Origin: Zygnema circumcarinatum SAG 698-1b
Taxonomy: Eukaryota > Plantae > Zygnematophyceae
Reading direction: 5' to 3'
Assembly (NCBI GenBank): GCA_037447605.1
Contig: CM074808.1
Location: forward strand, 2,976,001-3,040,000
Length of the DNA: 64,000 nt
Shown here: positions 1-64,000 of the stretch, piece after piece
How positions within the stretch are numbered: the stretch's first letter is position 1
How the letters are laid out: the number at the start of each line of letters is the position of its first letter
Notes under the pieces: generated by a model
What the model was told of the DNA's origin: nothing
What the model saw: only the letters and a program-made list of their open reading frames with translations
The model's database searches: none
Made by a program: the position numbers and the translations under genes

Positions 1-273
1 ATGTTGCAGCAACTACAACCACGCAAACCAAGCAGAGAAAGTCATCGGCCTGCTTGTCCATGGTCCACCCAAGACGAAAAGACCCACGAGAACTATTGCA
101 GCACTAACAGAGGACAAGTTACATACGGATTGCAAAACGACAGAGCCAGTTTTCTTGCTCTTGGGAGGCGGTGTTGAAGGTCATGGAATTGATGTTGGGG
201 CCAAGTGAAAGTCAATCAAGGATTTGCTTCTCCATGACAGCTATGTCACAACTATGTACACAATGTGCGATTT

Positions 274-1314
274 CTACCTCCGTCTCTTCAGCTCTTCCAG
301 AATGTGTTCTCCCAATCCTACAACCTTTGCAGCAAATTCGTCCAACATTTGTTTGCTCCTTTCCTGAAACACCAACTGCGCCTGTTCTGCCCTCTTGTGA
401 GACAATTCCATAACTTCCCGCAGAGCTGCACTCAACTCTGCTTGTTGCCTGTTGCGTTTCTTCCTCCCAACGGTATTTCGCAGTGTTTCATTGCTATTTG
501 GCGCCGCAGGAGGCATATCTGGCACTTGAGTATGCGCCTGCTCTCCCGGAGGAAGGACGTGCCTGTAAACCCCTAATGCACTGCCCCAGATTATTGAAGG
601 GTCTTTTTCAGACACCCATGAATCCATCGCATGAAACAGCTTCTCTGATAGCCCTGCGGGCAAATGACAGGCTCGCCGTTCGTCCGGATTCATATCCCAA
701 TAGCTTTTTGCTCCGTCTTGTTGCTTAAACTCTTTTACTTTCTTGTAATAGTTTCTCAACACATCCCACCTTCGTCTACATTCAGGTCCAGTCCTCGTCA
801 CTCCTGCGGTAGCCAGAGCTTCAGATACTTTCCTCCACCTGCTGTATTTTCTCGTTGTTTTTTCCTTTATTCCTGAATTTTCCCTCTGCCATTCTTCTTT
901 CTTTATTTCAATCAACAGCAGCGACTCGTGATCGCCCCATTTTTTCGCCTTTTTGCCTTTCTTCGCCTGGCTTTCTTCACCGCCTTCCATCTCATCATCC
1001 TGTCCTTCTGACTCTGCTCCACTCTGCGAGTTGACATCCTCTCGCAGAATGCCTGCAGAACCTACTTCCTTCTTGTTCAAACATTCGGCAGAAAACTCTT
1101 TTGATGCATCGTCTCCATCCTGCTGATGGTCGTCAGTCTCTGGTCCAGCTGATGTAGACGGATGATTCCCTACACCTCCTGGCTGAAGCTGCTTCAGCGC
1201 GGTGATGTATTTGATTAGGTCACCAGTGCTCATTTTGGTAAAATGCAAGCGCTCGCCTCGTCTATCCTCAAAAGGAGCGCATTCAGCAGTGGGGTCCGCT
1301 CCGTGCTCCATCAT
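274..1314 (-). CDS. Trihelix (Myb/SANT-like, ASR3/SH4-like) DNA-binding protein, intronless
   Basis: KKWGDHESLLLIEIKK...RWRKVSEAL...RTGPECRRRWDVLRNYYKKVKEF...SYWDMNPDERRACHLP matches the trihelix domain pattern, followed by a C-terminal coiled coil. First in-frame ATG is at 1314; the ORF track starts at GTG 1323. Confidence 0.85.
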   Translation of the reverse strand: MMEHGADPTAECAPFEDRRGERLHFTKMSTGDLIKYITALKQLQPGGVGNHPSTSAGPETDDHQQDGDDASKEFSAECLNKKEVGSAGILREDVNSQSGAESEGQDDEMEGGEESQAKKGKKAKKWGDHESLLLIEIKKEEWQRENSGIKEKTTRKYSRWRKVSEALATAGVTRTGPECRRRWDVLRNYYKKVKEFKQQDGAKSYWDMNPDERRACHLPAGLSEKLFHAMDSWVSEKDPSIIWGSALGVYRHVLPPGEQAHTQVPDMPPAAPNSNETLRNTVGRKKRNRQQAELSAALREVMELSHKRAEQAQLVFQERSKQMLDEFAAKVVGLGEHILEELKRRR

Positions 1315-1967
1315 TCCTCCCACTCCCTGTGCATGTTTCCCAATCCGTTGGTCCTCCAGCAGCGCCGCCTGGGGATACAGCAGGAGCTGCTCTTCCCTTT
1401 CAACTGAGAGCCTTCAGCTCTGCATCCTGAGGAGGCCCAGGCCCTGCACATCCCTGGAGCAGCCCCAGCCCCAGCCCGAGTCCCAGCCCCAGCCCGAGTC
1501 CCAGCCCCAGCTCCAGCTCCAACCCTAAACCTCTCCCTGCAAGCGGAGGGAAAATCACAAAAAAAGCAGCTCAGGCTGCAAGGAAACCTGTCCAAAAAAC
1601 TATCGAGTGAGTTTGCTGATGGCATTGGCGCGTATGCTGACGCAATATAACTGGCATTCTGTGAGAAATCTAGAACATTCTACAGTAGTTAAATGTACAG
1701 TACAGTAAACAGATTGTAGTATTTAACTCGAAACGGGACTGCGAGGACTCATAGATTTGCGTCGCATATGTACGGCACCACGCTGTCCGTACAGTTTTCA
1801 GAAAGGCCTGTTGGTTCATGACTCATTCGTACGCTTTCCTGTTCCTGCAGACTGAGAAGTGAGGACTGTCGTCCCTTTGAATTTTAGAGCCGGGTCTTTC
1901 TGAAATGGGAATGCAAGGAGAATGTTGGAACTTGGAAGGAGTGTTTCTGGAACGGCTGCAAACTTTT

Positions 1968-2305
1968 CACAGATCGGACCATTAGACAAACCAGTCGACT
2001 GGTTGGCAACCAGTGGTTGCGGACCGAAACAACCATTCGACTGGTTGCCAACCAGTGGCATCCACTGGTTCCAAACCAGTCGAATGGTTGCCAACCAGTG
2101 GCATCCACTGGTTGGAAACCAGTCGACTGGTTGCGAACCAGTGGCGCAGGACTGAAACAACCATTCGACTGGTTCGGAACCAGTGATCCAATGGTTGGCA
2201 ACCATTGAATTTCTGAAATTATGCCTTTTTGCAAAAATGGGTCGTATGTGTTTTTTGGTGGGTTGCCAACCGTTGACAACTAGTGTAACAAGCCTGATGC
2301 GTACA
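1968..2305. mobile_element. Left end of a CACAG-terminal TIR element, longer variant, cut by the gap
   Basis: Same left TIR and AAACTTTT flank as the 3268 element, with extra AACCAGTCGACTGGTT/AACCAGTGG units. No right TIR before the gap. Confidence 0.7.
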
Positions 2306-2315
2306 NNNNNNNNNN
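2306..2315. other. Assembly gap (10 N)
   Basis: Run of ten n characters. Confidence 1.
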
Positions 2316-3267
2316 GCTCCACTCTGCGAGTTGACATCCTCTCGCAGAATGCCTGCAGAACCTACTTCCTTCTTGTTCAAACATTCGGCAGAAAACTCTT
2401 TTGATGCATCGTCTCCATCCTGCTGATGGTCGTCAGTCTCTGGTCCAGCTGATGTAGACGGATGATTCCCTACACCTCCTGGCTGAAGCTGCTTCAGCGC
2501 GGTGATGTATTTGATTAGGTCACCAGTGCTCATTTTGGTAAAATGCAAGCGCTCGCCTCGTCTATCCTCAAAAGGAGCGCATTCAGCAGTGGGGTCCGCT
2601 CCGTGCTCCATCATTCCTCCCACTCCCTGTGCATGTTTCCCAATCCGTTGGTCCTCCAGCAGCGCCGCCTGGGGATACAGCAGGAGCTGCTCTTCCCTTT
2701 CAACTGAGAGCCTTCAGCTCTGCATCCTGAGGAGGCCCAGGCCCTGCACATCCCTGGAGCAGCCCCAGCCCCAGCCCGAGTCCCAGCCCCAGCCCGAGTC
2801 CCAGCCCCAGCTCCAGCTCCAACCCTAAACCTCTCCCTGCAAGCGGAGGGAAAATCACAAAAAAAGCAGCTCAGGCTGCAAGGAAACCTGTCCAAAAAAC
2901 TATCGAGTGAGTTTGCTGATGGCATTGGCGCGTATGCTGACGCAATATAACTGGCATTCTGTGAGAAATCTAGAACATTCTACAGTAGTTAAATGTACAG
3001 TACAGTAAACAGATTGTAGTATTTAACTCGAAACGGGACTGCGAGGACTCATAGATTTGCGTCGCATATGTACGGCACCACGCTGTCCGTACAGTTTTCA
3101 GAAAGGCCTGTTGGTTCATGACTCATTCGTACGCTTTCCTGTTCCTGCAGACTGAGAAGTGAGGACTGTCGTCCCTTTGAATTTTAGAGCCGGGTCTTTC
3201 TGAAATGGGAATGCAAGGAGAATGTTGGAACTTGGAAGGAGTGTTTCTGGAACGGCTGCAAACTTTT

Positions 3268-3464
3268 CACAGATCGGACCATTAGACAAACCAGTCGACT
3301 GGTTGGCAACCAGTGGTTGCGGACCGAAACAACCATTCGACTGGTTGCCAACCAGTGGAATGCCACTGGTTGGCAACCAGTCGACTGATTGCCAACCAGT
3401 AGACGTCCAACCATTGCCATCCAATGGTTGTCCAATGGTTGCCGATCCACTGGTCCGAACTGTG
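3268..3464. mobile_element. 197-bp MITE with CACAG...CTGTG termini and 8-bp TSD
   Basis: Left CACAGATCGGACCA versus right reverse complement CACAGTTCGGACCA (13/14). AAACTTTT flanks both sides (3260-3267, 3465-3472). Interior is built of palindromic AACCAGTCGACTGGTT-like units. Confidence 0.85.
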
Positions 3465-3761
3465 AAACTTTTAAGGAATGAAGGCTTGAATTGCAAACTT
3501 TCATTGAACTCGCGATGGCGAGGCCATCAAATTTACATGGATAAAGGCAAAATCAAGGCTTGAAGGACTGATAACAGCCCTTCTGTTACTTTAGTTTGTT
3601 TAAAATAGCGCTGCCTTCATATGCAGTTTTTAAGAATTGAAGGCATGCTATGCTGAATCCTGCATTTGCATTATCGCTGCTGCTGCTGCTGCTGCTGCTC
3701 CTTGTAGAGGCATCATCCGCCACCGGGTTGAGGAAAAGCCGGATGGTGCGTCTGGCTCGAC

Positions 3762-6700
3762 ATGCTGCTGCAGAAGACCAATCAACTGCGCCTGCTGGCT
3801 GAAGGCAGATGCCGGCCTGAAGGCATGAGTGCGGGGAGCTTGCGTGTATTTCCGGGATACGTGCCCTCGAACACGAAGACTGTGCTCACAAACACCAGTG
3901 CCCTAAAGCAACTCCGATCATCGATCTTGCCTGCACACAAGCTGTTCGGGCAACAAGGGCTGTCCACTGCTCAAGCATGTCTGGCCAGACCACATAAGTT
4001 GACAAGCTGTTCTGCGTTTGCCTATGGTCTTCAGCCAGGTCTCGTCGGAGCGATGGAAATAGGCAAGAGGATTTCCCTTTGGTGTTTATGGAGCGCATTG
4101 GAGAAGAGTTATAACCGCAAAGTCTTACGAGTGTTCCCTCATGTGTCTTTCCTCCTCCTCAATCAGGTCAGGAACGTCCAAAAAGTTGTGACTGGGAAGC
4201 CTTTTGCTGTTCTGAGCATGCTGCATAGCACAAGAGTTTTGTCACTGAGCATTTTGGCTCCTCGACCAGATTTCCATCCTCCTTTGTTTTCTTGAACCTT
4301 GAAGACTCTTAGCTTCCAAGCAGTGTTTGTCATTTCCAGGTTAGGAAAAGTTGTCCTTCTACGTAATCAAGCATCAGCTTCACATACGAGATTTCAGACA
4401 AACGATGATGAAAGCGTTCTGAGTGCCTCCACAAGGTTCTATCATAAAAACCGAATTGAATATCTTGGAAATGTGATATGTATCGCACTCTGTGTCTGTT
4501 CTTGGCCGTATTTACAGCTATCCATCGGCGCCACCATTTTTGTTATATTCAAGTGCTTCTTCTACTCGAGTCAAATTGCGTTATTGGATAAAGACATATT
4601 TAAAGCCCTTTTAGTTCCAGCGCTTCTACAAACCTCCAACAGTTTGCTCCAGCTGGTGGCCACTTTGACCCCTCGTGTGTATGTTTCAAGTGTTGTGAGA
4701 GCTGCGGAGCCGCTGTTATTCGCCATTGCCCAAAAAAAAAACTTAAGGTGGGTAATTCATACTTGATTACGCCAAAAAAAATTCTTCGTCCTCGCTCACG
4801 CAAAAAAAAGCATAAAGATACTCAAAAGAGTTGGCCAGGAGGTTAACATATTTTCAACGTTTCTTCAGGAAACAGAAATCGTTGTCAGCAGTTTAGATTG
4901 GTTGCTCTCCCATACCAGTTTTGGCGAACCTTGAGAAGTTGCATATTGATAACAGTGGGTGATATATGAAGAAAACCCCTGTGAGCTTCCTTAATTCAGA
5001 TTCGTACTTCCCTGTTCTCATCTTTGATGTCCGATTTTTGCGGTGCCGTTAAAGGACAAACACATTGATACAAGTTCTAGTTTCAGCAGTACAATCATAC
5101 AGCATCCCGACAGCCTGTATATGCCCCAAACCAGGAGCGGGTTCTGGGAATTTCTGCATGTGCATTCGTGAACTGTAGTTCCAGGGTCGACAGCAAAGCA
5201 GCTATAGTTTGGGGCGAGTATGCACCCACTATCAAATTGCATGGACTTGCGCCATCCATGGAGCACGTTAAGGTCTGCTTGAGTATATGCTTGTTCCATT
5301 CCCATCAGTGTCCTATGCAACATCAGGTCACTCCCTGTTGTGTGACGTCGTCTCCGTGGCTGCTTTTCTGAGTGGCTTGCAGTATCCAACTTCTGTCATC
5401 CATCGCTTGCATCTGGGGGGGAGCAGCTCATGCTCCACTCGACGACTACTCACTTCGCTTCTCTGCTCTGGGGGTTACTTCAGCAACAGTGACAGCATCT
5501 CTCTTCTGTGCATGGCTTCTCAAACAAAGCTTCGTCAACTTTCCGCAGGTGGGCTACAATTTGCGGTATTTGACCGATGAGAATTCCATTTGCAGTGAAG
5601 CAGTCAACGAGGCAGCTTTTCTATCATCATGTATTCACAGTTTTCATGGCTTCCAACCCACTGTCGGACAAATCTGATCCTTTACATAGGACTTTCTCCT
5701 TTTTCATTGCCACCGTGCTGAATTTTGCTTTGTAAAAACTACATCATTCCTTTGTGTCCATTCTTTTGTGCAGGTGGACGCTGCAACCGTTTATACTGTT
5801 ATGACTATTCTTTCGCTGGCTGTCGTTGCTCCCCTTGTGATGCTTTTAGAAAGGAGCCGGTTTACCCCGGCTTATGCTGCTGCCATAGACAAGGTGGGTC
5901 TCCATAGCTACTTCATTACAAAACACTGTTTTTGCCCAAAAGGAGTGGTTAATATATCGTGATAGTCGAATTCTCACATAATCATTCTGGTCTGGCTTCC
6001 TGTTCTCCTGATATCAGTCCTTGCAGTTCATTTCTATCAGTGGCTCCCTGCGAGAAGGCCGAGCGCCGATCACTGCATGTTTTTGCCAGAGCTGAGTGGC
6101 ATCCGTCGATTGATATCACTTAAGGCTTTGCTTCCAGTAACATGGGCTGCTGCGGATTGACAGGATATCCTAATGCCCCAAAGATAGGCAGAAAGTGAAA
6201 TTTTGGTCTTTATCAATTGCCGGTATATTACACAGTTGCTGCCGGGCACCAGATGGGGAGAAGGTTATCGCCGTATGCTGGGAACTTCTGCTCATATGCT
6301 TACATTCGGAACGAGGCTGATAAGTCTAGAAAAAATTAGTCCATTTTGACTTGCGCAATGAAAAAGCCTTCGCCTTGAGCATGTGCCATCCATTCACGCT
6401 GTACTTTGCTTACTCTATATAAAGTGTAGGGGTACAAAAAATAGACGCTCACTGTTACGGGAAGTACAATCACGGCTGAAACCTCAGTAACCTCATCAAC
6501 ACCTGAGCAAGGGAACAAGATACTTCCTTATCAAATTGAATGTTGGCTGTTGTTAGGTGGGCCATAAACCAACATTCAATGCCTGGCTCCTTCTCTCGGG
6601 CCTTTTTCACTCTCTCAGCACCTTTGCAGCACTGCAGGTATGAGTTCTGCCACGGAGCACTCAGCTCACAACCTCTGTAGAGATGCATTGCCTGTAATGA

Positions 6701-6959
6701 TGAAGGGGGCAGTGGATTGTTGTGCTCTATTCTTCTTGTGACTCTTGGGTCCTACCTCCTCTTGCAGGTGCTGGAGGTGGCGGATGTGTTGACCTTCTCT
6801 ACGGTGAATGCAGCAAGGCCCGCCATAGAGCTTCTTGGTCAAATCGTCTTTTTCCGGCTCCCAGTTTTGCCCGAAACGCAGCGATCTATTGGAGTGCTGC
6901 TCTTGGGGCTCTTCCTGTTCTGGAGAGCCTGCTCTAATGCGGCATATCCTGTTGTATAG
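3762..6959 (+). CDS. Divergent plastid phosphate translocator (TPT/GPT/XPT family), multi-exon
   Basis: Transit-peptide-like N-terminus. Exon peptides SYNRKVLRVFPH, VRAAEPLLF, VYTVMTILSLAVVAPLVMLLE, VGHKPTFNAWLLLSGLFHSL and VLTFSTVNAARPAIELLGQIVFFRLPV are colinear with family motifs YNKKVL.vFP, IK.gEP and PLTFS.GN..KR. Start is 3762 or 3825. Confidence 0.75.
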
Positions 6960-7922
6960 GGAGACCATGTAAAAGATCGCCTTGCTAAGTGTTTTCAGGA
7001 TGGGCTTCCTGTGGTTTTTTCTTAAAAAAATTCTGTCGTTGGGCTCTAGCTGGGAAATGTTGTTGGAGCGTTCGAAGAGAGCAAACTTTCAGTTCAGTTT
7101 GTAGTTTACAGTTCAATTTCCAGCAATGGCAGCAGCAACAAAAACCAAAGAAACGTGACTGTCAGCGTTTTTGTTGTACTCCGCATCCAAATGTCGGTCC
7201 AAATGTGGGAGGCAGCCAACGGGATTCACTCGTGGCTGATACAAATGCAGGTACCAATTGAGAAATGACTTTGTGGAGGCACTCACGAATCGTTCCTTTT
7301 ATTCTGACATACAATGACATGTCGGTTTATTGCATGAGGCAACATGAGAGGGGAGTTCGGGTGAGCTGGCCATCATATTGTGATCTGATGTTGCAGCCCA
7401 TAAACCTCGTGGGTTGATTTGTTTACTTTGTGAAGCAATTGTGTACGCACAAAGAAGGCGAGCCCTCCGCTTTCAACACGTGAATCGTGCATGCCTTCGT
7501 CTCAGCCCCCTCTGAAAAACAATTTGGGCGAAAACGAGAAACGCAGTCATGCGCATGCATGCGCTGAGCACATTTTTTTTTTTGCCCAAAATGAGTAACC
7601 GTCGTTAATTGAAGTGTCAACGCCTCCTTTTACGAAGACAAAAATCGGTCATGTTTAAGCGCCGGCGGGTCATGCAGAGCTGAAGCCACGAGGAGCCTTC
7701 GTCTTCCTCGCCTCCATGCACAGAGTCTCGCAATAAGCAGGAGCTCCACTGCCCGGAGAAGCAAAAGCGTTGAGAACGGCGGGGCATAGACGACATTCTG
7801 ACGGGTGCTGGGGTCCTAGAGAGGGTCAGGGATGCAAGCTCTTCACTTTAAATCCCTCCTTCCGCTGCAGCCTCTACATCGCCTCTCTGAACTTCAACTT
7901 CTCTCGCTCGCTCTCTCTTACC

Positions 7923-9341
7923 ATGGGTAGCACAGCCAGCATTACAGATTACACAGCTCCATGTGTTTATGGAAAGAGGTGTCCTAACCGCGCAACTTGC
8001 CCTTTTGCCCATTTCTCTTCCTGCAGCTATGGCTCCCGGTGCACTCTGAGAGACTGTCAATACAGCCACCCCCCCGTGTGTCCTAACCACAAAGCACAAC
8101 GCAGGGGCTGCGGCTACTGGCACCGTCCCCCCCTTTGCAAGTACGGGCGAAGCTGCAGGGATGCACAATGCCAGAGATGGCATGCTCCCTATTGTCGGTT
8201 TGGTTTGGACTGTGCTGACAGGGTTAACTGCAAATACATGCATCCTCCCAACTGTCCCGCGGGAGGAGGGTGTGAGAGGAGGGAGGGGTGCACCATGGCG
8301 CATCCGATTCTTCCGACTGCACCTCCTCCGCTCATGAGCAGAACGGCTTGTTTGCATGGAGATAACTGTTATGGGAAACATAAGTGTCCTTTTGTGCATC
8401 CTGGGGGAAATCTCATCAAGATCGGAGGTGTGAAAGCTTGAGCCATTATTACATTCGTTGTTAGATTTGGCTTCCATTTTTTAAAATATGTAGTGTTGGT
8501 ACAGTTTTGGAACTTTTATAGTCTCTTTCTTTTCTTTTATGCCATTTTCCTTCTTTCTCCTCTGTGTGTGTGAGTTGTGCGTGGACTCCATGACCCTAGT
8601 TCTTTCCATCGATGGGGATTTTTTGTTTTCTTGCAGACGCCTCTTCGTTTACCAAGTTTTTTTCCGGAAGGTGAGGGCAATGTCTTCTATTTGTTTTACT
8701 TCTAAGCGCGTTTGTGATCCAATTTCAACCAAAACTGTCATTCACTTCCTCTCTCCCGTTCAATTTCATTAATGCAGAGTCAGCTATTCTTCCATGGACG
8801 TTTACTATATCTATAACAAAACAGTGTTCGCAAGATACTTCGAAAAACTTTCGAAGGAAACAAGTACTTGCAAAAGCTCTTGTACGAACCCATCCAACTT
8901 AGCATCAAATTTTCTCCCACCCCCCAATATTGAGCGTTTAGGGCCCCACGAGGCACTTTTTTGCCATGGGACCCCTCACATCAATGTTCACGGAATCATC
9001 AACATTGGCCTCGACGTTGGCAAAATTCAAAGAGGGGGTGCGCTGTATTTTGCTGAAGATCCGCAGGTTTCCAACGGATACACCGACGCAAACCCTAAAG
9101 GTGAGAAGTCATTAATTCGAACCTGCTGGCTTGTGGCAGGGCCATGCACCGACCTGCTTGCATTTTAAGACACTCGTAGTTTAATATGTCTTTTGTTTTT
9201 GCATGTTAGGTTGGGGTTAAGGTACTCTATCTGATTTAACTGAAAATTCTAGAACCAACTGTATTCCTGTGGAAGATACAGACTTTGTGTTGTGGGAAAC
9301 ATGTGGTTTCTGGACAGAGTCTTATATGCTCGTCGGTGTGA
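7923..9341 (+). CDS. Tandem CCCH zinc-finger + PARP-like (ARTD) ADP-ribosyltransferase domain protein
   Basis: Phase-consistent GT-AG model 7923-8427, 8637-8670, 8778-9100, 9253-9341. Six C-x5-C-x4/5-C-x3-H fingers plus one degenerate finger. ART motifs VYYIYN..F.RY, LFCHGT...IINIGLD and GGALYFAEDPQVSNGY. The last exon is the least certain. Confidence 0.75.
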
Positions 9342-11767
9342 GAAGTTAGTTTCCTTAACAGGGTTCGAGTAAGTTGAGTGATTGCGGCTGTTTGACACGC
9401 TGCTGCTTCTTATTGTGAAGGATATCATACAATGTTCATTGTCCGGGTGAACATCGGACACGGAGGAACGGTGCGAGCCACATCAGCCTCACTCAGCAGC
9501 CCTTCATCATACCTGCTTTAAGCACGTGCAGATTGGAAACCCCATTCATTTCCTTCTCTTTGCAACAATTCCTTGAATAGCGCGTATTCTGTTGCAAAGT
9601 GATAAGGTGATGAAAAGCTGAATAATACACTCTTAACTCGCATGAATGGAGTGCTGTATGCCTGGGCAGACTTAAGAAAACAAGCCATATTCTGCCAGCT
9701 CATCCTCTGTGTTGGTTTCTCTGACTGCAGAGCACCGGCATTATCACGAAGAACGATAATGCTTCATGTGCCCCGCTCTTCCTGCTGTACTACAAGTAGC
9801 TCTCCTGCTCACATCTTCCATGGAATGGCAAGTTTCTTCGAAGGGAGCTAACCCTAGTCGGGACGAATGACTCTAATTGACTGCAGACTTCTCTCGTAGT
9901 CCTGACAGCAACGTAGGACGGGCTTTCAGCCCCCGGCATATGGGCCCTTCATTTGTTCCACTAGAGGAACTGAACTGAGTTGTCAATGAAAATGACTCAG
10001 AGAATGACATCAGCTTATGGGCTTGCTTGTTGCAATGTTTGGGTGAGATGCACAACGGTAAAAAAAAAAAACCAATGCAAGTTAGAACATGCATGAACAT
10101 TGGATGACTGCAAGGAGCAGATGGAACGCTTTCTTTCATTCCTGCACTCTGTCTTTCCCTACTACAACTGAATTCACAGCTATTATCTAATCCTTCGTGC
10201 TATTTAGCTGCAAGAATGAAATGGTAAAATAAGTCCCAGGCATCCTTTTTTTGCCGATGAATAGCAAATATCTACAGAGCGGACATAGAACTCCAGTTGG
10301 ATGACCTCAATACAAACACAGCTCGTGATAGAAAGTCGACTGGAGAAAGGATCTAAATTGGATAAGCTGGAAGACAACCCACGAGTAGCAACGAGGTTCC
10401 TGAAGACTAACAAACTGACATGCCTGCCTCACTTCCGTTTTGATGCCCTCTTGCCTTGTCCTTTCTTGGGAGGACCCTTTCCTCTCCGTTTCATCTTTTC
10501 CAATTTCAACACCCTCCTGCAAAATACAAGAAAATGCACCAGAATAATCGCCTCACATTTCCTTCTTTGGCAGAAAGTGAAGACCAAGTATTGCAAACCA
10601 ATCAATCACTACATTTTCCAGTGTTTGCTTTGCAGCCTAATCTGACCCTCCCCTTACATCTCTGCTCAACACCATAGAAAACAGAGATGAATAAACATGA
10701 TAACAAGAACATTGCTTCAAATCCTTCCTATGTCATTATTCCTTTCACTGAACTCTTTCATGCGCAAAATTTTCCATGACATCCCATTTCCTTTCAGCCA
10801 CCGTCATCCTTCTCCTCGATTCATTACCCCTTTTTAAACTCAGTGTCGATAGTACTTCCAGTACCCAGTTTCAAACCAACTCCATCACGTACTACTTGCT
10901 CACATTCTTCTATGTGTCTCATTTACTATAACTTTCCATGCGTATTCTGGCTGAAATCTCAGAATTCTTTGATCCACGCCTCTCCTTCACATTCACTTTT
11001 TTGCATATATGACAACTTTCGAAGTCCTAAATGGTTGACCCTACACACTTCCACCGTCCAAAAACCTAATTCTTTCCTTACAGGTTTCATCTACACCCAT
11101 AGTGCTCTGCTTCCATGTCATTAGTCCCCAACGCAAATTTCTCGCTTCACCTTTATTGTCTACATCAAACTGAGCTGCATTCATCTGCACACTTGCTAAC
11201 CTAACGTCAATGGCTGTGTTCACAGTAAAAGTCGTTAATTTGTCCTCACAAAGCCCCCCGACACGTATGGAGTGAAGGAGTGAAGACTTTTAAGGCAATA
11301 TACGCGAAAGCGGATGAATGAGAAACGCTACACTATCTGGTAGATCCTGGTTTGAATAGACAGTCAATGATAACTCCGTGTCAAGCTTGCTCTACCACTA
11401 ATTGTACAGCATTGCCTATGCCCAGTCCAGTAAAACATTATTTTGAGTAGTATATCATGCTTGCAGCTGTGCAAATCCCGCTTCTATTCCATAAATTCAA
11501 TTGCAGGACTACTGTTTGGCTGTTCAATTATTCATCGTTTTAGGTCTTCCTCCTCTCTGGAACGGTACGGCGCCAGGCCTTAGTTTATCGGTACCAACCA
11601 CATATTATACTAGGAATTATAGGAAATTAAGCCCTTACATCATGTAGCTGTCTGCATACATGTCCCCTTTCCAGCACCTGCTCAGCGAAACTCCGCAATT
11701 TTGTCTGCTCAGCCCTTGCAACCGCTTGCAACCTTAAAAGGCCTACAGGAGCTATGTTCCAAAAAAC

Positions 11768-11953
11768 TCACTTTCCCTCGTCCGGATCTTCATACATAGG
11801 GTCCACCTTCTGAAGAGGCGTGGGATACCAGCTTGCCACATGCTCGCCTATGAGCTTGCTGCGCAGCACCTTGTGCCCTGACCGCAGCCCGTTCCCAATG
11901 ACATTGCCGAATATGCGCGCAGACGCCTCCACAGCGCCCCGAAGGTGCGCCAT
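11768..11953 (-). CDS. MRPS33: Mitochondrial ribosomal protein S33 (mS33/RSM27), first exon; 3' exons unresolved
   Basis: SARIFGNVIGNGLRSGHKVLRSKLIGEHVASWYP matches the mS33 signature (ARIFG...RSG.K.L.....G..vasWYP). GTGAGT donor follows. Confidence 0.8.
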   Translation of the reverse strand: MAHLRGAVEASARIFGNVIGNGLRSGHKVLRSKLIGEHVASWYPTPLQKVDPMYEDPDEGK

Positions 11954-12550
11954 GGCGGGCAGGTGCTGCTCCGCTTTCCTGCAGGGCAAGGCCGAGTGGA
12001 GGAGAGGGCGGGCCTGAGGGCTTCCGCGGAGGGTTTCATTGCAAGGAATGACGAATCACGAATCGCCACGTCGGACAAAGTGCACACGTGGCAACGTGAG
12101 ATTGGTTGAAGGTGTGGTTCTATACAACCGTAGAAGGTTTTGTTGTATGGCAAAGGCTTCCAGGCAGCGGTTGTTGGCTTTTGTGGGACCAACGTTTGGC
12201 AAAAGAATATCAAAAGAATATGGAAGGTCACCAAAAATGGAATGCTTCCAGTGGCCGCCAAAAGATGAGGAACACGCTCAAACAAAGCTGTGAGTGAGGC
12301 AAGAGAGATTCAGGATACGCACTACCTGCTTCACTCAGGAATTGCAAACATGTTCACGTTGGCGTATAAAAAGAAAAAAATGGACTGCTCTACCTAAAGG
12401 CACATGATACATTTGCATTGCGTTGAATGCGCTGCCAACAAGCGCGTTGCCTATTCTCGTACCGCCTATTCTCGTACCGCCAATCTCCCCTCAAAAGAGT
12501 GCGGTCATCCGACAGAACTGCTTGACTGCCTATGTGTGGAGAACCAATGC

Positions 12551-15500
12551 TTAGCTACTCACGATGTTGGGGATGCCTTGAAGCTTTCCATCATACAAAA
12601 TGGTCATGCTGGTGATTGGGCATCCAGCAACCTTCTTGGCATACAACTTCCACAATAGATGCATGCAGCTCCACGGATGTACAGTATTTGAGGGGGCAAT
12701 AAGTCACAGGGTGCAGTAGGGGTCCCTAGAGCGGGCTCCCCTTTGGTCCTAGTTTTGAGGCAGGGCGCGAGTGAGGCCCTCATCAGCCATCAATAGAAGG
12801 CTCTCCAAATCCACGGACTTTGACTGCAGCCGCTCATTCAACGTGGCCTGCAAGCAGATTTGAAGGTACCGATCGGTGAATTGCATTGCAGTCGGACACA
12901 AACTTCATGGTCTGCATAACCACGTCAAGGACACTCAAGGGACATACAGTTGCCCACTTACGAGTAGAGTTTGGAAGCAGTCCGACTTCTGTTGAGGAGG
13001 CAGCTCAGAGATCGAGCAAACACGCAGAGGAGGTCCGCTTTCCGGCCACTCAAGACCGGTCTCGATGAGTATAACCACGCAATTGAGCCATGTGGCGCTA
13101 ACACAATCTGGGCCATCCAGCTTCACCACATACCTGCCATATGGCGTCCACCAAAGAATAAACGGAGGAGTCAAGGTCATAACGGGCACAAGGGTCCTCG
13201 CTCTTTTTCTGTGTCAGCAGGTAACAACTACACTGGCAAGTGATAGACAACAGGGGAACACTTGTAACAGCAGAATTTGCAGCATATTCTGCGAGAGTAG
13301 CACTTAGTGATATCAGTTGCTTCACATAAAAGGAGAACTTGGGCCTACCGTCCCGTGCTTGGAAATTTCAGCAGTGCACTTTTGCGGGCCTCTGTCACAG
13401 TGATGCGCTGCTTCAGCTCTCTCAGTACATTTGGAAGCTGCCTGCTTTGGAAACGCAATGGCGAAATAGTTAATCATAGCAGCCATAACTATGGCCAATA
13501 GTGTAATTTTCAAGTAAAATGATCGAGATACAAGAAATTCAGGGAGGCCAGGCCCGTTTGATTTTATCTTAAACAAATGAGGGGGGAACTACGCTAATTC
13601 CTTTACCCATTCGTCTATCATGACCGACTCATAATCACCACAAGCATTTATAGCAGTCTGGTGCCGATAGCTTGAGTTAATTTAATAAACTGCGTTTGTA
13701 CAGCTTGATGAAAAGTTTAAGGATTTCCTGACAGGTATACGATACTCACATATGAGTGATAGTTGCAGCCTCCACAATGTCCTCGATATACACGTCATCA
13801 TCTTCCACCTTCAGCAAATGCAGCCTCCTGGCACACACCAGTCAATACTTGGTGAAAGTACCGTTTTCAGACATTGGACAAAGACAACAAAAATATTTGA
13901 AGGGGAGGAAAAAAAAATACCTTCGCCGATACAAGATGCTCAGCACTCGTGTCAACCATTAGGTGGACTTTGCGCTCGATTGTTCCTCTTGAATTTTGGT
14001 GACAGAGAACCGTCAATTGCAGCTCCCCCTGAGACGCATGTGTTACAGTAATACCGCCCAGTGTCTCAAGAAGCTTTTTGATATCTTCTGCCCTGCAGAA
14101 AAACGATTCAAAAGTTTCAAAAAGCGGTAGAACTACGAGTCACTAGCGTGACAAGGGTTAACTTTCCATGCTTTTATACAAACAAGTACACGGGCATGCT
14201 TGAAATGTAGAGTGCACAAGGATCTTAAGGGCTCAAGGATGGAAAAGCACCAAATTTTGCTAGTGTTTTGCATTTGCATGAGTTGCTTCTTCTCCTCTTC
14301 CAGAACCTTGACTTTTTCTGCCACCTGCGAGATCTGTCAGAAGAAAATGGAGAGGAGAGGAATTGCATCAAACTCAGTGGATGAACACTGTAAGTCGATG
14401 ACATCTGCAAAGCTCAAACCGACTGGCATTTGAAGACGAAAACACTGAACATAGCTATGCGTCAAAACTCTGTGGTAGTCTGTCTGTTGACTCCAATAAG
14501 CTAACTGAGTGTCAATGCATCCTCACACGCCAAATGTCATGGAATGAAGGGCACTGCTAACCTGTGCCTCAGTTGTCTCCGCTTCATGTGTTTTATGGCC
14601 AATGGACTCTGACACTGTTCTGAATTCCGCCTCCAGCATTGATAATACTTGGTTCTGCCATTATTCACATTTTACACCATTTGCGTCAGAAACTTGATGA
14701 TCAGCCTTGCCATGTGAAACGTGAAACTATGCGATGTCAAGTGAATACACTGGTTTCATCTACCTCCCTCCCTACCTGCAAAACTTCATCACTTGCAAAA
14801 TCCATTTCTGCCCCGGGTCTTTCGTGAATGGAGAAGTTAACACGAACTCGTGAAGTAGCCACTATCACAAAGCCTGTGTCTTGATGGTTCTCTTAGCTAT
14901 TGGGGTCAGGCGCTGTCCCGAAATTTACATTGCTTTAGGAGAGATAAGTCGTTTCCTAAAATAAATTCAACTCATGCAAGCCACGATATTTCAATTGCCT
15001 TGTATTTCCAACATGTCGAATGATGAACTGACTAGATTTATATAGGTCTACAAAATGTATTGATAGAGCAACTAGCGGGAGGAAGATACGACAGGAATGC
15101 AGAATTCGGCAGGCAGAATTTCAGTCTAATGCACTTTGACAACAAATAGTGAGAGGGAAAGGTTGTAAAGCAAAGTTAGGGAACGGGATAAAAAAGCGAC
15201 ACGAAAGTGTAAGAGTGTGCGCAGCGACTGCTCACCTCTGCCGCTTCGGCCTCTGCGTTCTGTTGTTCGAGCCTTTCCGTTTCCTGTCCAGGCGAACACA
15301 AACGCTGCTGAACTGTTTTGTGGAGAAAGAGCACTGCTGCCTCAGGTAATGCAACCCCAGTGTGGACCTATGCTTGGGTGGTAGGAATGCCACTGTAGGA
15401 GGCAGAGAAAAGTCCCACTCAAACCAGCAGAGAAATGGTATCTGAAAACTGCTAACAACAAAAGGTCACTTAGTTGGTGCCAAACCTCACCTCTTCAGCT

Positions 15501-17870
15501 CTGCTTATCTCCGCCTCGATTGCAATCAACTTCTCCAGCTGTAATCAGAAAACAGCCCTCATCAGGACAGACTCACAAATAAAGAAAACAAGCCCTTTGA
15601 AGCTTTTCTTTTAGATAAATCATGCTCCTTGTATGAAGACCTCGTGAAGTTACTCCTGGTATTTAACCATATCTAGATGGCCTAAGATGTACCAAAATAC
15701 GCAATAATAGTGTTTTGCAATTCCCTTTCCAGTCCTTGTTCCAAGCTCACTCCGTCAAGTGCGCAAATCACCGCTTTTGTGGTGAGGAAAAGTAAAACTA
15801 AGGACCTTTAGCTTCCCAGACCAACCAGCGAGGGTTCATTGACACATCGCTTGCCTACCTGCACTTTCCATGTATTGAGCCGCCTTTCAGCATCAACTTC
15901 GCACTTCTCCATTTCCGCAGCATCTGGTTGACAGAAGGAACAACATATCATCGAATGCGTTTCAATGAAGATCCGAAACCCGTAGAGGCAGAATAAATGG
16001 GCGCATACCTTCTCTCATACGTGACAATAGTTCTGCATTTCTGCTCTCCAGGCTAACCGATTGCTCACGGACGGCTTGCATATAAACGCGCTGATTCTCA
16101 ATCTGCTGCTCTGCATGTGTAGCAAAAACGATTGGTTGTGAACACCAAATCAAGAAACGTCAGCAATTAAAACAAGGCCAGCAAACTCTTGAACGATTGA
16201 TGTCCACCCTTCTGAGCTGGTATGTTGACGTGACGAAGATAAGTACACAACTAAAAAATAAATGCTAGTTCAGACACTGAATAGCTCTCATTCTGAACAG
16301 CCCCTCAGTATGCATTAATGACATACAAATCAAAATACAAATACAAATACATATCCCAAAATAAGGTGTATAAGACAAAGTTACAGCAGATAGTGATCGA
16401 ATGAATTGTCCCGATTCCAGTTTTATAGGTTTATATTAATGATCTCTCGCAGTGCAAGTAGGATTGCGTCATTCAGCTAGTTCCAGAGGATTGCAAGGGC
16501 CCATGCGTTCCATCTTATAGAGCGCAGATGCGAAATAACACGTTTTAAGACTCGATTTTTTCCATATCTTCTTCCTTGGTAGGCTTCCAGACATTGCTGA
16601 AACACTATAGCCGAAATCGCAGCACGGAAAATGTACAATCTTCTCAGGACAGGCCGATGATTTCCTTTGTCTTATTAGAACGACAAAGCTAACCAGCTCT
16701 TTGTGACGAAGCTAGCAATAACGAAATGCCAGGTTAACAAAGATCAAGTTTTTTACCTGAAAGGGCAATGTCTTCTGCATAGGTCCTCGCTGACTGAGCT
16801 TCTGCGAGCTCCGTGGCGAGAAGCCTTGCGAAAGCATTCTGAGTTGTTAAATCCACGAGGTCCTTCTCAAGTTCTGTCAGCTCATTCGTGTACACCTGAC
16901 AAGCACCAGCATTCATTCTGGGTGAGCTATAGAACGACATACCATAGGGCTACATAGGACACCGGAAGTGAATGAGGGTGCCAATCAGAGACAAGTATTT
17001 TAATGAAGTGGCATCTGTTCCAAATGTGCTGTGAATTCTGAAAACCCTATCGTTCAATACAATCGAACGCGCTAAATGGGAATTTGAGGCATACATCTGT
17101 ATGAAACAACAACAGGAACAGGAAGGCCAGATGTGACTAACAATGCCAGAAAAAAACTATACAAAAATGTTTCTTTGTCAGGTATGAGCATACAGTCTTT
17201 AGTTTTGGGAGCCAGGGAGCTTAAAGAACAGCTGACTGCATTTCGTTCTTGAATTGGTACGTAGCTTTAAACCCAAGTAGACTTAACATCACCAGAAAAC
17301 AGATTTACTCAACAACAATTTCAGCCACACAGGCAAGATCGTCGAAGAGTAAAGCGAAGGCGAAAGCGAAAAGGAGTATAGAATGCAGAATATGCCATTG
17401 CTGACTCAATTTTGTTAATGCCACTTGCCGTTGCAGTTTTAGAAAGCTTGGATGGTCTGCATTACGCACAGATAACATCACAGAGGGCTTACTTCTTCGT
17501 AGCTGCGATCCAAGCCCTTAAAATCATCTTCAGGTTGCACATATTTTGGATGTGCCTTCCACTGCACAGCCAGTAGTAGGTGCAGGGGAGAGTCATGGTC
17601 AGCGATGATTTATGAATACCAGGAATATTCAAGGAGGAGAGCAGAAATATTTCCAAATCGTTTTCTGCGAAATAAATCTCGCTGGTAGCAGAATGCCACA
17701 CCCTATTTTCTTGACAGATTTCAAATGAAACTATTGCAGCCTCTGAAAGGCGAACTTTAAACTTGAACAGTCAAGTAACTTGACGAAGCCCGCCTTCATA
17801 CCAGCGCAAATTCTTCCTGAAACCTTATTATGGCCTTCTGGAGCTCAGCTGCACTCGTTTCGGGCGCCAT
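12551..17870 (-). CDS. Multi-exon coiled-coil protein with RWD-like C-terminus, possibly kinetochore ZWINT1-like
   Basis: ATG at 17870 (MAPETSAAELQKAIIRFQEEFAL), many short heptad-rich exons, then KVHLMVDTSAEHLVSAK/VEDDDVYIEDIVEAA/QLPNVLRELKQRI. This resembles the D.YI.DI.EAA segment I recall from plant ZWINT-like proteins. The 3' end is approximate. Confidence 0.45.
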
Positions 17871-19285
17871 CGTTCTCTCTCCCTTGATTTCAAACAGCAA
17901 ACGTACCCTTGCACTTTAGACTCCACCCAAATTCATGGCCTGCAAAGAAGCATACCTATGACTATCTTGACGGCTAAGGAGACACTGCTTAATATGATAA
18001 TGCTTAAACTGAACGATGCGTTGGAGACCGCAAGACGAAAAAGCACAAGCAAGGGCTGCCTGCAGGCTTAGGCCTGGGCCTGCCTTCCTGGCTGGCTGTG
18101 GCTGTTGGCGAAAATTTGAAACCGAGGGCGGGAACGGCGCCACCTGCTGCCAACGGTCGCACGGTGACACATGGACATCGTAGAACGGCGAACGTTTAAC
18201 AGAGACGCAGTCACGTTGCATATACTGCAATGACGATACGATCAGGTACTAGTCGATACTAGCCGGTACGAGCGATTGGCGAAAACTCGGCAGGTAGACA
18301 ACGGCATCCAACGGTCGTCGACGATGAGTGCCACGTGTCACACATCTAACCGTTATTTTTCAAAAAGGTCAACTTGCGGCTGAGATTTATCCAGCGTGGC
18401 ATTCTTTCCATCGGACGGCTCTGGAATCTCCAACTGCTCAGCAAACCTGTTCCGTTTTAAATAGAATTTAACGGCGAACAGAACTGCGCAGCGCGGAACG
18501 TGGTCCGAGCGGATGCAAGCGACCGGCGCTCGAGAGGGCGCCCCTCTTCGCCCTCGCCCTCTCCCTCCCCCCACTTTCGCTGGGGCCATGGCTTAAGCAG
18601 TAGCTCTCCCTGGTATTTACCATGTTTCTTTTCTGCGCTGCTGCGACCTTCTCTGTGGCTGCGGGCGGTGTAGCGCTCGTCCCGCGGCTCGACTGCGGCA
18701 GCTGACTGTTTCCAGTTATGGCGATAACTGCAGCAGGGCATCATCTTCTCCCCCACGGCTTTCTTGCTGCCCCCTTTATTTCCGTCTTCTTCGTTCCCTT
18801 ACTTTTCGTCAGCCTAATTCCGACGCCTGCATGCAAAGCGGAGGCCGCAAAAAGAGCATTTCTTATCCCAAGGTGAAGAAAACGGGAATATCGACGTCCT
18901 TTGACCGAGGTTCTGAAGAAAATTGCTGGAAAAGTATGTCAGGAAGATGGTAGACAATAATTTGAAATTTGCAGTCTCGTTGCGCTGCCATTAACAGTTG
19001 CGTGACAGCCCTCCAAAGTAACTGGTTGGAGGAACAAGAAGTTCATTCATTACGATTGAAGACTATAATGGGCCGTGGTCTTAGCCCTGTCGTTAGTTTT
19101 ATTTTAAAGGCCAAGGAATTCATTTTGCAAATTTTCGCATTCTTGGGCTTCTATCATCAACCTCAATGTTTGCATGGCCTTCCTTGGCATGTTAAAATCC
19201 ATTAGCATGAGCTGGATTCAAAAGCTCCATTAATAATCCTTTTAACGATAACTCCTTCGCATGGTATGATAATGATGAGCCCTCT

Positions 19286-22200
19286 CTATTCGCCCTTGAA
19301 TGCAGGAGCTCGCTTCTCCTTGAAAGCCTGAAGTGCCTCCACTCGATCTGTGGTTGGAAGCAGCTGCGCATAGCAGGCTTCCTCTATGGCCAAACCGGTC
19401 GACACATCCGTCTCAATACCTCGGTCAATGGCAGTTTTTGCCATGCGAATAGCGATGGGGCCCTGCCACGCGCGCGAGCCAAACAAGGGATCAGAAAATA
19501 TAATAAGAATTACAATAAGGACACATTGCTATTCGTAGGAGAGGCCTTACCCCTTGTTCAATCTGCAAGGCCACCATCAATCTGGTACATCATGCAGCTT
19601 GACACGTGCATCGTTCTAACAAAGGCTTAAGGCAGCAACAGCAGTCTCCTAGTCCGCTTCCTATGGAGATTTTGTCCATAAACTAGAAACCAGAATCAGC
19701 ATGTTTAGGCACACAAGACATTAAATTTTCAAATGCTGGTGGGTAGTTCGATGACTTTATAAAGCATAGACTTTCAATTTAATCTAATGGCCATCATGAT
19801 TCTAGCTAGATACTGGGAATGATTATAGTGAAGGTAAACACGTCCTTGCAGGCGAGGGAGAGTCGAGGGATGTGCTGAGGGAGTGAGAAATAGATCACAA
19901 TGATTAGGCAAACTCACCCGTGTCAAGATCCTACGAGCAAGCTCCATCGCTTTCTCATACGCTTGACCAGCCGCTACAGTGTGATTGACCAATCCTGGCA
20001 AGGTTGTCAAAACAGCCAACTCTGATAAATGATCCCCATAAGCTGTGCAGTAGTAGAATACGGCATGAGGAAAACATCCACTCCCTTAGCGCGTAACAGG
20101 AGATTGACAACCATACTGAGACGTTGGAGATGACTGGGCGACAGTGACTATTTACTATCTATGCACCTACATCCAACAACTCCGTTCAGTTCATAGTTGG
20201 ACTGCATGCATTGCCACTTTAAAGTCCCACCACCACCCAGCCTGCTAGCCCCATCCATAAGCTCCATCTCCCTAACGTCCCTACCTATGCTTGCAGCCTT
20301 GTGCGCATCAACTGGGAGCCCTGTGAAGATAAGCTCCTTTGCAACTGCTTTGCCAATAATGCGTGGCAGCCTCTGAGTGGCTCCCGCCCTGCAGCCGACC
20401 ACAAAGGCATCTTCAGCCATATTGAGTTTGAGTGCACAGAAAGAAGCGCCTTCAAACCTGTCGATAAACGAGCAACGAAGTACACTAAAGAAAAGCGATA
20501 TATTACATGAACGAGGGCCAAATCGCTGAAGCTGCTATTGTTGCGTGAAATCAGACCCCTTTGAACTTTCTTTCTTTCATCACTCTAATCTTATAATCAG
20601 TTATAACTCTTGACTCAATCTCTGCTGTTTCCATTCACATACCCTGGAATTATGGCAAGGCCTGTCTCCGGCAGTCCGAACTCTGCCTTTTCATCTGAGA
20701 ATCGTCATCAGAAATGATTTGCAATTAATAATCCAAAGAAAGACTATCGATGCAGACAGCATGGTATGCTTTCCTCAGAAGTGCTCAGAAGTTCAAGACT
20801 GGTTTGCAAAGTTGAACAATCGAAGAAACGAGAACATAAGTTGGCCAGCACCGTATAGAATATGTTGGCTGGGCCAAAGGTTAGAAAGCTCTATAATCAT
20901 TGTATGACTTCACGCTTCATACACAACCCATCACCAAGATGCCTCACTACATATTTGGCGACCGGAAACTTAGTAAAACGTGTAGTTGAGAAATGTGCGC
21001 AACGATATTCACACACAATCTGTGGAAGTTAAAAAAAGAAAAATGACTCGTAGTACTGTACGTGGAGCAGAATCTGAAGAATTAGGAAACCAGTAATAGA
21101 ATTGAGAAAGGAAACTGAAGGAGTAAGCCAATCTACCTGCTACTCGAAGGTCGCATGCAAGTGCCAATTCACAACCTCCTCCCAAAGCCTTTCCTTCAAC
21201 GACGGCAATAGATGGAATGGGCAAACCCTGCAGGCCATATAGCATTGACAGCTAAGGATGATCTGCGGAGGCCTGCTGATTGAAAACGCAAACGTAGAAT
21301 ACTCCGAAAGGGGTTTTTTGTAATGGAGAAAACAAAGAAACGGAATGGACACGAAGGATAGAAGGAACCACCTCTGCTTCCTGAACTCGTAATGCTCCAA
21401 CGCAGAAAAGAAAAAGCCCCCGTGCCAATGAGGCAGGACACAAGCGACAACCACTTTTCATGATGGCGAGTTGTAAAACAAAACTAACTGATAAAAGTTG
21501 ACATTGAGAGCTAGTGAAAACTTGATGGTAGGCTTGAAACATTGACATCTCAACAGTTCACAGCACACTAAAAAGCTGGCACTTAATAGATGCATAAGTT
21601 TTCGAAAAAAATCACCTCAGGATCGGACCCTGGCGGAGAAAAGCAGAGGTACAGAGACATGACGAAGCTCATTATGATTCACCTCTAAATCAGCGTAAGT
21701 GCCCCTCAGCTTCTGTACAAAACGTTGCACTTGTGATGCTGTCTGTTCGTGACGTTCCTGCAGGGCACAGGAAGGCAGCCACAAGGTTGATTTTACGAAT
21801 AGAGATCAGCTGCCTTAATTGGGAATGTCACCTCCTTGTCACAGAAACCGTTCACATACAAGGGAGATTGCCTGTTTTAGCTATAAGTCAACACATTTGG
21901 CCCGTGAAGTGCACTAGTGAATACTGGCTCGCCGTCAACGCCTCAATTTATGTATTACACACAACAAAGGTGCGAGGTGAAGGAGTAGATATGCTCTCTT
22001 TGCATTTATTGGCAGTGATCAATCTGCAGATAAACATGATCGGAACAATGCACACAATATTGGTCTGTCATTTTCTATTCGACATATTTCCGTAGGATGT
22101 GGGGATCCTAGAATAGAAATAGCTTAAGCGAGCACCAGCCGATCAGGGGTCGTAATGAACTCCGTGCAATGCATGTCCGGTAAGCTGCACGGATGTCCTC

Positions 22201-23557
22201 AACTTGGCTATGATTCTTCAAACTAACAAAAGAATCATCAATAGTGCTACTTTTGTTAATCTTGTGCTCAGAATGGTTTTACATTTAATCGAATTGATCA
22301 TGGATGCTCATCGACCTCAAACATTTTATTTTTTAATGAAAGTTGGTTGTGCTACCAACCTTAAGATCAGCTCCAGCACAGAAAACTCCAGCGACAAGGC
22401 TACGGAGGAGGATAACTCGAGTTAATGGATCGCTTTCGGCTTCCTCCAGCGCATCTTGTAGCTGACTTAAAAACATCTTCCCAATAGCATTCTTGCGCGC
22501 TGGGCGGTTCATCGATATGACAACAATTCCTGCCATAAGTTTTTACTGGTTTTGTGAGTACTTGAAGGGCTCGAAACTAGAATGTAAAACAATAACACGT
22601 TCATATCATTACGCGTGCGAGCACGGCGACAGCAAGATGGTTAGAATGAAAGCAAGCTTATCAATCCACAGGCAACAACAAAAGAATACAGCGATGACGG
22701 GCCAAACTCGGTAGTTTGAAATAGAAGTTCAGCATTGGAAACATGATAATGCATATCGTTGACTTTACAGGGATCGGTCCCATTCAGAAGCTTTGTGAAA
22801 CTATCATGGCTTATCTTCATTGTCCACGACCAGGCTACGAGTCCGTACTTTGAGAAATTTTCAATACAGCACTTCTTTCCTTCTTGCTGGTAAATGTTCA
22901 CCATACTCATTCATACTGGAATAATGCTCCGATGCTTCCCCCTTTACACAGGAAGTGAGCAGCCCTGGGGTGCTCACTGGAACACTTGACTCGTAATCGC
23001 CTTTTCTTTCAAGCAAGACCCACGCACAGGTATTCGCAGTTTATTACACAAAAACTGCAGCGAGTAGACTAGGAGAAATGGAACTGCATTTCAAAGAATT
23101 AAGTGATTTCACTGAATTGAATTAGACCTTGATATCGAGCTGCACGTTCGTGCTTCTCAAGTCAGCAAAAGGATTTTCATGGTCAAAGAAGCGTGCCTTT
23201 ATTTTCACCACTCAGTTTTTCTATAGAGACTTCAAGTTCAGCACTTTGTTCATGTATTCGCCTACACGGTCCAGAGGCCACCGCAGAAAAAGCTTCTTGA
23301 TGCGTCACAGAATGGTAGGCAAATGAACTTAGAAGCCGTCCATATTTCTTGCCGCAAATAAAGCCTTCAGAGTTTGGAAAATCCTTCACAGGGTTCGATG
23401 TTTCAATTACATTTACAGGAGGAGGAATAGATGGGAGTGAACATTGGCGAGAAGAAGAGAGCATTCTTGCAATACGTGAGAAATTACGACATGTCTTCTG
23501 AATATATAAGCTGTCTGAGGGGACAAATAAGCGAGAAATCAGGATGCGAGGCTCCAT
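19286..23557 (-). CDS. Mitochondrial enoyl-CoA hydratase / methylglutaconyl-CoA hydratase (crotonase family, AUH-like)
   Basis: Exons [18 protein letters not shown]...[60 protein letters not shown] and [15 protein letters not shown]...[12 protein letters not shown]. Presequence-like N-terminus. Confidence 0.9.
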
Positions 23558-24269
23558 GGCTGCCCCTTGCAAGCTGCAGCCCAGGACTGGAGCTTCACTA
23601 CTTTAAAGTTTTGCAAACCAAGTTTCCCAGAACAAACGGGCAGGAGGTGAAACATTTACGTCCCAGAAAAAATGATTTTTGGCTACTGTACATTATAGTA
23701 CAGTACGGTCAGAAAAAAATTTGAGCGAATGTTTTCGGACGGAAATTCGTCGTAGAAAAAATGTTCCCATACTCGTTTTGTTGAAACTTTCGGGGTCCGG
23801 GCAGACGAATGTATTCGGTTTTAGGGTTTTTAGAATTTTTAGTTTTCAGTTTTTAGCAGAAGCAGTAAGTTCTTAGATTTTTTAAGTTAAAATTTAGAAA
23901 TTTCGGAATGTATTTAGTAGGAAGGTCAAGATTTTTCATACCGTAAAAAGTTTTTTCGGAATACATATTTTTACGGTTACGTTTTTTGGAGACCAGATTA
24001 GAAATAAGTTTTACTTTTCTGCCAGTGCCACGTAGGCTTGATTTTTGGGACTCCTTTTGGGCGGTTTTTGGTTCCAAATTTTTCTTTCTTCAGTGAGAGG
24101 GGCGAGGGTCAGCTGGTCTGCCTGCTTGCCTGCATGGCCGCAATTTAGGGCAGACATTTCCCAGTTTGACATTTCATTTTTTTGTTTTGTGAGTAACAGG
24201 AGGAAGGGAAGCTCTACACACCACGTTTCTGCAAACTGCTTGCTGCTTCTGACGTGGTTATTACTTCCA

Positions 24270-27200
24270 ATGGATGGGGAAGGGGGAGGGAAGAAGGGTG
24301 GAAGAGGGGGAAAGAAGGAGAAAGGCAAGAAAGGGAAAGCAAAAGAGGACGATTTTGACAAGGAATTCGGAATTGGCACGGAGGAAGCCGAAGAGCTTTC
24401 GGAAGACTTAGCAGCAAGTGTTGACAAGGGGGATGAAGGGGGAGGGTTTAGCGGGAAAGGGAGGAAAGGGAGGAAGGGGGCTAGCAAGGTGGAAGATGCA
24501 GATGATGAAGCGTCAATTAGCTCTAAAGTATCATCGGTAGATGAAGAACAAAGCAAGGGTGTGAATGCTGCCGGGCGAAGGAAAGGGAAGAAGGGCAAGA
24601 GGGGAGGGAAGGGAGAGGATGCGGAGGACGATGAAGACACAAACTCTTTGCAGGATGCTGGAAAACTGCAGGAGGTCAAGGATGAGGAAGAAGAGGAAGA
24701 GCTTGCTGAAGTGCGCTTCAGCGGGAAGAAGGGGAGCAAGAAAAGTGGTAAGGTTTCTTCAGCCTGGGAACTTCTACAAGCGGCAGAGGAGGAGGACATG
24801 GGCGAGAAGCCGGCTAAGGAGGAGGTGGAAGAGGACGCTTCTATGGAGGAAGAGCTCGTCTTTACCGGAAAGAAGAAGGGGAAGAAGGGAAGCAAGGTGG
24901 GGGATGCAGATGATGAAACATCAATTAGCTCTAAAGTATCATTGGTAGACGAAGAGCAAAGCAAGGATATGAATTCTGCCGGGCGAAAGAAGGGGAAGAA
25001 GGGCAAGAGGGGAGGGAAGGGAGAGGATGCGGAGGACGATGAAGCCACAATTTCTTCGCAGGATGCTGGAAAACTGCAGGATGAGGAAGAGGAGGAAGGG
25101 CTTGCTGAGGTGCGCTTCAGCGGGAAGAGGGGGAACAAGAAAGGTGGTAAGGTTCCTTCGGCATGGGAACTGCTACAGGCGGCAGAGGAGGAAGACATGG
25201 ATGAGAAGCCAGCTAGGGAGGAGGTGGGAGAGGAAACTTCTATGGAGGAAGTGCCTGTCTTTACCGGAAAGAAGAAAGGGAAGAAGGGTAGCAAGGTGGT
25301 GGATGCAGATGAGGAGGCTTCAATCAGCAGCAAAGTGCCCTCGGTGGATGAGGAGGTGGGAGAGGAAGCTTCCATGGAGGAAGGGCTTGTCTTTACCGGA
25401 AAGAAGAAAGGGAAGAAGGGTAGCAAGGTGGTGGATGCAGATGAGGAGGGTTCAATCAGCAGCAAGGGGCCTTCGGTGGATGAGGAGCAAAGTAGGGGTG
25501 CAGGGAAGAAGAAAGGGAAGAAGGGAAAGAAGGGAGGAAAGGAAGATTATGCAGAGGATGATGAAGATTTCGCACCAGTGCAGGAGAGTGAAGGGGTATC
25601 GGGCTTGAGAACTCTAGAGGAAGAAGGGGTAGAGCTTGTCGAGAATCGGTCGAGTCAAAAGAACAAGGGCAAATCGAGCAGTAAGGCTCCGTCAGCTTGG
25701 GAGCTTCTGCAAGCAGCTGAGGAGGAAGATATAGATGAGAAGCAGTCTGAGCGGATCGGGGAAGAAGCAGAGTCTATTGAGGAAGAGCTTGTTTTTGTCG
25801 GAAAGAAGAAAGGGAAGAAAGGAAAGAAGGGGGGAAAAGTGGAGGAACTAGGGGAAAACATTTCGCAGGCTTCATTAAGCAGTAGAAGTCAGAAAGATGA
25901 TTTAGATGCTTTCGAACAGGATGATTCTGTCCCGAACAGTCAACTCAGTGAAATTATTCAGGCTGATGAAAACCCGGTGGAGGAAGGTAGTCAAGCGATG
26001 TTCACCGGCAAACCGAAGCGTACGAAGGGTAAGAAGGCTGCCCAAGATGAAGATATCGATGCGATATTGGCGGAGTTGGAGGGGCCAAAGCAAGTGGTCA
26101 ATGTGGCGAGCATTGGGCAGAGTTCAGTTGCGACTGACAAGAATAAAGGCAAGAAAAAGAAAAACAGTGGAAGGACAGCAGAGGAAGAAGCAGATATTGA
26201 TGCTATTTTAGCCCAATTGGATGGTCCGAAGACCTCCCAACCCGAGTCTGCGCCACCAGTGGCAGAAAAGGAAGCTGGGGATGCTGCAGTGGAGGTAGCA
26301 CAGGGGGCAGAGGGTATGACAACAGAAGAAACAGAGGGGACCAAAGAGTCAGCTGCAGCAAAGAAGAAACAGAAAAAGAAGGAAAGGGAAAAGGCAAAGA
26401 AAACTAAGGAGGCTGAACCAATAGCAGAGGATATTCCACAGGAGGCCAAACCAGTCGATTTGAAGAAACTACCGAAGCATGTTAGGGAAATGCAGGAGCG
26501 ACTTGCAAAGATAAAGGAAGCCGAGGAGAGAGCAAAGAGGGAAGAGGAAGAAAAGAGGAAGAAAGAGGAGGAAGAGGAAGCTCGACTGGCAGAGTTGGAA
26601 AGAATAAAGGAGGAGAGAAAGAGGAGGCAAAAGGAGAAGGAGAAGGAAAAGATAGCTCAGTTGAAAAGAGAAGGTAAGTTTCTGACTCAAAAGGAGAAAG
26701 AAGAGCGGAAGAAGCTGATGGCATTTAGAGAGCAGCTCTTGGCTTCTCAAGGTAGCCTTGAGGAAAAGGATGATGATGTTCAGCCAAAGAAGCCTAAAGT
26801 TATCTATGGAAAGAAAAAGAAGGGGCCCCTGGGACAGAAGGGCCAGCAGGGTGCTGAGGAGGATGAACCTGAGAGGGTGAAGGAGAATGGCGTGGAGCAT
26901 CATGAAGAGACAGTATCGACTGACGCAGCCATGGAGGCAGTTACAGAGACACAACCTTTGGAGGAGCCACCGAAGGAACCTCCCGCAGAGGAGGCAGCGC
27001 TGCTAGAAGTGGCAGAGGAAGTAGAGGAGGAAGAAGAAGAGGATTGGGACGCAAAAAGTTGGGATGCTGTCGAGGTGAATCTCATTAAAAGGAGGACCTT
27101 TGACGATGAAGAAGAAGAGGAAGAGCCAAAGAAGATGGTCAAGTCTGGCTCACTGAAAGGGGCTGCGGGAGCCAAGACCACTAGTGTGGCTGGGGGAAAA

Positions 27201-30200
27201 GCAGCTCCCAAAAGTGCGTCACAGGATGCAGTATCAGCTAAAGGAGCACCTGAAGCAGAAGACGACGAATCAGAGGATGAGTCGGAAGATGAGTCGGAGG
27301 ATGAGAGTGAGAGTGAGGACGATGAGGATACTAAAAGGAAGGATCTATCAAGAAAGAGACGAGAAGAAAGGAAGGCAGAGGCCCTGAAGAATAGGTCGGC
27401 TGAAGATTTGCGATCACCTATTTGCTGTATCTTAGGGCATGTTGACACAGGTAAAACAAAGCTTTTGGATTGTATACGACGCACAAATGTCCAGGAAGGA
27501 GAAGCGGGTGGTATTACGCAACAGATAGGAGCAACATACTTTCCAGCAGAAAACATTCGAGAACGAACGAAGTTATTGAAGGAGGATGCTGATCTGAAGG
27601 TCCCCGGCCTTTTGATCATTGACACGCCCGGACACGAGTCCTTCACCAATTTGCGAGCAAGGGGCTCAGGCCTCTGCGATATTGCTATACTTGTCATTGA
27701 CATAATGCACGGCCTTGAGCCACAGACGATCGAGTCTCTGAACCTGCTGAAGTTGCGGAAAACTCCTTTCATTGTCGCCCTCAACAAGGTCAGTGAAGTT
27801 TTTGTCCCGAGTTTTCCTGAGGGGGCGTGTTTGTTTTTCTACATGCGAGCTTGTATATGCATACAACAAGAGAATCGTTGCATTCGTGACATTCGTTTTC
27901 GTTACAAACTTTGTAAACAGAAAATCTTCTTTTTCTCGTTTCGTTGGATGGCTTTGGTACTCCAAAAATGTTGACACTTTGGATAGTCGTGCATTTTATG
28001 AAGATCTATTGTTTAGGACTTTCTTTGATAATGAAGATTTTGCTAGAGTATGCAATGAACACCCCCCTTGATCGGGAAAACGGCATGTATCTTGACTCAA
28101 TGTCTTAATTGAACTAGTTCACAAAGACATCATGCACATTTCAACAGCAGACTACAGTTTGTTGGTTTTCAGGAATCTTACCCGCTTAAAAGTTGCAAGA
28201 ATCAATGCAAGACATTTCAGAACTTGATCTCCATTTAAGATGAATTCCTGCAAACCCTAAATAACTGCATTAGAGAACCACAACATTGTGAATGTAAGCA
28301 CACCTTAGTAAGTATACACTTTGTGCAGTGAAACTCTTCTGCGGCTCATGTGGTTCCTAAGGTATAATGGCTGAAAGATGGCTTGAGAATTGAATCTTTC
28401 TTCTCCCCCTCGAAACTGAAGAGGAGAGCTTTTGAACAAATACAAGACGCGTGAAGGTGTTGTTAATTGAAAAAAACCTTGAAGAGACAGAAGAGTTGCA
28501 CCTAACTGGAGGGAGGGTTTGGATGGAATTTTGTGGATTCTGCAAGCATTTGCCAACAGGTGGACCGAATGTACGGATGGAAAACGTGTCTCAATGCTCC
28601 TATGCGGCAGGCTTTGAAAGAGCAGAAGAAAGATGCCGTGCAGGAATTTGAACGAAGGGCGCAAGATGTGAGTGAGGAACATCTGTCGAACATTTATTTT
28701 TTTAACCATATTCAATTAAGCAATGCAGTCCCGTTTGCTTCTCGTCTGAGTCCCTACTCCATTCCTTCGTGCACACCCCCCCCCCTCCACCCCTCAACAA
28801 TTTGTGGCTAAGTTCGCAGTCGGCTTGTACAGGAAGTGTCATGTCAGACATAGGGAATTTGGATCAATCATTATCACGTAAAGAGAAGCCTAGTAGCTAT
28901 CACAAAATATGGAGTGTAGAAACTGGTCGATTCAATAAGCACTGTCATTCCTTATCTCACCTCTGTGTGCTAAGGCTATCATGGTAGGCCATATTTAATT
29001 CAAGGTTGCGAAATGTTTTCGTCGAACAGACAATGTGCAATAGAGTCATTCAACATTACTTGACCAGCTACTCGGATGACTTTGGAACCTACAGGCTATC
29101 AACGAGCTTAAGGCTCAAGGGCTGAACGCCGAGATTTATTGGAAGAATCCTGACATCCGCAAATATATCAGCATAGTACCAACCTCTGCTATCAGGTATA
29201 TCTCTCCCATTCATACATTTAGGCCACTCCATGTGGAAGGTGAAAGGGGTTCAAACAGGGGAATATAAGGGTAATGGCTAAAGCAAACGAGTCAGTAGAC
29301 TTTGAAACTCTAGGTTTATGAACTTTTAATTGCAAGAAATGCGAAGTACTCTATAGGAAATGGAGGGCTTGGTGCGCTATCCCCTGGTTCTATGTGGCTT
29401 CCTTTTTTCCATGCTTAAGGGGAATGCTGATCAGAATAACTTTGTCATTGCCTCTGAATCGGTCAGTAAACCCAGCAATAGATTTAAGTACTAAGAACTT
29501 AAACTGTCGTTTTTCTTATCTATGGGAAGTGCTTCACATGCATGGTTGCAGTGGAGAAGGTATCCCCGACATTTTGCTGCTGCTGGTACAGCTCACGCAG
29601 AAGATGATGCAGGAGAAGCTCATGTTTATCAGCGAAGTGCAGGTGCCATTCATGCTCCATGGTTGCCATTGTTATCATTTCTTAAGTATGGACAGCCCCT
29701 AGCGTTTCATAAATCCACAGTGGCAGTTCACACGCAGGCTCGAAGTTGATTGGTCATTCTTAAGTTCCTCCAAGACATCCCGTGGGAAATGTTCAGTCAG
29801 CTTCTATGTGGATACACGCATCATGTGATTTTTGCTTGTTGACTAATACCTGCAGTCTTGTGTCTGGGAAAGAGAGAATGGGAGGGAAAGATGAGATGGG
29901 GTCAGTGAAAGTGATCGTTTGCCCCGTATTGGGAAAGGTCCCTGTTATAGCTGGTCTTTGTTTCTTGAATTAGTCAACTATTGACCATTCTGTGCACTTA
30001 CCAAAAGACTCTTGCTGTTTGCAGGCGACTGTCCTGGAGGTGAAGGTGGTGGAGGGATTGGGTACCACTATTGATGTTGTCCTTGTGAACGGAGTCCTGC
30101 ATGAGGGAGATCAGATCGTCGTCTGCGGTATGCAGGTACAGCAGCCTCTTTTCTTCCTTTAAGAATTTCGGCTATTGCGTTATCTGAAACTTATTCTAAC

Positions 30201-33200
30201 AGCTTGTTTCTGAAAGTTAATTGGCCTTTTTCTTTGCCCGATCGTGTAGGGGCCGATTGTGACCAACATTCGAGCGCTGCTGACACCCCACCCAATGAAA
30301 GAACTTCGAGTGAAGGTGTGTTGGTCAGAGCCATATGTCTAGCAAAAAGTGCAGGGGCCCTACTACTACTACTACTACTACTTGTAGTCAATAACGTTGA
30401 GTGGAGTGTAATGCGGGGGAGTTGCAGTGTGCTAAGCTCTTTGCTGACCGTCCAACATTCATGATGATATTCAAGCAGTTCGTATAATTCAGATGCGGCT
30501 GATTGCAGTAGATCTTCCTTAGCGAGGTGGAAAGGCCACTCTTGATTGCTGTTGAAAGTAACATCTAAAGCTCTATAATGTGTTTCGGGAAAGACAGTGT
30601 TTTCCTGACATCCTTGATTTTGTGGATATGACCCAGGGTTCATACGTTCATCATAAGGAGCTCAAGGCAGCGCAGGGCATTAAGATCACTGCTCAGGTAC
30701 AGCGAGAACAAAAAATTCAAAGGCTTGAATATCTTTCATGTCCTTCGCTAATATAATTGTTTGTTATCCGTTTTATGTCTGATACCTTGCTTGACTTACA
30801 CCTTCCCTTATACCGGATTTTTATTCAACTCTCGATACGGTTGACACATGAGCCAGCCCAATTGAAAGTGATTTTAAAGTATCAAACGTGGGTGTAGACA
30901 TAAGTCTTCACCAATATCTGTACAGCATAGATTCATTTGCGGAAGGCTCCTTCAAGAACTCTTCATGGGTTGCCACTATTGACAGGATCACCAAACCCTT
31001 TGTAACCCATGTATGTGTACATGTTTCACATGTGTATATGAAGCTCTAAGCAACCCAATTTGCGACTGTTGTTGGCATGCAGGGTCTGGAACATGCCATA
31101 GCTGGCACTCAGCTCTATGTGGTTGGGCCGGAGGATGACCTGGACGATGTGAGAGAGGAGGCAATGCAGGACGTGAAGGGCATGTTGAGTCGTGTGGACA
31201 AGTCGGGAGAGGGAGTGTGTGTGCAGGCTTCAACTTTGGGCTCCCTTGAAGCGCTGTTGGAGTTTTTGAAGAGTCCTGCAGTCAAGATTCCTGTCTCAGG
31301 AATCGCAATTGGGCCAGTTCATAAGAAGGATGTGATGCGAGCGAGCGTCATGTTGGAGCGGAAGAAGAAAGAATTCGCGGTGATTTTGGCATTTGATGTC
31401 AAGGTGGGTGGCAGAGAATTAGAAAATTGGGCTTCTTATGTGCTTGCAATTTCCTTGCCCACCCCCCCCCCCTCCTCCCTCCCCCCACCCAAACCAGCCA
31501 CGGACATTGTGTACTTTAGTGTGCAAACAGTGGTAGTTGTGAACAGGCCTTGTTTGTGCGGCACCAACCCATCTTTCTTTCCTTTGTGTATTGAATCTTG
31601 AAAGGAGACTTTGTCTACTAGGTTAAGAGGAAGTACGTTTCTAGGTTTCGGGTAAGCAAAAATGTATGAGAATAGATAAATTACGCAGCGAGTAAGCGAG
31701 CACCGTTGTGGTTTATCTGATATATTGGAGCTGTCGCCAATAGTTAGAGGAATGAATATTCTCATTCATTTTTATTTTTATTTTTTATTTATTTTTCATT
31801 TATTTTTCTATTCTTTATTGTCCTTTGTTGCGGGTTCGCCAGGTGTCAGCTGAGGCACAGGACTTGGCAAAGGAGCTTGGGGTCACCATTTTCACTGCCG
31901 ATATTATCTACCATCTCTTCGATTCCTTTACTGCGTACATGAAGGATGTGAAGGAAAAAGCACGAGAAGCAACAGCAGAAGATGCTGTCTTCCCAGTGGT
32001 GCTCAAGATTCTGCCGAACTGCATCTTCAATAAGAAGGACCCCATAGTGCTGGGAGTAGAAGTGGTGGATGGCGTTGCCAAGGTTAGTATTCACCTCCAA
32101 CATTGGGAAGGGGGTCGTTACCGGACAGTCTGCGAAGTTTACTTGGGATTTCATTGTCCTGTACTATTCTTGAATATTGCCTTACTGGCTTGTTGTATTA
32201 TTGCCTTGTCTCGATTTCCAGGTGGGCACGCCCATCTGCATTCCTTCGCAAGAGTTCATTGAGATTGGAAAGATTGCCTCCATGGAGAAGGATCACAAGA
32301 TGACGGACGTTGCAAGAAAGGGCCAAGCGGTGGCTATGAAGGTACCGACTGTACTCACACATCGTCCGGGCAGAAACATTGATGATTGTTCAGGAATTAG
32401 CAGTAGACTCGCATATGTCAACTTGACTTGCCAGCTCTCCCGAGACATGGCGTCATGGCCATGCCCAGCTTTCTGAAGTGCTTGGCTGTCATTTAGGATT
32501 TGCGTTTTCACCTTCCTTGGAATGCCAGTAATCTGCTTGAAGTTTTCTCATTCCCTGTGCTGTTGGTACAGATTCATGATTCATGTGTTAAGAACACGTT
32601 TGTGAGGGAAACATATGTGTCGTACTGTTTTATCTATTCCTGCAAGCTTAGAAGATTTTGAAGTTTTGCTACTTGTTATATGATAAGCCATTAGCAAGTA
32701 TTCGTGTGTGAGCGTGGTCTAACTGTAAGTTACTGAGTTGTTATTGGCATGCAGATTGTTGGTTCCAACCAAGAGGAGCTCCAAAAATCATTTGGTCGCC
32801 ACTTTACACATGAGGATGAACTCGTAAGCCGCATAAGTCGGCAATCTATCGATGTCCTCAAAGAGAACTATCGGGTACGAAAACGTTTCCTCCTGCTAAC
32901 CTTACATGAACAGACCCAGACCCATCATGGAAGACAAAAGGTGTTTTAATTGTGCTTTCTGCTGCTGTCTATCGTTAGCAAAAAGCACTTTCTCTGGGAA
33001 GCTTCAACAGAGGCAGTTCCCCATGGAGGACATCACTTGGACTGTAGAATAAGTGGGGTTTGTGAAACTATATTTTCCCATGCAAAATATCGACTGCTTG
33101 AATAAGACTGCAATATGGTATTGTAGACCTCTAGAAGGGATCCATTCTTTTGCACAGTGAGGTAAGCCCTTACCCTTGCACCTTCAAGTGAGTCGACCTG

Positions 33201-33303
33201 TGAACGATAACGGGAGGGAGGGGCTCCATGTGTGCAGGACGACCTGACTCGAGACGACTGGATATTGGTGGTGAAGCTGAAGAAGTTATTTGAAATTCCG
33301 TAG
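24270..33303 (+). CDS. eIF5B: Eukaryotic translation initiation factor 5B
   Basis: [79 protein letters not shown]-terminal [16 protein letters not shown]. Long charged N-terminus; start codon is approximate. Confidence 0.97.
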
Positions 33304-34105
33304 TTCCTTGGGAAGGTAACGGAAGACTTCATTTCAAGTCTGTTCTTGGATGCAACGAGTAGGGGCTGACGACTCAAGCGGAGCCTTCCAATTCGGAAGG
33401 TTTTTAGATGTTAGGAGCACATAGTCAGCAGACAAAGGCCGAGCGCGGTTGTTAGGTGAATGAGGTTATCGGGAACGAGGCAAAATTCGCCAAATCTGCA
33501 GAGTATTGTCTCTCCACAATTTTTGCTCTGGAAGCCAACGAGCAGAGTGCTCCTTAGAAGAGGCAGAAGGCTGAAGTGAGGGGCCATCAGTTCAAAATGT
33601 TTGTATCTTCGATTTAAAGACTTTCTGCACACTCCAACTTTTCTGCTTTTCAAGATGTCAAATTTGTTCGTCATTGGCACTTTCTTATCGGTATGTGGGA
33701 AGAGGCAATTTCACATTAAAGACAATCTCTAATAAAACTCTAAACTCTAAACTTTTCTTTTTTCCTAGGTCCTTTGCGACAAGTTCCTAGTCGTTCCCTA
33801 TGATGATTTTGTCCATGCACATTTGATGGCATTGCCACTGTGAGATCAATGCCACATCCTTTTCCTAATTATGGGAGAGGAGCTGCAGACAATCAACATC
33901 AAAACTAGAGAAAACCCTTCTGATATGGACCCAAGAGTCACCATTCCACCCTTCAGTTACAGTATTGTACGAATCTAAGTGCTATTTGATCTCAAGTCGC
34001 ATGTACAACGATAGTGCAAATGCCCAGACCCTGCGTTGGCAGATGTATGGGGAGTCCTCGTCCCTTCCTCGTCGGGTTCCCTCAGTGGAGGAGAGAGCCA
34101 TCAAA

Positions 34106-37100
34106 TCAGTTTTCCTTCTTGTCTGAGCCCTCAAATAGCACTCCAGTTGTTCCAACTTCAATCCGCTGCAATATGTTGACATAAGTGTATGCTGCAAATG
34201 CGACAAACAGCCATCGGAACCTGCAAAGAACAAGCAACAACCTTTAGTCTCCTGATAAAAGTGGTCGATCAAAAAGAAGGATGATCTTACTTGTTGAATT
34301 GGCTCCATTCTCTCCCTTTTTTCTTTTTTTGCTTTTTTTCAACATCGTTTAAGGACTTGGATGTCAAGGGAGGGAGAGAGATCATGTGCTCGCCAAACGA
34401 ATTGGCTCCAATGGCATCGCATGGCTTCAACATTCTTCAAAGGACTGCGGCTGAAATATATTCGCCGGTTGGGACCTCGTCCGTAAAGCTCAAATAGAGC
34501 AATTAAGATATTTAATGGACCACAGAATTTCCGAATCAGGCTATGACTTCTCTGCACTTACACCACCGCCCATTGTTTAGTGAGTGCATCAGCAGTGTTA
34601 AGAACATGAACACCGAAACAGACTATGAAGTGAGCTGATGGGTCTCGGGCTAGAACATGATGAAACATGAAACACTTGCTCGAAAGTTCCTTTGACGATG
34701 GATTGAGAGAGAAGATGAGAGAAGAGAGAAGATGTTGTTTGAACGTTTCTTCTAAAAGATACCGAAGGGGGAAACATGGACTTCATGAAGAGAAGCGGAC
34801 CCCTTACCAACGACCATCCTTGCAAGGTATGAGAAGGGGCTGAAGCACTCCAGTTTTCCAGGAGGGCTCTGCATGCAGTGAGGTTTACACGTCAAACTGA
34901 GTTTCCTTGACAAGCTATCAGCGAGTGGGAAGCCAAAACGAGGAGTGACTATAATCTAAAGGACTGCGGTGTAGAATGAAAATCCGCACAGTGAAGTGTT
35001 TCTCTTTCTTTCCTGTGTTTTATTTGTGGAAAGGATGAATTTTACCTCAACGAGGGAGACATGTCAGATATTGGTTTAAAGCTGTGATTGAGCTTGAAAA
35101 GGAACTGTGGGTGCTAGACAGGGGCCACTTTGGCACCGGTGGGAAAAAAAGCTCAGACCCGTTACTCTCTTCGGAAAAGGAGAGAGCTAAAGGTAACGGA
35201 TCGGTTCATGCCCACCTCACTCCTTCGTATGTGGCGATGTGGTTAGGATGGCCCGACACACCGTACGAGTCAAATGTCACAATCTGACAAAAAAAAAATG
35301 CCGAAACTCTCGCATCAGGAAGAAGCAGCAAGGAACGGAGCTTCATAACTCTCCCAGAAACACTTCGAGAAAAGCCAACCCCCTATGTTTATGAGCCTTG
35401 GCTGGCCACTGGATCATAACAAGAAATGTTCACAACTACCAAGGAACCACGAAGTTCAAGGCATTTGCAGGTTTGGAGGAATGCAATGCCTCACCATGGA
35501 GGCATGTGAGTCCTTGACAGCTTTCTCAAGGAGAGGCAGTAAAGTAGGCAATTCCCAATTTTCATGGAAACCATCCTGGATGAAGAACCAGGGGAGAACA
35601 TTAAATAGTCGTCAATGAATGTTTCTTGGATTTGTAGATCGCAAGGACATTCAGATTTTTCGGTATTGAGCCACTTTAGGGAGCATAATGGAAATGGTAA
35701 CAGTAAGGATTGTTTTAAGAGAGTGCACCTGCAGGTGTGGATGGTCCACTATGTTGATGTTGGTAGGGCGAACCTGTTAAGACAGTATCCGTTTCAGGGA
35801 TTGTAGGGTACGCTTACAGCGTCCAGGACTCAAGAAAGATGAATGCGAGAATGTGTGCATGTGTGCGGTGTGTGTGAGAGAGAGAGCGAGAAATGGCAAA
35901 CGTAGTCTTTTACTTTTTAACTTGGAAAGGGGAACCGACAAGCGGGAACACTTTCGTTGTAAATTCAGCTATTCGACTGTTTCTTCCTGGGAGAAAGGTC
36001 ACATTACTGCTGAGGTTTTAGTCATAGGTCACCTTAAGCACTTGGCAAGAAGCGATTAGCTCCCTTTGCCGGATCTCTCCCAGCCCAAACGCATTTCCTG
36101 CATTTCTGCCCCATTACACACATAACTTTCTAACATTATTCCAGTAGTGTAGGATGATCCAGGTCACATCCGATCCCACTTCATTCATGGGTTTGCATGA
36201 CCATCAATGTTCAACGATGGGCCTATTGTCAGGGCATCATGCGCCCGCCTTAAACAATTCACTTGTTCAGGATTTTCAAGCCATGCAGAATGGCAAATGT
36301 GATCAAGGTGCAAGATCTTCAATATCCGGCCCCGCGTCGGAGTCATAACTTACCGGTAGATAGGCAAAGCACATGGAGGTGGTGGTTATCAAGAGTGGAG
36401 AGTGCCAACATGGTAGGAGCAAAAAACCTGAAGCCATCTCCCTGCCAGCACGACTCATGAATATTGCTGCCTTGCTGCGTTTGAGCAAAAGAACTTACAT
36501 ATGCAGTTCTTTTACAAACACACGGAAGCAAGCCAGTCCTTGTGAATTTTTCTGGCGCTTCTCTTTCACCGAGGCGACAATATTTTCCCTCTCGTCCTAG
36601 GCATTGCTCTCATTAATTAGGATGAGAATGAACCCAATTGCTGTGTCATCGACACTGTTTGAACCTTCAGATTTTTTGGTCTGAGGAATATCTATACAGA
36701 TTGTTTGATAGAACAGGGGCACGTGGCACGTACATGCACTCATCGTCAGGATGTGCGATCACGAAAAGAATGTTTACAGGATCAGCTTCCGCTTGTCCTG
36801 CAGGAGAGAACACAAAATGTCGTGAATGACAGTAGGATTTTCTCAATGTGTTCCTGCCAATCGCGTTCGGAAGTACCAAGCTTTAAGTTCTGTGAGCATA
36901 CACTTAGATACGTTTCATATTCTGAGATGGTGAATGAGGTGGGAGGAAGAGTCCGGGAGTGACTGTGTGTAAAAGAGTACAGTTCTCTTACGCAAAACCT
37001 TGTATCTCTGAATTGTTTCAAGAAAATTGTTAGCATTATTACACCCGTCTGGCTCCATTGATTGAACACTGCCTCAAGTAAGCTTCTTCGTCACAGTCTT

Positions 37101-37379
37101 CGGAAGATACAGAAATTCCTTAAAAAAACACTGTTCTCCGACTGAAAGCTACAATTGCTTTGCTGTTCAAGGCAGTCTTATCTTATCAACTCCAATCCAC
37201 TTTTGCTTTCGTTTCCTTTCAGCACTACACCAATTTTGTAGATTCCTGCGTAATCTCATTGAGACCCTAATTCCTGATTCCCACTCGATTTTCAAAATAA
37301 AGCGATGCTTTCCCAGCGTTTAAGAACTTATCATATTGCCTATGTCACCTGCAGCTGCAGTGCTCATTGCTGTTTCCAT
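34106..37379 (-). CDS. PIGL: GlcNAc-PI de-N-acetylase (GPI biosynthesis); 5' end uncertain
   Basis: Exons NILFVIAHPDDECM/FFAPT..LHVLCLSTG, DGFHENW, IVTFDSYGVSGHPNH, AMRCHWSQFVW/FRWLFVAF. Stop at 34106-34108. Structure upstream of 36797 is a guess. Confidence 0.9.
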
Positions 37380-38447
37380 GAGTTCCCTTTCTCCTCACCA
37401 GCAGAGTGGCCCTTCATTCATGAGCCATCCCTGCGTGTGTGAGGGAGGACACAGCCACATCCTATGCAGCTCCCGCTCAAAGGAGGGGATGTAAACTGTA
37501 TCCATACCATGAACGGCCATGGCGAAGGCATGGTCATGGTCGCCATGCCATGGATGCATGGCACATTGGCATGGCCACACGGCCAAGAACATGATGCCCA
37601 TCAACATCATGTCATGACCCATGGCATGAAGCGAATGAACTCATCATCATCCTCATGACATGGCCATGGCCATGGCATCGCACCTTGCATGGCATGTGTT
37701 GAGGGATGCATTCGTTGGAGAATGAATTGAATTGGTAAATTCCCTTAGAAATGATTTATATTTGAAGTTTTTTTGTTTGAAAATTTGCAAGCAATCGCTG
37801 AGAGCTTTGGGAAAACAACTGTAGTTGCAGGGAGGCGTGACGCCCTAATAAATTTTCAACATCGATTACCTTCAGTTTGCAGATGGTATTGGAGCACAGC
37901 TCTTGGAAGTCTTTCTAGCTTGCGATCTACGGGTACCCACTGCTGCCTCCATAAACTAAAATGACTGCTGTGAAATTCAAATAAAAAAACTAGACCGCCT
38001 CCAATACAGCAGAAATCGCTGGGTTTTGGACCATTTGCCCCTTGAAGTTTTTTTACTTCCCACAAATGTTCCAATCAAAACGTACGACCATATTTTCGGT
38101 TTCCAAAACTCCCAAACAACACTTAAAGACCTTACAATGGAGCCTCCACACAGTATGGCGTCATAGTATGGATTCATATTTATTGAAAAATCGAAGCTAC
38201 CGCTACTTCATACCAAGAATTTCAAGCTTTTCTAAGGACCATACGTGGCTGTCCCTCATCGCCCGGCTAAGAACAGAGAGCCCATCCATCCATCCATCCA
38301 TCCACCCCCCACCATGACCATCGCCTCTCGTTGAAAACGAGCATTCTCAATTATAAATAGCATCGCAATGAATGTTGAAAGCTCTACAGTCTGCAAAAAC
38401 AATGCCTACCTTCCAAAAAATAGCGTAAAACCAATACCTACCTCCGC

Positions 38448-41400
38448 TCATGCATGCCCGCGCTTACTTGCCCTCGTGCCCCCATATGCTCCCCCATATG
38501 CTTCGTCATCAGACCCAGGACTGCCTACATCTCCCGTCTCCTCTAACGGAAAGTCCCCAGGTTTCTCCGACTGCAGCAGCTTCGAGTAGGCCGAGTACAG
38601 CCTCCTACTCCTCACATATGTCACAATGGAAACGATCGAAAGAAGGATCAAAAGCGTGACCCCAAGTCCCGCAAGTCCCATTTCAAGCTTGGTCAGAATG
38701 GGGGAGACAATGGTCACGTTTTGGTAGCATGGTCCGGCCACAAAATCCTCCGGCAGCTTTTGGGATTTGGGCAAATTAGGGTTGCAGGTCTGCGGCTGCG
38801 TCCAACGGTAAGTCACATTTTGGTTGCCCTCCTCGTCCACGCAGTCCTGCTCTACCACCGTTATGTCCACAGCGGAGCAGGGGGCACAGGGGACGTCGGT
38901 GGGGAGAGGGACAAGAGGGTTCACTTGGCAGGCCTGCATCCATGAATGCGTGCATGAAGAGGTAAAGGTAATGGAATAATAATGGATGAAAAGGTAGACA
39001 AGTCAGTCAGGCAGGCCATGCCTCTTCTTTGAGCAACTGGGGTACTAGGGCAGGTCTGAGAAGATGATTTGGAGAGAGAGAGGGAGGGAAAGAGAGAGAG
39101 AAGAAAGGGGGGAGGGAGAGAGATCGGACAACCTATTGGAAACCATCAAAACTGTGAATTTTAGGCAGCTAGAAGGAGGGCACACCTTTGGTTCCTTCAA
39201 ACGATAGGTAGTTTTCCGGTTGGCAATGCAGCTCTGCACCTCCACCGGCTCATAATCTGCTTCAGTGCATACAGGACATGCGTATGCAGAATACCATATC
39301 ATGGAGTATGAGCAGAAGTCATCCTGCTCCACAGGCTCGAGCGGTCCGTTCCGGTTGACCCATGGAAACGATGAATTAGGGTTGAATATGGTTTCGCGTG
39401 CACTTGCAGTCCACGCCTCCGGCTGCCCGTAGCCTGACAAAACACAAGGGAAAAAGGGAAACAACTTAGCGCAATTGCACTAAGAAAAGGAGATCGGTTT
39501 CCATCACATGCAAAACCTAGAAAACCTCTATACTACAGCGATTGGTATGACTTTGTGAAGACACGACAACCTCTTTCGTTGGACAAGATCTATCTCAGAC
39601 AAGCTTCACCTCACATTCAATCTGTGCATTGTTATTGACATTGTCATTGTTATTGTTATTGTCACCTGAATCTGGGTCACAAATAAAGGTGATGTTCGAT
39701 TCCCGTGGCTGCGCTCCCGAAGAAGAAAATGGACATCTGCTGCCGACAAAGTTCATGATGAACCCACGTTTCAAGAGCTGCAGCTGCGAGCCCAAGGGAA
39801 GGAGGGAGACACTCCCTCCCAGACTCGAGGCAGGTCGCCTCCCATTGGGGGCATCCGCACTTGCAGGCCATACCTGCTCACCATTCACACAAAGAAACTC
39901 ACAAATTACACTGAGAATTCGGAAGGTGCTTTTACCTCCAAAGACAACTTTGACACAACTTGACTGTCGCAGTTATGTCGGGACCGACGAGAAGATCACA
40001 GAGGAGTTCAGGAGTGCAGAATGAGCGGATGGAAAGATTCCAATGCAAGATGAGGTGGCACAGTCGATAATTCCCTCATTCAGACAGTCTGCCAACCACC
40101 AAAGGCTGAACATTTTCGTGTCATACAAACAGACATTGTTGGACGGTAGGAGCCTTCTCAAGAGCATAGAACTTTGGTCTCGTATCATCGATCGTCTGAT
40201 AACGTGGCTTCTACTTCAAATGTAACATGCCCTTTTGCATGTACGCGTAAAAACATCACAGCTGAGCTTTCACCACGACTCGAATCAGACTTAGCTTCCT
40301 CTGTGAAACTCTTACCTTGCATAGATAAGTGTCCAGTGGCCGACCCAAGGAATCCGCGCACGTGCTGTTGCTTTTAGATTTGTAGCAGACATTGGCATAA
40401 TACATCGCTCCATCCGCCCTTAATGGATCAGAGGCATTCTCATATACGGGGCCATACATGTAGTCAGGGTGCAGTCGACTAAGTGGCGAAAGATCATAGA
40501 GAACAAATGGCGACATTCCAAAGGTATCTGTCGAATTTCCATCTGAAGGGAGAGCAGGGGGAGCGTAGGTGCAGAAGGAAGACGCTATGTTGATATCACC
40601 TATCGTGCAGTCAGTGCTGTTGAGAAGACTGCTTGTTCCCGGATTGCATGGAATGCAATCATCAATACCCCCCTGCAGAAGGAGACAAGCGTATGAGCTT
40701 CCCCAAACATTTGCCAGCTGTGATGAACGACATGACGTCGTATTAGAACGATTGATCGATTCATAGAAGACCCCTACACTCTGAGCCATTATCTGTCTGA
40801 TTATTATCTGTCTGTATGAACTTTGAAGTCAGTAGTGTTAGCCCACCATGCTGTTTGGATTGAATGTGTTTGCTGGGCATGGCATGCAGGAGGAGTTTCC
40901 TCCCGAACTGTAGCTTCCTGGGGGGCAGTCCTCCCACGCACTGCCGCTCTCTGTTCGAGCTGCTCCCACAGGGACGGGAGTACAGGTAGAAGCTCCGCCA
41001 CGGACCTCTCCTGTAATCTGCAAACTCAACAATACAGTGAAAGAGGTATGAAGCAAACAGTGAGGGGAAAAGATGATACAAATCCACTGGGTTCATAAGG
41101 ATGCAAGTGGGTTCGTTTCAATCCAGTACACGCTGATTCATGGATGCAAATCTCAGATGTCCTTTTTCCACGTGTGTCTATTTTTAAAGCTTTACATTGT
41201 TGGACGTAAGTCAACATGGGTTTCACGCCTACCTACCTCCACATGCGTGCACTATATTGAACTGCATATGAACACAATGCGTATACAAGAATGCCATTCT
41301 AAAAGTGAGTTTCACGACTTAGGCACGGGACAACTCACCATGATATCATAGAGAATTGCGGAGTCTCTGCTTGCAATATCAGGATTTGCATTTTGCTTTA

Positions 41401-44400
41401 TCCACACCCACATGAGGGAATGTGGACCTTTCGCCATCTTTTGTGGTTCACTTTTTGTTTCGTCGATTGACACCGGAGGTCCGTAGTCATACCCTTCATC
41501 CTGCTTCCCAGACTCTTTCACATACTCAGAGAGCAGAAATGTTACCAGAGTCTTAAGCCCCACTGAGAGCACCTTGTGGCGTGCAATAACTGCATTGATC
41601 AACATATGTGGCGGAGGGTGATCTGTTCAAAGAAGCCTATGGATGACTCGAATTATCTTAACATATGCAATCTGAGTAACAGAGGAATATGCCAACAGAC
41701 ACCCTTAAGGGCTACGTAGGAACATTCAGGAGCTCACACGTGATCAGCCAAAAATTCAAGCATAAATCGCAATGAGTGGGATGCATTAACACAGATGGGA
41801 GTGAAAAAGAAAGAGAGAGAGAGGGAAAGAGGGGGAGAGAGGGAGAGACAGCCACCTGCACATCATATCGGAGCTCATCATCGATATAGAAAAAAAATCC
41901 GCGTTGCGTGTCATCCGGAGGGATGTCAGCAGAGTAATTGAATGTAACTTCGCCATCCATCTCCAAAGTGATGTTGAGAGCAAGCCAAACCTGAGGATGG
42001 TTCACATTCCAAGACCAGATGCGGCTCTTAGGATGAAACAAGGCAATTTTTTCTGTAGTTGTCCACTGGCTACATCTTCCTGAAAGGCAGTCTGTACTCT
42101 AGAGACCAACTTAGAAGATTAATGAGTTCTGGAATGAAGCCCATGATTCATCAACAACATGAAAAATAAAAAGACAACTGAAGACAGAACTGTCTTGAAA
42201 GCTTAACATTGGCTTCTGAACTTGAAAAGCAAAAACAAGTCCTTTATGCAAGAAGGCAAATCAATGATCACTATAGCTTTAAGGACGCCTTAGGTTATCA
42301 GCTCCGGGATAGCGCTCTGTAAATTTCAGGGCTCCATACACCATGGCATTTCTTGTCCCGTACAATCCTATGGCGGATACTTGCAAAGTATCAGCTCATT
42401 AACAAGAACACGAATTACTGTCCTTCATAAACGACTCCACCTTGAAGAATGCTGCTACTGCTAAACCATATGACCTTAACGGTGCATTTTCGATGACAAG
42501 AAAAGCATGCATAATGCCCATATGAACTGACTCCCATAGTCCTCACCTGAACTGAGTTTCCATGTCCGCTGCCCGAGTCCATGTATCCATTGACTGCCCG
42601 CCAACCGGTGGGCCCGCAATCCCCGCTGCAGCCCGTGACGAACCCTCCGGGAAGTTTCCCCCCGAGCATGCTGAAGTGGGCCAAACTCAGTTCCCTCACC
42701 GCCGCCTCGTCCGCATTGCAGGGACGGCAGGCGAGCTCGCCGACCCCTCGGGCAGTCCCCTGCATGAGGGAGAAGTTGCCATCGTTTTTACTCGTATTCT
42801 AACTCGTGTGAAAGCGCTGGCAGACTAGTTGTAAGTTTGTAAAAGACGGGGGAAACTGCTTCTGCTTCTCTTGGATGTAGGGTTCAGTGTTACCCACCGG
42901 CGGGCAGAGCTCGCAGCTTATTGTACCGTCAGTGGTGTTGGTTACTCCTTTCTGTCCTGCCGGGCATTCGCCTGTTCACCATTGTTTCAGCAGGCAATTC
43001 GATCTGTTTAAATTTCTGATTGCAATGAGTTTGTTTTCAAGGAATGATATTATGTTGGGCTCGCACTGGCAGTCTGAACAAGGACGTATCTAAACGCGTC
43101 TATTGATTAAACAAAAGGGCCGCTTTCAGACCAAATTTAGTTCTTGAACACACTCCTCTGAAAGGCAGCTCTTCACAACTAAGAGTGCATAAGCTCCTCT
43201 AAGTCCCAAAAACAAACGGAATCACACTCTTGTGCTCAAGGACTTCCGCAAAATGATGCAAGCCCAACTGAAACTTGCAGGTCAAATAGCATCAGGCCTA
43301 GTATTCAAAGTGATCAGTGAGCTGCATGGTTTGCAAATCAAGCACCAACGGACATTTTCGTGTCAGAGCAATGCATCCTTTAATGAAAGCTCGAATGGAC
43401 TGAGGGAACCATTAAAGAGACCGATTTCAATCTGCTTTCGAAGTCAAGCAAGACAGACTGTGACTTCTCGTTTTACAATCGTAAGGAAACATATAGGATA
43501 TGAGACAAATGTATGGGGAATCATTGGCATGAGCACCTGCCCACCCATCAAAAGTCACGAAACGTACTGCATGGTAAGTCTGAAGGAGGTGGCAGCTGCT
43601 TGGGAGAAGTAGGACTGCAGATCTGTGGCTGTAACCACGAGTATGTCTGTTGGGCCAGAGAGTCGCAGCTCATAGTTAGCCACACATGTCCTGATTTGCA
43701 GGTTTTCAATCCGTTCATTACTACATTGTTGACCTCTGTTATCTCAACACGAGAGGAACATGTTACACGTGTGGACCTCTCTGTACTTATTCAAACACAT
43801 GCGATAAATGAAACTGCAAGAATAGTGCTTATACGACAGCCACTTGTAAGCTTCTTTCCAACACATTTCGTCTTGCTTCACCCCAACTAACAATACACAG
43901 TGCGAGCAGCGGAGTTGCACACAAAGAATACCCATTTCGTACTTTTCGTTATTCCTTCGCAAACGTCGGGTATCATGCTAGGGCCGCTTTTGTCTCAATT
44001 TCTTCTGGGAACTCTAGATGCTGGCGTGCTCGTCAACTATAGATGAGCCTAAACAGTTGTGATATGATTGACTCTCCCATTACACTGAGGTCAGATGCAG
44101 GATGGATACAGATCCAACATACAAAGTCATGCAAACTCTCAGGCAAAGTACGATGCCATCACCTGCGTACGTCTCTTTGTTGTCGCCATGCATGGCCCGT
44201 AAGATATGGTTGAATCTTTCTTTAAATCACACGCTGCAGGATGTGGAAGGCAGGATGAGGCGAGAAACAAAAACAAAGGCAGCGTTCTTTGTGCAGAGGA
44301 GGGGAAGAAATTGTTTAGGAGAAGGAATGAGGCTTTTCCTTTCTATACAAGACCGGCTATTGAATTTTCAGGAATCACGACTTCGGGACATTCAGAAATC

Positions 44401-47400
44401 TCGTAAGAGATCTCGCAAAAGTATACCGGCAACTCTAAAAGTACCGGGACGTAGAAGGATATCAGGAGAGCAGAATGAAAAAAAAAGAGCATAGTGAGAG
44501 AGAAAGAGTAGCGAGAGTATAGAGAGAGAGTAGAAAGTAGAGCAGGGCATAGTTTTGCTTACGAGGCCGGATTGTACAGTTTGTCCGCGGAATAACAGAG
44601 GAGTAGGAGTCAGGGGGGCATTGCAAACAATGGGATGCTCCCGTGCTGCGATTCCCACAGCGGCGAATGTTTCAGTCCAGGCAATATATCGATTTCGATG
44701 AGAACAATCAAGATGATACAGAATCAGAGATGCTGAAATCTTTCCTTTTTGGTGTGCTGATCTTGACCCATTCCCATAAATTGTCTAGTTTGAGTGTATG
44801 AAGCCATTAGGGGGATGGATTTACGGCGCATGGGACACAGGTTGACTACTGACCTGTTAGAGTAGTAATCCTGCGGGCAGGGCGTACAGCTGGAAGCGCC
44901 GGACTCACTGCAAAGTGTCAAAACAGCTCGAAATCCATCAGACATTGGTTAGAAGCACTTGTGTTACATGTAGAGGAGGATATATTCGAATAAATACCGG
45001 TCAACTGGTTTACAACGACAGGTTTGTTCTGAGAGAAAGGTTGTCCTGAGGTTTGCCCCTTCTTGAGTTCCCACTCAGAAAGGGATGAAATATGATGCTG
45101 GGGGTTGAGAAGCACAGCCCACACCTGTAGTAGCCAATGGGGCAGCTCGTACAGCCCTGGTCATTGTAGTCAATGCCGTCGACCTCAATTAGCTGCAGGA
45201 CATGGTCAAACACTCATTGCTTTTTAGAGCATGACTTGCCATTCCATAGCTTCTGGCCAGCTGCACATATAGGAACAGGCTCTACATCCCCTCAAGCAAA
45301 CCTGAGAAGTCGTTTCACAGTACACTCTCCCTTCAGTGAGGCATATAACACAAACGAACAGATATCCAGCCACGTGCAAATAAGAAATATTGACGAAAAA
45401 CTCTTGAATATCTCCAGATTCAGACGAGACACATAACAAGGAATGGAACTAAGGAGAGGTTCGTCTGTGAGTGCAAAACGAGAAGACATTACAGTGAGGA
45501 AGGCAGAATCTTTCCCGCGGGTCCACTTCTCATCCTTGGAGTAGAGCCACACAAGCTTGTGATATCCGGGAGTGAGCTGAAACTCGGTCTGTGTCACCGT
45601 CAACTGCAGAACAAGGAGAGAGCTGCTTTCAGTTCTGCAACTGCCTCTCCCTCAGCTGGGGTTCTCCCTAAAAACAATTTCTTCTTCATTGTCGTGTTCA
45701 TAAGGTACCCTCAATAGGTATAAAAATCCTATTAGCTGTAAAGGAGGTCAATGTATTTAGTATATGCAGTATATGTGTGTTGTTTCTAATCACTGAAACC
45801 ATGAGATGTTGGACAAGCACTCTCTGAATTTGAAGAAGCAGACGAGACTCTATTTCCATACCAAGGGTTGCCACTCTACTGGCATGTAAATTTTAACAGC
45901 GGCAATCTGCACTGGAAGAACATTGTCTGGCTAGTGGAATAAAAGCATAGAAGAAGAGATGAGTTTGAAAGGCTACCACATAAGATGTCATGGTCATAGT
46001 CCGAATGTCGTCGATGTAAAATGAAAGGCCATCAAAGTCTCTTTCCGCATCCACCGTAAAGTTGAATCTTACAAAACTGTCAAAAACAATTGAATAATGC
46101 CAATATTGTTAAGCATGAGACCTCCCTCCTACACCTCCCCTTTCTACCGCCTCTGCGAACCCCTCAGAGCCTATTTCTCTTGCAATAGCTATAAATCAGC
46201 TTCCCTTCAAAGGCAGGATGGATGCTGCTGTTTCAGAAGAGAGATTCTGGGGGTAAATACTCACCCATCTCGCACCAACTTCACGTTCATAGCGAGGGAG
46301 GCTTGAAGGTTGTTGTGACAGTTGTACCCCGGATTGGAGCACTCGTCCTGCCCTTCAAAATCCCACTCCGCAATGAGTGCGAGCTTAGGCCAGTCCCGTG
46401 CATCACAAATGGCGATTCCCACTGTTCAATTCCAGACTTAAATTCTATGGCTTTCTGTGCACGGGAAAACCCATATAGAAACGAAACTTCAAAGTGCATG
46501 GCTGGGTTTGCCCTAGTCAAACCTAAGTGTATTTTCAAAGAGGACACTCTTGCAGATGAGTTATAGGATTTACCTGAAACCAATCGTTTGGTTGATCAAA
46601 AGAACCAACTTTTAAAACGCCTCCCTCAGCGCGCCATCTGCCATCTAATCGTGAATCAGCCAGAGAGAGAGAAATGGCTCCCAACACGTGCCTCTATCTG
46701 CAATCAAAATGACTTCTTGCCCGCCAAAGGAAAGCCCAACATACACGCTCTTTTTGCAATCCTGCGTGCCGTTAAGCCCCTTGTAACTGCAGGTTGTCTG
46801 CCATGCACATAGAACAGCAGTTTCAGTGCAGAGCGTCAATGGGGAATAGCCAATTAAGCTGCTCCTGAATTAGCAACAGGGATCACTACATGACTAGAAG
46901 AATCTCAAATAAAGTGGGTTCGTTCATAAAGATTTGTCCTGCATGAAGTTTCGCGAGAACTCCCAAACTCACGTGCAGCCTAACGATTGATTCATTCTTC
47001 TCTCGTGCAAACCTTCCAGGATGTGAAAGAGAGTCAATGGGATCCATATACAGAATTAACCCTAGACCTCTCCCTTCCTCTCCCAAGAGCAACTTTAAGC
47101 TACTGCTTCGATACAGTACAATTACTTGACAATTTCGGGCCAGCTACCTTCACATACTCTCTGTCTATCCTAGACTTGCATTCACCTCATCGATGTTCAG
47201 AGCCCAAACAAAATATTTTAAGCAAACTCCCAAAGCCAACCTGGAAGGTGGCGTTGTCAAGGGTCTCGAAGGACTGAAGTCGGATTCCTCCCCCCACACT
47301 GAAAGTACCTGCATTGCCCTCCGCTAGACTTTATAAGGAGGCTAACAACCCTTCAAGCACAATCACAGGAAGTGTGCCAGCTATTTACATATCCAAGGTA

Positions 47401-50400
47401 AAAAATCAAACAGAGAGTCAACAAGGTTTATTCCCCCTGCTGGGACAAATCTGCCCTGCTATCCTGCTAGTATCAGGCAAACCTAGCCTCAGCCTATACT
47501 CAGGACAAGTTCAAGCAATGTGAGCTGATGATCTCAAGGATGAAGGTAAAGGTTGTGGGTAAATGCCACAAAAAGGGCTACTCGAGAGTTCCACATCTCA
47601 GAATAGACAAATAAGTTCACTATTCCTGCTGTGACTGAAAAAGCTATAAGTGTATTGCCATCCAAAGCACTGTTAGCTTGCTTTTGATCTACACGACTGA
47701 TGGAAGTTGCATGAGAAACAAGGGTTGAAAACTTGGACAAAAACATTTCAATTATTCGTTCCTGCTAAATCGGTCCTTCTATCTTGGCCATTTTGGAAAA
47801 GGGAGGAGAAAGTGGGAATAACCTGCGTCGGTCACAAAAGCTCCGGGCTTGTGATATTGAAAAAAGTGAACCGCTTGTTCATCTTAACAAGCTTAATAAA
47901 TATAAATGAGAACTTGACACAGAAAAAATAAAAAAAGATAGGTGCAATAACAGTGTCCTAAAATATGCCTGCAATAGAGTTAATTGCTAATCGAAATTGC
48001 CTTTGAAGGACAAAACTAAGTTGCCATAAAATGGGCTGCATCCCCTTACCGTTTTCGCAGGATGCACATCCTGTTCCACTTAAGTAGTTGCCTGCCTTGC
48101 ATTTAGCATCTGGAGAATCGCAAAAACAACACATAGCAGCCTGAGTAGAAAACAGCAAATCCTGCATAACCCCCTCACAATTCAGTTCATAGCCGACTCC
48201 ACTGAGCATAAAAGTATCATTCAGCGTAGATAATGAAACGAGCAGAATGCCAAGAATACACATGCACAAGGTCAGTTACCAACAACTCGACCGCCTGAAG
48301 CAGCTCAGTAGTGGCCAGCCCTTCACCAGAGGCAGTCAACTCACACATTGTTCTACGTTTCAGCACGAGTGCTATTTGCGATGAATGGCACTGACCAAGA
48401 CCTAACGATGCAGTTTGACTTCAGTCATGAACCAGCTCAGGACAAGGCTTTTGAGTCACCAGCAAACATCTAATCTTGGGCTCGTCCCAACTGCCGATCC
48501 ACAACCCCAATTTTGTCACAGCGATGCCTTCCCTTACCAAGTGAGGTTATGCGGAACATTCGCTATCCGTGAGACAAAGTGGCAACAGACTAGGCAGCCC
48601 AAATGTCCACTGTGACAGAATTGAATAAACTCTTCAAGAAGGTAGTCCTCACCACAACGTAAGAATGCTGATGGTGGCAGATGCACCGACCCAGTGGCCA
48701 GTGGGTTACATTGAGTGTCAAAGTAGTAAATGATCTGCATGGTGCACAAGTCGATAAAAATCAAACAGAAGTCAGACGCAGACCAAACAATCATCTGTAG
48801 AATTGTCACATGAGGCGTTGCCATATTTTTTCAGAAAATATATAGAACGCCAGTCTTAACCCATACAAAGTTCACTTAGGCAACGTACAGTTGTGCAGTA
48901 TTGCAGATTCATACAAATCTGCTGGGTAAGAATACTAAGCATCAAACCTGTCATGAACCCTTGGACTATTTTGAGTAGAATGCAATGCTGGCCGTGATGT
49001 TGTTATTCAGAACCTCTCTGGCATAACCTTTCTAGTGATCACAGGTTTTGTTTGAATAATCTAAATCTAGGCCCACCTCGCTGGCTCTGCGAAGTCCCCC
49101 GGCTAAGAACAAAGCAATTATCCGTTGATAATGTTTGTGAGCTACATGGCTCAAGTTTCCTAAGGTGCCGAAAACTACACCGGCGTTACCTTCACATAGT
49201 TACTGCTAGTGCCATCCCAGCACTTCATCGATCCATCACTAAATCCACACTTCTTGACAAGACCTATCATTTGTGTCCCTTGCGGAGGCTTCCCCGGGCG
49301 TGATTGCATCTGCTGAATCTTCAAAGGTCAAATCTTAAGGCTATGACTTACGATCGGTGAAAGAGATATGCTAAATTATCCGAACTAAAGTTAATCAGAG
49401 GTATAATAGCGAAGATGTGCTGTCTCTCTTACCCCAATGATTTTCGTCTCTGGGTCGCACTGGGTGTATGTGCTTCTAATGTTTTCCTCTGTGCAGGCAG
49501 TAGACTCCACCTCTGCAACCCATTTCACGCATCAATTAATGGGCATCAAACAATGGCATGCTTGACGATGTAGGGCAAAAGTTAGAGATCGGTATCACGC
49601 AAGTGCAAGTGCAGCCGAGTCCATCTCGCTGTAGGTCCATCAAGATGTACAAAGAAGGCACTAGGGGAAAAACGATGGATAAGGACTTACCGCAGTACAT
49701 CTTGTCCACTTGTATTTTATTGGATGGTTTTCCAAAACAATCTGCAGGGGATCTCCCAACCACATACAACCTCAGTGTGGTATGCAAGAAATAATTGACT
49801 CGTCCCGTATTACAGAAGTCCGTGCTTTAAGCGCGCTAAAAGACGGAGCTTTTGAAAAGATGCTCGGGCACACGATACGATTTACTCTTCGCCTGAAAAC
49901 CTATAAACAAAAACATTCTCCGCTTTCATTGCCTTTCTGTGCGTGGCTGCTATTCCTGGATAGTTAGAGAAAATCGAAAAGCTGCGCTTACTGGTTGGCT
50001 GGTAGGTGAGCCAACACGTATTTGTCGCGTTGTCGAAGGAGTAGTCCGTGGTGAAGTCCTGAGGGGTGCATTCTGGACAAGATACAGGAGAAGGGAAACA
50101 AAAGGAATGTCTACTTACGCGATTGTGCACAGTGACTTAAATGAGCAGGTTGCTTAATGAATAACTGCAAAGCTGAAAGGGGTAAGCTGACCCAAGAGGA
50201 AGAGCTGAGAGAGCTTACCACACGTCTCCGTATAAATGCGTGTAAAGGAGAACTGGGATGTACAATTTCGTTCGAGAGAGTACCTTACACTTCGAGAATT
50301 TCCTGCATTCTCGTAAGCAGAATATAGAGATAAGTGCATGGAACATCTCAAGCAATTTGCTTTCATGGACCAATGGGCCTCCTCCTGTGCCACACTGGCG

Positions 50401-51103
50401 ACAAAGTCGCTACTCATAGTCCAAATGACAAATCAGTTTCTACCGATCACTTTTTGTGATGGCATTTAGGCTACAAGAAAGTAGGCTGCTGAGAAATTGA
50501 ACTATATACAGGTTGCTTGAAAAGGAATTAATACATAGACAAAGACCATTAACCAGGTAACCTATATAGTGAGCAGGGACGAGAATTTTCTAGATTCCTG
50601 TTCAACAACTTCAAAAAGGTCTTGGTGAATCCAAAGTAAAAGGAACTAAATCTGTATGTATGGCCACAAACCACTAAAAACCCTAAAAACGTCTTTCCCA
50701 TACAAAATGTCCAGAACCTTAAGGAACCTAATCACAATGGTACAACTTTACTCCTAAGCAAAGGAGAAAATATCACCGCCATCAAATTCTCGTCACAATG
50801 CACGACCTCATGCGCCTACTACAGTGTGACAGTTTCCGGAGAGAAATATCTCAGCAACAAAGAGAAGTTATCGACTAGCGCAGACTGTCTCTCTGCCTCT
50901 CAGATTTCCTCCCCGTTACGAAAACCAATTCACTGCTAGAGGATCAAATCGCATTCTGCATTACCTACGCACTTAGTCGTGGATCGTGCATAATCCGACG
51001 GATAGCACGTCTTCTGAGCAGGCTGCAGTCCACCTGCACACTCTACCACGCCTGAAAACAACAGTGCAGCCACGCAGACTCTCAGCAGAACCCCTCTCCC
51101 CAT
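38448..51103 (-). CDS. ELAPOR/KIAA1324 (UPF0577)-like type I membrane protein with Cys-rich repeats and an MRH-like domain
   Basis: Signal peptide (MGRGVLLRVCVAALLFSGVVECA), repeated C..CP.G.YS motifs, GH.LVW.Y.K beta-modules, YDLSPL...Y.NVC, ITFICDP, C.YSMIWYSAYACPVCTEADY...C....TTYRLKEPK, then a TM helix followed by RRLYSAYSKL (ELAPOR-type YKYSKL tail). Confidence 0.75.
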
Positions 51104-51261
51104 GGCGGTGTGTCTTCCCCTCAAATCCATACGGATGATATTCCGTCACAACGACAAGCGCGGACACATCAGCCGGTCGGCAGCTGCTCTCCTCCTTCCC
51201 TCCCCTCCCCCTATCCCTGCCACCCCTCTCAGCTATAAGGACAGCCTCCTGCTTCGGCCTG

Positions 51262-51351
51262 GTACCATTCGTACGAATTCGTACGTGTACGGGACATGCT
51301 AAAGTACATATACTGTACGGTGAAGTACGAAGAAGGTCAAACATGAAGTAC
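51262..51351. promoter_or_regulatory. Cluster of 8 GTAC cores (SBP-box/CuRE-type) upstream of the ELAPOR-like gene
   Basis: GTAC at 51262, 51271, 51281, 51287, 51304, 51315, 51325 and 51348, about 160-250 bp upstream of ATG 51103. Confidence 0.55.
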
Positions 51352-51452
51352 CAATACGATACGATATCGAGACATTGACTTAAGAGTGGAGAGTCTCCTC
51401 TGGAGACGCCGCGGGCATTAAAGAAGTCGTGACTGTGGGTCAGAAATCAGAA

Positions 51453-52291
51453 TAGGGTTCGGGGTTCAGAGCGAAGGGTTTAGGGTTCAAAGTCCAAGCT
51501 TTAGGGTTCAAGTCTTTTTCGTTAAGGTGTAGTGTTCAAGGCTCGAAGTGTAGAATTCAAGGTGCAAGGTTAGGGTTCAAGGTGCAAGGTTTAGGGTTCA
51601 AACTGCAAGGTCTAGGGTTCTAGGTGCAAGGTCTAGGGTTCAAGCTGCAAGGTCTAGGATACAAGCTGCAAGGTCTAGGGTTCAAGCTGCAAGGTCTATG
51701 ATACAAGCTGCAAGGTCTAGGGTTCAGGGTGCAAGGTCTAGGGTTCAAGCTGCAAGGTCTAGGGTTCAGGGTGCAAGGTCTAGGGTTCAAGCTGCAAGGT
51801 CTAGTGTTCAAGCTGCAAGGTCTAGGATACAAGCTGCAAGGTCTAGGGTTCAAGGTGCAAGGTCTAGGGTTCAAGATGCAAGGTCTAGGGTTCAAGATGC
51901 AAGGTCTAGGGTTCAAGATGCAAGGTCTAGGGTTCAAGGTGCAAGCTCTAGGGTTCAAGATGCAAGGTGTAGGTTTCAAGGTGATAAATCTAGGGTTCAA
52001 CGTGCAAGGTCTAGGGTTCAAGGTGCAAGGTCTAGGGTTCAAGATGCAAGGTGTAGGGTTCAAGGTGAAAAATTTAGGGTTCAAGGTGCAAAGTCTAGGG
52101 TTCTAGGTGCAATGTCTAGGGTTCAAGGTGAAAGATCTAGGGTTCAAGGTGAAAGATCTAGGGTTCAAGGTGCAAGATCTAGGGTTCAACGTCCAAGATC
52201 TAGGGTTCAAGGTGCAAGGTTCAGGGTTTTAAGGTGGATTGTTTAAGGTTCAAGGGCCAAGGTTTAGGATTCAGCGCCTAGGGTTCAAGGT
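51453..52291 (+). repeat. 21-bp minisatellite (TAGGGTT-CAAGGTG-CAAGGTC), telomere-derived, G-rich on +
   Basis: Tandem TAGGGTTCAAG(G/C/A)TGCAAGGTC units with 3x7-bp substructure; the edges are more degenerate. Confidence 0.9.
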
Positions 52292-52872
52292 TGAAGTGAG
52301 ACAGGTTCTCTCTCGAGTCAGTGACACCCAGTTTTTGAGAGATTCTTGTAGAAGCCTTCTTTTTTGTAGAAGCCACATGCAGAAGCATCTCCGACTCACT
52401 TCACTTTCGGCCTTGATTCCATTCATGCACTCTATTCATTCATTCGTTTCATGACAAATGCCAAGCCAATGCCAAATCTGTTTCATCGCATGCTATTGCA
52501 AGCATCCCCTGCAATGCCATGCCATGCCATGCAATGTTGTCTCCTTCATCCTTCACTCAAGACAGCGACCAAAATGCCCAAAATGTGCGTAACGAGCTCT
52601 TGAGCACTTGAACAGAACTGGACATTCAAAACTTTGAGCCACGTCTACCGTCCGATCTGCCACGTGAGCAAATTTGCCAGATTGGCTACATGTAACCCAA
52701 CCAGGGTCCCCTGCGCGCAACCTCAACTGAGACGGCCATGGAACAGCCCGCAAACTTGTGCCGACAAACGGCTCCATGTACGCGTCCGTACGTGTGAATC
52801 CGTTACCAGTTCACGCTCCCGTGCAACTGTGACAGCGACATGTCCCCATCGTGTTCCGCTCCTGCCCCTCCT

Positions 52873-53513
52873 CCCTAAAGCCCGAATCCTTAAGCCTGAA
52901 CCCTAAACCTAGGCCCTTATCCCTAAGCCCTGAGTCGTGAACCCTAAGCCCTGAGCCCGAGCCCTGAGCCCTAAGCCCTGAGCCCTGAGCCCTGAGCCCT
53001 GAGCCCTGAGCCCTGAGCCTTAAGCCCTGAGCCCTGAACACTTAAGCCCTGAGCCCTAGGTCCTGAGCCCTGAACCCTGAGCCCTAAGCCCTGAGCCCTG
53101 AACACTTGAGCCCTGAGCCCTGAACCCTAAGCCCTGAATCCTAAGCCCTAAGCCCTGAGCCCTGAGCATTGAACCCTAAGCCCTGAGCCCTACACCCTAA
53201 ACCCTGAATCCTAAGCCCTAAGCCCTAAGCCCTGAGCCCTGAACCCTTAGCCCTGAGCCCTGAGCCCTGAGCATTGAACCCTAAGCCCTGAGCCCTACAC
53301 CCTAAACCCTGAGCCCTAAGCCCTAAGCCCTGAACCCTAAGCCCTGAGCCCTACACCCTAAACCCTGAACCCCAAGCCCTGAGCCTTGAAGCCTAAGCCC
53401 TGAACCCTAAGCCCTAAGCCCTGAACCCTAAGCCCTGAGCCCTGAACCCTAAGCCCTAAGCCCTGAACCCTAAGCCCTAAGCCCTGAACCCTAAGCCCTA
53501 AGCCCTAAGCCCT
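52873..53513 (-). repeat. 7-bp degenerate telomere-like array (CCCTAAG/CCCTGAG/CCCTGAA on +)
   Basis: Tandem heptamer variants of CCCTAAA, with occasional perfect CCCTAAA units. Confidence 0.9.
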
Positions 53514-55582
53514 GGCGATGGTGAGCTCCAGCACGGGCAGCTGCTCCTCGGGGTGCGCGTGCACGAGGTAGCCGGGGCCGTCCACGAGGACACTGTCGCC
53601 GGCCGTTAGGATGAGGAAGACGAGGACCTTGCTCTGGCCGCGGGGAGGAGGGCGGGGGCGGTAGTATCGCTGGCTCACATCGGCAGTCTTGCCAAACCAG
53701 TCGCCGCGCTTATCGGCAACTCGCTTTTTCGGATCCATGCCCGTCTCAAAAATGGGATCAATGTTCGATTCCCATGTGCCGTGGAACACACATCGGAAGA
53801 CTTCATCAAAAACTGCAGACAAGGAGTCCAGCATCTGCGAGCCTGCATCGATGTGGCGAGCAATAGAGTATGAAAACTCAAACTTCATTCACATGAGACA
53901 CTAAAAATCTGCAAGCAAACAATAGACGTTGCATGCAGTCTTCCCTCAGTGAGGAGATCCTGTCGTCAAGCCAGCCATCCCCGGTCTTTCTTACGATTTA
54001 TTCAAGTAAACAAAACTGCCTTTTAGCCACGTAAACTTGAACATTTTAAGAAAATAAACTGGTGAGCCCGCCTCCGTCCTTTCGCATCAGAACAAGTCAG
54101 GCTCACTGCAGTCATTGTCGGTAAACTTTACATGCTTGAGATATGAAGTACAGTGACCACACACCGCTTTTGTCGGCATCGCGTCTAATAAGCTGCTCCA
54201 CGGAATCGACGAAACGTTCGTACACAAAGGCTCCAGGCCTGAGATTTGGATTTCGCCTCTTCCCTTCAATCTGGTAATCCTTCATGTTCTTCATTGCCAA
54301 AGCCTCCACAAAGTTGTCGCAGCACATTGCCTCGAGGTAGGCATAGAGCAACTGCGGCCGAAGTTGAGTCATTCAAAATTTTAAGGAGATTTAGACGCAC
54401 AACACAGGTGACTTGATTTCTTCAACTGATTGTGATTTCTGCTTTACGGAACAAAAAAGCAGGTAAATCATACCATCAAACAGGGGGATGATCTTCAAAC
54501 TAGGGGGCAGAACGCACCTACCCCTGGTTTTAAAGTTTACCTCAATCACGAATACAAAGGTGAGGCCACACCTTTACGTCTATATTAGCTTCGTTTAAGT
54601 GCTTCGTGATGATAACTTACCGGTCGACTGTAGTCGGATGAAGCAGAGAAGGCCAACGACAGAAATGCAAGCGGCGATTTAGGAAACAGAATCACGATGT
54701 CTTCTTCCCACTTCCACTGAAGGTCCTTTTGCTTCATTCGCACGAGATCAATGAGATACGTTCGTTTCACGAAAGGGCAATTTATGGTGCATATGAGCGA
54801 ACGCTGATTAGCTGCTGCAGCTCCCAGTATGGCTTGAGAAGTAGTTGCATCGTGCTGATGAAGTTCCCCTTGCTCATCAATCCAATGTACACTTGGCCCA
54901 ATTTGGGAGGTCTATGTTCCATACAGATCCACACAAACATTTACAGAAGATTGCAGGAGAAATTCACAAAAAAATCACAGGAGGTGACGCTAGCAACTAT
55001 TAGTAGTCTCCAATGTCTATAGACGAAATATGAACCGCATGAACGGCTTTTATATGATTTCGGTGTCATCTTCTGAAAGCATTCAGTTCAACAAATGTAC
55101 CACTGACGCATAGACAACTAAGATATCCTGGAGATGTCGAGAAGACGTGTCCTTCCTAGAAAAACGTGGACTTAACAAGGATAGAGTTCTTGCATGCTGC
55201 TATACAAAGAGATTAAGGGAGTGCTTTCTTTAGGGACTTCTGTAAGCTCAAATAAAGAAGATGGAAGCGCTGAACGCACCCTTGGCTGGATCGCTTTCAG
55301 TCCTACCAAGGACTGCGAACTCTGTGCGTTCACAATCTTGATCTCCCTTGTGTACCCACTTTCGGCATTTGTCTGCTTCAGAGTTTGCATATTCGCAGTG
55401 TAGCGCGCTCCATCGGGATGAACGCGAGATACAATCGTGCCAAGGTCTATAGTTCGCAGGCGAAGGGTAAAAGCTGCCCTCAGCTTATCCTCCTGAGCTG
55501 CAGTGTACTGGCGCCACTTGGCATCGTCTCGCCACCATATCCCTGGCTGTGTCGGATCTGCACATGGCGATGTTATGCACAT
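53505..55582 (-). CDS. Tandem WWE + PARP-like (ARTD) domain protein
   Basis: Phase-consistent model 55582-55280, 54911-54621, 54351-54165, 53812-53505 (362 aa). WWE1 IWWRDDAKWRQY...YTANMQTLKQTNAESGYTREIK; WWE2 VHWIDEQGELHQH...YLIDLVRMKQKDLQ; ART VFHGTWESNIDPIFETGMD...GDWFGKTADVSQRY...VLVFLIL...YLVHAHPEEQLP. The true start may lie further upstream. Confidence 0.75.
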
Positions 55583-57173
55583 GATGTGAAATCCCTGTGA
55601 ACAGATTTGATTTCAGCCTTCGCTTCTACAAGGAAACCGGTAGTGCAACTCAGTGTGCCTGTTCCAGATGCGGCAAAATGCTTTGAGCGCAAATGGTAGC
55701 TTCCAACTCGAGACAGTTGCGAACTAGCTCGTTATCTCTCCTACAGAAAGCAACTCGCGCAGAGCAGACACCGCTCTTACGACGACGCTTAACAGTGTCA
55801 AAAGGCAGGTCTAGCCTTGCAGCACTAAAGGGGTTGCCACTCGACTTTCTTCCTCAAATACCTTTTTGTTCTTCTCCTCCCTGCTTTGCGCACGCATGCC
55901 AATCCAGAGAAGTGTCGTTGAAGGCCGAGAGACTGCATGGCCCTGCATGCCACCAGGGAGGCATTCCTCGTCGCAAGGTTCCCTCGTAAACATTCACATG
56001 TTTGTACCAACGCTTGTTCTCGTTCTGCCTGGACGACGTTCGCAACAGCGAACACGCACGCAGTTCAACGCTCGCAGCCACCATAGAAATGACGCCTGTT
56101 CGGTATTTCCGTGTCCCGACCTCGCTTGTTGAACGACGCGTGAAGTCGCTGACCGTCAGTTCGCAGATTAGGGCTGTGTCATTCAGCGCTTGTTTCGGTT
56201 CCTGTACGGCCGTAACACGTGTCAGGACTCAAGAGGTTGTCCACGCTGTAAAGGCCCTGAACGACCCTCCGTTGGTTCGGCAACCAATGGCCAACCATTG
56301 GATTGCACGGCCAACCATTGGATTGCAAGGCCAACCATTGGATTACACGGCCAACCATTGGATTCCAAGCCAACCATTGGATTGCAGGACACCAATGGAT
56401 TGCACTGCCAACCATTGGGTTGCAGGCCAACCATTGGATTGCGCTTCCAACGATTGACTACAATGAATGCTGCGCAACCGATCGAATGATTGGCAACCAT
56501 TGGCATCCAATGGTTACAACCACTGGCAATGGTTGACTCGGTCCTCCGGCAATGGTTGCGAACATGGGAATGGTAGGCAACCATTGCAATGATTTAAACC
56601 ATTGTAAAGTTTGCCTGGGTCGCCATCCAATAGGGGGAGTCAGACCTTGACCATCGCCGGCGGAATTGAAAGATTTCGCCGGCGAAAAGGTATTGATTTC
56701 GAATGCAGAATTCGGGTCGGAAACCGCGGCTCCCCCCGAACCTGTGTGTCACGTCCGTACGGCGGAATAGGCTACAAAAATGCCCCCAAATTTCTGAATT
56801 CTGCTCGCCGAAACGCAGGGCCTCCGGAGGCCCTGCGTTTCGAAATTCCAGCTTTCCGCCGATGAGGAATCGTGCCCCGCCTTGTCGCCATGCGCGTCAC
56901 TCACGTGCGAGCGCCTCACCGCCGCCGCCCGGACGCCGCGACCCGCCGCCGCGCAGAGCAGCGTTTCAGTGCTGGCACAGTTTTAGGGTTTCTCTTTCTC
57001 CCACCAACAACACCCACCTTGCGGCAACCGCGTCCTCACGGACCTCTAAGCACCACGGGAGAGTGGTCAGCGAGGACGCGAAGTGACGACGGCGGAGTTG
57101 AGCAGCGGTGAGTCCTTGCCCTTGCACCTGCCCCTGCCTCCCTCGCCCTGGCCCATGCCTCCCTTGTCTCCCT

Positions 57174-58960
57174 TGCTGCTCTTTCTGCTGCTGCTGCTGC
57201 TGCTGCTGTTTTTTTTTTGCTGCTTCTTTTTCTGCTGCTGCTGTTTCTGCTGCTGCTGCTGCTTTTTTTTGCTGCTTTTTTTTTGCTGCTGCTTTTTTTT
57301 TTGCTGCTGCTGCTATTTCTGTGCTGCTGCTGCTCGTGCTTCTGTTGTTCCTCCTGCTGCTGCTGCTGCTATTGCTGCTGCTACTCTTGCTGCTGCTGCT
57401 GCTGCTGGTTTTTTTGCTGCTGCTGTTTCTGCTGCTCATGCTGGTTTATTTTTGCTGCTTCTTTTTCTGCTGCTGTTGTTATTGCTGTGCTGCTGCTGCT
57501 GGTTTTTTTGCTGCTGCTGTTTCTGCTGCTCATGCTGGTTTATTTTTGCTGCTTCTTTTTCTGCTGCTGTTGTTATTGCTGTGCTGCTGCTGCTGGTTTT
57601 TTTGCTGCTGCTGTTTCTGCTGCTGCTGTTATGGCTGCTGCTGCTATTGCTGGTGCTACTCTTGCTGCTGGTGCTGGCTGCTACTTCTGCTTCTGCTGTT
57701 GCTATTGCTGCTTCTTCTGCTGTTGCTACTGCTGCTGCTTCTTTTTCTGCTGCTGCTGCTGCTGCTGCTGCTGTTTCTGCTGCTGCTGCTGCTGCTGTTT
57801 CTGCTGCTGCTGCTGGTTTTTTTTTGCTGCTTCTTTTTCTGCTGCTGTTGCTATTGCTGTGCTGCTGTTGCTGCTGCTTTTCTTGCTGGTGCTTTTTTTT
57901 GCTGCTGCTGCTATTTCTGTGCTGCTGCTGCTCGTGCTTCTGTTGTTCCTCCTGCTGCTGCTGCTGCTATTGCTGCTGCTACTCTTGCTGCTGCTGCTGC
58001 TGCTGGTTTTTTTGCTGCTGCTGTTTCTGCTGCTGCTGCTGGTTTTTTTTTGCTGCTTCTTTTTCTGCTGCTGTTGCTATTGCTGTGCTGCTGCTGCTGG
58101 TTTTTTTGCTGCTGCTGTTTCTGCTGCTGCTGTTATGGCTGCTGCTGCTATTGCTGCTGCTACTCTTGCTGCTACTCTTGCTGCTGGTGCTGGCTGCTAC
58201 TTCTGCTTCTGATGTTGCTACTGCTGCTGCTTCATTTTCTGCTGCTGCTGCTGCTGGTTTTTTTTTGCTGCTTCTATTTCTGCTGCTGTTGCTATTGCTG
58301 TGCTGCTGCTGCTGGTTTTTTTGCTGCTGCTGTTTCTGCTGCTGCTGCTGGTTTTTCTGCTGCTGCTGCTGCTCGTGCTTCTGTTGTTCCTCCTGCTGCT
58401 GCTGCTGCTATTGCTGCTGCTACTCTGCTGTTGTTGCTGCTGCTGCTGCTGCTGGTTTTTTTGCTGCTGCTGTTTCTGCTGCTGCTGCTGGTTTTTCTGC
58501 TGCTGCTGCTGCTGCTGCTGTTTCTGCTGCTGCTGCTGGTTTTTTTGCTGCTGCTATTTCTGTGCTGCTGCTGCTCGTGCTTCTGTTGTTCCTGCTGCTG
58601 CTGCGGCTCTTGCTGCTGGTGCTGGCTGCTGCTTCTGCTTCTGCTGTTGCTACTGCTGCTGCTTCTGCTGTTGCTACTGCTGCTGCTTCTTTTTCTGCTG
58701 CTGCTGCTGCTACTACTGCTGTTGTTGTTGCTGTTGGTGCTGCTGCTGTTGTTGCTTCTGCTTCTGTTGTTGCTCTTATTGCTTCTGTTTTTTTTGCTGC
58801 TGCTTTTTCTATTGCTGTTGCGGCTAATGCTTCTGCTTCTTTTTCTGCTGCTGCTACTGTTGCTGTGCTGTTGCTCCTGCTCCCACTCCTGCTCCTCCTC
58901 CTGCTGCTGCTGCTGCTGTTGCGGTTGCTGCCCTTGCTGCTCTTGCTGCTGCTGCTACAG
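57174..58960 (+). repeat. Complex (CTG)n/T-run low-complexity array, left arm
   Basis: CTG tracts interrupted by recurring GGTTTTTT, CTATTG and CTCGTGCTTCTG cassettes. Confidence 0.95.
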
Positions 58961-59232
58961 CATTCATTTTGTTTTTTTGCTGCACAACAGCATTCATTTT
59001 TTTTTTTTGCTGCTGCATTTCCCATTCCGCATTCAGCATTCCGCATTCTGCATTCAACATTCGGCATTCCGCATTCCGCATTCTGCCTCCCTTGCACTTG
59101 CTCCAGCCTCTCTTGCCTTTGCCCCTTGCTGTGTTGCCCTTGCCTCTGTCTTCCTTGCTTTTGCCCCTCGTTTCTTTTCTTATGCTTCTGTTGTGTGTAT
59201 GATTGTATGTCATTCTTTCCTCTCCCTATTAA

Positions 59233-59303
59233 GTTGAAGTGGCAGATTGGTTACGCAACTGTTGCAAAACAGTAATAAAGGGGTTCAAATCCCCTCTTCA
59301 ACT
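59233..59303 (+). tRNA. tRNA-Cys(GCA)-like element, probably pseudo (6-nt anticodon loop), copy 1
   Basis: Acceptor stem GTTGAAG/CTTCAAC with T discriminator, anticodon arm ACTGT-TGCAAA-ACAGT, T arm AGGGG-TTCAAAT-CCCCT. Confidence 0.6.
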
Positions 59304-60480
59304 TGTAGTGTTTATTCACTTTTCTATTTTTATTTATTTAAACTTTTTGTGTTTTTGCTTCATATGCCAAATATTTTTTGTTATTTTTTTTTTTTTTTTT
59401 TTTTGTTTTTATTCTATCTATCTACTCTTTATTCTATATTTTATCCTATCTGCTGTTGCTGTTGCTGCTGTTGCTCTTGCTGCTGTTGCAACATTCTTTT
59501 TTTTTTGTTTTTGATGCTGCTTTCTGCAATACGCATTTTGCCTCCCTTGCTCCTGCCCCAGTCTCCCTTGCCTTTGCCCTTTGCTGTGTTGCCCTTGCCT
59601 TTGTCTTCCTTGCCTTTGCTTGTGCCCCTCTTCCTTTGCTTATGCTTCTGTTGTGTGTATGATTGTATGTCATTGAACTTTGAATTGGGTTGTTGTTTTA
59701 GCGCAATTTAGAACATTGAATACGCTTCTCCCATGAATGTACAAATGAAACACAAAGTAATGGCTTGTGTGGAATCTCAAGTGAAGATGCAACGACAAAG
59801 ACTGGAGTGGGAGAAACAACAATGAGAGTTTTACTGAGGCAAGGCAAATCCAAGATCAAGAAGTGGAATCTCAAGTGAAGATGAAACGAATTGGAGTGGG
59901 AGAAACAACAATGAGAGTTTACTGAGGCAAGGCGAATCCAAGATGAAGAAGAAGTACAGAAATTACAAATCTAAGATTCTTAAGAAGAACACAGATTACG
60001 CATTATTGGAGCAGCGTAAAAACCCATCAATGTTAAAACATGATATTATTTGCAATTAGAATCGCTTAAAGTAGGATATAGGAGAACTCAAAAAAGTGTG
60101 TGCATAGAGAGAGGGAGGGAGGGAGGGCAGGGGGGGGATGTCTTAGTGATGCCAGTATTTACTAAATTGAGAATGAATGGCACAAGTTTTTATAATGAGA
60201 CATGGTTTTTATTTTGTATACAAGAAGTATTTTTATATATGTTTGTGTGTATGTATATATGTGTATGAATTATTTGCGTTAATGTGTTTTTATAAGAACA
60301 AAGAAAGAGTAGTAGTTGTGTATGCTAAAAGGAAGATTCAGAAACATTTATACAATCTTATCAATTGAAACAAATAAAGGCAAAAAGCAAAAAAGACAAC
60401 AAAAAAATAACAACAAATATTTGACATATGACGCAAAAACACCAAAACTATAAATGAATAAATATAGAATAAACACTACA

Positions 60481-60551
60481 AGTTGAAGAGGGAATTTGAA
60501 CCCTTCTATTATTGTTTTGCAATAGTTGCGTAACCAATTCGCCACTTCGAC
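60481..60551 (-). tRNA. tRNA-Cys(GCA)-like element, most decayed copy
   Basis: Same 71-nt layout with mismatches in the acceptor, anticodon and T stems. Confidence 0.5.
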
Positions 60552-60953
60552 TTAATTGGAAGGGGAGGAATAACGTACACTCATACACACAACACAAGCA
60601 TAGGCAAAGGAACTGGAGGCGCTAGACAGAGGCAAGGGCAACATAGTAAGGGGCAAAGGCAAGGGAGGCAGGGCAAGGGCAAGGGAGGCAGACTGCGAAA
60701 TGCAGAATGCGGAATGCAGAATGCAGAATGCGGAATGCCGACTAGGGAATGCGGAATGCAAAATGTAGCAGCAAAAGAAAAAGCATGCCGCAATAGCAAT
60801 AGCAGTAGCAGAAGCAGATAGAATAATATATAGAATAAAGAATGGATAGATAGAATAAAAACAACTAGAAAAAATAACAACATATGCTTGGCATATGAAG
60901 CAAAAACACAAAAACTTTAAATAATAAAAATAGAAGAATGAATAAACACTACA

Positions 60954-61024
60954 AGTCGAAGAGGGGATTTGAACCCCTTTACTACTGTTTTGCAACAGTT
61001 GCGTAACCAATCCGCCACTTCGAC
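60954..61024 (-). tRNA. tRNA-Cys(GCA)-like element, best preserved copy
   Basis: GTCGAAG TG GCG GATTGGTTA CGC A ACTGT TGCAAA ACAGT AGTAA AGGGG TTCAAAT CCCCT CTTCGAC T. All four stems pair; A-box and B-box are present. Confidence 0.65.
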
Positions 61025-61259
61025 TTAATGGGGAGGGGAAGGAATAACACACACTCATACACGCAGCAAAAGCATAAGCGAAGGAATGAGAGGCACAAGC
61101 AAAAGGAAGGGAAGACAGAGGCAAGGGCAACACAGCAAGGGGCAAAGGCAAAGGAGGCTGGGGCATGGGCAAGGGAGGCAAAATGCGGAATGCGGATTGC
61201 GAAATGAGGAATGAAGAATGCAGAATACCAAATGCAACATCCAAAAAATAATAAAAATT

Positions 61260-61710
61260 GCTGCCGCAGTAACAACATAAAAGCAAAAGCAGAAAAAGAA
61301 ACACCACAAAAAGCAGCAGCAGCGGCATCGACAATAGCAGCAGCATAAACAACAGCAACAGCAGCAGCAGTAGAAAAAGAAGAATAGCAGCAGCAGCAGC
61401 AAGAGTAACAGCAGCAACACTGCAATAGCAATAGCAGCAAGAGCAGCAGGAGAAAAGGCAAGAGCAGAAAAAGCAACAGCAACATCAACAGCAGCAGCAG
61501 CAGCAGCAGCAACAGTAGCAACAACAGCAATAGCAACAACAGCAAAGAAAAAGCAAGAGCAGAAAAAGCAGCACCAGAAAAAGCAGCAGCAGCATTATAA
61601 CAACAGCAACAGCAGGAGAAAAAGCAGCAACAACATCAACACCAGCAGCAGCACGAACGGCAGCAAGAACAGCAGCAGCAGAAAAAGCAGCAGCAATAGC
61701 AACAGCAGCA
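61260..61710 (-). repeat. (CAG)n-rich array, right arm (shorter inverted counterpart of 57174-58960)
   Basis: CAG/CAA tracts with AGAAAAAG cassettes; the flanks are reverse complements of the left-arm flanks. Confidence 0.9.
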
Positions 61711-62884
61711 AGGGAGACAAGGGAGGCATGGGCAAAGGCAAGGGAGGCAGGAGCAGGGGCAGGGGAGGCACGGGCAGGGGCAAGGGCAAGGACTCACCGC
61801 TGCTCAAGTCCGCCGTCGTCCCTAAAAACCGATCGCGCTTTTGCCGTCGTCGCCGACTCACCGCTCACCGTTCACTGGGGGAAGGCGAGACGACGCTCTG
61901 CTCACTCCCCTGCAAGGATGGCTCGGGCGGTGGCGAGGGAGGAACCCTAAACCCTAAACCCGTGCAGATCTGAGCTCGCAGCGAGCGAGCAGGCGAGCAG
62001 GCGGCGGGCGCGAGGCGCCGCGGTGGGACGCCGCTCGCGCGGTGGTGACGCGCGTGGCGACAAAACGGAGGGCGGCGGGCGGCGGGCGGCGGAGGGAGCG
62101 CGGCGGGGCGAAAAGGGGGGAGTCAAACCTGGGCCGGAGATACGAAGGTAAAATAATTGCTTTCTTGAATTCGTGACGCCCGAGCCTGTCGAACGTCCAC
62201 TTTTGGCGAAAATGGCCTGCCGTACAGAGCAGAATTGGCGCGAAGGGCTGGCGAAATTGATTTGGCGATGGTCAAGGTCTGACTCCCCCTATTATTGGTT
62301 GTCATCATTGGAATAAAGAACAACCCTTTGTTCCGACCATTGGCAATGGCTGGCAACTACTCCAGTGGTTCGATCCTACGGTCCGACCTGTGCAGTTCTG
62401 CCGAGGTTTAGGGCTTTCCTGCTTTCCAATTTGTACACTCTGTTGCAATGCCGGCAGATGCCGCTTCAAAAACACCCAAGACACACACTTCAACGCAATG
62501 ACGAGCAAGAATTTTTCATCAAATTGCAGTCCACATTTCCTACTTAGCAGGTACAAGGACGACGGGAAGGAGAGAGAAGCACGCGTGCATCAAACTTCAG
62601 AGATTTTCCACCATCACAAAAGACTCCAAACCGAAGAGGAGGTCAAGCCTCTCTCCAGCCTCCTTGCACCCTTCTATGGCGTCCACTCTAACACAAGGCC
62701 TCAGCCAAGTCTTGCAAAGTGAGACGGACAGGAACCCTCCGCGCAGGACTTCGCCCACGCCCAGCGAAGAGGCGACTGCTTATCACTACAGCCGTATCTT
62801 TTCATTATTCTCCTAAAAAAAAGCTACAGCCCACAAACTATGCAATCCTATGTACAAGAACTTTTTTCTGCACATCTCTTCAAG

Positions 62885-64000
62885 CTACCTCGTAGAGAAA
62901 AGTGACAGGAATGCCTCTCCTCCTCCAAAGTCAACTGCCTTCGCTTTCAGTTCAATCAAGCTCCGGCCAAAGAACATTGTAACTTCGACGGAGCGATCAA
63001 GCCCAAGCCTTGTGTCTGGAATATCGAGGATGAAGTGCCCTTCACGCGTCACACCAGGCTCGTCGACGTAACTCGATTCACAAACTGTACTAAAAAGCTC
63101 AACTAATGCAGTCGTCTGCTGCTCATACGCAGGGTCGACAACGTGCCTGACGCTTTTATCTACCTCAATTCTCTCATTCCTCTTCACGAATGACAAGAAC
63201 ACATCATCGCACAGCAAGAAAGATCCACTGTCCAGAACTATCTTCTTGGAGGCCGGATCTAAAGATGTGAACGGCCTCACAATAGCGATGCCGTAGGTTT
63301 TTCGGGAAATTCATGATGTCACTTGGTATTCAGGCTCAATCACCAAAGAAAGTCCTCCTAAGCAAACCGCACTCCCTGGGTTCTTCGGGAAAATGATTCT
63401 CTCGTCTGCAAATTTGGTCTTGATTCGATGTTGGAGATATGGCGACTCAGAAAAGGTCCAATCTGGCGACTCAGAAAAGCCTCCTACCACAAAGATGCCT
63501 TTACATGCAGGTAGTTGGTGCAGCTGTGCCTCGATCAGGTCGAGGATTTCATCTACGACCGGATCAAACAGGCCCTTCACGTCGGCTGAGGATAGAATCA
63601 GCTCATCATAATTTCCTATGTCAATGCCATTTCTGGCGTCGTGGTCCTCCCATGCACGTGTCAGAGTAGCGTTCACTTCCAATATGTGATCTTGAAGATT
63701 ATCAATACTGCAAGGACAGAAACGGAAAAATGGCTCAAAGATCAGAAAATGGACACTCCCACTTTCCCTCCAAGCATCTGCTAAGAAACCGATACCAGAC
63801 AACCTTTTCCGATAACTTCCAGCAGGGCTCTGCAAGTTCTGCAAGCATTCACCGGTGCAAGTGGTCGCATAAAAAAAAAATACCTAAAAATGACCTTTGT
63901 CTTTTGAAACTCCTTTAAGATGCTTTGTGCAACCCATGGATGGCACTTCCTTATCTCGCGAAAACATCCGATCCTATTCTCCACAAGTTCCATGAAGTTT
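62885..64000 (-). pseudogene. HSPA12-like atypical Hsp70, 3' part, with an in-frame stop
   Basis: LFDPVVDEILDLIEAQL...IFVVGGFSESP..YLQHRIK...P.SAVCLGG...VTS*ISRKTYG...CDDVFLSFVK...VTMFFGRSLIELKA. TGA at 63311-63313 sits where R is expected. The gene continues beyond the window. Confidence 0.8.

Follow-up and report, generated by a model that had tools for sequence, protein, structure and literature searches.

A spliced Zygnema gene joins Nab2-type CCCH fingers to a shortened PARP-homologous domain

Does a streptophyte alga possess its own fusion of CCCH zinc fingers with a PARP domain, and, if it does, is the product an RNA-directed ADP-ribosyltransferase (ART)? Fusions of this kind are regarded as peculiar to animals and linked to antiviral defence, and a preliminary description of 64,000 nt of DNA from Zygnema circumcarinatum SAG 698-1b (contig CM074808.1; the whole stretch analysed, hereafter the window) had proposed such a fusion. 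The fingers and the PARP-homologous domain were found here to belong to a single spliced, expressed gene. It lies on the + strand and consists of five exons (7923-8427, 8637-8670, 8778-9100, 9421-9470 and 9731-9799) with 326 codons, GT..AG at all four exon joints and each joint present in public contigs. One contig runs from the finger exon through a mini-exon (exon 2) into exon 3, where the ART part begins, and thereby confirms that fingers and ART part are spliced together in at least this contig. The proposed finger-ART splice model holds at the joints 8427|8637 and 8670|8778, which are present in contigs, but not in its 3′ end at 9377 or in its count of three junctions. That position falls within intron 3; the joints found in contigs are 9100|9421 and 9470|9731, which gives five exons, four junctions and a TAG stop codon at 9797-9799. 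An exon ending at 9377 was rejected because the 9100|9421 joint skips that segment.

The coding part of exon 1 starts with the ATG at 7923, contains the entire finger array and ends in phase 1 at a GT donor at 8428, with the joint 8427|8637 found in contigs of both X3 and X6. It is followed by a 34-nt mini-exon (exon 2, phase 1 to 2) with AG/GT flanks, which includes a run of seven T at 8657-8663; record 24 of X6, a single low-depth contig from that one run, carries one additional T within this exon relative to the reference. Exon 3 encodes the N-terminal half of the ART domain and is joined to exon 4 at 9100|9421. The short form of exon 4 (9421-9470), which encodes the strand (Y)HTMFIVRVNIGHGGT and is joined to exon 5 at 9470|9731 in X3, keeps the frame, as (1+50) mod 3 = 0. 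Alternative extensions within 9471-9606 use donors after 9525 and 9606; the joints 9525|9731 and 9606|9731 also occur in X3, at depths resembling that of the 9470 joint, these isoform shares being contig depths from a single run. Both longer forms contain an in-frame TAA at 9519-9521 and do not match the phase of exon 5, so that the frame is kept by one of the three donors in use (9470) and truncated products would arise from the other two. Exon 5 encodes the last two ART strands (STGIITKNDNASCAPLFLLYYK) and the stop codon, and the 3′ untranslated region extends approximately from 9800 to 10043, as covered by record 3 of X1 (9648-10043) and record 25 of X6 (9570-10029). The contig depth for the gene is low relative to both flanking genes, and no paralogues of the exon peptides were detected elsewhere in the window by tblastn.

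The protein begins 13 residues ahead of the first finger. Six complete fingers of the C-x5-C-x4/5-C-x3-H type were located on the + strand by regular-expression matching (7962-8012, 8022-8069, 8136-8183, 8193-8243, 8253-8303 and 8349-8399), together with a degenerate C-x9-C-x3-H finger at 8079-8123, in agreement with the six to seven Nab2-spaced fingers recognized earlier. Exon 1 matches Pfam PF14608 (zf-CCCH_2) in five stretches (44.4 bits against a cut-off of 25.8, E 1.9e-11) and Nab2-zf4 (PF21803; 29.2 bits against a cut-off of 20, E 7.9e-7), and the closest solved relatives of the array in the PDB are Nab2 fingers 5-7 (5L2L and 2LHN). The array shares with Nab2/ZC3H14 the tandem fingers of equal spacing, the C-[KR]-[FY]-G-x-x-C signature and both of these Pfam matches above cut-off, whereas the N-terminal PWI-like domain and the low-complexity region of those proteins are missing and the present protein has the fingers at its start and the ART domain at its end. 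The gene was searched one exon at a time throughout; a Pfam scan of the exons found no domain other than the fingers and PARP, and neither WWE nor RST was matched in any exon. A homologue search with the exon-1 ORF among proteins of 123-390 residues gave no match, and relatives of the finger array were absent from the viral contigs searched, as were relatives of the N-terminal ART half. Since Nab2-type fingers recognize adenosines, binding of poly(ADP-ribose) is conceivable, in which case the fingers would read ADP-ribose polymers instead of RNA and the protein would be a reader/writer in ADP-ribose signalling. A Nab2-type finger has been reported on an Entamoeba PARG (PMC4245714), and the last finger of the array resembles the PBZ finger of APLF in the PDB. 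This resemblance is weak and non-significant (E 0.17-0.34), RNA-binding Nab2 fingers are by far the best matches, and such a role appears highly improbable.

The fingers are connected to the ART domain by a linker of about 12 residues, and no more than the 34-nt exon 2 and the beginning of exon 3 lies between them. The NAD+ pocket motifs that had been proposed as an H-G-T / Y-F-A / S..Y core were found in exon 3, namely H-G-T at 8965-8973, Y-F-A at 9046-9054 and S-N-G-Y (S-x-x-Y) at 9070-9081, with a spacing of Y, S(+8) and Y(+11) identical to that of the aligned PARP12 chain. Exon 3 alone scores 17.9 bits (E 0.0023) against Pfam PARP (PF00644), below the gathering cut-off of 26.7, and a single-sequence search of the PDB with it returned no PARP match. 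The homology of this half to PARP is supported through P0001, one of three matches in a representative-library search, which is 41% identical to exon 3 (E 2.8e-10) and is itself a strong match to Pfam PARP (55.8 bits, E 5.5e-15). With the exon 3 profile A1, the PDB matches listed are PARP-family chains, with PARP12 (2PQF, 1.2e-6) and ZAP (2.3e-5) at the head of the list and tankyrase, PARP3, PARP10 and PARP16 behind them within about two orders of magnitude. A 24-column profile of exon 5 matched nothing in the PDB, and structure predictions of exon 3 alone (three-row alignment) and of the ART region of P0003 as a stand-in for the compact domain each gave an uninformative pLDDT of 38. P0003, a further library match, is a 530-residue protist transcript product in EukProt that is detectably similar in the N-terminal ART half only (E 8.5e-4) and is a singleton in the database. 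Like the present gene, it has CCCH fingers, one of them C-x5-C-x4-C-x3-H, ahead of a short, Glu-lacking PARP domain (H-Y-Y in P0003) whose β3-β5 link is also short; it differs in its long N-terminal region and its small number of fingers. The third match, P0002, was set aside as spurious because it matched in short repeated stretches only. A metagenome scan yielded only L002 and L003, which were rejected as distant PARPs outside the Nab2-finger-PARP family.

An intact member of this family is provided by L001 (Logan SRR9302961, from another sample), which carries the same five-exon gene with the same intron phases (1, 2, 1, 0), shares the six fingers and the N-terminal ART half with the Zygnema gene, and has a 49-nt mini-exon at the location and in the phases of the 34-nt exon 2. 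Similarity between the two genes is 46% in exon 1, 40% in exon 3 and 36% in exon 5, and L001 is probably from another species, given its GC content of 37% against 47% here. All 24 Cys/His zinc ligands of the six fingers are invariant between the two, and the degenerate finger is without a counterpart in L001 (alignment A2). The catalytic Glu, the third residue of the triad, is needed for poly-ADP-ribosylation. L001 possesses this residue (H-Y-E triad) in a full-length PARP domain with a complete β3-β4-β5 region, whereas the Zygnema gene has Ile (ATT, 9740-9742) and a shortened region, which bears out the earlier remark that Glu was missing from the third triad position. In alignment A5, this Ile stands in the same column as the Glu of L001 and the Tyr of P0003, in a poorly conserved neighbourhood (IITKN vs EFVFY). 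In alignment A3, the short-form strand HTMFIVRVNIGHGGT of exon 4 aligns with FVVFIVRVFLGH of L001, and the in-frame isoform lacks about 26 residues that L001 has between β3 and β5. The read-through of exon 4, GTVRATSASLSSPSSYLL followed by the stop codon, aligns with GTMLCSHATSYIGGF of L001, and a search of the two remaining frames of intron 4 revealed no remnants of the missing β4 segment. A complete six-strand ART core is not present, the strand and acceptor loop between β3 and β5 having been lost. The earlier term “compact” therefore does not denote a tidy minimal enzyme: the short ART domain is a truncation relative to the intact L001, produced by an upstream donor that avoids a segment which a stop codon now closes, and truncated products come from two of the three donors in use.

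The TAA within the ancestral portion of exon 4 with its out-of-phase form, the use of three competing donors, the extra T in exon 2 in one run's contig and the low depth would also fit a decaying duplicate that is still transcribed and spliced while becoming a pseudogene, with the ART half or the whole protein lacking a selected function. Such a duplicate would hardly be expected to retain every zinc ligand and all pocket motifs, to be about equally similar to L001 in exons 1, 3 and 5, or to close its reference frame correctly through a frame-saving donor, and this explanation is considered distinctly unlikely.

The reading favoured here, with a probability of about one half, is that the gene is a diverged paralogue within a small algal Nab2-finger-PARP family, of which L001 would be the intact H-Y-E member, and that its product binds RNA and has a ZAP-like ART that is weak or inactive. 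The in-frame 326-residue product would comprise the six Nab2-type CCCH fingers, the short linker and the PARP-homologous ART domain. Because the finger array is fully preserved, binding of adenosine-rich RNA is the likely working part of the protein. The ART domain would keep its NAD+ pocket residues and be eroded in its C-terminal half through the replacement of Glu by Ile, the loss of β4 and the acceptor-loop segment, and the presence of the last two strands in frame in only a share of the transcripts. This erosion would most likely result in a ZAP-like mode of action, in which the RNA binder carries a weak or inactive ART, at most a mono-ART; catalysis is probably weak or absent, and robust RNA-directed enzyme activity is less probable. 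The missing Glu does not by itself imply inactivity, since PARP10 and PARP12, for example, are H-Y-I PARPs and active as mono-ARTs, and the similarly short β3-β5 link of the protist protein P0003 suggests that a compact domain may be viable.

These points bear on a possible but doubtful alternative, corresponding to the interpretation first offered, in which the protein would be an active, compact, RNA-aimed mono-ADP-ribosyltransferase whose Nab2 fingers would attach it to A-rich or poly(A) RNA and whose H-Y-I domain would mono-ADP-ribosylate bound proteins or RNA ends. Some H-Y-I PARPs modify phosphorylated RNA ends, and activity would accord with the intact H-G-T, Y-F-A and S-x-x-Y pocket motifs, the in-frame 9470|9731 isoform, PARP12 and ZAP as the nearest solved domains and the occurrence in P0003 of another natural short PARP domain after CCCH fingers. 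The same alternative is difficult to reconcile with the missing β4 and acceptor-loop segment, the poor conservation around the Glu column and the truncated products from two of the three donors, and X6 may carry a frameshift allele. Speaking against the favoured reading, the reference ORF is open across five exons with matching phases and with every NAD+-contacting motif intact, which exceeds the expectation for free decay.

The Nab2-finger-PARP family is essentially unannotated. Homologue searches with P0001 and P0003 recovered the queries alone, Atlas searches gave scores below 0.9 throughout, to be taken as leads only, and a literature search for zf-CCCH_2 combined with PARP retrieved no paper. 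The present green-lineage gene joins poly(A)-type Nab2 fingers directly to a PARP domain, and the intact H-Y-E copy of L001 and the eroded H-Y-I copy of Zygnema form a concrete pair for comparison. With this pair it can be asked whether the plant lineage has RNA-directed ADP-ribosylation and by what route ART domains become non-catalytic, as in ZAP; the Zygnema copy, whose enzyme half is degenerating, is for that reason the less informative of the two. A wider proposal, regarded as unlikely, is that streptophyte algae have their own adenosine-reading finger-PARP family, directed at poly(A) RNA or poly-ADP-ribose and assembled independently of animal ZAP/PARP12, with an active H-Y-E writer and the gene described here as a ZAP-like silent partner or sensor. 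If true, the green lineage would have RNA-guided ADP-ribosylation, perhaps directed against viruses or transposons.

Among known systems, the animal CCCH-WWE-PARP proteins PARP12, ZAP/PARP13 and TIPARP/PARP7, members of clade 3E (PMC2964712), resemble the Zygnema protein in having CCCH fingers at the N terminus and, at the C terminus, a PARP domain in which Glu is replaced by an aliphatic residue. A ZAP/PARP12-like architecture, as first described, is appropriate insofar as the solved structures matching the N-terminal ART half best are those of PARP12 and ZAP and the ART domain may, by analogy with ZAP, be non-catalytic. It does not extend to membership of the animal ZAP/PARP12/TIPARP clade, which is unsupported because WWE is absent and the fingers are of the Nab2 type (C-x5-C-x4/5-C-x3-H) and not of the ZAP/PARP12 type; the ZAP-like zf-CCCH_10 model scores 12.6 bits on exon 1 (E 0.1), below its cut-off of 27. 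The direct finger-ART link of about 12 residues, the truncated β3-β5 region and the green-lineage host are further differences, and the resemblance is more likely due to convergent assembly than to shared descent. Two surveys of the PARP family (PMC2964712, PMC4245714) list no fusion of this kind for plants or algae, in line with the earlier remark that canonical plant PARP1-3 and RCD1/SRO proteins lack it, and the protein differs from plant RCD1/SRO proteins in having neither WWE nor RST flanking its PARP-like domain. PARP10, one of the A1 matches in the PDB, likewise combines an RNA-binding module, putative in the present protein, with an H-Y-I catalytic domain; its RNA-binding fold is different (RRM) and its catalytic domain is full-length.

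The Nab2-type fingers and the PARP-homologous domain belong to one spliced gene, whose five exons were read from the sequence with GT..AG introns at 7923-8427, 8637-8670, 8778-9100, 9421-9470 and 9731-9799, all on the + strand, with intron phases of 1, 2, 1 and 0 and a coding length of 981 nt including the stop (326 codons). About half of the words sampled from 7800-9900 are present in public sequencing runs of the same organism, and contigs of these runs were placed on 7000-10600. Joint 8427|8637 is carried by contigs of two runs from two studies, X3 and X6, joint 8670|8778 likewise by contigs of X3 and X6, and joints 9100|9421 and 9470|9731 by X3 contigs. The splicing of the finger exon to the ART exons, on which the preliminary description had been made to depend beforehand, is seen in X6 record 24 (263 nt), a single contig in which the last finger, the mini-exon and ART-exon sequence follow one another, and therefore the finger and ART exons are spliced onto one molecule. 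The last exon of that description is unsupported, since its end at 9377 falls inside intron 3. The runs are not recorded as RNA, and unspliced pieces are also found among the contigs; that they are RNA was inferred from seven GT..AG joints and from contig depths that differ about 100-fold from one gene to the next. Contig depth is about 2-15 over the finger-PARP gene versus about 60-960 over neighbouring genes. The finger-PARP gene is real, expressed and unannotated.

The ORF opened by the ATG at 7923 (+) encodes six complete C-x5-C-x4/5-C-x3-H fingers at 7962-8012, 8022-8069, 8136-8183, 8193-8243, 8253-8303 and 8349-8399, with one degenerate finger (C-x9-C-x3-H) at 8079-8123, and the Nab2-type assignment already proposed for the array agrees with Pfam PF14608 (E 1.9e-11, 44.4 bits against a cut-off of 25.8) and PF21803 (E 7.9e-7). 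The ZAP-like finger model reaches E 0.1, which is under its Pfam cut-off. The nearest solved structures are those of Nab2 fingers 5-7 (5L2L and 2LHN, E about 1e-3), and on these scores and structure matches the array is therefore real, far beyond chance. Judging from Nab2 fingers 5-7, the array would probably bind adenosine-rich RNA. Reading of ADP-ribose polymers by the fingers is very improbable as an alternative, for which it can be said that an Entamoeba PARG is reported to carry a Nab2-type finger (PMC4245714) and that the last finger resembles PBZ, a similarity that is non-significant. At the N-terminus, MGSTAS (7923-7940) is compatible with a loose N-myristoylation pattern, which is not conserved in the relative L001 described below (MSSFF). 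An upstream ATG opens a 32-codon ORF at 7832-7930 that overlaps the start codon at 7923 in another frame and could be a uORF should transcription begin upstream of 7832; the contig of X3 record 17 spans 7685-7942.

Searches with the gene were run one exon at a time. The Pfam PARP match of exon 3 alone is weak (E 0.0023), and a search of exon 3 against 1.8 billion representative proteins gave three matches in all: P0001 (112 residues, 41% identity, E 2.8e-10), P0003, a EukProt protist transcript product (530 residues, E 8.5e-4), and a repeat protein that was treated as spurious. P0001 and P0003 themselves match Pfam PARP at E 5.5e-15 (55.8 bits) and E 6.5e-12, respectively. A profile built from the three-sequence alignment of the N-terminal half of the ART domain matched 91 PDB chains, of which the best 60 are PARP-family proteins, led by PARP12 (2PQF, 1.2e-6) and ZAP (4X52, 2.3e-5) and followed by tankyrase-2, PARP3, PARP10, PARP16, PARP15 and PARP1. 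The H-G-T, Y-F-A and S-x-x-Y motifs of the expected core are all found, spaced as in the aligned PARP12 chain. Judged at the level of sequence, from the profile matches and motif spacing, the domain is thus a homologue of the PARP catalytic domain with its NAD+ pocket motifs intact. Structure predictions for exon 3 alone and for P0003 as a stand-in both gave a pLDDT of 38, and the models are unusable. In P0003 itself, CCCH fingers, one with Nab2 spacing, precede a short PARP domain of H-Y-Y type; this database singleton could represent an independent case of a compact finger-PARP.

P0001 is an ORF on L001, a 2,539-bp contig (Logan SRR9302961) that shares the gene layout, with a finger exon at 254-743 that is 46% identical to its counterpart in the window, a 49-nt mini-exon at 812-860, an exon for the N-terminal half of the ART domain at 925-1259, a 128-nt fourth exon at 1335-1462 and a last exon at 1550-1627. 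The intron phases are the same (1, 2, 1, 0), and the Cys and His residues of all six fingers are invariant between the two genes. The C-terminal half of its ART domain is complete and includes the Glu (ASYREFVFYENEGCLPLYLLYISN). The GC content of L001 is 37% (GC3 30-42%) versus 47% (GC3 49-54%) for the window gene, and L001 is therefore probably from another species. The window gene belongs to a small family, of which L001 carries an intact H-Y-E member.

Exon-by-exon comparison with L001 locates the erosion of the window copy. Its catalytic-Glu column is filled by Ile (9740-9742), which bears out the earlier remark that no Glu was apparent, and by Tyr in P0003; about 26 residues of L001, between FIVRV..GH and the strand of the Glu column, are absent. 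In-frame read-through past the donor at 9470 gives GTVRATSASLSSPSSYLL followed by a stop, aligned to GTMLCSHATSYIGGF of L001, and the longer ancestral exon 4 can still be recognised, closed by TAA at 9519-9521. The longer exon 4 that uses the donor at 9525 has a phase mismatch with exon 5. In X3, the acceptor at 9731 is joined to three donors, 9470, 9525 and 9606, at similar contig depths (4.7, 4.7 and 5.5), and only the first gives a full reading frame, the 9525 and 9606 forms terminating the protein after the third strand. In exon 2, the T-run at 8657-8663 has eight T in the X6 spliced contig (one contig, depth 9) versus seven in the window and X3; the extra T, if real, shifts the frame ahead of the ART domain. 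X6 also has one extra T, relative to the window and X3, in the T-run at 7572, upstream of the gene, and these differences may be strain polymorphism or homopolymer error. The window copy is a degenerate family member in which the finger array and NAD+ pocket are preserved and the C-terminal ART half is eroded. Plain decay of this copy is distinctly unlikely as the whole explanation, and an active compact mono-ART, although somewhat less so, is also rather unlikely. The reading that we prefer, at a probability of about 0.5, is an RNA binder carrying a weak or inactive ART domain, which by analogy with H-Y-I PARPs would be at most a mono-ART and could quite possibly be inactive, as in ZAP. A role against viruses or transposons is entirely speculative.

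The likeness to ZAP and PARP12 that had been suggested holds for the layout, which is common to the animal CCCH-PARP proteins; in contrast to these, the window gene is without a WWE domain and its fingers are of a different class. Clade 3E, to which these animal proteins belong, was reported as restricted to animals (PMC2964712). The gene is not a Nab2/ZC3H14 orthologue because the N-terminal domain is absent, nor an RCD1/SRO protein because WWE and RST are absent. The simplest reading is that fingers and PARP were assembled independently in the green lineage, for which the architecture is new; a literature search found no paper describing a finger-PARP assembly in that lineage.

Another PARP arrangement was observed on L002, a eukaryotic metagenome contig, in which a large helicase (26-3652) that contains numerous Cys/His-rich repeats and ends in an H-Y-E PARP domain is directly followed by a 206-residue stand-alone PARP without the Glu (3734-4354). 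The helicase looks ZNFX1/NFX1-like. In the window, the finger-PARP gene is closely followed downstream by a very abundant transcript, with contig depths of about 850-960, at 10060-10516 and beyond; at 10516 its contigs have a loose end that resembles a splice site in four of four runs. A near-identical tandem duplication of a minus-strand ORF occupies 274-1323 and 2219-2623 (also 1202-1625 and 2502-2925); runs of N (X in translations) lie near it, and it may be a true duplicate or an assembly artefact.
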